Source: Phallusia mammillata
Lineage: Eukaryota
Direction: 5' to 3'
DNA length: 64,000 nucleotides
NCBI GenBank assembly: GCA_965637545.1
Contig: OZ281498.1
Span: forward strand, 5,518,001-5,582,000
In this document: one piece after another, positions 1-64,000 of the stretch
How positions within the stretch are numbered: the stretch's first letter is position 1
Layout: each line of letters starts with the position of its first letter
Notes under the pieces: generated by a model
Told to the model about the DNA's origin: nothing
The model's database searches: none
What the model saw: only the letters and a program-made list of their open reading frames with translations
Program-made: the position numbers and the translations under genes

Positions 1-249
1 ATTTGGCAACAATTCGCACCCATTGAAAAACAAAATTTGTGAGTTTTATGATTGGAAAGTTTAGCTATAATTAAATCTACTGACGCCTGAAAAGAGAAGT
101 TGTCAAATCGAAACCTCTATTGGTCGGAGCTCCATACCTTTACCCTTCCTGTTTTGGATCTCGTTGGTTTGGCCGAAAGCAAGTAAAACACAAATATTAA
201 CCCTAATTGGCGTTTCCTGTTCCCAGAGCAATACGAAATTCATTTCAGA

Positions 250-485
250 CGGGAAATGCGTAATTCTTTTGGTGTTTGGCTGCAGGGACTTCTTTACACT
301 TTGAATTGGAGCACAAGATTTGATAAAGAGTATGAGTCAGTTGGTTCGGTGAGGTGACGAGTCAAACCGTAGCAAGGGTAACAAGCACTCAGCCAAGATC
401 GTGCACGGCGAGTCAGATACGACTTTGCAAAATATAGTTGGAAACATGCGGACGACCAGACGCTCTTCTGATACATGTATAAAAA
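250..485 (+). promoter_or_regulatory. Putative C3 promoter: NF-kB-like, AP-1, C/EBP-like motifs and TATA box
   Basis: GGGAAATGCG (~251) and GGGACTCTTT (~285) are imperfect NF-kB-like motifs. TGAGTCA is at 333-339, with CGAGTCA variants near 358 and 409. TTGCAAAAT is at ~425-433 and TATAAAAA at 478-485. These are short motifs and could be chance. Confidence 0.35.
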
Positions 486-1002
486 CCGTGTAGCAAACGA
501 AGTTAACAAGTTGTGGGCTTGTCAAGCACATTTAACGGCCTACAAATGTAGTTGAAATCAAATAGATTTCCAGTTGTATGTGAATGAAATTCATGTTGAT
601 AAACCAAATCAACAAGTTGTAGATAACCTTCTGCTGCTGCAAGGGTCGCACTGTTAAATTGCAACTTGTTTTGCTAGAACAGTTTCGGTGACGCACGTTG
701 AATCAAGTACCCTAGTATCGAAAACATGTTGACTGAGAGTCGGATGGTTCGAAGAAAAATTTCCGGCAATAGGGCAATACTTGTTCTTTTTTCATCAAGC
801 CTTCTTAAAAGCCTCATTGTTGCCGGGTTATGAAGATAAACAACTTAGTTGCCGCTGGTCGAAAAGCGTATATTAAATAGGTTTAGGCCAAAATCTGATA
901 AGGTTTAAGCCAAAGGTTGATGCTAAAGGTGGAATAGGTGTCCTGCTGTTTTTATGAAGTTATTGCCAACTTACTTTTCAGCGTAGGTACAAGTACAATG
1001 AT

Positions 1003-4000
1003 ATGAAACAAATGATGATGATCGCGTTTTTGGTAATTTGTGCAGTCACTAGTGGAGCATTCGGGTGAGTGGACAAGGTCGTTACTAAGCAAACCAGGAA
1101 TAATAGTTTTTTAGCAAGTAAAATGTTTAAAACCAATATGTAGAAAGTTTTTATCTAACAAATTTGTCGTTCAACTGGTGTAATGCATAACAAAATACTA
1201 GTTGTTGTTTCAAGAACTTGTATTTGCTAACGTTTCGCCCACCATAACGGCAGGGCTTCATCAGAGCAATGAATGATGTATTGCGAGCAACAAGCGAAAA
1301 AGCGAAAAGTTTTTATCTTACAACTTGTGTTGCAGCCTTGACCACACTATCGTTGGTGCCAAGGAATTTCGTGTTGGTGCAACAAACAATGTCGTACTCA
1401 ACTTTCACGGATATGCCGGCACTGCCAATGTTGAAGTGTTCCTTCAGGTAGGAAGGATTGGTAAATTAGGCAATACTTGTTATCAAAACGATAAAGTAAC
1501 AACTTAAATGCTACTTTAATTATTTTTTGTCAATTTTGGAATTTTGTTTATAATCACACCGTCAACGTGTAAACAATTGAGCTTTATTTAAGTACATAAC
1601 ACCGGTGTTTTGTAGACTCTTCCTCGGCGGCTAAATCAATTTCCTGAATCGCTATCAGAGAGGGTTGACGTGACACAGCCATATGAGTTTAACTTACAGG
1701 TATTTTGTGCATATCTTGTAAAAGGATTGGCACAGCCCGCAGCCGGTAACACAAGTTTGTGAGACTGCGCAGATGATAAAAAATTTTAGTTATTTATTTG
1801 GCTTCCGAAACCAATTCGCTCAAAAACCCCTCCGAAAGCAAATTTCTTTGTTACTAAGTTATAATTTACTGACCAAAAACGGCCAGAAAAAGCGGCGGTT
1901 GTGGAAATAAGCATCTGTGAAGCGGCCGCTAATAGAAAAAGTGTACCCCTGTCATATAAAGTGCAAGAGCATCTGCTGCGAAGGTTTGTCGTTCCAACAA
2001 AAATCTTTCACTAATCTAAGGCAGGTTTTCACGTTTGCGCGACATAAACATTTTTCATGGCAATTTTACGCAAGATAACTCCAGAAGACTTGGTCGAACC
2101 GAATAACGGCGGAAACATGTATGTGGAATTACATGTCAACGTGGACCAATCGAATGAAAACTTTCAGGAAGCTATTCCGGTTCTTCTGAATTTTACCACT
2201 GGATACATGTTTGTATCCACCGATCGCCCTGCTTACAGGTATGTTAACACCAAACCTTGCGTGTGCCACACATTGAGCTTATTTCGGGTGGCGCAAAAAG
2301 CACGAATACCTATTTAATTTAAAACAATATATCTTCAAAAATGGTGAGGTTTCAGACTATTTGGGTTGTGGTATAAGGTATTATCTTAAAAAATAACAAA
2401 AATAACTTTGACTTCTAATCCAAATTATTGTTACTTCCTAACCTTGTCCCTTTTTTTCACGGGGTTCGAACCCAGGACACTCCCGGGGCCGAATCCCGAT
2501 CAAGGTTTTTTGTGTCTGTATACGGGTCAGGCGCCAGGCCGTTCGGCCAAGTTCCTGCCCAACCCTGTCCCTTTTAGCCGGTAAATTAATATTTTAGCCC
2601 TATGAGCCACATACCGGAATATAGCCAAATGCTTGGCTGCCGTGAAGTACACAAATAGTAGCTGTTTACCAAGTGCCCCCAATCACATCACTCTACCATC
2701 GAATTATTTTGTAGACCAGGAGACGAAATGAGGATCATTGCCATGCTTACCGATCAAAACCTTATGGACAGTCATGGTGTTGATGTTGATATCATTATCA
2801 AAGTAAGTGTCTATAGCTGCAAAGTTCATTATTTTGTCCTGAAAGGCGTCCTTTGGTAAATCAACCAACAATTAACAACATGTAACAGATATGATGGATT
2901 GTTTGGTGTGTTTACTGCAAATAAAATTTACATTTTTAGCACCAGCAGACTAGTAAAACAAGCCTAAATTTTCACTTCGTTTTGGTAAGAATCAATAGAC
3001 ATGTACATGGCCACAAGATTCTTTTGCAAAAGCTTGAAAACACTAACATCTTCAGAGAAATTTCTGAATAAAATGCAAACAAATGTTTTCATGTGAATTT
3101 CACATTTTGGCAGTACAAAACGACAAGTTACATTTATTTATCCATCAGACGCCGTTTGAAGAAGGTGGTCATGGTAAAATAGGTGTTCTCAAAGCCAAGA
3201 AAACAACGGCTGCAGGACATTTTATTATCCATGAATATCAAATCCCACCAGAACCTTTGCTCGGAAAATGGTTTATAGAGGTTTCTGCTCCAGTAAGTTT
3301 TGCACAAATATGTTTTTTGCATTAATTTTATTAGAATAACAGCTCCATTTCCCTCGATCTTATGTATAATTTAGGACTTGGGTATCAAAAGCGAAACCAC
3401 GGTCCTCATCGACAAATACAGTAAGTATTTCTAACGTATGTGAATGTAAATATACATTATTTGATTACAAAATACGACAGTGCCAGGATTTTGTAAGACT
3501 TTCAAACTTCAAGCCTGTGTGGCTGTTTTGTTTCTTGACAGCTTTACCAACTTTTAACGTCAAGATCAAAATGGATCAACACTTTATTCTACCTACCACC
3601 AATTTTATCAGTGGAACAATAAACGCCGACTACAGTTATGGCAAAAGGGTGACTGGCTCTTACTTCTTGTTTGTAAACCTTGTACGAGGTAGTGAAGTGT
3701 CCGAAACTGTGCAGATCTATCGACACCCGTCAAGCTTTACACAAAGGGTAAAGTATTTTCACGCTTCCAAGTTGCAATATGCGATATAAAACTGTATCGT
3801 CCTGAAGGCGGGAATTGTCAGCGGCCGCAAACGCTTTGAGATCAGCACAGAAGTAATAACCGAAGCTCTGGGTGAAGATGAAACCATGGAAGATCTTGTA
3901 GCTGAAGGCGCTTCCCTTACTGTGGAAGTCGCCGTTACCGGTGAGTACCCATGCAATTAGTGAGTGCCAAACGCTGACTTTATTTGATCTGGCGATAACC

Positions 4001-7000
4001 ACACAACCTCTGCAGGTGGCGCTGAGAGCATATACGAGAGCGACATTGTTTCCGACATCAGATTTACGAGTTCGCCTTACCTAATAGTCACTGACCGCAG
4101 CTCGCGATATTTCAACCCAGGAATTGTGTATGAAGTAAAGGTAAGTAGACCTGGCATGTAAAAACACACCATTTATAATTTGTTGAGAACAAAGAACCCA
4201 CTTTGACACTTTTATAGGCTAACGTTCTAGACTCTGTTACCAGAAAACCAATCAATGACGTTCCAGTGGCCGTTACAGGTACAGGTAGATTTTTCATGAT
4301 TCCAAATTGGTTGTTAGTAATGTTACTTTATTTTAAGTCGGTGATGTTGTAAAAAGATCCAATTCGGATGAGCGGGGTGAGATTGTGGCCAGTTTTGATC
4401 GAACCAGCGACGCACAGGAACTGCAAATCACGGTAAGTAAACTGTCCAGAAAATTACTAATTTCCTGCCGTTAGACATTTGTTGTGTTGACCAGTTGGTT
4501 TACCTTTGACCATACGACCACGACCACACCTTTTATTATTCGATAACATTTGATCCAAAATACCGTTAATTTTACAAGAATGCAAAGATTACTAGCGCCA
4601 GTTGTGCAAGCCAAAGGTCCATAAACATGCTTTCATTGTAATTGGCATGAATATGTTTGGCAGTTGACAACAGCAAAGGAAGGACTTCAAGCGGAAGATC
4701 AGTATAGCACCACTTACACAGCACTCAGGCACCAGGCAGGAGCACTGATGTCAATCAGTGTTGACACGTGAGTTCGCAGGGCTCACTTGTTTGCCAGTTT
4801 AAAGCATTGCTACATATTCTTTGCTTGTTCTCAGACACGGTGTTGTTGGACGGATGATGAACGCTGTGTTTCGCTTCGAACCAGACGATGTAAGCGGCGA
4901 CATCCGATACTACGTAAGTTTGCATGTTTGTTTAAAGTTTTTTACTCATTTCTGTGTTCTTGGTGTGATTTTAAGTCGATGGCTATAACTTAATGATGCA
5001 GTCGAGATCAGTAAATTTTCGGAAGCTGTCAATGGGCGCAAAATGCGAACCAGATTTGTCCATAAAAACAACCATTGCAATCTTAGGCATGTTTTTATCA
5101 CCTAGACCCGTTTTTACTAGGGCACTATAGCAAAGCAAAACAAATTGTGACACTACAAGAAAGAACCATATGATATATATAATATATATATCTATGTATA
5201 CATTCGCTAATCTGGCATCTTCGATTCCATCAATAAAAATAGATTGCAAAGACGAATTTTTGTGGCATAGACTACGGCAGTGGTTCTCAAACTTTTTGTT
5301 GTTGCGACGCCTCTGAAAAAGTTTTCTGGACTTGCGACGCACCAGCAAATAAAAGTTAATGATGAAACTTATTAAAGTTGTGTTTATTGATACAACCACA
5401 AAAAGCCACGAAAAGGAACCATTCTGCGACGCCTTTGGAAAATTGAAACGACGCACCAGGGCGTCGCGACGCACAGTTTGAGAACTACTGGACTACGGGA
5501 TCAAATAAAAAACGAGTTTTTTTTCAGATTGTTTCCAAGGGTCAAGTCGTTTCCATTGGTTTAATACCAATAGATCCAGGACACCGCGGAGATAAGACGC
5601 ATGATATTCCTATTACACATCAAATGGTTCCTTCCGCCCGCTTGGTTGCGTACTACATGCGCGGCAATGAGCTTGTTTCCAACTCAGTGTGGTTTGATGT
5701 CAACGACGTGTGTGGTGGAGAGGCAAGTACAACTTGTTGACTGTTACTGTGGACGAATATCATGAAAGGATTGTGTTTGCCTTGTTTCGTGAGCTACTGC
5801 TTTAACTGTGTACACTTTTTCAAAGGAACTTACAGTTACAACATCTGTGAGCGAGGCGCGACCTGGAGACGACATAACAATCAATGTGCGAGGTTAGTTA
5901 TAGTTAGTCCTATAAAAATAATATTTATGGGTTTGCGAAGAGGCCTAAGGTGAAAAACAATCCAATGCACTTGCTTCTTTGCCTATCAGAATGTTTACAC
6001 GTTAAAATCTCACCCGGCCCATTGGAGGCGTAACACTGAGCCTGGTTGTCTCTAAGTATTACACTTTTACAGGTAAAGCAATAATGTTAGCCTGCGGTGG
6101 GATTCGAACCCACGACAGTAGCCTTTCCGGGACTCGCGCTCTACAAACTAAGATACTGGCCGATGAGCCTGTTAAAAAGTCGAATCACAAGCAATGTTGT
6201 CTGCCTCGTTAATTATGTTTATTTAAAGAGTTTTTCGAAAAACACAAACTCACTTTTAACTTGATTTGTAAAGAGCTGTCCGTTTACCTAACAAGTCTTC
6301 AAACCACCTTTTTACAAAGGCAATCCGAACGCGCTATTTCATTTATCGGCGGTGGATCGCGCAGCTTACTTTGTGTACAACGGCAGTCGTCTGACGCGCG
6401 ATGTGATGTGGAACAAAATGCAGCAGTACGACAGCGCTTGTTCGCGTGAGGGCGGAAGCAACAACAAAGACGTTTTCGAGGTATTGCTGATCGGAAACAT
6501 ACTTGCAATTTGCCTGTATGCATTTTAGTTGGCCACACTGTAAATTCAAATCAGGTTTCTGACAATGACTATTTTAGAGCTGTGACTACAATTTTTACAT
6601 GATTTCAGGAAGCTGGACTGTTTATTGTTAACAACGCCCTTCGTCCCATATTATACGATCAACCAGTTTGCCCACAACCCGTACCGCGACGAAAGCGGCA
6701 GGTGGATGTGATGGTAGCTGAAACAACCAGAGGTAAGAAGCCAACATAATACATTTATTATATTGGAGCCCGACCTGGCCGGAATCCGATTTGTTTTTGA
6801 GAAGCCCGTTTAGGCCCGAAAGTTTGATTGACAGACCTATACATTAAGCCCTAGAAAAGACCAAGACAACAAACACAATAGACAATAGTAGACAATCAGT
6901 TTTGAACAAGGCGTTTTAGGGCTGTTTGACATTAGGTAAGTCCAGCAACTAGCTACTAAGCTCGTTAAATTTATTTAAAAAATACTGACACAGAGTGTCA

Positions 7001-10000
7001 GCCCGAAGCATGCCCGTTTTTTGAAGAAATCTAAGCCCGAAAAGCCCGGCCCGACTTATAGCTATGCCATGTACTACATTTGGCCACGTGCACATTGTAT
7101 TTCTTATTGCCACTGTGGTGCGCAGCTATTCTCTTGTGTTGAACTTACAGATTTAGCATTCCCTCATTGTGCCTTTGGGGCTTTGTCTTGCACTGATTGG
7201 CGTAGAACGCGCTTCTTTGCAATTAAGCAGGCACAAAAGGATCATGTTTAAAGAGTCAGGCTTTCTTAGGTTTGCTTGAGATTGGTGTTGGCTGTTGGTC
7301 ACATCAACTGTTTGCGCCATGTTTTGCCGTTTTACTATTTTATTGTTCAATTTGTGATACTTTTAGCTTTTCGAGTTATAACGGTGTTGAAGGAGCCCTT
7401 TTCAAGGATTTTTACCTCAACAGTTTTGACCATATCGAATAGGCCGAAGTTAATGCTTTATAAACTAGGATAGCATTTAGGTACACTATTCACGGTTTTG
7501 AATAATTTGAGCAAAAAAATCAGAGACAGTATTTGTATCTTCAGTCATATTCAGTTTGCCAGAACAAAAGTAATTTTAGAAATGTAGTCATGTTTTATAC
7601 ACAAATACTGGCTCTGATTTTTATGCTTGGGATAGCATTGCTTCACTAACTGTTATACACCATTAATCTTATACTGTTACAATAATTCAGTAACACAAGT
7701 AAGCTCTGTTTCAGGTCGCCAAACGTTTTTAGCAGACTGCGAAAGAAACGGTAGAGACACCGAAAGTGACGAATTATGTTTGAGACGAAAGTATCGTGTT
7801 TGGATCAACACCCAGGATTTGGAATGTGTTCGACTATTTGCTCAGGCGTGTCGGCAAGAGATGGCGCGGAAACGAAGGTAAATATACTAACTGTAATACA
7901 TGTTATGTAAGCAAAAGCAGCCCAAGACTTTATAAACCATTTGTCCTTGATTGTATTTTTTGAAAATAACTTTTAAACAAGAAAAAGATTGATATAACAA
8001 TACATAGAAAACATTGCCTGCTGAAAATCACCTTTACCAAGCAGTTTGCTTATAATATCCAGTGGGAAATTTGCTGGCTACTGCTTTATATGTGCTACTG
8101 CTAATTTGGGTACACAAAAAGGAATAGTTTAAAGTGAAATCAACTCTTTACAGTCGCAGTATTCCGGTGATTACTGTTCTCTACATCAACATAATCCAAA
8201 ACCCACTGTACAAACCCCTAGGCCCAAAAAATCATAATTTTGTTTGTCCTACTAGGGTTTTGTACACCACATTAGTTTTGGATTATTTGTGTACACAATG
8301 CACGGGTTTAAATACAATCAGCAAAAAAACACAACCCAATTATTTTGTGCAAATCATCCTTATCGTTATAAGCATATGATGCTTTACACACAAATATTGG
8401 CTTTTTTGCTTTAACTATACCGCCAATTTGCTTTGGTTTTCTAGAGGTAGATTTGGAAGATCGAACAGCGCTGAAAAAGTTGGTGAAGCGCAGGATCGTA
8501 AGAAGCAAAGAACAAACTTTGAAGAAAATTGGTTGTTTATTACCAGGAGTTTAAAGTAAGTGTTTGTATTTAAGGTGAGATTGAATAATGTTTTTTACAA
8601 AAATTTTATAACGACGATGTCACGTGAAAAATATGTCGGAATTGTTTTGATATTTTGAAAGATTAAACCTCCTTAGCCAATCGATCTTGACTTAAACAGA
8701 CACCAATTGTAAAAGCATATGTTTAGCAATGACGGTGGGTGGTCAGATACCAGGCCTGTACCAGGAAGTATCAGCACCTTTGAGTTCAACGCCTTCAGTT
8801 CCAGCAGTCAAGGTGAGAACTGTTATGTTTTGGTTTGTCGTAGCTAGAACCAGAAGGTTGTTATGCTGCTTGATAAGTCGTTGCTTGTTTCAGTTTTTTA
8901 CTTAGCAAACTGCATTTGTCTTTCAAAAATTACAAAAAAATGTTTGTTTGTGGTGTTTCCCTATTCTGCCCCATACAATTTTTTGTTGTTGCTTCTTTTC
9001 TGTTCATATTTTAGAATAAAAAATAACTGGTTAATTTTTTTTGTAGGCTTTTGTGTTGCCAAACCAGCCAACTTTCTTGTGTTTAAAAAGATCTTCATCC
9101 AGCTTTATCTTCCTTACTCTGTTCGGCTAATGGAACAAGCCAGCATTCGTTATTCAGTATTTAATTACAACCCGAATGAAATTGAGGTAAACCATATAGG
9201 ACACTTATTGTAAACGTTTTAGGAGCACGAAGCAACAAATCAGGGGTACTATAACACTAACACAAAGGCTTGTTCATGACAATTTGTTAAAAAGTAAAGT
9301 TTTAGTTTGGTGAAAGAAATTTATTGAATAAAGCACATAACACCACCGAATACGGAAATGGATGACGATTTTACTTTAGTAACTTAATATTAATAATACA
9401 ATAAGATTTTTATCTGTCATTGGAGACACGGGGGTAAAAAAAATCCGAAAACTTAAGGGGTATGCATAAATGTTTGAAAGCACTGATGTAAGAGTTGTCA
9501 ACAGGGTTACAGTTAAGTGGTGCGGGTCGGGACTCCAATTTCAGGCACGTTTGAAACTCTGGCGCAACAACCATCACGTTTGGGTTCATTATATTTAGGC
9601 GAGAGTTCAACTGAGACACTCCGAAGACTTATGTTCACAATTCTCTTCAAGTAAGTTAGCCATGTTTAACTTAACGATTGCCCTAAACATGTTAGAGTAC
9701 ACTTAATTCGTCGTATTATAGAGAAACAATTCCTGTTTAACTATAGACCTCGGTTAATTCGGACCAGTTTGGACCCAAACATTTGTCCACATTATAGGCG
9801 AGGATCCGAATAAAACGGTGTCGGTTAGTTCAAGCCTTTCACATTTCCAATTTTTTGTATGTTAAGTTTTGTCCGAATAATATGAAGATCTGATAAAACA
9901 AGTCAAGATTTAAGTGAGTTTTAAAGCAGTTGGTTTTAAAACGTCTGGAACTGATTTAACATATTAATAATTGAAAACAGCGCCTCAATCGACTAAAATT

Positions 10001-13000
10001 GTGCAAAAGGTTTTGGCAAACCGAAACTTAATGCAGCACTGCTTAGGCAAATGATACATGGTTACGGACAAAAATGGTTTCGTATCTAACAGAATGCATT
10101 CCTAACAATAAACAGAAACAATGAACACGATTGCCACATTACGAGTACCGGGCAATTCCGCCAAATCTTCCTATTTCACCGTGATGCCCATCAAAATTCC
10201 GGCTGACCCAAAAGGTGCCAGCATAGAAATGGCTGCTGACTCAGCGGCGGGAAATGACTTTCTTGTGAAGTATTTGCTAATTGAGGTACGGCTTTGGTTT
10301 ATCACTTGAATATTTTTTTTTACTTTTGGATTTTTTTGCATACAGCCAAGCGGTCTTTTAAACGAAAGCTCAAAGACTTTTGTTCTCACTCCTCCTCAGA
10401 ACATAGCCTTTAGCTTTTTAGTCCCAAACGACGGTTTTGAACCTAATACTCGAAAGTGTTGGATCTATGCATATGGTGAGAAGGCATGAAATACCTCTTA
10501 ATCATACAAAGCCGTTCAACATAAATTTATGTTTCAAGCCAACGTTCTTGGGCCTATTGCGACACCAGACCCGATCACCAACAGATACAACAACCTGCAG
10601 AACTTGATTCGTCAACCAGCAGGCTGTGGGGAGCAGAATATGATTAGAACAGCTCCTATTGTTTTCATTCATAAATATCGACTGGCCACAGGTCAGGTGT
10701 TAACAGGCGGCCCAGAAGAGCAGCAAGTGATTGACTACATTCGGCAAGGTGAACTCCTTAACTTGGTTGGTCTTAAGCTAGAAACTATACATAAAGACGA
10801 GTGTACAAAATTTACAGGAAATATAATTTCACAATCGATAACCAAATGTGTTCCGCTTTAAGGTTGGGCAAGGTGGGTAATTAAACTGAACACAACACAT
10901 TAAAAAGTATCTGACATGACTACGGCATCAAATTGAAATGCTTTTAGGTTGGGCAATTGAGCTTCAATGGCGATCAGACAGTGTAGGAAAGAGAGCCTGG
11001 GCTGTGTGGAACGGTGTGCCGCCAAGCGTTTGGTAAGTAATTGGGACTTTTCAAACTAATTAGAAATGATGGAAACATCAAAATTTTATGCTCTGAAAAT
11101 GTTTGAGTCCAAATAGGCTTATAAGTATAATAATCATTTTAACAACATGAAGTCCGTTTTGCTACATTTTCATTGGTAGTTATGAACAGAGAAGTAAGAA
11201 TGTTGGAACAGTTCAGTTGTATAAAGCAGATCTCCTAAAAGTTAATTTTTTATCAAACGATTTATTTGCGCTATTTTATATCAGAAACTTTTTTTAGTAT
11301 TTCCACTAATAATGAAAGTAAAAATAATTTCTTTCTAAAATAAATTCTTAGGTTGAACGCTTTTGTGGACCGAGTGTTCGTGGAGGCTCGAGACATAATG
11401 GTAGATCTCGATCCAGCACCCATTTGCTCGTCGCTGGTTTGGTTAATGGAACAGCAAAAGCAAGATGGCAGATTTGTGGAAAGCTACCCTGTTAGGCACC
11501 AAGAAATGGACGTATGTTATCAAAGCTTTAGCTGCACTGTTTACCATATTTATACACAGCACATTTTCAATTTTCGTTACATTGACACCTGGTTGTTGGT
11601 TGAGCGTTTTAAAGGGTAGATAAACTACAATATAACGGATAGATCAAGTTCATTGGCATGTTAAATTTGCTTTGCAGGGTTTAGTTCAAGGTGACATTGC
11701 GATGACGGCTTACGTGACTGTGACGCTTGGCATGGCTGGCCGGGCTTGTCCACACCTGGCAAGGAATCTTAATGAGGCGAAAGACAATGCCTTACGTTTC
11801 CTGGACGACCAATCGACCGCTATGATGAATAACGCATACGTAACAGCTGTGACGGCGTACGGACTTGCAATGAACGAGGGTTATGAAAATCTTGCACGCG
11901 CATGGAACAACAGGTAAAATGGCCATTTGGAGGTTGACACTGAAAAGTGGCGTTTTTGCTTTCGACCCAACAGAAATCAACCATATTTTTATGTTGTGCC
12001 CAAGTAATGAACCAATGAAGTTCTTAAACAATATATCCATACGCAGGTTTTTTTTAAGGTTTGGTTTGGGTGACCGCTAAGTAGTTTTAAGAGACTGCAA
12101 GTGTTCATTTAAATACCAAAAAATAGCCATATTTGCAAAAAAATAGCCATAAGTCCAAATTTTGGGAAACCGCTGGAGAAATTTGGGGGACCGTTTCGGT
12201 CCCCCAAAACACCTTAAAAAAAACACTGCCCATACGTATGTTCAAAATGTTCTGTCCTCCTCATTTTATACATGATATTTCAAACGAACGTTCTGTTATT
12301 ACCTATCTTTTTACCTAGATTGCGTGGCTTGTGCACTGAAACTGCACAGCATATTTACTGCCAAAGCGCCGGCGGCCAAGCGGGGAGAGTTGAAACAACT
12401 TCTTACGCTCTCCTGGCCCAGATCGCCCTTGTTTCCGATGTCGGTGGGTGTTTGTGAGATTTTTGTGAGATTTAGTGAAAAAGACAACCTAGTCTACACA
12501 AACAAATTCCTGGTTTTGTTTTTTTGTCAGCAACCGAGGATGAGATGTTACGGGTTCGTAAGATGGCTCTCTGGCTAATTGAGCAACGAAACAGTTTTGG
12601 TGGATCACAAACTACTCAAGACACAGTGATGGCTCTGCAAGCCTCTGCCGAATACATGAAGTGGATTCACACGATCGTGAGTTACAAAAGTGTATAAATC
12701 AGTATGTACTTGGCGACTATGTTACCTGACTTATCAGTCAATTACTTCCTGCAGGCAATGTATGCTTCGATGTACATGTGCAACAAGTAAAGCTTTGCGG
12801 AAAATAAATTATTGCTTTCCACAGAATATATTAACTGACGAATAATTCAATGTAACTGAAACTTAACTTCCGTATAAAGGAACATCAATTTTTTGTAAAG
12901 AACGCAGAACCTCCGCCAACTAATATGAACGTCACATTCTCGTCTATGTTTCATGGAGCTGACTGGCAAAACCAACCTGTGAAGATTGCATTGGACGAGT

Positions 13001-16000
13001 CAAATGAAGCTGTGCGTCATGAACTCGAGGTTCCAAATAACGTCATAGGCATGCCGGTTGATGTTAACATTGAAGGTGCGTGGCTGTTAGACTACAACTT
13101 CAATCAGCGTGAATTTATGCGCTTTTTTACCATATTGTTTTCGTTTTTGAAATCCGCATTGCATTAAAACAGTCTTTCTCAACCTTATACACCAATTGCA
13201 TACCACCTGACAACTTCCTAAACCTTGCCACCTAAACTCTGTTTAATGGATATAATCTAAGATAGGCTTGTATTCATGATTTGAGGCAATGTTAAACCCC
13301 ACAGAACCAAAATAAGGACGAAACACAACCATTCTGTACTAATAGCCAGGTAGATAAACTTTTGTTTTCATGTCAAACGCGTAGGGTACGACTTCGCGTG
13401 ACGTCATAAATGATTCGGTTGATTCGGCCAAAACCGCCGAATATTCGGTTTCGGCCGAATCGAAATTTCGCCGATTTAGTCCATCATTAATTTAAACCTT
13501 GCCTCGTTTTTGTCCAGGCGTTGGAGAAGCATCAATGTCGTACAGGTGCACATGGAGAGAAAACGTTGATGGCAAGAACTGCCAGTTCGAAATCACCGTT
13601 ACGACCAAAGTGATCCGCGATCCCCAGGACGTGGACGATCCTCAAACATATCTTAAACTAAAAGTAATCATAAAAAGTTATTTAAATGCAAAATACAAAC
13701 TTTGTTAAATACAGTTTAAGTTTTATTAGGTAATAGAGATACGGTCAGGGAAAAATTTAGGTCGTTTACGATTTGTATATGTGCGTAGTTTGGTTGTGTG
13801 TCAAATCCATTTTGTTGGTGTAACAGATATTTTTGTTTTAAAGAAAGTTGAACCATATTTCAACTCATTGATTTGATGCTTTACTATCCACAGATCAACA
13901 TTCAAAAACCGGAAAGTCCTAAAGCCAACATGTCCATCGTTGATGTAGGATTAATATCAGGTTTTGTCCCGGTTCGGCAAAGTATTGATAATTTGGAAAA
14001 AAACAACCGCGTGGACGGTACTGGTACGCAAAAAGTAGTGTTACAACATGCATGATTTTTTACTCAGTTTATGTGAAACCAAAAAGTTAGGTCCCATTTA
14101 CTCAACAGGTAAATTACAGTAGAAACATGCTGTTCCGGTTTTGTTCGCTCTCACGTAGTTTCTATATTAGGGTTGCTACACCTGAAGGGACCAAATTCCG
14201 ACAATTTTAATACATACCTTTCTTGAAACTAAACTGGCGACGTGTTGCGTGTTATACAATCGTGTATCAAAAACCGCACAGACAACAATAAACGTAAACA
14301 GCTTTAAATACACTTGTGCGCCGAAATAAGGAAGAAATCAGTCGGTTTAGAATGGTAACGTGATGGGGCATTGCCACCCTGGTTTGAATCACCATATCAA
14401 GGAAATTTTGGCCACCTTTAGAACTTGTAGTTTACTAAATACCGAATTCCGGACATTGGGCGTGTGATTTAAATTAGTTTTGCATTCTTAAATTAGATTT
14501 TACAAGTCTATTCTCCTTTAGTTGACAGATACGAAGTCACCGACAACTCGGTTAAATTCTACTTAAGTGAAATCAACCAGAACGACACTGTATTGAGCTT
14601 TAAACTGAGACAAGAAAGTGTCATAAAAAACCCGCAACCCGTTGCTGTGAAAGTCTACGATTACTACAATCCCGAGGTAAAATAATTGCAAAACCTATGA
14701 TTTGCTCAAATTTATCATAATGTGAACATGCAATATTTTCTAAACGCATTTAACTGTATCAACTATCTTATGTTATTTTTTTCATCCGAAAAAAAAGGTA
14801 TTTTTTGTGAAGTGTCGTTAGCAAACAAAAGCACATGGAAAGTTTCTAGTTCGTGGTAAATTCCGTGAACACGTATAGGCGATTTTTTAAAACTTCAACA
14901 CGGTTTAAAACCTTTGCAAGCGCTTGCAAGTCATTATGTTTTACCTGTATTAGCAGCAGCAAACAGTTCAAGACTGATTTAGGCACTGCGTCTACCTTTA
15001 CGAAGTTAACTTTTGCACGCAGATTTCATGTTCAAAATTTTACGCGTTGGACGATCGTGTCGAACTTCGAGTAGCTTGCAACAACGCTGCAGAAAGGTCG
15101 CAACGGATTTGCAAATGTGCGGAAGGAGGATGTCCAAAGTGCAGGTAACAATGGGGAGTGATCATTTCGTACAAGAGGTCATTTCGTATAAGAGCCTCCA
15201 AACTTTTTTCGCTACCGTCGTAAATAGCGCTGGCCGCATGGTTTTTATGCCCTAGCGCTGTCTTTCCAAACTTACTCCGAAAGTACATAAACTGTAATGG
15301 AAGCCAAACCAGTTTAAGCATAAAAAGAACCGAATTCAATAGGCGCTGCCTGCCACGTCAAGACAGGAGCGTAGTCGTTTTTATTGGTATTCTTTGATAA
15401 TAAGTATTTTTTATGAATACTTTTTGGGTTTCCCTCTGCATTAGCCCAGTCAATATAAAAAACACATTTTTCAACTAGTTATGAGTTTATATTAAATTTG
15501 TAAACTGGGTATTAGGACTCGTGAAGAAGTCGCAACGGACTCAAAGTGCATCATACTTCCAGTTGCTAATAACAGGTACAGATTGTTTATTATCATACAC
15601 CTGCAAATGTTTGCAAGGCTTTTCAACATGTGAAATTGCCACATCAATTTGTTACACGTAACATACTTATGTACACAATTCATATTTCCTAACTAGAAAC
15701 AAACAAGCCAAATATTTGTGTAAAACATAACGTTTCGGTAGCAACTTATTCTCAAAACCTACGCGATCCTGGCAAACCGCTCAAAACGACTGAAATGTTT
15801 TACCGATTTATTTTAAGTTACCAAAATCGGGATATTTCGACCCAAAATTCAGATGCAATTTTTAAGGTTTTGCCGCAATTTTTTGTATTTTGAAATTCTG
15901 CATGCTCAACTTAGTACAGATGTGAAAGTTCACCGTTCTACCTGTTCTATAACAAAAGATATGCGATGTTTTTTGTGTGCACTGAAGCCGTTTTGCGCGG

Positions 16001-17929
16001 TTTGTCAAGATCGCGTAGGTATTCTCAAATGAATGAATGTAAGAACCAGTAAAAGCAATAAAAAATGCGCGAATAAACTCGAATGCCAGTTAAAAAAATA
16101 ATCCAAAACCCAGTGTATAAACCTATGTTTAGAATCAACCGTTGTATATAGTATTTTCACAGTTCCTGTGAGCGAATACAACACTGTTATAAAAGCGATA
16201 AAATATTGGCAGTTAAAAACGAACGTTTTCTGAGTTTTTAGGAAAAGACGCTGCGCTGATTGGGAGGAAACTTGCATGAGAGATCCGAAAGTTGGTTGTC
16301 ATGACTCTGTGGTCAAGGCTTGCGAAAGGCTAGTATTGTATTACTTTATACCAGGGGTGGGGAACCTGCGGCCTTTTAGGGCACTAAGTGCAGCTTTCGA
16401 CGTCAGAATAAATTTTAGGATGTTGATATTTCAAACTGCACCAGGCGCTGAAAAATAGACAGAAACAGCCAAATGGTCCCGTTGTGGTACACGAAGCGAT
16501 TTCCGTAGGTTCTACAATGCTACTTGTCTTGTAATTGTTTACGCATAATCGAATGTCTTAAACACGTCTGTGATGTCACAAGCTGGCCTTAGATCATCGA
16601 TATTTGCAAACAAGCGAGTTTCTAGGTTAAATAAATCCTGAATGTTGTGTTGAAGGGGCAAATGTAGTGAGGAATAGTATTTAAGTCCTACAACTCTACG
16701 AGGGAATAACAAAACGACCATTCTGTAAGTCAAAAAGATTGAACACCACTGTCCTCGGCCTGGGAAATAGTCTATGCGGCCTAAACGAATGTAAATAAAC
16801 CGTTTGGTGGCCTTTATAAACAAAAAGGTTCCCCGCCCCTGCTTTATACTGTACGCTTTTTTTCTGTTTTTTTTTTTCACACAAACTCTTGTTTGACAAA
16901 AAAAAACTCTTTCGTAATTATTTTTTGATTTCTTTTTCAATTTCACACAATTAAACAAAATGTTAACTTATTTATTTCTGCTTTTAAAGGAGTTACTTAT
17001 TTTATGTGACTGTGACTGAGGTACGAAAAAACCAACCACCAAACTTCGTCGAATTTGATGCAAATGTTCTGCATAATCCCAAAAAGGGTAAAGTTTCATT
17101 CCATTCTTGTTGTGTTGTGTTAACAACCGCTCCCATACTCTCTTTAGTTTGTTTTCTAACTCAACTGATGCCGTGTCGATAGAAAATATTTTTTATTTGC
17201 TAGGTTTGGACCTAACAAAAGGCAAAAAGACTTTCCGAATGAGATTTGATTGCTTTGAAAATTGCCGCGATGAAGCACTCACCAAGCAACCGGTTAGTCT
17301 ACATTACTAATGTGCATTGTGATGTTCTTAATCATCATCAATATCCTGAAAACTTTTATTCGTTGAGGAAAATATTTAAACTTTTTTTCAGAATATAGAT
17401 GTGATCAAAGAAGGTCGCAACCTAATTATTTATGGAAACGAGCCGCAGAGAGCAACTAACCCGGACGGCTCGCCCTCGTAAGTGTTATAAAGGATAAGTA
17501 GCTTGAAGAAAAAGTTAACCAAAATAGACTACAATTAAAGCTAAAATAATCAGTTTTAACCGGTGTGTAGTCAGTTTGGAGTTGTAAGCGAAGCCCAATT
17601 TTGGCCCTTAAAAAAACGGAAAAGCCCGTCCTGACTCACAGCTCTGAATCAGTGTACTGTGGCACAAAGGTTATTTTATATTTATTATACACAACGAAAG
17701 GACTTCATTTTCGTCAATGTAAAACTGATGTTTTTTTAGTTACTTATACGTCTTGGATGAGACTTCCATTATTGAAGTTGCGCAGGCTGGTAAAAAATGC
17801 ACAAAACTTCAGAAAGAAGAATGCGAATCAGCTGCTGCCATACTAAATAATGCTAAAAAATGCCTGCGCAAGCGAGTGTGCTTGCTGCATGAGAATCTAA
17901 GGAAGATGGTTGGTCGTGGATGTGGCTAA
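1003..17929 (+). CDS. C3: Complement component C3 (thioester protein), 41 coding exons, ~1713 aa
   Basis: Phase-compatible exons: 1003-1064, 1336-1447, 1616-1699, 2075-2238, 2715-2802, 3149-3292, 3375-3420, 3542-3747, 3808-3940, 4016-4140, 4218-4284, 4338-4432, 4664-4767, 4835-4913, 5528-5722, 5826-5892, 6320-6480, 6609-6732, 7715-7877, 8445-8555, 8727-8812, 9047-9186, 9599-9650, 10116-10285, 10346-10475, 10539-10748, 10948-11032, 11352-11511, 11678-11913, 12319-12443, 12531-12676, 12901-13075, 13518-13663, 13894-14017, 14522-14676, 15023-15144, 16242-16328, 16990-17087, 17204-17292, 17392-17477, 17740-17929 (total 5142 nt, in frame). Motifs: signal peptide MKQMMMIAFLVICAVTSGAFG, TDRPAYRPG, LPTF, SPY..YFNPG, RRKR beta/alpha site, ANATO, RTNFEENWLF, GCGEQNM, PVRHQEM, VETTSYALL, TQDTVMALQA, VYDYYNPE, CKCAEGGC anchor and C345C. 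Confidence 0.95.
2455..2560 (-). pseudogene. Retroposed, 3'-truncated tRNA-like element (Leu-type class II scaffold) with an intron-like insert, in C3 intron 4
   Basis: The minus strand reads GGGCAGGAACTTGGCCGAACGGCCTGGCGCCTGA-CCCGTA-[20 nt]-ATCGGG...GTCCTGGGTTCGAACCCCGTGAAA, with A-box and B-box motifs and CCTGA/TCGGG pairing. It is flanked by 15-bp direct repeats at 2440-2454 and 2561-2575 (14/15 identical). Confidence 0.6.
5278..5490. mobile_element. hAT-type MITE, 213 bp
   Basis: TIRs CAGTGGTTCTCAAAC / GTTTGAGAACTACTG; perfect 8-bp TSD GACTACGG at 5270-5277 and 5491-5498. Confidence 0.85.
6090..6160 (-). mobile_element. tRNA-derived SINE head
   Basis: The minus strand reads ...TTAGTTTGTAGAGCGCGAGTCCCGGAAAGGCTACTGTCGTGGGTTCGAATCCCACCGCAGGC. 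It has a B-box and is homologous to copies near 18200, 40260 and 56800. Confidence 0.7.
6687..6698 (+). other. C3 beta/alpha chain processing site RRKR
   Basis: CGA CGA AAG CGG in exon 18, at the canonical position just before ANATO. Confidence 0.9.
6766..7063. mobile_element. Degenerate MITE with GCCCGA subterminal repeats
   Basis: Repeated GCCCGA motifs, and the end CCCGACTTATAGCT resembles the ends of related copies at 17577-17646, 40567-40778, ~39260-39292 and ~49920. Confidence 0.5.
10622..10636 (+). other. Thioester motif GCGEQ
   Basis: GGC TGT GGG GAG CAG; the C3-type catalytic His is CAC at 11497-11499 in PVRHQEMD. Confidence 0.95.
16352..16841. mobile_element. hAT-type MITE, 490 bp, in C3 intron 37
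   Basis: TIRs CAGGGGTGGGGAACCT / AGGTTCCCCGCCCCTG; perfect 8-bp TSD CTTTATAC at 16344-16351 and 16842-16849. Confidence 0.85.
17577..17646. mobile_element. 70-bp mini-MITE of the GCCCGA family
   Basis: Ends TGGAGTTGTAAG / CTCACAGCTCTG; flanks AGTCAGTT and AATCAGTG (6/8) resemble a decayed TSD. Confidence 0.45.
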
Positions 17930-18189
17930 TATCGCTAAAAGACGCAAAAAACAGTTTCATACCTTGTAATCAAACGTATTCTCATCCTGCTACTCTAATC
18001 ATCTTTTGGACGATGTATTTAGATTCGATGAACTGTCTAATTATACGCTTGTGTCCTAATCCGCCAAATACATGAAACTTATGTATATGATTTGTTGAGG
18101 CATAAATACATAACTAGGACTCATATACAAATCATAGTACGCCAGGTATATTGAAGGCGTCATACCGAATTAGCCGTTCAAGCAGCAAA

Positions 18190-18780
18190 CGAGGTAGGCA
18201 ACGATGGGTTCAGCTGGTAGAGGGCGTGTCCGGGTAAGGTTCATGTTTTGGGTTCGAATCCCACCGCAGGCCAGACGCTTCTAACTAGTGATGCACCGAA
18301 GTTTCGGTTGGCCGAAACATTTCGGCCGAATACGCTGTTTTTCGATGTTTCGGTTTCGGCCCGAACTTTTTTGAAAATTCGGCCGAAACCGAACTTTTTG
18401 ATTGCATAGAATTAATGCCCAAACTAGCATTTTCACCTGTACAAAACGTCATAAATTAACTAATTGTTGTAAGTTATCTATAAAATACGAGCCACTTTGT
18501 CTGCAAAATATTGCACGTTTAGTAAAGCTTCCAGATGGTGTAAGTGATTTTGATTTGTCATAATTCACTTCACTCGCATCAACGACACAAGGTTCAGTTG
18601 AAAACATCCATAGAACAGGATTTTAGGTTCGGCCTGATTCGGCCGAAATTATTCGGCCTCGTGGCCAAATATTCGGTTTCGGCCCGAACGTTTTTAGGCG
18701 GGTTCGGTGCATCACTACTTCTAACCTACTCCTTGCCGTATGTGAATGCTTGGTGACCAGCTGATAAGCCTGGCGTATAC
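18190..18780 (+). mobile_element. tRNA-derived SINE split by a hAT MITE
   Basis: The head (A-box-like AGCTGGTAGAG, B-box GGTTCGAATCCC, CCGCAGGC) spans ~18190-18285. The tail CTACTCCTTGCCGTATGTGAATGCTTGG resumes at 18726 and matches the copy near 56850. Confidence 0.7.
18286..18717. mobile_element. hAT-type MITE with CCGAA/TTCGG subterminal repeats, 432 bp
   Basis: TIRs TAGTGATGCACCGAA / TTCGGTGCATCACTA; perfect 8-bp TSD CTTCTAAC at 18278-18285 and 18718-18725. Related decayed copies occur at ~13410-13490 and ~36797-37230. Confidence 0.9.
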
Positions 18781-21631
18781 TATGATTTGTACGTGATTTG
18801 TGTACGGATGTGCGTAGGCGATCAAAAAGACATTCCTTCACTACTGTACTATAAATAAATAAAACCGATGCTGCAGTAGACCAAGCAATAGAGAGTTTGC
18901 TGCTTTAATAAACAATTGTGATAAATGAGAGTGACCTCATGTCAAAACAAGAAAACTTGGTAAAAAGATTATCAACGTCAAAATCGATCACGCTCACTCT
19001 CTTCACTATCTTGCATCAGTTAAAATGTTGTTTGTAAGTTTTGCTTTTTTACCGGTCACAAATCATAATTTATCATGTCACACATTTTGGCGCCGACAAA
19101 CGCGTTTGGATAAATGCACTTTTGAGTTGAGTTTACTTTATTTCGCTTGGAAAAGCACATATAGCGTCACAGCGTCACAGTGGCACTGAACAATCACCAA
19201 GCCGAAATAAGTTGCACAACGTTGAAACGTTATGAGGCGCAAAGTAGTAAATGGCACAATTGCTGGATCATGATTAAAGGCGCTGCAGCTGTACCGTATT
19301 ATAAAGCGTTATGGTGCGGAAGATCACCAGTGAGTGAGTTTGGCGCACTGTGAATATAGCACGACTAGGGGTACAAAGTGGAACCAGGGTGTTAGGAAAG
19401 AGGGTGAAATACACACACACACACGAAATGACCTTCCACAAGATTAGTTTACTTTAAACTACGTTATAGTTTTTGTTTAATTAAAAAAACGGCATTATTT
19501 TAGTTTCGATCAAATCATGAATAAAAAAGGAAGAAAAGTTAAAGCCATTTTTAAACAGCAATAAAAGGATTATGTATTGAAGTATTAAACGAAAAAAGAA
19601 AAAGAAAAACAAACATATAAAAACAAACAAAAAAGCAAAAATGTCGAGTAACTAGATGTACTTGAAATAGAAGTCGTCAGCGCAGATTTCTCCAACGCAT
19701 GACGCAAGACTTTTATGCGGTTATGCGATACTTTTATGTAATTTCGACGGGTTAGACCCAAGTTCCAATTTGACGTGTCGAGCCTATAGTTTATTTTGTC
19801 CAAAAGAGCTCACATGAGCTTTTGACGCCTGTAGAGTTTAGCTCAAGCAAAACTGAAGTGTGCAGGGTCTTTGTGACCAGCAATGGAAATTGATTTTTGA
19901 CTTTCGTGTGTGGACAAAGAGCTAGCGACGTGACTGGGAATAAATTCGGAGTTTTACAGATGTTCCTTTCTTTGACCACGTGCCTAATAATCGAAGCTTC
20001 CGGGAACAATCACTCGGTGAACAAGTTTGTAGACGCCAATGTTTCTGTCGAGACGTGCCGCGGCGCATCTTGCACACAAGGTCACGTGGGCGGGTACGTC
20101 ACAGCAAAATATGTGAAACATTGAGGTTCTGACCGAGATTTTTCCAGGGTTTTCTTTTGTTTTGGCGACAGTAGCGGGGCCGTTCCACTTCACAGCTATG
20201 ACAACAGGCTATTGTCAGCCAGTCACAAGTTACGATTTATGAGCTCGGCTTCCGACTCTTGTGTGCAATCGCTTGTGCGACGACAAGTGCTACAGGCGCG
20301 AGACATGAACGCTGTATAGGGATGCCTCAGCGGTAAAAATTCCAGTCCATTCAATCGGGGCCTTTATCGCGATCGTCGAGTGACACATAGTAGCACATAA
20401 TGTTGGTTCAGAAGAGAGTTTTGACCGAGAAAAGTCGGATACAATGGATTATGGCGGTTATTGGGCCAGCGGCGAGTCATCCAAAACGCACACGCCTTAC
20501 GTGAAATTTTAGGAAATGCGAAGATTATTGGAATTCAGGAGAAACGGAATCTTGTTTTCATCAACAAACCGCCCCAGTTTAAAAACGCACAAAATCATGC
20601 ACCTTGTTCACTTAGCTTTGTGTTTGGGCGCAGTTTACACCCTCCAGTAAAATATAAAATCTACTCTTGTTATAAACTCCGTGTCGAAACCTGTAAAGCG
20701 AAGAGGTAGTTTCTAGTGGTCAGAAAAACTAGTTTACATCATATAAGGTATTTCTTGCATTTTGTCTTTACGTTTTAAATGGTTTGACTTCGCGACATGC
20801 TAGAAAACATGTTATGCGCCTAGTAACAATATTTGACTACCGTGTCACGTCAATGGAGATATAAAACAGTATATGCGGCATCGTCAATGAGTTATGGAGA
20901 CATATATGGTACATTGGTCACGACATGTGCAAGATTACAGATCTAACAGCGCGTCTGTGGCTGCCAACACAAAAAGCTGTTTGGTTTGGGCTGGACAAAA
21001 AACCGACGCTGTTGATGTGAAAACTTGTTTTTTCAGTCGCTCTAATAGCGCTCAAGTAAAGCGGCGATATCTTATTTGATCGCGCGTGAATGGAGACTTA
21101 TGTCGAAACAGGACTTGTGGTTAGCCGGGGTAAACAACAACGGCGATAGTAACTAATATACAATGGCGATTTGCGCAACCTCATAAAAATCGCGAGATCC
21201 GATTTCGATATTCATTGCAGCGATTACAGCGTATTTGAAACAACTTTGTATTGGAACTTTTGCCGATTTTAGCCACTCAAGAAATTGGATGCAGACATTA
21301 GGAGCTTTGAGAAAGATCAGTTATTTAGCACGTATTTTAGAAGTTAACATGGTGAATAACTTAAATTTCTTAAATTTCTATTTTAACCTTGCAAGAATTT
21401 TGTATAATAAAATCAGTGAGTAAATTAGCTTGTGTGTGCATAACAAAGGTTGTTTTTTTTGGTATTTTAAGCCTGCAAATATTTTGTATAACACTATAAG
21501 AGCCAATTTCTAGGAAGTTTAGTAAATTTGGTTGTGTGTGTATAAACATACAACTGCAAACACTGAAAACATTACTTTTATTCTCAGTTTTGCGTCAAAA
21601 GAAAAATACACATTAAGCATATTAACTAAAC

Positions 21632-23268
21632 ATGCCAATAAGTTCTACAAACAGTCGGCTTACTCGAGAACTGTATAAGCCTCCTCCGAAATCGCTGGAG
21701 CAAATTCGTCGAGAGGGGCAAGGTAGCGGTCAAGCATCAAGAGAGAGTACTCCATCTACTGTATTACAAAGAGAAAGACATTTGGACAGTTATGTAGGAA
21801 GACGAGTAAGTAGTTTTTCACCAATAACCGACACTTAATTTTGGATCTGATTGTAAATTCCCTCCTCGATGAATTAACGGCAGAAGTCACTAGCTACTGT
21901 GGTTATTCAAATGCGAAACTAGAAAAGTTAATAAAACCTCAAACCGAATTGTCTTCTGCGAGGACTTGCGTGATGTGGAAAATACTATAGTGGTGTCATA
22001 AAACATAAAACAAAAAGTTGTGTTCTAATTTGACTTTGTACTTACAGACAGCGGTCGTTGGTCCGGTAAACGACCGACCGCCTGACAATGGCAACGGGCT
22101 TCATACGAACGGCTATGCAACTTCGGGGGTCGCAAAGCCGAGTTTCCCGGCATATGCCTGGTCCGGGTCGGGTTGCTGCCTTAGGGGAGTGTGCTGCTAC
22201 TGTCATGGACTTATTTGCACGCGTTGTTCTATTCTTGCTTTTCTACTCGGCTTGTTGCTTGGGGCACTCATCGCTGGGTTGGTAGTTGGACTAATCCTTG
22301 ATGATAGAAACAGAGGTACGGACTGTTTTTTTCTTATGTTTAAAAAATGGTATTATGAGATCTATAAGAGGTGTGTATAAGCATATTGCTGTTGCAACAA
22401 AACGAGCCCAGGAACAATTTATGCGAGTTTACTCCTGTTTTATCAACTTTTTATGCTAAATAGGCTTAAGCTGCAGCGGAATGTCTTTCGTGAAAAATGT
22501 TGTATTGTAGCCTTAAATTTAGATACAAACGAATTGATTTTTTCGGCAGTTGTGCTTGATACATTTAGATTGGTCATCGATTGATTATGTATCAAGAATT
22601 TTTTCATGACTGTTTTGTTTGGAAATACAGTTGCTTTGGCTGAAGCAACCCAGCCGCTGACAGGATGCTTTCAAAGTCCGTGTCCGTCCGCTAACGCAAC
22701 TTGTGAGTACAGAGCGAACAACACCGTGATTGACTGCAACTGTGTGCCTTTGATGGGGGAACCAATATCAACAGGTAGACTTTTGTATTCTCGACATTAA
22801 TTGACTGCTAAATAGTATAATTGTGACATGGTGCAATCGTTTTGAAACATATTTGTTAAGATACGTTTCGCTGAAATGTTTTTGGAAACACGAAATACAA
22901 TAATGATTTTAATTTTGTACAATGGTTGAAAACACAGAATAAAGATAGAATTATTTACTGGTTTGGTTTGGTGTCATGTTCACCGAAAACATTTTTCACC
23001 AACATTTAATGCATTCATTTTGTTTATAGTATCTTTTTTAAATTATGAAAAAGCGGTTTCAGTTTAGGTCCCGAATTTACTGTTCTTTTGAAGGTTACTT
23101 GGTTTTCCAATGTTACCCAATATTTTAAGCATTCGGTTTTCTTGAGATTTACCTTATCTAAATTCTAACCGTCCTTGTGTTATAGCTGGAGTATCAGCTG
23201 AGGGCTACAGATGCAATCTGTTCAACTTTACAAGCACGACCGTTGCTCCAGCAACCACCGCTCCCTGA
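21632..23268 (+). CDS. Type II-topology membrane protein with a Cys-rich juxtamembrane segment and one EGF-like domain, ~222 aa
   Basis: Exons 21632-21805, 22048-22315, 22631-22774, 23186-23268 are phase-compatible (669 nt). There is no signal peptide. GCCLRGVCCYCHGLICTRC precedes the TM segment ILAFLLGLLLGALIAGLVVGLIL, followed by CFQSPCPSANATCEYRANNTVIDCNC...GYRC. Confidence 0.75.
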
Positions 23269-24224
23269 TGATGTTCTTTCGTCAAAACGACTTTCGTTCA
23301 GCCCTGGCTCGACAGGCGCTGTTTTTTTAACTTTTTTGTGATGCCTCTATTAGACGGTTTTCATCACAGCCTTCGGGAAAGTGTACATACGTTTTTTTAC
23401 GATATTTATTAAAGCAGTGAAAACTGTGTTTTTTCGGTACTACTGCACAGAATACATTTTGTAGAAACTGTGTTCAGTTTGGATGGTTAACAATGTTTAA
23501 CGATAGTACAAATGGATTCCAAAAGCGTAAAGTGTGCAAAAGAAAAGTAAGGTCTTCTGTTTGAAAATGCGAATTCTAACTCATTGTACCTTGTTTTAAA
23601 AGTAGCATTTAAAATTCACGGTTAAAACAGTTTCTTTTACTGAGATATTTTGACCGATACCAATTGTGCAAAAAAGCAACGTGACTTTATGAGACAAAGG
23701 CAATTCAGGCCTCGTTTATGTAACCATCACCTTCTTACATTACCACAAACAAAAAATGCTCTTTTGACTAATCTCTTCAGTAAACGGCTTAAATGCATCG
23801 CTCTGCGGTTGGGATGCGTCAACACCAGCCAAACTACTTCTAATACGTGTTCTGCCTCGGCCCACTTGTTCAGTGCCGCAAATAGCCAGCGGCATAACGT
23901 GAAGATAATGAAGCGTTAGAGTTGCCGAGAACAATTTGTGATTACGTTTTTCTTAGCGCGATTGAACATTTCCAGGTTGGCAATTATAGCTATTGAAGTC
24001 TAGTGAATTAACTTTACTGATACAGAACATAGATTCACCAGTGAGTAGGCTTGAAGAACTAATTGTTAGCACGTCGTAATGGAGTTCAACAAAAGCACAT
24101 TACGTAGAAATTTTAAACACGGCATGTGCTATAGTATAGGCATAGTTATAATATTAGGTAGAATGTAAATGACGATCTGGCAAGCTGTTTTAAAACCTTT
24201 TAATGTGGCCTGAAATCGAATTCA

Positions 24225-27200
24225 ATGTGGCCCGAATACATTAGTGTTTTCTTGCATCTATTTGTTTCTGTTACTTTTGCGGTCAAACCTTTGCTGAAGC
24301 GTGACGACGGGGGAGCCCCGGTACAGGCGGTGACGTGTAAGTTTTCAACTTATATTGATTTCTATAAAAAAATTATTTATTTAACTGAAAGTTGGTCTTT
24401 AGATACATACACTCGCTTCAGTGGTGAAACATTTTTTGTTAAACTTCGCGCACCGGCATCAAGCTGATTATTATTATTACAAGTTTCTAAACTTACTTTG
24501 ACCTTTGTTTTGTTTGCTTGTTTCATTAAAAATGGCTTCCGCAATCCTAAGATTGCAATAGCATTAAACAACATATTAGCTAATAAAACTACACCGTAGA
24601 AAATGCTCATAAAATTGTAGCTGAAGCAAAATATCCAACTTGGTAGACATTGCGTGACAGCACAATAGATTGTGCCAATTCTGATTCAATTGGACTAACT
24701 AACAGCTTTTTTCTCGCAAACTAAAAATGCGCGAGTCACTTATTTCAAGGATAAGGCGTTAGCGTGCAAGTTTTTTTATTTTTCGGGTGTGGAGTTTTTA
24801 AATTCTTCTGGTTGGCAGGGTTTTGTGTTCAACGCGTGGAAGCAGGAGCGAAATGGAGAAACTTTCACAGCCGAGGTTACCCTAAAGCGCTTTACGTGAA
24901 GGATTCGCGATGTACATGGAGGTAAAGTAAACACGAATGCAACAGATTGCCACAAAACGTACCAAGCATATGGTGATACCGAACACGGCTAGTGTCTGTG
25001 GTTTCAACACTATTTGAGTTATATCGGGTAGATTAAAAACAGCCAAAATAACTTCACGTTATCAAAAAGTCATCGCCGCCTGCGGCAAGACATTGTAATG
25101 CCATAATAATATTTGAATAACATCAAGTAAATTAAATATATTTTTAAAGATTTACAGATAACTGCAAAAGTGTCGTTTTTTCTCATTTTTATGAAACGTT
25201 GGTTGCTGTTTGGCTAAATCTGAATTTGATAATAATATGTATTAATATATATTTCAAAACATATGTCAAAACAGTAATATATACATTAAAGCTGTTTGGC
25301 TTAATTTGATACATTTTCTATAGATTGCAGGCCGCCAAAGGTCAACGAGTTCAAATTGCTTTCAAAGGATTAGATTTGCATGCAGATGATCCTGCTCACT
25401 GTGCTTCCGATTATGTTGAAATCATTGATGAAACCATCGGAGTGTCACAAGCAAAGTTTTGCGGGAAAAACACGCCTGGTGACATTGTATCGCAAGGTAT
25501 GCCAAATCGAGGCCTGTTAACTGACCCTGGCTTATAAGATTGTAATCATTTGTTGGTGCAGGTCGTAAATTACGGATTGACTTTCAAGCACAGCCGGGGA
25601 GGAGTAATATGGCCGGGTTTATGATTAGCTTCAAGGCGACAACCAAAAAGCCTGGATTTTACGGTAAACTGTTTTCTGTGCACCAAACCTATACACAATA
25701 CCTTTTTAAGTTGTACTTTCTGTATAAACGAGGTTACCTGAAATTTTGGGGTTTAGATATGTTTGTTGGCACGAAAATGTAATCAAAATTCCTTTCAGAA
25801 ATTCCTCATATTGTATACCAACGGCTGGATTCGGAAGTGTTAAATTAATATGCCTTACTATAAAAGTGTATCAACGATTGGTTAAGCATTGCTCTTTTAC
25901 ATGAAATGAAAGAAATTTGTTTTTGTATTAGCAAAAAAATCCTTTGAAACTCCTGTCACACAACGTCCGAAGAAGACATCGAAGAAGAAGAACACCCATA
26001 CAAGTAACAGAAACTTAAATTCTCTTAACTTTATCCTATGCTCTGCAAACTTTTCACCCTGATTCGTGCTTAGATAATTTAAACAATAACAACTACAACG
26101 ATGGAAACACCAATAGTCAGTCTTCAAGTATGAGCACTGTTCACATCGTGGGACTGGTCATAGGATTGCTGATTGCATTGGCTATCGTGATTTTCATCGT
26201 ACGGCACATGCACAAAAAACGAAGAAAAAAGAAGAAAATGAATAAAGAAAGCGCAAGCAATCAAGTCACCAAGTTTACTGATCTTGATCCCAATTTGCCA
26301 CATGTAAGGTCTGCAAGTATTAATTAGTTGAGATTAATTTAACTCAAAGCCTTCAAATTACCCTTGATTTGAATGGACACAAAAAAAATATTTACTTATT
26401 TCTGAAACAGAATGAAGTAGATCCGTTTGAAAGAATCGACATGGCTTGTGGACCCGCCCCATCAGCTCCTGATCTTCCTCCGCCTCCTTACGAACACAGA
26501 CACGAAACGTTTCGACCTCCACCATATCCACCTACCACTGACCATCACTTTAAACCAACGGAGTTGCCAGAGTCACGCAATTTCTCATGGAACCAGCACA
26601 AATATAACAACATTAAGAGGCGAAGCACTCATGAAAAGCACGGTCCGGAAAATACCATTCCGATCTACAGCAACGAGATTGAAAACGCTGTGGACGTGCC
26701 CCGGCAGAATAGACACAGGCCAGGCCGAACTATTTCCTGTACGCAGCCTCCGATGCCACACAGAAATGGTTTGTTAAAATCAAGAGACAGAGACTCGAAT
26801 GGTGATAACCGTCCACCACCCTTGAGAGCTTACCCGAAAACCCTTTCACACAAAGTTTCGCAACAACGTGGTAAGTGCGATGTACGTTGTAGAAACTGGC
26901 GTAAAAGTTTGGATTAGCAAATTGTGTTACAATGTTAGCTAAACGAATACCCAACCTGTAGCTATAATGTTAAGGTACATAAATGCAAGTACATTTTCCT
27001 CATAGGTTTTCTGATCTAGATTACTCCCAAACGCCACAAAATAATTGTTTGTTTATTTTACAATTGCCTGCAAAACATTCCGACTGTAGCACCATGTCGT
27101 ACTCCATGCCCATTGATTGCATTATACCGAATCAAGCCGTTCTCCCAAGCAGGGCTGATCCCAGTACGTGTGATGTTTACCGCCTTAGATGTAGCACCAT

Positions 27201-27476
27201 GTGTGCTTTGTTTGTCATTTTCACTGTTTTGAAGATAATGTGATTCTTATTTAAACTACAGATACGCAGGATTTGGTACACAAAAGTGGCACACAAAGTC
27301 TAAGCCACTTGAGACGTTTAGAAACCAGAGTCACATCTCGTCATCCCCAACGTCGAACTGATGAACATCATTCAAATAGAAACGGAACTGGGGCGGTTTC
27401 GTCACATCACGAGTCGACAACGAGAGTTGAAAATGGCCGACTGCCGTCCCGAATGACCAATCCGAGTCGCTTTTAG
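24225..27476 (+). CDS. Type I membrane protein: signal peptide, single CUB domain, TM and PPxY-containing tail, ~464 aa
   Basis: Exons 24225-24336, 24819-24921, 25324-25496, 25562-25663, 26074-26303, 26411-26870, 27262-27476 (1395 nt). CUB motifs FHSRGYP..CTW, CASDYVEI, FCG and GF are present; the TM is IVGLVIGLLIALAIVIFIV, followed by HKKRRKKKK. The last exon is less certain. Confidence 0.85.
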
Positions 27477-27589
27477 ATTCCAAATGGGAACCAAAACTTA
27501 GAACGATAAACGTTAAACTAGATAGACGGTCATCCAATGCATCGTTCAGTTCAGTTCCGATACCTCCTAAACGAAGCATTGTCGTAGTG

Positions 27590-27908
27590 CAGGGGTGGGC
27601 AACCTGAGGCCAGCGGGCCAAATGTGGCCCTTGATTAAAGGTTGTGCGGCCCGCAGAGACGCTTGGATTTCAAATGTACTGACAAACGAGTCCAACTACT
27701 GTATATTATTGAGAAGATTATTGCGCCCTGTGCTATTTTTCTGCGACCAGGCCATATGTGGCTAGAATCAAATGCGAATTTTACTTGTAGTTAAGCATAT
27801 TTGGTAAGCAACAAAGTAAAATCACCTTGTGTTGTACACAGGTGCGGGCCGCGGTCTAATCGTGGTAATTGTATTTGGCCCCACAGTAACAAAGGTTGCA
27901 CACCCCTG
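27590..27908. mobile_element. hAT-type MITE, 319 bp
   Basis: TIRs CAGGGGTGGGCAACC / GGTTGCACACCCCTG; TSD TCGTAGTG vs CCGTAGTG (7/8). A second copy is at 43945-44234. Confidence 0.85.
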
Positions 27909-27913
27909 CCGTA

Positions 27914-27965
27914 GTGGTTTGGTTTGGTAAGAAAAATCTGTGGTTTGGTTTAGTAAGAAAAATCA
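27914..27965. repeat. Two-copy 26-bp tandem duplication
   Basis: GTGGTTTGGTTTGGTAAGAAAAATCT followed by GTGGTTTGGTTTAGTAAGAAAAATCA, adjacent to the MITE TSD. Confidence 0.8.
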
Positions 27966-28506
27966 ACTGTAACTTCAAACTATATGATGTGTTCAATGTC
28001 CTGTGTAATATGTACCAAATGTGTAAACCGCCAGTGTTATCAACGTATCTTTAATATCGTCGCTATCCATTTAACCTTTTATAGCTAGTCCGTCGTAAAT
28101 ATCTGCTGCAAAATCACGTGATATACTTTTGCTAAACAGTTCACAAGCAATGTAGCTGTAATAGCTTTTGCAGATTGCATTGGTTCTGTTTTCAAGATTT
28201 GTTGGAATTAAAGTTTGCAACAAGAGCCAGATGAAGAGAGTTTTATATCAGTTGTTTGAACATAATCTTGTAACAACGACCATAATCTGGTGTCGTTTAC
28301 CGCGCTTTGGTAAACACAGCATCCAACGGCACATCTGCAAGGCTGTCGGCGCAATATGCCCCAAACAGTGTAATCAATTCAGCTTTATAGTGTGTCTGCA
28401 CACTGAAAACACTTTAGTGTCTCACCAGTAGCGTTTTTGTTTGAAGCCAGTCAGTGAGGCAGGATTTTGTTTTTGTTTAAATAGTGAAAGTAACTAAGCT
28501 GCTAAA

Positions 28507-29954
28507 ATGCGGGTAGTGGTAGCCGGTTTGTACAAAACTGGTACAAAGACTTTAAAACAAGCACTTGAAACACTCGGTTACAATGTTTGGGATGTCTCAG
28601 AACAACTGAATGCTGTGTGTGGTGGCCCAATGGCTTGGGAAGATTTGCTTCAGACAAATGCAGATCCTATCGTCCAGTTACAAAAGGTAAGTATCACAAA
28701 AATGTTAACACTTTTAGAGGAACTAATGCAAAATAGAATTAACTTGTCTTGGCCTTCAGCATCAGCAAACAAGGCGTCAGATTTAGCAGTATAAAGATTT
28801 TGTATGGCTTTAATGTGTTAGGTAGTAACTGCCCAAACGTTTATTTCCAAGTTGAAAGTTTTTTATTTTCAAAAGTTTTGTAAGAATTGTTTCGAATTGC
28901 CTACAGCTTTATTTTGCACTTATATTCGAAATATTGTGAAAACATTTTTTCACTGTTTTCTTTTTTGTTTTTAAAAGATGCTGCAATACTGTGATGCTGT
29001 TACCGATGGACCAAGCGCCGTTCTTGCCCCAGAAGTTGCCCAAGCATTTCCTGAGAGCAAGGTTTGTGTGAATGAAGTGTTTTTGTACAGTCAAGGCGAC
29101 TTATCTTGCTATACCCAAGAACTTATTGTACAGAAATGTTAAAAGGGTTTGCAAAAGGGGTGAAAGGCATTTGATGGTTATACATTTTACGAGGAGTATT
29201 TTTTGGTTGGCACAGGTGGTCTTGTGTGTAAGGGACAATGAACATGTTTGGTACAAGAGTTATGAGAAGAGTCGCGATGTAAGTTATTGGTTTTTAGAGT
29301 TTTAGCCTACTTTGTTTTGAGTTTATGATGTACTGATCAATCATCTATTCACGAATTTTTTTAAGCAGATGTACGAAACTTTAGCGCTAATAATTTTCTG
29401 ATCGCAATTGTACCTTGATTTGTTACGCAAAAAATATGTAAAAACTTTATTATCCTTATTTCCACTTTGACGCATGCCTTCGATTGCAGACGTTGAACTG
29501 GAACTTTTTCGTGCAGTTTTTTCGTCTTCTCTCGCACACAGCGCGTCGTCGTTACGAAATCATGCGCCTGGTCAATGACAGCTTATCTAGTGGCCGATTT
29601 TCCACAGGAGTGCATTCTCTTTCTTTTGGTCTCAGTTCTGTTTTATGCCAGCACGCCTACCTTGCCCATAACGCTCTAGTCGAAAAGCAAGTGCCAGAGA
29701 ATCGATTGCTTAAATTCAATGTTAAGGAGGGATGGAAACCCTTGTGCGATTTCTTGGGTCACGAGGTTCCATCTGTACCCTTTCCTCATGCCAATCGTGG
29801 AGCATTTAACGCCTCCTTACCTGGTTTTCTGGACTACATGCGATACAACTCGGCTAAAGACACCCGCAACAAAGTCTTCATGGAAACAGCTTTTGCCTTG
29901 ATGGCTATCGCTACCACGTTTTTGGCTCTGTATATTGCCTTTCACTTAAATTAG
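28507..29954 (+). CDS. Sulfotransferase-like P-loop protein (Sulfotransfer_4-type) with a C-terminal hydrophobic anchor, ~263 aa
   Basis: Exons 28507-28686, 28978-29061, 29216-29278, 29490-29954 (all phase 0, 792 nt). Motifs VVVAGLYKTGTKTLKQALETLGY, DAVTD, FPESKVVLCVRD and RLLKFNVKEGWKPLCDFLG..VP..PFPHAN. Confidence 0.85.
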
Positions 29955-30046
29955 TTTTCAAGCTGTGTTTCTTGTATTTGCTTCAATGTAGTTTACATAT
30001 CGCATGGACAGATTGTTAGAAATCAAAAACGCTTTGCAAATAAACA

Positions 30047-37444
<7,398 letters not shown>

Positions 37445-38742
37445 CTTTCTTTCCTAGAAGGATTAAAATCTTTAGTAAAACGGCCTTAAACTATCGTGCC
37501 TAATTATATCTGTACGCCGCACTTCATATTTTTTTGGAAATCTTTTCTTTACAGATTGTTTTCCTGTTCGCCTGTGACCCTTTTTGCCTAAAAAGAGTCA
37601 TGAGCTTTTGCATAAAATCTGGTTGTTTTTCTGGGCTAATTACCAAGTAGGTTTAGAATCTACTGGCAAACACAACAACTTCGCTGTTTCGCTGTGTTTG
37701 CAACCTAGTAACCGCTACTGTTTGTGAAGACTACGGGCTTTCACGCGTCAGCAGTTTTGAGGGCTGGTGACAACACACGCTACAAGGCTAATTGATAGTT
37801 GCTGTGCATGCGTCGGTTAACAATTTTGTACGCTTTTTTAACTGGACCTCAAGCCCACTGCAGGCAGTTGCTTGAATGGCAATGTCATTTAAGTAGCATA
37901 TACTTCATGTACTAAAAATCGTTTTGTTGCAGGCATCGTTTGCGTTCCGTTATAACATATAGTACGCAGTAGCATTTGTTTTGAAGTGGATACTTTTTTG
38001 TGCACACGAACAACTCCCCTCCCTGTTCCTTGTTGGTCTCGTATGGAAGGGACGAAATCAATAATTATGACAGCAACTAAAAATGTTTCAGTATGTTTTT
38101 TTTCTAATTGGTAATAAAAGTGATGCATTAATAACAAAATTTTCATGTTCTGGTAGAGCAGACCTTGCAGAAACCAGTTGTGTATGCTGCCACCAGAGAT
38201 TCTCGTTATGCTGCTGTAGCGTTTATTAGGCACCACTGCCGGTACGCGTATCACAGTTGTAAAAAGCACTGTGGTACAATATACACGAGTAATCACTATT
38301 AACGTATTCAAATATAAACGCACATAATATTTCAATAATACAAATAAAGTTTTAGAGACAATATGTTGTGATGTTGAAATTTCAGCGATAGCGCAGTACA
38401 CCTCTTGAGCTACAGCCGTACATGTAGTACTTGCAAATTATATTAACTGTTACCGTTTTCCAGTCAGAAGAACCCTGTACCTTCCAGATATTGGCCTACA
38501 TCCTCTTGCTTGGAATATTTAGATTCATGAACTGCGTACCTTTGTTAGCGCTTTCACTCAGCAAAAACTCAATTTGTAATAATAAACTCTGCCGTTTGCA
38601 AAGCTTTTCATATGGATAAAACTTTGTCAGAGTAAATTTCTTAGCCAATAGCTTATTTTAACTCGTTCATTCGGAAACTTGGTTCCAGCGTACAAAACAT
38701 CTCACGCGAACTATTGCCAATGGTTCATGCTCCACGGAACGA

Positions 38743-41610
38743 TCATTCGATCTTCGTCAACAAAACTCTGGGCTTTGGTTTGATTAATAGACTGTCTGTT
38801 TGTCGCCAAAATTTTTGACTTTCGGAGAGCTGCTTCCTTGTCTTCACAGGTTTCATGGCATCGCTATGATTCCACACGTATGTGTCACCTTTTGCCCGTT
38901 GTTCAGGATCTTTGGTATCAAATTGTCGCATGGACGTAACTGGAAAGCTTCCAAATGATTCCTGTGCCATGGGTAAATCTAACAAACACAGCAAAATACA
39001 TATTATTCATGCATAACTAAACCCGTAAAATTGTGGTATATTGGGGCATTCTTACAATTAGGACACCCACGAATCCAGATCCTAGATAATCCGAAGTAAT
39101 TTAACAAATAAGCAATCTGGTTTATAGGTTTGCTTAAAGATCTACAAAATGAACGGCTTTAGGCAACAAATCAATGCATACCCGGTGCGCATGCATATTC
39201 GCCTCAATAGTTAAAGTAAAAATACGAAGTCACATAGCTGGAAAAAATCTAAGCTCTAACCCACCCCGATAGGCTCGGCCCGACTTACAACACTCAATTG
39301 CTATTGATTGACAACTATACAAATCGACATTTTCTGAACCTTTTTACCTGCATCAACTCCATGACCTCTGACCTCATTTTCCGTCCCATCTCCTTTCTCT
39401 GTAATTTCTTCCAACAGGGAAATCCGTCTGTGTATGGGCGAGCGAATTCTCCTGGCAGCAAGGGCTTCTTGCTCCCTCTGGTGGTAGTCGGCTGATATCT
39501 TACGGTAGTAGTTGGAGTTGGGATGAAGCGATCGCTTAATTTGCAACGGCGGCAAAACCAGTCTTCTCGGCTGTTGCATCGGTGGGTAGGATGCGCTGAG
39601 CTGTTGACAAAAGTAGTATATTGCATTGGTTTTAAACGAAACGCTTGCTAATGTGTAAAGCTTATGTATTGTGAATTATCGAACTGCGCAAACTTTTTTA
39701 AGACAGTGATCATTTCTCGGTGTTATTAGATCCAATAAAAAACAATTGTGGTAAGTTTTATGTAGGTTGAATTGACCAGAGATGTAATCACAGCCTAACA
39801 TGTGGATGCGAACCCAAATTTGTTTTATGAATAGCAAAAATAGGCCTAAAAATGTGATAAGTCAGGCACGGCTATACCCGGCAGGAGCCCGATATTAGTG
39901 GTCCGGCCCAGTTCTAAAATCAAAATTAGATCACGTAAATGAATTTAAATCAATAAAAGTTTGTTACAGTTTGATACAAACCAGTTCAGGGGTGGCGTAC
40001 GATCCATAATTATGACCTGTAACCTCTCTGATGTCATCAAGATTTGCGACGTCGTGATGCGATTTGTTCCAAGTATTAATGGGCTTACGTTCCTCGATCT
40101 TGTACAGCTTGAAACAAAAACACATTTAAACTCTTAGATGAATACATCGACTACATGGTCGAGAGGCGATCCCCTATAACAGCATACAAGGCAGGCAACG
40201 GTGCTGGTGATTCGACTTTCGGCGGGTTCACCACTGAGCTACACAGGCTTACGAAAATAGTCCTGAAAGCACTCCTGTCGTGAGGTTGAATCCAACCGCA
40301 GGCTAGATTCACGTCTTGCCCTATTGGAATGCTTGGGAGACCAGTTTGATTCAAAAGACGCCTTAAATCGACCTAGCGTACCTTTTTAACTCAAAATCCC
40401 CTCTAAACTGTTGAGCCTGAACATTAGCTTTGTAGCTAACAGATGCTGTAAGACACACATTTACCTGTAAAATATCTTCAGCAAGCTTTCCGGCATGATT
40501 CGGACTTATGTCCCGTATTCTTCCATCTCGTTTTCCCTGAAAAAAACAACATAATTTTTCAAAACATAGTTGTAAAGCGAGGCTGAATTTAGGCCAGGGG
40601 CACCGAAAGTATATAAGCCCGAAGTCAGACCCAAACTTGATAGATTTTAAAAACAAAGCCCGAATTGGGCTCCACAGTTGGTGAAAAAAGTGGTGCTGAG
40701 TGTAAAGCCCGAATGAAGCAAGTTTCTCAAATCTCAATCCGAATCTAAACCCGACCCGACTAACGGCTTACAACTCTATCTCAGGCGCACAGTAACCAAT
40801 AGGTTCCTATTCTCATACCTGCTCCAGTTGAATTCTTGCTTTTATTTTTCGTCGCTTTGCGGGGTCGCGAATGCGCTTGTACTTCTCGCTTTCGGCCTTA
40901 ACCTGCTCCACTGTGGCACCACCGTAGCGACCCAGGTTAAGAAGCGGTCTTGTGTCCTCGTGAAACTTGCTTTGCTCTCGTACCGACTTAATGCGACGAA
41001 GCAATGCAATCTGGAATGCCTTGAGCTCGTCGTTGGAGTTTGTCATGTGATTGTTGTTTCTGCAAGTTGTTAACTTGTTATTGTCCGAACAGAAATTTTT
41101 AACGTAGCCTACTGAATAAGGACTCTTAGCTCCAAATGTATGACTTTTGTAGAAAATAGGCGCTGCTCTTGCTCGAGTAGTTGGGCTTCGGAAAGTTATC
41201 ATGATTTCTTTTTCCGCAAAAACTACGTTTTGCGCTTTAATTTACACAATTTGAGAAAAGAATTTTACAACAAGTATGTCAAATACCGCGTTTAAGGCAG
41301 TGTGCTGAGTAAGCCGCAGTTATTTCGAAAAAAATCGCACAAAAGATCTTGTCAAATTGTGGTAGGTTATAGTCTCAAAACATATGTTTAAAAACTTTAC
41401 AATGATTTAAATCGCGCAGAAAACTCTTTATTTTTACCTTTCCAGCTTGTGGTGTTCGACACTGCGGTCATTTTCTATCTGTCGCTTCAGAAAAGTCAAT
41501 CGCTTGTTTTCAATTTCGTTGATAACTGTAGTGAATCTTCTGCGCTTTGTGTTTTGCTTGTAAATGTTCGCAACCCTGCCACCCATTGACATCGACAATG
41601 CGTCGGCCAT
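38743..41610 (-). CDS. Uncharacterised basic protein with a predicted N-terminal coiled coil, ~300 aa
   Basis: Exons 41438-41610, 40819-41059, 39348-39600, 38743-38978 join in phases 2/0/1 with canonical GT-AG (903 nt). The protein reads MADALSMSMGGRVANIYKQNTKRRRF...LLTKIE; no family recognised. Confidence 0.7.
40187..40365 (+). mobile_element. Diverged tRNA-derived SINE copy
   Basis: ACTCCTGTCGTGAGGTTGAATCCAACCGCAGGCTA and the tail ACGTCTTGCCCTATTGGAATGCTTGG match the copies at 56800-56900 and 18200-18780. Confidence 0.6.
40567..40778. mobile_element. GCCCGA-family MITE
   Basis: Ends TAGTTGTAAAG / CTTACAACTCTA with internal GCCCGA and CCCGAC repeats. Confidence 0.55.
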
Positions 41611-42983
41611 TTTTGCAGTTTCTTACGTTACAGTATAAATTTAAATCCTATTTAAGAGGCAATGTACATAACATGTTAAAAATGGGATGTTTATGTCTAT
41701 ACACCCTGGCCAACTTCCAGAACTGAGTGCTAGAAATTGCCTACGAAGAGCCAAATAGGCTACGTTCAAATCAAAACACCTTTTCTGACATGAATCATTC
41801 TGACGCACTACAGTCTGTCTCTATCAAAACATATGCAGTTGTGGTCCCACCATTTCAACACAACTATTCTTTGTCTCCTTGTAAACTTCTCCAAAGTAAA
41901 TAAATGTCGGACTTCCTGCAGGCCACAATACCGCCTTATATCACCTTTCGCCATTGTGTTTTTAATTAAACATTATTTAATGGCATATTGATTTCAAAGA
42001 GCTGTGACGGTCGCACGATCTTACGCGACCTTGTTCAGTCTATTCAGGCGCTATATGACAAGCTTCGGGTACACAAGTGGCAACTATTTTCAGGCACATT
42101 GTAATCAATATTGTTTGTTCACAAACGTTTATAAAAACATAATGTGCCTTTGCTCTGTAGAACAACTGTTCAAGTGTCACTTTGCTTAGAAACGAAACGA
42201 CAAAGAGGGAAAACAAAAACCTCTTATATTATATCGTGAACAATCTTTATCGTCACTATCAGAACTTAGTTTTTCCCACCATTTTTGTAGAAATATAGGC
42301 TAACTAAGCTACATTGTGTCTTTGTTTGCTGACACTGCACATGTGTAAGCAACATTCTACTAAATCTGACGTCTCAAAGACTATTTTTCTTTTTACCGCT
42401 TGTTGTGCAGTTGTTGTTTCTCTTCTAAATTTTATCAGCTACGAAGCAGTTAATATATATGTGTAAAAAGGCATACAATACCTAAAGTTTACATCACAGT
42501 GTAATGGGTCACTCTGCCCTTTATCGGATCAGATTGCAGACGAAACATACGTTCAATAGAAAACAGCAGCACATTATCATGTTTCCTAAACAAAGCGTAG
42601 CGAAAGTAATTGACCTCGACGACTTCTGTAATGCTTTGGAAATTTCTGTCGTGACCAGAAGTGGAGAATTGCCATGGCTTGCACAAAATAAAAGAAATCT
42701 TAATAAATTGTGCCCCAAAATTTTTCAAAATAGAAACTTAATTCAACAACTTTTTAGTTTTTTCTTCAGCGTAGGTGACTAAACAAGTTTCCCTTAGAGA
42801 TAGAGTCTCTTATAAACATTATTTTTAAGTATTTTTGCCACTAGATAAGTAAACAATGAAACGTCAAGCAGTCATGAAATTTAGCGATCATTCTTGCTTC
42901 AATACCAGTAACTCACTTCATGTTGGTTGACTATTTAGGAAATAACTATACCCACGTTTGTATTAATTAAATATGGTTACTAT

Positions 42984-43313
42984 GGTAGAGCTACTAACAC
43001 CATACGTTTCTCCTGATCCAAAAGTGCTTAATTTTCGATAGGTGGCGTAAAGAGCTGAATTATTTATTTAGCGGCTATAAATGGGTTGGGCTGGGAAATA
43101 TTTACATAAAATTTTTACATTAGTAATTAATTTTTTGGGTTAGTTTTATTGAATTTTAAGTGCTAACACCTTACCCCAACCCTAATAGCCCTAACCGTTA
43201 GCATTTTTTGAGATATACCGTTTTAAATGAAAAAAGTGCTCTTTGCGCCACCTGTCGAAAATTAAGCACTTTTGGATCAGGAGAAACGTATGGTGTTAGT
43301 TAGTAGCTCTACC
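42984..43313. mobile_element. Non-autonomous DNA transposon with ~70-bp TIRs and a 9-bp TSD (Mutator- or Merlin-like)
   Basis: TIR GGTAGAGCTACTAACACCATACGTTTCTCCTGATCCAAAAGTGCTTAATTTTCGA... at both ends; perfect TSD GGTTACTAT at 42975-42983 and 43314-43322. A decayed relative lies near 59290-59350. Confidence 0.85.
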
Positions 43314-43944
43314 GGTTACTATTTATAAAACTATAGAAATCAGTTTAAAGCGTATTTTACATCAGGTAGAGCAGAGGTACCGTCCCAGGTTCCGAGGTTA
43401 AAATTACAACAAATAACAGCCCTAAAGCAATGCTAAAGTGCTAACTTTATGTGGTAAGTTTTTTGTACGGACATTGATTGCTTTATTTTTAAATCGCGAC
43501 CCTATTTCTTGTCCTAAAACAATGTTACCATAGAAATTGATGATCTTTATTAAATGCCGCTTGTACATTTTGCTTTCGTCATGGTCGGGTTAACCCAGAT
43601 GTTTGAGTTCAGTTAGTTGTCATTAAAATTTATAAACAAGAAGAATACAAATACCCGATCAAAGCAGTATTTAACCAGCAGCAACAGGTATTGTAACTTT
43701 TTTATGTTTTTATTTAATCTGTAGTCAACAATGTTGCTTTTTGAATATTCTTAGTTCTCACTCAAGTTACACGTGCCCCGAACACAAATATTATTTTAGA
43801 TTTGCTGGTACACTTTTATTTTCTCAACACACACAACTGCATAATTTTTGTGTTTGGATCAGTGTGTCAGGAAATTTAGCTAATCTGACCATGATTTTTG
43901 TTCTTTATACATTTGTGCATGTGGTTTTATAAAATGCCTTACAG

Positions 43945-44234
43945 CAAGGGCGTGCAACCTGCGGCCTATTTTAGTAAAGGTTGTGCGGCAAGCAGAGATG
44001 CTTGGATTTCAAATGTACTGGAAAATGAGTCAAATTATTTTATATTTTTGAGCAAATTATTGTAACCCTTGCTATTTTTCTGTGATCTGATAATAATGCA
44101 GCAAGAACCAAATGCAAATTGTACTTTTGGTATGCAACAAGGTAAAGTCACCTTGTGTTATATGAAAGTGCTACCTGCGATCTCATCATAGTAATTGTAT
44201 TTGGCCCAACTGTGGCAAAAGTTGCACACCCGTG
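43945..44234. mobile_element. hAT-type MITE, second copy of the 27590 family
   Basis: Shares the internal AAAGGTTGTGCGGC..GCTTGGATTTCAAATGTACTG sequence; ends CAAGGGCGTGCAACC / GTTGCACACCCGTG. Confidence 0.8.
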
Positions 44235-44829
44235 CTTTACTGAACTATGAAAAAATGAGATTTACAGTAGAAAGTGTGATTTAGTTGTAAAATGCTTTTA
44301 AACGGTTTGTTTGTACAATTGTATTTAAGTAAAGAGCAGAAGAAAGTTTTGGACTCATAGACTTGAAAATGGATATAAATGAAGGTGCCACTGCCAGTGT
44401 AGACCAACACAGCTTTAATGCTAAATTAACTTGCATGGCACTTGCATGTAAACTTTGCTTTCTAAATATACCTACAAATTCAAACACTTTCGGTGATCAG
44501 AAATCTTTTTCTAAGAATGCCAGAAAAAATTAAAAAACTTCCTAAACTCACAATAATACTTCTTGTAGGTTATGAAACCATAATTGTTCATGGATGTTAA
44601 CTTTGGCAGCTAACAAATATGTGTGCATTTAAAAAAGGCAAAAATTGATGTGTACTTTGATTAAAACCCTCTTTAAAATCAAATTAATTTGTTCATGCTA
44701 TAATAAATGAATGACTTTGCGAATCTTTGTAATAGAACAAACCTTAAATAACTGGATTCCTTTTTGGCCAATAAATTAAAGTGTGATATATTTCCCTACC
44801 TGTCATGTTTTATTTGTTGGTATCAACAG

Positions 44830-46161
44830 AATCAAAACCTGCTGCTAAAGCCCAGAAACCTAGGTGGAACATCTTTCAGCGTGGCACAAAAAATAAATCG
44901 AATTCCTCACTTTCAACACTTGCCGATCCAGCCGAGTTGCAAAGAGTATCTTTTGCGACATCAATTAATGATCTCCCTGAAAGACCTTCTGCTTTTAAGC
45001 AGGTAAATTTGTACAAATGACAGATCAACAAAAATAAGTACTTGGTTGGATGCCACGAGTGTAAAAAAAGCCCATAAAACTAAGCAAAATGCTGAAAATA
45101 AAATATTTTCACGAATACAATTTTCTCTTTTATTTAAATCAAACGGTAGCCATTAGTCTGTGCTGTACTGTGTGCTATCACTTCACACCTGTAATGCTAT
45201 TTCATAGCATGTTTTTTAATGCCATGTGTGCCTTATTTTTCTCTAGTATTATTGTTATTCAACATTTAAAAAACACTGTTTTTTCATTGCTTAACATGAG
45301 TTGTTTTGTTTTTTAAATATATATACTTTTGCACATTTGGGTTGTTAGTGACATTTTAATTTTGGGGCAATAATTTTTAACATGGATTTTCCCGTACCCA
45401 TAGTTTAGATGCAGTTTCATTCAAAAAAAAAAATTAATGCAGTTCACTTGCTTTTTAGGTGCTTGGACAAATTGGTGCTCAAAAAGGTGCACAGAAAATG
45501 AAAAGGGTGCATAGTTTTAAAAAGCTAGCAAGAGATCGGGATGGAAGATGTAGTTCACCTCAGGTATCACAATGCAAGCAAATTGCTTCTCGAACAGACT
45601 AAAAACGTATTTCTAAAACTTGGCACACTCATATCCTCCATTCCATAACTTGTAATAAGTTCAGGATGCATAAGAGGAAGCTTACAGCTTAGTTCTTGGC
45701 AACCAGTACAAATTTAATTAAACTGCACCACAGTAAGTAACCTAATCTGCTTTGTTTTTTAGTATATTACACTTAGCAATACTAAGGAGCCTGCATTCAG
45801 TACTGGGTGGCATTGTAGTATTTTGTGCCCCAACGAACTGTATGATATGAATTTTATTCGACAGGGTCGACTATCTGTTGGAAGTGCTACTTCAGCAAAT
45901 CTAGATGTTGCGTCTTACACAGGAATACCCAGGTTAGTGTGTATTAATCTTATTGTTCTCATTTTCCTATTGTGAAAGATATGGGTGAAATGCTTGCTGC
46001 AGTTTCTCCCTTTTTTAAGTAACTAGCAAGTGAGGGTAAAAATAGCACAGAAACTCATATATTTTACATGTTTTGTAGGTCTTCATCAAATTCTTCTTTT
46101 CATGGACTGCCTACTGAAACAAAATCGCTATATGCTGAGGAACATACGGTTTGTTAGATAA
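44830..46161 (+). CDS. Partial spliced ORF, Ser-rich uncharacterised protein (5' end unresolved)
   Basis: Four phase-compatible exons 44830-45002, 45459-45563, 45865-45932, 46079-46161 encode ESKPAAKAQKPRWNIFQRG...RNIRFVR*. Possible upstream exons 42504-42770, 43641-43687 and 44335-44384 fit in phase but are weak. Confidence 0.55.
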
Positions 46162-47926
46162 TTTTGTTTTTTTGTTATGACTATGTTTACCTTTAAAAAC
46201 ATAGTGAAAAAAAAATGTTTCTTAAGTTTGATACTAGACGGTATCTTAAGCCAAATACAAACCATATCTATACTGGAACCTAAAACAGTTCCAGTAACTA
46301 TATTTGATTCTTGTACAAGTTGAAAGTCCCAATCAAGACTTTTCAAAGTAGGCAGTGCAGCCCACGTTTAGGCATTTTGTAAAGTGAGTTGGCAGTCTAA
46401 CATTAGTCATATGATGCATCCCATTATGTCTGCCAATGAAAAATGTTTTTGCATGGAAAAGATTGATTGTGAGGTTCCTGTCTAAATTATAAAAATCTCT
46501 AAAGTTATGGCTTCAAAACTATAATTTAAATATAAATTATAGGAAATAATATACTGGTTGATTGATTATTATCAGTGCAGTGGTGCGTCAATGATACAAT
46601 TTCCCTTTGTACATCAATATGTAGCTTGAGCCATCTCAGGGGATCATTATTCAGACATGACATGCATTATGCATACCTTAGGAGTGGGCATGCTTTGACA
46701 AATTTTGACTCATTGACATGTCGCCCATATCTTTCCTGTCAAGCATCTTTTGTGCGTCGTGATGCACTGCTCAGACACAGACAAGAGCTCACTGGTGTAA
46801 ACTAGACTTTAGAATTTGCCTGTGTGCATTGTCCAGACATTGTCGGTCGATTTTGCAGGGGATTTGGAAGTATTAAATGTCTTCTCTCAGAAGAAGAAGC
46901 TTAACAACAACGTTGGTGCATAGGGACCTCATCGTTCGGTATTGATCGGTCGTCGTCTTAATTTTTTGCTTGCTGCAGTTCTTTAAAGCATGCAGCAGTG
47001 TTGCTAGCCCTGTTATCGACTGTTTATTATGTCACGAGGCTTTGGTCGCAGTGCAGATGCCTTGTTTTGTACCACAAGCGTTTCAGGCGAGGTCACATTT
47101 CGATTATTAGATGTACAATCCCAGTTTTTACCGTTTACCGGCTGTTGGCATAGAATGACGTGCGATACGGAGAAAACATGTGTAATTGTGCACCAGATCT
47201 TTGTAGGGCTAAGAATGATGTAATCCGTTTGGCGTGCTACGTCATGTATGTGAGTTGCCGATTTGAATACCGCTGCCCACGTTGAAGCATGTTGTACGGT
47301 ATATGTTTTGACAGCCACGCGTAAAGCAGCGTATGCCGGGTTGCCACGCGCCCAAAATCTGTATAAAGCAGGCCGCACCTTTATATCCCACTGAAGGCGG
47401 TTAGTATGTTTTACAATTTACATGGTTAGGAAACCTCGAGCATTTAGTCAGAAAGAGCATAACGTTCAGTGGTGTTGTGGTTCTAATGAACAAAACCTAA
47501 TGACCGACATGTTTAAGGGCGGTAACATCAAAACAAACCGTATGGATGGACTTCCTCGTTAAGAGGATATACAGGTTCTATAACAAATGCGTTAGTTTAG
47601 TCAGTTCGGCAACCCAATGAGTGAAGGCACAAATAGACTTTATCTGACCTCGTTTGGCTGTTCATTGATGCTAAAATGACAGATACCGAGATGTGGCAAT
47701 GGGAGTGTGTTGCGTCAGCGTCATTTAACTGACATAACACGTCTGTTTGGATGGCATTCGCGGCTTTTTGGATAGGAAGTAGCGTGGTATAAACTATGAC
47801 AGGTCATTTAAATGAGAGTTTACTTAACACATGTTTTACTATAGTGGTTAAGCGTATGTTGCACTTTTATGCTGAGCATTTAGGTAGTTACAGTCTGTAC
47901 CATTTGACTTGGCGCAATTGAGCAAT

Positions 47927-50900
47927 ATGGAGGATGTGGTTAAAAAGGATGAGGTACCTGAAATACCCGACTCGCTGAATATCCATCAACAGCAAGCTAG
48001 CGATACGTTGGACAACAGCAATGTGGTATCCGACTTGCCGGATATGACTGCTAATGACGCCGCAAACACCGATGAGTCAGGCTGGAGCGATCTGGACAGC
48101 GAAGACAGTGGCACAGTCGAAGACGCTAACAGCAACGGCCCTGATGAGTCATTCGAAGAGTTTGCACGCAAGCATAGCGCCCACAAGGAAATCTTCCGTT
48201 CCAAGGGCTGTTCTTCACTGTCAGCGGCAATTCCCAGATCGGTGTCTTTGTTTCGCCGACGAAGCCCTACCTCGCCACGACGGGCCTTCTTTTTCCCTAG
48301 CAAACCAGGCCCACACGGCGACGATTCAGAAGCACAGGACCAATGCAAATCAGCACCTCATAGTCCCCGCGCATCGCCGAAAAGGGTCGTTGGGCCACAG
48401 GTGCCGAAATCGCCGATAAAAGATGCTGTTGTACGGTCGAGATCGCTTGAGAACTACCGAGACCAGACCAACTTGACAAAATCGCCGTCGACCAAAATGC
48501 ACTGGTCTAAGCGATTTTTCACGCCTCCTTCTATCGTTCTTACTCAACCTTCCGAACACTCGCATGGCGTTGCAGACACAAAATCCGATTCGGCCCTAAC
48601 TTCAGATGCGAAGAGCCACTCGTTCGAAATATCATTGTCAAGGTTTCTCAAACCCGCATCGGGCCAGGCAGCAAAAAGGCACCACTCTGCTAAGGGCCAC
48701 GTAACAGCCGAAGCCGAGTTTCAATGGAGAAATATGGTCAGTGGGATAGTGGTTTATCACTCAATCAAATGTGACACACATGTATGATGCACAGAAGAGT
48801 ATATATGTGTTGCTTCGACGTTGGTCTTTATATGGAGTGTTCAGATTATATTCAAAACGAGCTTTCACTTGCGTTATGTGTAACATTTAAACCGCGAACC
48901 TGTTAAACAAATGGCGCAGCGCACAGAGCTCATAAGTCAACACGTAGGCTTTTCAGGCATAGGTTGTTTGTCATGCAAAGTTTAATTTAACCATCTGGCA
49001 GAACGTGCCTGTTTTGAGAGACTTTTTAAGAGTCTTGGTGTATCGTATCCACCAGTTGTTGTATGAAGTAGGTATAGCTATTCCACACGCTGCTTTCTCA
49101 AAAGGTCGTTGTGTTATTAATACCGCCGCTCATTGTTCCCCGTACGAGACAAAATGCTGTCGTCTTCAGCAACTATTTAAATTCTTATTGGTTGGGGAAC
49201 ACAGTAAATCAAGACAGTTGCGTTTTAAAAGTACGTGAGCATCTGAGGGCATTCCTTGTGTAAAGCATTTCTGCAACGGTATTGTCATACTTTGATATAA
49301 CGTATTTAGGTTTATTTGTGTAGCAACATAAAAGCTATTTAAAGGCTCACTAGTTTTTGAATTATCGAAATTCTATTATGTCGTAAGTATACGTTTTAGC
49401 CTCTAAGACGCAACGGAAGTAAAGGGGTGTTTTGTTTTTCTTTACAGGCTAGCAACAACAACACGGACGGTCGAAATAACACAGACAATCGATCATCTAC
49501 ACCAGCAGCTGGGGTTCTGCTCTCTGAGGCGCCTATACAACCGTCGGCAGCTCCTGTTCTCATGTCAGGTACATACTTAAGTTTCAATGGACTGTAATTA
49601 ATTTTTGCGAGCCTATCTTTGACTGTATCAACGTTGTGCTATATTACCACGTTGTGCACAAGTTCTGATGTGCCTGGTATGATAATTGCGCCAGTGGCAA
49701 AGTTTTTAGACTCGGTTTCGTATACGCGTTTGCGTGCATATACTGTTGGTTTCAAACACGTTAATAGCATGAAGGCTCCCTGTTTGCTTTTGCTAATTGG
49801 CTCAACCAATATTAATTTAAGTTGAAGTCCTGTGTGGAGTTACGCCCAAAGATAAGTGGTATTTTAACCATGGGCTTTGAAGTTTATGCAAACTATACTA
49901 TGGTCCACGAATCAAAGTTAAAAATCGGGTCGGGTTCGGGCATAAATTTGATAAAACTGGCTCACTTAGGGCCTGACTTTATACTCGGCATATTGATTGC
50001 CGCGTTTACACAACATTTTTGGACTTGATTTAGGCTATAACCAGTGGGAGTCAATTGTTTTGTCAGTCGGTTCTATCACAAAAGTCATATTTTTCAGTCG
50101 GTTCTGTTACAAAAAGTCCATACTGACTCTGTCTCAAGAGATTTTATGAGATCAGCGAACCGGTTAGCATTACTGGGCCTATAAACAACTCTGCCACGAA
50201 TAGGAAAAATTATGGTAAAAAAACGTAACCTATTCAGATCGTTGTAATTTGTTTGTTCAGGCGCAGAAAACGGAAATCAGAGCTTGAACGTTACGCAGTA
50301 CGACACGGTGGACGGTTCACCTTCGGGCGAGCAACAGAGAAACCGTAATTCCGTTGAACTCGACCACATACAACAAAAGATCTTGAAAATTAGGTACAAA
50401 ATACAAACTTACGTGCTGACTTTTCTGCAATACGTTTTTCAGTAAAATAACTTTCAACTATGAATCATTTTTAGAATAATTTTCACACGTAGTCAGAATA
50501 CAAGTTAAGCATCTTGTTTTGTTTGGATTCTTTAAATATTTTACTCCACTTCAAATGGGAATTCGGCAAACCAAGCAAAAGCAGTTCATTGGCGATTTGC
50601 TTATGGCCTGCTCGTACAAATCTTAACAAAATAACTCTTATTATCACAATTATTTTCTACTTTTAAGAAAAGCACTTGTTTACGGTACAAGCTGCATCAC
50701 ACTTTATTGTGTTTTATTAAAAAAGAAGACAATCTGTTTGAATAACTTTTTAAAAAAAATTTTGACGACTCGATGAACATTGTAGAGAAACATGATTGTA
50801 ATGGAAAATACTAGTGCCACTGAACCCTTCATAATCCGTATTTTGGTCGGTACCTTGTTAAAAAAAACACATGCAATAAATAGGGTCTTGTAACTATGGT

Positions 50901-53900
50901 GGACAATACCGATATATTTACTTCGTATGTTTTTGAGTTTGGGGCTATTTTTATGTCTAAATCACCGTGTTTTGCTATCCGGTGTTTTCACCCTGCTTTA
51001 TTGTTCGGAGATTTCTGCAGAACACAAGCCTGTATTGTAACGTGGGCGTTTTCGAAAATTTCACAGAACTTCACTCTTTGTATGGTTAATGTTTTACCTG
51101 TGGTTTAAAGGCTACGTCATTCCATGTTTTTCTGCGAAATGTTGACCTTGAGTAACCTCGCAAACACTCTACCTCCGTGATTTTAAACGAGATCAACACG
51201 TACAAGTGGTCCTTGTTTGATTTTGCGACACATTGTTACTAGGTTGCACAATATCAGTAGCTTTCTGCAATATTTTTCACTGACGGCAATTTGAATATGC
51301 CTGAAAAACGTTGTTGCGATCTGTCCCTATTACGTAATTGCATTATGTGATTTGCCATTCTCATTATTTGCAACTAAGGAATGTATCTCCAACAAAAATC
51401 TAGCTTCTAGGCATTTTTAATGTTTTATTATGTAACTAGTTTGTTTAATGTTGTGTTTCAAATCTAAAGCCTTAAAACCTTTGCCACTTGCGTACTACAC
51501 AAAGGGGTTTGGCGGCATAACCTGCAATTATAGTATATGATTCACTTGTCTTCTATTCTTAAAATAGCTGTACAGTTTCACAATAGGGAAAAAAGCTTGC
51601 TTGAAGCATAGCCTGTGTAACTTTGTTTTTTCTCAGGAAAACTTTTGTTCTATGTAACCCAAAATAGTTTCATGTCTGCCTAATACAGGGTTTGCTGGTC
51701 TTTAGTTCATTCTAACTTTAACTGCATTAATTTAAAACACAAACATAAATGTGTAAATTACAGACGTGAACTAATGTTTTCTGTGACAAAGATTACAGCT
51801 CTCCCAATTTTCTATAACGACCAGAAGTGGGCGCTACAGCCTAAGTAAAGAAGTCCAGGCCTAATGCATCCATCCATTCTTTATTCAAAATTAAAAGTTA
51901 AAATATTTTTTTGCAGCGAAGCGATCAAACTAGAACAAGCAACACGGGACAGCAACGTTGCCGATTACCTTAAGCTTACTACGAACGCCGACAAGCAACA
52001 GACAGTCCGCATCAAAACAGTCTTCGAAAAGAAAAACCAAAAGTCCAATGCCACTATTACGCAGGTTTGTCATTTTGCAATAGCTCTTTGCTATGAGGCC
52101 AATGTGTTACGCCAGCCCACATAACAGTTTTTTTGTTACTGTGGGCTCAAAAGATAGCGATATGTTTGTGCTATTGACTCTATTTTGTAGCACACCTAAG
52201 CAAGGGCTATGGTACGGCGTCTTTTGCGTATTAAAACACAAAAATTTAAACGTATAATGTTACACTTATGCACATAGAAGTGCATAGGAAAGTATGGGTT
52301 TAAAGCAAACAAAGGTAAAATTAACTGTCCTTCGGGCCACTTAGAACTACCACTGTTTCAAAATGAAATATACAAATCACATTCAGGGCGGTATTAACAG
52401 CTCGTGTGACTCTGGCAATTACAGGTCGCACTACGCATGTTTTTATTGTCGGTCTGCGAACGTAGAGCCCTGAGAAACGCCGCTTGAGGGAACCAAACCG
52501 CTATTTAATTAACCCGCATCGCTGACCTATCGTCGTTCCTGTCAGGCAATAAGCAGATTGCGTGCGTCGGAAAGGTGAAAGGTCACAGCCAGCGCAACGA
52601 AATTATATGCAGCGAAAGGCAGGGACAACAACATACTTCAGTTATATTTAACTGTGCTTAAAGATTGTTACGTACGACGCCGATGACTGAATGGGTTAGT
52701 CACTGGCAAGACGTAGAACGTACCCACTGATGGTGTGACTGCGGTTCGAAGTGAAAGCAAGCGGTACCGCAGATCTTTCCTTGTGTTAGAATTAGATTGG
52801 AGTGTCTATAGTTACCCCGCATTCAGGCTGTAGATACCATTGTGCAGCTGTTCGTTAAGAGTTCGGCTCAACAAGTGTTGGAATCAGACGCTTTGTGTTT
52901 TCAATTTATAAGAAGCTAAGAGCAGCTGTAGTCTAGAAAGTGTTGTGTATTTGTATTGCTATAGCTTTGGTTGTGTTCGTTTTAAGAAGTGGGATATTTT
53001 ATAGATTTCGTTGGTTATAGAGCGCATGTTGATAGCAGAAAAGGACAAAGTTTTTAAGAAAAATTAGCTATTGCTGCATAAGAGTTGTTTTGTTCATAGG
53101 GTGCATGCTGACTTCATTGACAATTGTATAGCTCTGCGTAGACTAGCCAATTCTCAACTGTTTGTTTTTAATACCAGTGCATGTTGAGTTGCATTATGTT
53201 TACGTGTATTAAAATAATTAATAATCATTGAAATAAATCTGTTTTGGTGTCCGTAAGGAGAACATAAATTCTGCGTAATCTTTGCTTTAACAAAAGAAAG
53301 TTTAGTGTCACTATAAATAGGAGTTTGTGGCTTTGTAGCTGGTCACGCCTGAATGATGAGCAATGAAGCGTGTACTTGCCTTGGTTTGTAGTACCAGCCT
53401 GTGTGTGTAGTGTAGTATCCTTATTAGCAAAGCGCCGTGATCGATTGTCATTCAGTGAAACGTTATTTGGCCTTTTAAGATTTCAAGTGTACAGTATGGA
53501 CAAGTCAAGTCCAAGCCAGTAGGCTGTGTCAATGTAGGGTTGACTGTGTCAGGAAGCAACTGGCACGTGAGTGGTTGCAACAGAGGTTACGCGTGGACAC
53601 AATGAAAGGTCATGCGCCGAGAAGACGTAGTTTAAGATCCGCTACAACCAAACACTTGGTAAGTCCATAATGAGAGTACTTAGTTCAAGTGAGAAACATT
53701 TTTCTCAGGTCAGGCTTTATACGGGTAAATGCTAGGGCAGTGGTTCCCAATCGGTGAGGGATTCCTCCCAAGAAAGGGATCATAAACTTAGGGGAGGAAT
53801 TTACTTTAATTTTTACATGTGGTCTGTAAATGACAATTAGGCTTTGGAAATAAAACCTGTGAAGTTGATAAAAGACCCAATGATCTTATATGGTTAAGCT

Positions 53901-56900
53901 GAGCATCTCCTATGCAGTATATTGGGGAGGAATGAAAATGTTTTCAATTGGGTAGGAATTCTTTAAAAAAGGTTGAGAACCACTGTGCTAGGTCATAGCC
54001 TGGTTTGTAATTACAAACACTGTAGTGAATAGCAACGTGAAATAGCTCTACGCCGAAACATGGACCTAGCGTGCTATTGGTTTACTGTAGTGATAAATTA
54101 TTAATTTTTACTCGTATTGCTTTTGATAACTATTTTATTTCGCGACACATCTATTAGTTTCGTTATGTTAAATGAACATCAAACGCTAGATATGTCAAGA
54201 GCACAAAGGACTTAACATTACTAAATATAAGTACAACACTTAAATCGATTGGCAAAACAATAAATGCGTTCTTTCAGTCGTCACACATAAGTACGTTACG
54301 AAACCTGACCAACATGTTCACCAAAACTGAGTTTCTTTACAAATGATTTTCATCGATTATTTTCCGAATTTGAGTGATTTTTTTGTTGATGCTATGTTAA
54401 AATACTTGTGCATTGCAGCGAAATCTCGGAAAAAACATATTTTAAACATTCCATAAGTTTTGTATGTGACCTATGGTCCGTTAATAAAACATAGCTGCCA
54501 CTTTTTACCATTGTGCTCGATTAACCGACTACAATTACTGACATTTAAGCGGCTGATGTATGGGACGCTGACCTAAGCCCACGATTAGCATGCCAATCAC
54601 TCAACCGACTTATTCTTTGTTGTCACCGCGGTCTGATCGATCGACGGTTTCGACGTTAATCGTCCAAAAATAAGACTTCGATTTTGCATTGCGCTCTTAT
54701 TGCAATCAATTTGCAACCCTGTGGTTCCCAACGTTTTTCGACGAATTCCTTGGTTAACAATTCAAAACATTTCCATTCCTCCCTAAAATACCACATAGGA
54801 GTTGCTATACCATACAAAGATCATTTAAAAAAATGAGTATTTTATAAACTTCACAGGTTATATTCTAAGTGTCCATTTACAAAACACATGTAAATTTTAA
54901 AGTTAAATACTCTCCTTAAGATTTAAAACTCCTCCCTTGGGAGAAATTCTTTCCCGGTTGGTTACAAATGCCACGGCTACGGTTGCTAGCCATTTTGCGT
55001 GGCAAAGAACTCGGCCTGCCTAAACTGTAAATATTTTTGTGACTTGAAATTTTACACGTTTTTTTATCTGTGTAGTTGCAAAAGAAGCTTGAGACCTACC
55101 ATCGCCGCTTGAGGGAGCTGGAGAGTAACGGAGGAGGCAGACAAGGAAGGTTGCGGGATGTTGGTGCAAATCTGCGTGACTTTTCCGGTGGCGTAGTAGA
55201 CAGCGTCAAGCAAGTAAAACAGGTGTGTATATGCAATCATATCATATATATCCAGCTCATTTTCAGCGCTATTGAAATAACAGTATTCTAAAAATTGCAT
55301 ACTTTAATAGTAGATCTACTAACACAAGAACTCACAGTACTCACCGTAAAGAGCGCAGTTATTTAAATTAACAGTGAGATGGATTAGGAATTAAATTTGT
55401 TTTACTACCTAGTGCAGTGGTTCACAACCTTTTTGTAGTCACGGACCCCTTTTATAAATTTTATGCGCCTGCGGACTCCCAACACAATTTACCGGAAGTC
55501 TTTCTATGTGTTTTGTTTTTTGCATTATACATTTTTGGCAGCATTTTAATCAACCTTCACAGTCCCTAAATTTAAATGATGTTCCGTACTGTAGAAGTCA
55601 ACGCAACACAGAGATAATTTTTCTGGTGTACAAAACTTGAAACAAACACTATAAATTCCATTGTTCATGTGTGTTGTGATGTCACAATGAAGATAACAAT
55701 CACAAAAAAGTAATTTTTCCCATTCCAAAGGTTTGATACACAGTCTGCACTCGTATGCAGGATTGCAAAAACAGTTCGAAAACTTACAAATATTTGACTA
55801 TTGGTTAACGGTACTAATGGTGGTTGCCTCCACGGTCCCCCTAAAACCATCTCACGGACCCCTTGGGGGTCCGCGAACCATAGGTTGGGAACCACTGACC
55901 TAGTGTGAGTGCTTGTGTTAGTAGCTCCACCATTTTTGATAGGCAATTGGAAAAAATACATTTGTAAGCCTAAATGTTATTAATGCACAAAGCATGCTGT
56001 CCAACACGAGTTGATGCTTTTTAATTGTGGGGATTAGAATTTTTGTCCGAAGTTGAAAATATATATATTGTTCAATTCCTGATTTTTTTGCATTTTTATG
56101 CCCTAATTGTACTAATAATTTTGATAAGCAAAATGCCGCCCAACACACATTTTCGTGCGAAGTTGAAAACACACATTTTGTTTGATTCTTGAATTTTCTT
56201 AAATACTCTTATGCCCTGTCAACTAACGTTATTGGTGAACACAAAACACCGCCCTAATTTGAGTTGATATCTTGCAGGCAACGCAGAATGCAGCGGGAGC
56301 GATTGTTTCCAAGCCTAAGGGATTGGCAACAAAACTGAAAAATAAATTTGGGAGCGTGGATAATTTAAATTCTCTGCCATATGAAGATTCCAACGACGGT
56401 AAGACCAAAAACGGTTTGACTTTCGATTGATATACAGTTGGTTTTGTACGAAAAGGCGATTTAAGTCTAAACAGGTGTAAACGTTTTTTTGGGGGGTAAC
56501 AAACATTATTGACAAAACTTTGGATAAGTCTTTTAAAGGGGTCCACGGCCCAGTACCAGTCAGCGAGAAGTTCGTTACTGAGCCGTATAATTTTTCAGGT
56601 TAAGTCCTTTAAAACATTTTGCCCATGTATCCTGGGAATGATAAATTAATTAAGGCGTTTTCATTGCTAAATATTTGTAGTTTTTTAAAGTCCGGTCCGC
56701 GATAAAATTTCAGTTTCAAAAGCGGTCAGCATTGCAAAAAAGGTTGCCGACTCCTGCTTCTAAACTTTTAAATGATCCTCTGAAGTGTTTCTGCATTCGG
56801 GTCCCGGTAAGACTCCTGTCGTGGGTTTGAATCCTACCGCATGCTACATTTTACTAACCTACGCCTTGCCATGTGGGAATGCTTGGTGTCCGGTCGATGT

Positions 56901-59900
56901 GGTATTACGCCTTCAACTATAAAACAAAGCTTATATTTGAAAATGCAAAGCCTCACTGAAACTATCAACTTTTTTTCAGAATTTGGGGTAAGTAATGATG
57001 AAGTCAGCTCGACATCTGGATCTATAGATTTCCCTGGCACATCGGCCTATGACGAACTGCCCAATCAACATTCGTCCGTCCATTCTGGTCCAGAGAGTCC
57101 TGAAAATGGAATTCAGGGACAAAAATCCCAAACCCAACAGCTTCATGCGCTTGCTGAACAACTTATGACTTTGCAATCAGAGCTAGAGGTGGGAATAATG
57201 AACATCTGATGATAAGATTGTCCTAGCGTAATGTCCTGAACTTATCGGTTATGATGAACATAAATCCACAACTGGGTCAACCCTGAAGCGCCTTTGCAGA
57301 CCAGCATTCACGGCACACTCATATATAAATCACAGTCCCCCCCACTAATGGTGTTGTTACAAGAAACTGAAACTAAGATTTTCAAGAGCCACGTATAGGT
57401 TTCCGACCTTGCTTTATATTCTAATTTTATTAAGTTTCAAAAAAATATGTAAGGACCTGTTCTCAGTTTATCAACATAATTTGCAAAGTCCAGCAGTACG
57501 TTTATAGTGTGACTTTTGTATTTACAATTTTTTTTTTGAAAATTTTTCAGGCAATCCAACGATCACGTTCCCAGTTTGAATCGAGCTGGGACTTGTGGAA
57601 AAATCAGGCCAATGATGAAATAACATTTTTGACAGACGCACTGAGGGAGGAAAGACACAGGTAGGCAAAACAACGGAAGAATTTTGCGCACTTCTGTACC
57701 GGGAATATTTCATAGATTTGTCCCATTCATGTTTGTGTCCACCATCTATCCAATATAGTTTTTTACCATTATGAAGGCCAAAATCTGTCCAAGATATATA
57801 AGCTGTTGCTGCCAGTAATAATATCAACTTTAAAGAACTCTTTGTTGCGCTGTGACGTGCTTGCGTTTAATTCTTTTTTTACCATTGTTTATCGTGCACT
57901 GTACTACGCAAATTCATTGTTATTTACCGTAACCAAGGCGACCTGTATTGGACGAAAAACGTCGGTGCAAAAATGCAATTACCAAGCTCTGTAAAGTTGA
58001 TGTCCAAGATATGAAGTGTGTTTTTCGTTTTCAATGTGCTCGCTACGACTACAAAATTATATGATTCAACGGGTTTAGTTTAAATCTGCTACCTCATTAA
58101 GGACCATTTTCAGAAGAGGGATCATTCATTTTTGCTTGCAGAAACACCTGTGTTGTAAAATGGCAAAAAGATAACGACCCAAGTGATTTTAGGTCTCTAA
58201 AGTATATCTTGTGATTACAACAAATACGGCATGTGGATATGTGTGTATCAATTGCAATGTTTCCCCAAAAAATAGTTAAATTGATGTGATTCCGTTGAAC
58301 TCCGCTACATTTACAAACCCAAATTATAACAGATACGAGAGATTAGAAGTTCAGCTGAACGATTTGACGGAACGGCACCAGCACGAAGTTTCATCCCTCA
58401 AACAGGACTTGACCAGCATGGAGGAGAAGGTCGAGTATCATGCTCGTGAAAGAGAAAGAGATATGCAGGTCGGTACATTACACCTGTGCCGTTGAACAAA
58501 AGTTTGACTTTTAAAAAGGTTGTTAGTTGATAGCGTATGCCATAAAACTTTCCGAACATCGGTGTCGCAAACTAGTCATGCAGGTCAGATATCCTAACTG
58601 TGCTTATTTGTGTTAAACGCTGTCTATTGGCACACCAAGAACTGTCGAGATGTTTTTTCTAATCTTCTCAAAATCGAATGCCCTTGTTTAAAAATGCACA
58701 CCACAGCACCCCAAAACCACAGGTTACTGTAGGTCAAACATAGCGTCATTACAGCGACCAGACGCACTGTTATGTCATAAGATGTGTAGGTTTCAATGCA
58801 CTATACAAGTTAATCTGTGGCAATCGGAATTTCGATATTTGATGCTCGGTGCTCGTAAAAAAAAACAGTTTAAGGCCGTAATATGGTAGGCGAAAGTTTA
58901 AACGAAGCCAAAATTACCATACGTGTGTCATCGAAAGCCTTATTTTAAGTGGCCCTGGGGAATCTCATTGGTTAAATTAAACGAAGTCATTAACTCCCTC
59001 AGTCGGAAAAAAAATAAATCAAAAATGATCCATTCAATACCACACTGGATTTATATAATGCTTAACGCATGGAAGCGCTTCCCATCGAGATGGCATCAAA
59101 ACAGGAAAATATCAGACAAAGTTTGCTAATAAATACCGTTGCATTTTCGAACGTTACAAAAGAAAATTCTGTAAAAATCCTCATGATTAAGGCTACTTTA
59201 GTTGGGATAAGGTTTTGTAATAAAAATTACAGTAGAAGTTCCTAACCTTTAATTTAGTTCTTAACCCAATTCCTGCGTAACTGCTAATTTAAATAATTGC
59301 TCTTTTCGCCACCTATCTGTATTTAGCTTTTTCTGGTCTTAGGAGCAGTTTCATAAAAAATAAACAAACGCATAAAAATTACCACCATGTGACATACCCT
59401 AAATATTAATTTACATTACTAGGAGGCGATAGAGAACTGCCAGACGCGTTTAGCGAAGATGGAACTGCAGCAACAGCAACTTGTGGCAGTGGAAGGTTTG
59501 GAAAATGCCAACGCCCGTGCTTTGTTAGGCAAACTTATCAATCTACTTCTGTCGGTGCTAGCCGTTGTACTTGTATTTGTTTCAACTATATCTGGTCTGA
59601 TCACTCCACTGATGCGATCACCGGTAAGTTTCGTTAGTTATCATTTGTACACATTTAAGAGGAAAAGCAACCTATTTTTAAAGCGAATGATTTACTTGGT
59701 GTTGAAAATTTTTTGAATGTGAAAATTGGTGTTTTTCATGTCCAGAGAGATTTGTGTGGAAATTTCAATACTTCTTGCATTTCAGGAATGATTCCGTCGG
59801 GCTTAGTGACCAGATTTGCCCCACTTTTGTTCTGAGCACCGTATCATATAAAATTTGTAAAAAAAAAAATTGTACAGTTTTTACTCGATTGTATAAGCCA

Positions 59901-60150
59901 CGCAAAGTGTGGAGAAAATCTGTCGTAAGCCCTGGCGTATACAATCGAATAAATGCGGTATTTTTTTATTTTTTAAAGTTTGCTTTCCAAATAAATACGT
60001 AAAACTACTTTTATCATCAACACGATTTTAATGCGAACTTGTTTTCTACAGGCTCGGATTTTTTCTACCATTGTCGCCATATTTGCTCTCGTCATCACCT
60101 ACAAGAATTGGGACAATTTCGTAAACTGGTATATGGGTTCGCACAGATAA
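47927..60150 (+). CDS. TMCC: Transmembrane and coiled-coil domain family protein (TMCC/Tmemb_cc2), ~741 aa
   Basis: Exons 47927-48736, 49448-49568, 50261-50393, 51917-52064, 55076-55213 (or 55222), 56278-56398, 56980-57188, 57551-57660, 58333-58468, 59423-59623, 60052-60150, all in phase. Hallmark motifs [76 protein letters not shown], plus two C-terminal TMs. Confidence 0.95.
53602..53658 (+). CDS. Candidate alternative first coding exon of TMCC ([19 protein letters not shown])
   Basis: An ATG plus 18 further codons ends at a perfect G|GTAAGT donor in phase 0, compatible with TMCC exon 55076. Confidence 0.45.
53738..53985. mobile_element. hAT-type MITE, 248 bp
   Basis: TIRs CAGTGGTTCCCAA / TTGAGAACCACTG; TSD TGCTAGGG vs TGCTAGGT. 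A decayed relative lies at ~54717-54965. Confidence 0.8.
55415..55897. mobile_element. hAT-type MITE, 483 bp
   Basis: TIRs CAGTGGTTCACAACCT / AGGTTGGGAACCACTG; perfect TSD ACCTAGTG. Confidence 0.9.
56472..56757. mobile_element. Decayed hAT-type MITE
   Basis: Right end AAAAGGTTGCCGACTCCTG; degenerate left end CAGGTG; flanks AGTCTAAA / CTTCTAAA. Confidence 0.45.
56770..56900 (+). mobile_element. tRNA-derived SINE copy
   Basis: GGGTC-CCGGTAA-GACTC anticodon-like stem-loop, GTCGTGGGTTTGAATCC B-box, and the family tail CTACGCCTTGCCATGTGGGAATGCTTGG. Confidence 0.7.
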
Positions 60151-61947
60151 CGAATATCAACCAAACTGATACATGTTTTATTCCCTGCGTGCGGTTCGAA
60201 CTGGTATGGTACGGCCCGGGTGCCACATTTCGCCTGGGTCTTTTCCATTTTACCACTGTCCTCTTTGCGGTACAAACGGTACTCTTGCCGCTCGGTACTT
60301 CCCGGCACGTTTCACTTCGCTACTCGTTCCGGGATTCCTCCCGCGTTTTTTTTTATATTTATTCTCGCGGAATGCGACGACATGGCGCTTCTTAAGCCAG
60401 GAGATCCTTTTCGAAAGCAAATGATGTAGGTAACGTGTTTGCGGTTTATAGAGGTTAAGGCACGAAACCTTCTGTAGTTAAATGGTTTGCTGTGAAAAGT
60501 TGCGGCCGTGTCGTTCATGCATTGCGATCTAACCCACTAACTGTGATTTCATATTGATTCGTGTTTCAATGTGCGTGTTCAAGTTCGTTTACTATAGCGT
60601 ATTGGGGGTTTGACCTCTCAAGTCTCTAGTCAATGTTTACCAGGTGGTATGTCATTTGTTGTGAACCTTTTCCAGCAGCTTGGACGCCAGGCATATATTT
60701 CGGTGGTTGAACTTGTAACCTTTCCATCAATGCAAAGACCTGTGTGGGCACGCCTGAATACTGAGAATGATTTTGATCATCCAAACCCTTACCTTGCAAG
60801 ACTACCTTGCAAGTTGCAAGCTTTTGCCGACCGATGTATTTGTCTAGGCTTAATTATGGGCTGCAGTTTGTTTCAATAATTTTATTTTCTACTTTATTTA
60901 TGTTGACCTTCATTGTTATGATGTCAACATATAAGAGCATTGTATGGCTTTGGTGATTTGCCCTTTGAGTTTTACAGTGGGTCCATTTTTCTGCTGGATC
61001 ATTAATATGGCGGTGCCTTTTGCCCTCTTACCTATAATTGCGTGCAGCAAGCTGGCCTTGGTAGTTGGCTAACGCTAAAGGCAACACTCTTGCTGTGACG
61101 ACCACTGTGACTTTTAGGTGGTTTTGCTTGCCTCGCAATCTTTCTACAGTTTTCTTCTGGCGATTTTAGATTTTTATTGCCATGTTTGTTGCGTTAGGGA
61201 ATAAGAATAGGTTGTGAAATGCTGGGATCCAAAAGTTTGGACGTACGTATTTGCCGCGATCCTAGACATTGTATTTCGAATTTTTACATGTTGGAAGTTA
61301 AGAAAAAGAAATGTGCTACATCTAGTAGTTTAACCTTTCAAATACGAGTTATGCATTCCAAACACAATCTAATTACCGGCAACCAGCAACTATCGTACAA
61401 ATTTGCGTTGATGTATGAACAGAGATGCTGCTTTAACGGATAAAAATTTGATTGACTTTCACCGTACTAGTGCCAGTAAGGTATGCTAGTCGCATAGTTT
61501 TATTATGTTTTACCTTTTTGAAAAACAATACGTACTTATTGCGGCACTAAGCTTTGGTTTAAATAAATTTTCAGTATAATTTTGTACCACAATCGAACTC
61601 GCTAAGTATTTCGCTAACCGCTGCCTTTAACTTATAAATTACTAATTTTTTAACTCCATTTCTTAATGGATAGAAGCCAATATTCCGACGCATCCCGCTT
61701 TCTAAAGTGTTGCTGAATAAAACAATTTAATCGCTAAATCTTTTCATTGTATGTCCAAGCTGTTCAGGTCTTAAGGCTAAATTGTCAGATCTAATTAGAG
61801 TACTTCAAGATGACTGGAAACTAAATCTAAAGGAGTCAGATAATAAGATTTGAGAGTCATATTTGGTCTTTTTAGTCCCGCTCTAAACTCACAACGTATA
61901 AACTTCATTCATTTTAGCGTATCAGTTTGCAAAAAAAGCTTACCGCA

Positions 61948-62370
61948 GTGGTTCTCAAACTTTTTTCAAAAATGTTTTCTTTTAACGATCCCATTGCCAA
62001 TATCTCGAAGTTTTGCCGGGTTGAAGAGCTTTATGTATAACTTACATGAGCAGAACGAAAGATTATGTTAACAAATAGTAAAGTCGAATACCTACTTTCC
62101 ATAGCAAGATACAAAAATTATGCATACCTTTGGTATAACGGAAGTTTCACAGTATACGCCAGGCCCATTAAAGGCACCATACCAAATCAGCCGGTCATCA
62201 AACATTCCCCACCATATGGCAAGGCGTAGTCTACTTTAAATTGAAATTTTCATTAGCTCAAAGAGGCATAAAATATCAATTTGGAAAATCTTCAAGCTCT
62301 TGGTGGTCCCCGCAAACTTGCTTCACAGACCCCTAAGATGGGACCGCGGACCTCAGTTTGAGAACCGCTA
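61948..62370. mobile_element. hAT-type MITE containing a SINE tail fragment (minus strand, ~62195-62235)
   Basis: TIRs CAGTGGTTCTCAAACT / AGTTTGAGAACCGCTA; the internal CAAACATTCCCACCATATGGCAAGGCGTAG is the reverse complement of the SINE tail. No TSD match. Confidence 0.65.
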
Positions 62371-62411
62371 GCGTCAGCATTCATTTTCACGATGTTTCAG
62401 TTGATATAACA

Positions 62412-62968
62412 CAGGGGAGGCCAACTTGCCAGTCGTTAAGATCGACTAATTTTTTTCTCAATTGTACACGATCGACTGTTCAGTCGTAATTTAGGCTGCC
62501 GCTAACACAAAGCAATAACGCAAAGATTGACAATTGCCACATATTTATAGGCACGAGTTTTATTGGCAAGCATCACCTAGTTTTTACAACAATAAAACGT
62601 CGCATATGTATATAATTTGTATCTAAGTAGTCAGTGGGAACTTTTAAAGTTTTAAATCTCCCCAACCAATAGCAACCGCTTCGTTAACGCAAACACAGAA
62701 ATTGTGACGACAAACAGTGCAGTTGTTACGACATAATTTGGTGCCAAAATAACAATTGTTACGCAACAAAGAAAGTAACAATTACATAGGTATTGTCTTA
62801 TTGCACATTTGTGTGTTGTGTCAAAATGTCAGAAATGCTGTTTTATATTATTTAATTTGTTTTTCAATTAATAAGCTGTTGATTAGTAGTGGAGAACTTA
62901 GTGGCGATCTACCAGTCTAAAGCAGGCGATCGACCAGTCGATCGCGATCGACGTGTTGGCCACACCTG
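62412..62968. mobile_element. hAT-type MITE, 557 bp
   Basis: TIRs CAGGGGAGGCCAAC / GTTGGCCACACCTG; perfect TSD ATATAACA at 62404-62411 and 62969-62976; GATCGA subterminal repeats. Confidence 0.9.
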
Positions 62969-63177
62969 ATATAACACAAGCAAACAAAATTTTCTACCTA
63001 TAACTTGGTATGACTGATTCCTTCTTCCACTATAATGGCAAACTTGCTATTGGACACAAACAGCTTTCAGGTTGTTTTAAAAAAAGTTCTGGTTCGTATC
63101 GGCTTTCGAACTTGTGCTTGAGAAAAGTTTAGAAATGGACAAACAAAGATGGTTAGCCACATTATTAACTTCACAGC

Positions 63178-63522
63178 TGTAACGGACAGTAACGCTCCCC
63201 TACAACAAAAACCTTTCCCGCCGTTGCAACCATCACACCATACATGTATTGTTACGTCATAACTGCCGACCTTGTGTGTGTCCTACTTTCACAGTTTCCT
63301 TCGTTCCACACGTGTAGTGTGGTAAGTCTTTCAGCAGTATTTAAGTTGTACTGTATGTATTTAATTTCGCTGTATTGGACAAGTTTATGTTATATAAGTT
63401 GCATTGTTTGGACTGTTTGGTAATTGTGACGTTTTTTGGTTATATTTGGTTTAGGTGGCAAAAAATCCGTTTTAAATCACTGAAAATAAAGTGCATCTGA
63501 AACCGGCTATCTTATTCTGACA
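63178..63522 (+). mobile_element. Putative 5' LTR of a BEL/Pao-like retrotransposon
   Basis: Begins TGTAACGG, has AATAAA at ~63485-63490, ends ...CTGACA, and lies ~90 bp upstream of a gag-like ORF. The partner LTR is outside the window, so boundaries are inferred. Confidence 0.55.
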
Positions 63523-63615
63523 GTCAAGAGACTGTAAGGTAGAATTAGCGAGAAGGCTTGAATTCGACATCATTTAAAACGGTTTTGCTTTGCTGTGGCA
63601 ATAGTCCTCAGAGAA

Positions 63616-64000
63616 ATGTCTGATGAAAGAGAGAATGTTCCTTCTACATCGCAGGAACTGTTTGACGTGATTGATGTTGTCAGGCAAGAAACAACTAACG
63701 AAGGCGCCCCGTCTGTTAAAGGTTCTGTGCGAAGTGTCAAGGGCACTGCCAGTGCGAGTGCTCGCCGTGAAGCCGAAGCTGCAGCATTGAGGCTGGAACA
63801 ACTTAAACGGCGATGTGCTCTTAGGTCCAAGGCGTTGGACATGGAACTGGACCTGAAAGCCAGAAAACAAAATTTGGAAATGGAGCTCGAATTGGAGTTA
63901 GACAAAGCCCAAGAAGAATTCGAGTTGGCCGGCCGAGTTTGCTGCTGATACAGTAAGCGAGTCTGACTCATGTGAGTCTTCACATGGATGGGATCATACC
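63616..64000 (+). pseudogene. gag-like N-terminus of a BEL/Pao-like element, frameshifted, running off the window
   Basis: Unspliced ORF MSDERENVPSTSQE...SVRSVKGTASASARREAEAAALRLEQLKRR...ELELELDK, with a Ser-rich then coiled-coil pattern I recognise from BEL/Pao gag starts. It stops at 63948, but another frame stays open to 64000. Confidence 0.6.

Follow-up and report, generated by a model that had tools for sequence, protein, structure and literature searches.

The window, i.e., the whole 64,000-nucleotide stretch of Phallusia mammillata DNA analysed here, contains a complement C3 gene, designated as W, with both catalytic landmarks of a thioester protein:

1003-17929, + strand: complement C3 gene W, 42 modelled exons, 1,735 aa, first exon signal-peptide-like
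10622-10636, + strand: thioester motif GCGEQ (aa 998-1002), intact
11497-11499, + strand: intact catalytic His, within an H-Q-E-M motif of C3 type, in an exon whose first PDB match is C3d

When all 42 modelled exons were joined, a single open frame covering the 1,735 aa was obtained. A further candidate exon (15256-15371) was dropped, since nothing in paralog D corresponds to it and the frame also closes when it is omitted. Pfam matches to MG3, A2M_BRD, A2M, TED and A2M_recep were found on single W exons, and W fell inside the tunicate C3 clade with a support of 100 in a quick tree of 16 rows carrying no A2M or CD109 outgroup. The C-terminal region (~200 aa) is Cys-rich and in tblastn matched the C-termini of tunicate C3s weakly; no Pfam match to C345C was found in the two single W exons scanned, and the 70-aa thioester exon, used as query, retrieved no match in the homologue search. 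Along the W branch, 59 synonymous versus 19 non-synonymous changes were counted in 19 exons polarised with paralog U, setting aside 80 ambiguous codons, with a dN/dS (omega) of about 0.10. W is under strong purifying selection.

The segment from the beta/alpha junction to the start of the alpha' chain includes the following features:

6687-6698, + strand: beta/alpha tetrabasic junction RRKR (aa 671-674), in exon 18 (6609-6732)
7715-7877, + strand: exon 19, four-cysteine anaphylatoxin domain with three predicted helices
7867-8445 (7867-7877 + 8445), + strand: RKRR motif (aa 737-740), last codon split by intron 19
8446-8463, + strand: GRFGR↓S, presumptive activation site, aligned with the GR↓S sites of other tunicate C3s
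8497-8511, + strand: RKKQR, another basic patch, closing the N-terminal segment of alpha'

Exon 20 (8445-8555) is joined to exon 19 by a phase-2 junction that completes the fourth residue of RKRR and then reads GRFGR↓SNS. The RKRR motif, at positions Cys+6 to +9 and five residues upstream of the presumed scissile Arg, fits the R-X-K/R-R consensus, and two minimal R-X-X-R motifs overlap it, reaching into the GRFGR↓S segment. The RKKQR patch is a single base away from a strict furin motif, the one that paralog D has. Exon 19 showed no match either in Pfam or in the Atlas search; its four Cys are invariant in the 8 aligned tunicate-type rows.

Splicing was evaluated on X1 and X2, two RNA-like runs of one study whose RNA status is guessed and which are represented by contigs only, at low depth. 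A previous sequence-only reading had placed a second strict site, RKRR, at the exon 19/20 junction in addition to RRKR at 6687-6698, and five residues before FGR↓S; both sites and their spacing proved correct in the sequence, and an X2 contig (379 nt, depth 8.5, 0 mismatches) joins 7877 to 8445, skipping 567 nt between GT and AG ends. This join is present in one of the two runs, the X1 contig stopping 3 nt beyond 7877. That RKRR would survive use of an alternative acceptor at 8450 is also true of the sequence, though no contig uses this AG (8449-8450), nor the AG at 8445-8446 that would put a stop directly after RKRR. As for the upstream side, neither run joins exon 18 to exon 19, and both join 7480 to 7715 (GT..AG; depth 6.6 in X1 and 8.5 in X2), thus defining an additional exon:

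7329-7480, + strand: extra exon within intron 18, spliced to exon 19, with an in-frame TAG at 7471-7473 and an undefined 5' end

No open path from exon 18 through the extra exon to exon 19 was found from any AG tested. We infer the direct exon 18 to 19 join, on which the description of the domain as 'bracketed' by two sites depends, from phase, GT-AG ends and the paralogs. No X1 or X2 contig covers exons 15-18, which is not evidence of silence, and none carries the variant letters of paralog D; in run X5, repeats were the sole matches.

The AF2 model of exon 19 (mean pLDDT 93.8) has helices at residues 2-14, 19-33 and 36-53, the last of which takes in the P4 Arg and P3 Lys of RKRR, the model ending inside the motif. 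All the top 10 Foldseek rows retrieved with this model were C5a, with weak scores (E 0.6-2.2), and C5a was also the best VIA row (Z 6.8, rmsd 2.0, 51 aligned). In the model of the Ciona savignyi protein P0006, the helix extends 13 residues beyond the last Cys, with the beta/alpha site and the scissile Arg both in low-confidence loops.

The tail of W, i.e., the 14 residues following the last Cys, is at the top of the compared set for basicity (7/14 residues). Because the tail is so basic, the strict motif is unsurprising given its composition, arising in 53% of 5,000 shuffles of the tail's own residues. Strict R-X-K/R-R was found in this tail in 0/27 non-tunicate and 0/5 other tunicate proteins, a count leaving out P0053 and P0037 (broken models), P0146 (long insertion), P0122 and P0127 (broken or duplicate tail), P0083 (degenerate domain), and P0078 and P0147 (site not located); it is absent at this position also in paralogs U and G4. 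A basic patch at equal spacing is present in the clade, which was sampled from two species only, as KKKR in Styela and ERRR in paralog U; neither has the P4 Arg, replaced by Lys and Glu, respectively. In W, U and Styela alike, the patch ends with an Arg placed exactly five residues upstream of the scissile one, and similar basic patches occur near the activation site in vertebrate C4 tails (3 rows). Conservation of the site, a point raised by the sequence-only reading, holds for the basic patch, which Styela and U retain, and not for the strict motif, absent at this position in the relatives compared, or for its P4 Arg.

Paralog D, located about 5 kb beyond the window, has lost the thioester, the catalytic His and half of the anaphylatoxin domain, and has one damaged splice acceptor (exon 7, GG). 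Its RKRR is deleted, and two strict furin motifs were gained in the same linker: they fall at two of the four exon 20 differences, only 4 of 243 possible changes creating one (P about 0.002 (0.0016), post hoc). On these sequence features, D would be a better candidate than W for a born-active C3. A fourth gene, paralog G4, retains the thioester motif and His, and the basic patch is absent; in the cluster of W, both of its neighbours lost the thioester. Two other candidates, L004 and L005, were rejected as C3, their best scores being with CD109 and A2M-type proteins. The genome encodes proprotein convertases, with 7 matches to the P-domain spread over 4 places.

With little more than even confidence, we favour the explanation that W is a C3 under regulation, whose basic linker is sensitive to proteases and cut on demand. 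W would likely be cut once during secretion, at the beta/alpha junction, and be released retaining its anaphylatoxin domain; RKRR, which would lie where the last anaphylatoxin helix ends, would be a poor furin substrate in transit, and the basic patch it belongs to would likely make the linker readily cleavable when required. Activation may be achieved at or near FGR↓S by an Arg-specific serine protease (factor-B convertase, MASP, microbial or haemocyte protease), with the patch possibly serving for protease docking or giving the peptide, once released, a cationic tail. The earlier premise that C3a is freed by a convertase alone was too strong, as other proteases do so. This explanation is based on the constraint on W, the intact GCGEQ and His, the helix over P4/P3 and the lack of the strict motif in relatives, as well as on the P4 Lys of Styela, the basic patches of C4, the shuffle probability of 0.53 and the impaired state of upstream-cut human C3. 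Against it, RKRR is a perfect consensus in a protein traversing the convertase compartment; it is followed by Gly, so that the helix may stop at this point and fray; an equally spaced tetrabasic run occurs in Styela, and native human C3 is protease-accessible at positions -5 and -7. The two new strict motifs of D after RKRR loss are what compensation would predict, and G4, with thioester motif and His and without the patch, would leave W free to specialise.

It is possible, if doubtful, that RKRR acts instead as a conditional site for a proprotein convertase (cell-surface, secreted or granule) upon degranulation or inflammation, or that it is cut early while the thioester stays latent; such a cut would add a convertase-independent trigger alongside the normal one. 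The strict motif with its two overlapping R-X-X-R motifs, the Arg-ending patch common to W, U and Styela and the motifs gained by D (P about 0.0016, post hoc) are consistent with this possibility, as are the existence of cleaved-but-latent thioester proteins, described for TEP1cut (PMC3464232), and the release of a C3-like protein by ascidian haemocytes upon non-self exposure, as reported in PMC5465252. On the contrary, the P4 Arg is missing in U and Styela and the motif lies in a predicted helical context, in a case built from sequence in a clade of two species. We consider rather unlikely the broader proposal that one ascidian C3 lineage wired its activation linker to proprotein convertases, W being thioester-armed with a convertase-independent trigger and D, as the end point, an endogenous C3b mimic, born activated and thioester-less; D, its anaphylatoxin domain crippled and its furin motifs re-created at the activation site, would then seed or deplete complement like cobra venom factor.

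The original idea of the sequence-only reading, that furin strips off the whole anaphylatoxin domain along the secretory route and that the cell releases a C3b-like molecule already activated, is improbable in W, despite the perfect consensus, the confirmed junction, the convertases of the genome and the presence in it of a second thioester-bearing C3. A non-conserved P4 Arg, a predicted helix entering the motif, and a thioester and His intact under constraint weigh against constitutive excision. A pre-activated W would waste a thioester motif kept intact at omega about 0.10, an exposed thioester being described as quickly reacting or hydrolysing (PMC9296861), and the freed peptide would be minus its last five residues. 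The expected gain of an active C3b from an upstream cut also sits poorly with the account of human C3 in PMC5555575, where ScpA and NalP cut 5-7 residues before the normal site, leading to a short C3a and a long C3b, and the product is impaired, not enhanced.

Finally, it is very improbable that the main product in the sampled tissues starts at Met 7861 from a promoter inside intron 18, lacking signal peptide and beta chain, the basic run then forming the N-terminus of a fragment inside the cell, or that this RNA is non-coding or degraded: the 7480 to 7715 joint of both runs has depths like those of downstream exons, the extra exon cannot serve internally in frame and the first long ORF in frame begins at 7861, after three upstream ATGs, but these data come from low-depth contigs of a single study of guessed RNA status with the 5' end undefined, the 5' exons are constrained, implying that the full-length protein is made somewhere, and a deletion in paralog D removes the 7480 donor.

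If a regulated linker cut on demand is the right explanation, the result is modest, W being an ordinary C3 of ascidian type whose linker is unusually basic. A housekeeping convertase triggering C3, or a naturally born-active C3b mimic within the immune system of the animal itself, would if true represent a route to the first activation of invertebrate C3 that requires neither lectin proteases nor tick-over, and W and D are two closely related proteins for testing it.

Among known systems, the closest to W is the Styela clava complement C3-like protein (XP_039248459; P0008), with 37% identity to W over aa 4-1289 and sister to the W/D/U clade in the quick tree (SH-aLRT 99). It shares the four-Cys anaphylatoxin domain, the thioester motif and a tetrabasic run placed five residues upstream of the aligned scissile Arg, but this run is KKKR, without P4 Arg, in a less basic tail of 16 residues after the last Cys versus 14 in W. 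Vertebrate C3/C4/C5 have in common with W the domain order, the beta/alpha tetrabasic site and, for the C3 type, thioester and His, whereas they have six Cys instead of four; no C4-type alpha/gamma motif was found in W between CUB and MG8. Cobra venom factor is a C3b-like molecule from which the C3a and C3d regions are absent after processing, and it forms a stable convertase. The analogy with its maturation, first proposed for W, which keeps thioester and His, fits the thioester-less paralog D far better: what is shared is the concept of supplying a C3 homologue that lacks the anaphylatoxin domain, a design that D, judging from its sequence, seems to approach, although its thioester is lost by substitution and not by excision. 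A cut at RKRR would have the same upstream placement as those of ScpA and NalP, which are bacterial evasion proteases conferring, in that account, no gain of function. Thioester-less C3-like duplicates of invertebrates, together with vertebrate C5, are also known (PMC8960428); paralog D resembles these duplicates in having lost GCGEQ after a lineage-specific duplication, and differs from them, as they are described there, in the loss of half of the anaphylatoxin domain and the gain of furin motifs at the activation site.

Four C3 genes were found in the genome of Phallusia mammillata, all on the contig that carries the window (G000:C5:5518001-5582000), with paralog U directly upstream of the window's own gene W, paralog D directly downstream on the opposite strand, and G4 at 2.55-2.58 Mb:

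C3 gene W: window 1003 (ATG) to 17929 (stop), plus strand; 42 modelled exons, 1,735 residues, no internal stop
Paralog U: G000:C5:5496400-5516400 (loci L008-L010), upstream of W; a stop interrupts its thioester motif, and its His exon is damaged
Paralog D: G000:C5:5587078-5605300 (loci L011-L013), minus strand, about 5 kb beyond the window end
Paralog G4: G000:C5:2552500-2578500 (loci L022-L024), of the Clavelina/Ciona type, with both a thioester motif and the His

In a single-exon Pfam scan of 14 W exons, TED- or receptor-binding-type thioester-protein families were matched by seven and MG3, A2M_BRD and A2M by three more, while the remaining four, exon 19 included, gave no match. C3d was the first PDB match of the His exon, the best relatives were tunicate C3s (Styela, Clavelina, Ciona), and both the GCGEQ motif and the catalytic His are kept. 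GC-AG introns follow exons 15 and 38 (5723-5724, 16329-16330); both are retained in D, which has two GC donors beyond these. High-copy repeats (6090-6149, 18212-18271, 6790-7000, 7510-7627, 15754-16023) comprise a tRNA-like pair, in which ARAGORN called no tRNA, a very abundant intron 18 element and two inverted-repeat elements. Downstream of W (25313-25534 and 28501-29951), a CUB-domain exon with a likely transmembrane segment nearby was noted, as was a Sulfotransfer_4 gene.

The sequence-only reading had placed two furin-type motifs around the anaphylatoxin domain. Indeed, RRKR was found beside it at 6687-6698, and RKRR is completed by the exon 19/20 junction, five residues before the presumed activation site FGR↓S; a 379-nt contig of the RNA-like run X2 spans this junction with no mismatch. 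As also claimed, the sequence at an alternative acceptor would keep the motif, but use of that acceptor was not seen. X1 and X2, two runs of one study, are taken to be RNA by conjecture, favoured by GT..AG ends at the joints and by a DNA-like run, X3, that is continuous across the same places. The join of exon 18 to 19 is inferred; what both runs of the one study show spliced onto exon 19 instead is an exon within intron 18 ending at 7480 (7329-7480). Because this exon has an in-frame stop, it would serve either as a first exon driven by an internal promoter or as a poison exon.

The tail, which runs from the last anaphylatoxin Cys to the aligned scissile Arg, lacks the strict motif (R-X-K/R-R) in all 27 non-tunicate proteins, where shuffling predicts 1.1, and in all five proteins from other tunicates; eight rows were left out of these counts. 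Half of the W tail is basic (7/14 residues) and 53% of its shuffles yield the motif, so what stands out is how basic the tail is. A third strict RKRR, common to W and D, is modelled at aa 1553 across the exon 37/38 junction (15573-15575 + 16242-16250), just ahead of the C-terminal domain, which a cut there could remove; off-junction motifs therefore do arise in W. Such motifs also occur within the anaphylatoxin domain of another family member, the C4-like protein P0144 (R-A-K-R between cysteines, aa 688).

A quick tree grouped W, D, U and the Styela clava C3-like protein (XP_039248459) with support 99, and G4 with Clavelina and Ciona proteins. W (RKRR), U (ERRR) and Styela (KKKR) each carry, five residues ahead of the scissile Arg, a basic run whose last residue is Arg; no run at that spacing was seen in G4 or the three Clavelina proteins, and a Ciona savignyi protein (P0006) has RR six residues ahead of that Arg. 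The basic patch is therefore shared across the clade (two species), but the P4 Arg is not. The aligned activation residue of G4 is Lys (QGK↓S). In U, 18 of the 19 compared exons are open, and it is probably a dead gene judging from its lesions; the thioester is lost in both neighbours of W.

We lean, somewhat beyond even, to a reading in which W would be processed at RRKR and leave the cell in a latent form; an Arg-specific protease would then activate it at FGR↓S or close by, and the basic patch would either ease protease access or supply the released peptide's cationic tail.

The strongest rival, conditional cutting of RKRR by a convertase, is possible though clearly less probable, and its main support is that D re-created such motifs. 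In D, a deletion of about 297 nt strips exon 19 of its second half, with two of the four Cys and RKR, and a new GTAAGT donor preserves the frame. Two derived single-base changes (relative to W and U) produce R-F-R-R at the activation site and, in the patch that follows, R-K-K-R. Of the 243 changes possible in this exon only 4 make a strict motif, as do 16 of the 10,134 possible across exons 1-36, and two of D's four differences in the exon are of this kind (binomial P 0.0016, a test chosen post hoc). The D thioester motif is GDGES, with the Cys and Gln codons each differing at all three bases, and the His is Tyr. Exons 2-36 are open in frame with no stop, as are the 3' exons read by eye, but the exon 7 acceptor is GG, the neighbouring AGs inspected by eye shift the frame, and the RNA-like runs showed no D transcript. 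Possible readings of D are a working C3b mimic, a null allele, or such a mimic that has recently become a pseudogene; D largely carries the interest of the finding.

Convertases require an extended substrate, and Arg at P2' is unusual for their sites. For exon 19 of W, modelled from an 8-row alignment at pLDDT 93.8, the prediction is a three-helix bundle; its best matches, at weak scores, are C5a, and its last helix extends to the P4 Arg and P3 Lys of RKRR (Cys+6 to +9). Since the model stops inside the motif and Gly is next, helix fraying is possible. In the P0006 model the helix reaches Cys+13, and the beta/alpha site and scissile Arg lie in segments under pLDDT 50.

Complete cutting of RKRR in transit, as the sequence-only reading proposed, appears unlikely. 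In human C3, bacterial proteases cut upstream of the normal site, ScpA by seven residues and NalP by five according to the spacing in that paper; short C3a and long C3b result, with impairment shown for the ScpA products (PMC5555575). The same cuts show the region to be accessible, which speaks for the sequence-only reading. An exposed thioester is described as quickly reacting or hydrolysing (PMC9296861), so full activation in the Golgi would waste the GCGEQ and His that W retains. With U as outgroup (19 exons), synonymous and non-synonymous changes number 59 and 19 on the W branch (omega about 0.10) and 31 and 37 on the D branch, whose omega of about 0.36 lies below the neutral value (P 5e-5) and differs from that of W (P 3e-4). 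Least credible, and improbable, is a transcript from intron 18 as the main story.

In a search at the level of listings, outside most subscription journals and the primary ascidian C3 papers, no furin motif in a C3a tail was found in the literature on ascidian C3a and furin or on thioester-less, furin-cut invertebrate C3, and a review of convertases and complement treats, in the part drawn on here, chain junctions only. As for known systems, a cleaved thioester protein can be held latent by a partner (PMC3464232), invertebrate activation sites are described as variable (PMC8960428, PMC8089394), and Halocynthia C3 is reported to be activated by lectin-MASP (PMC5465252).
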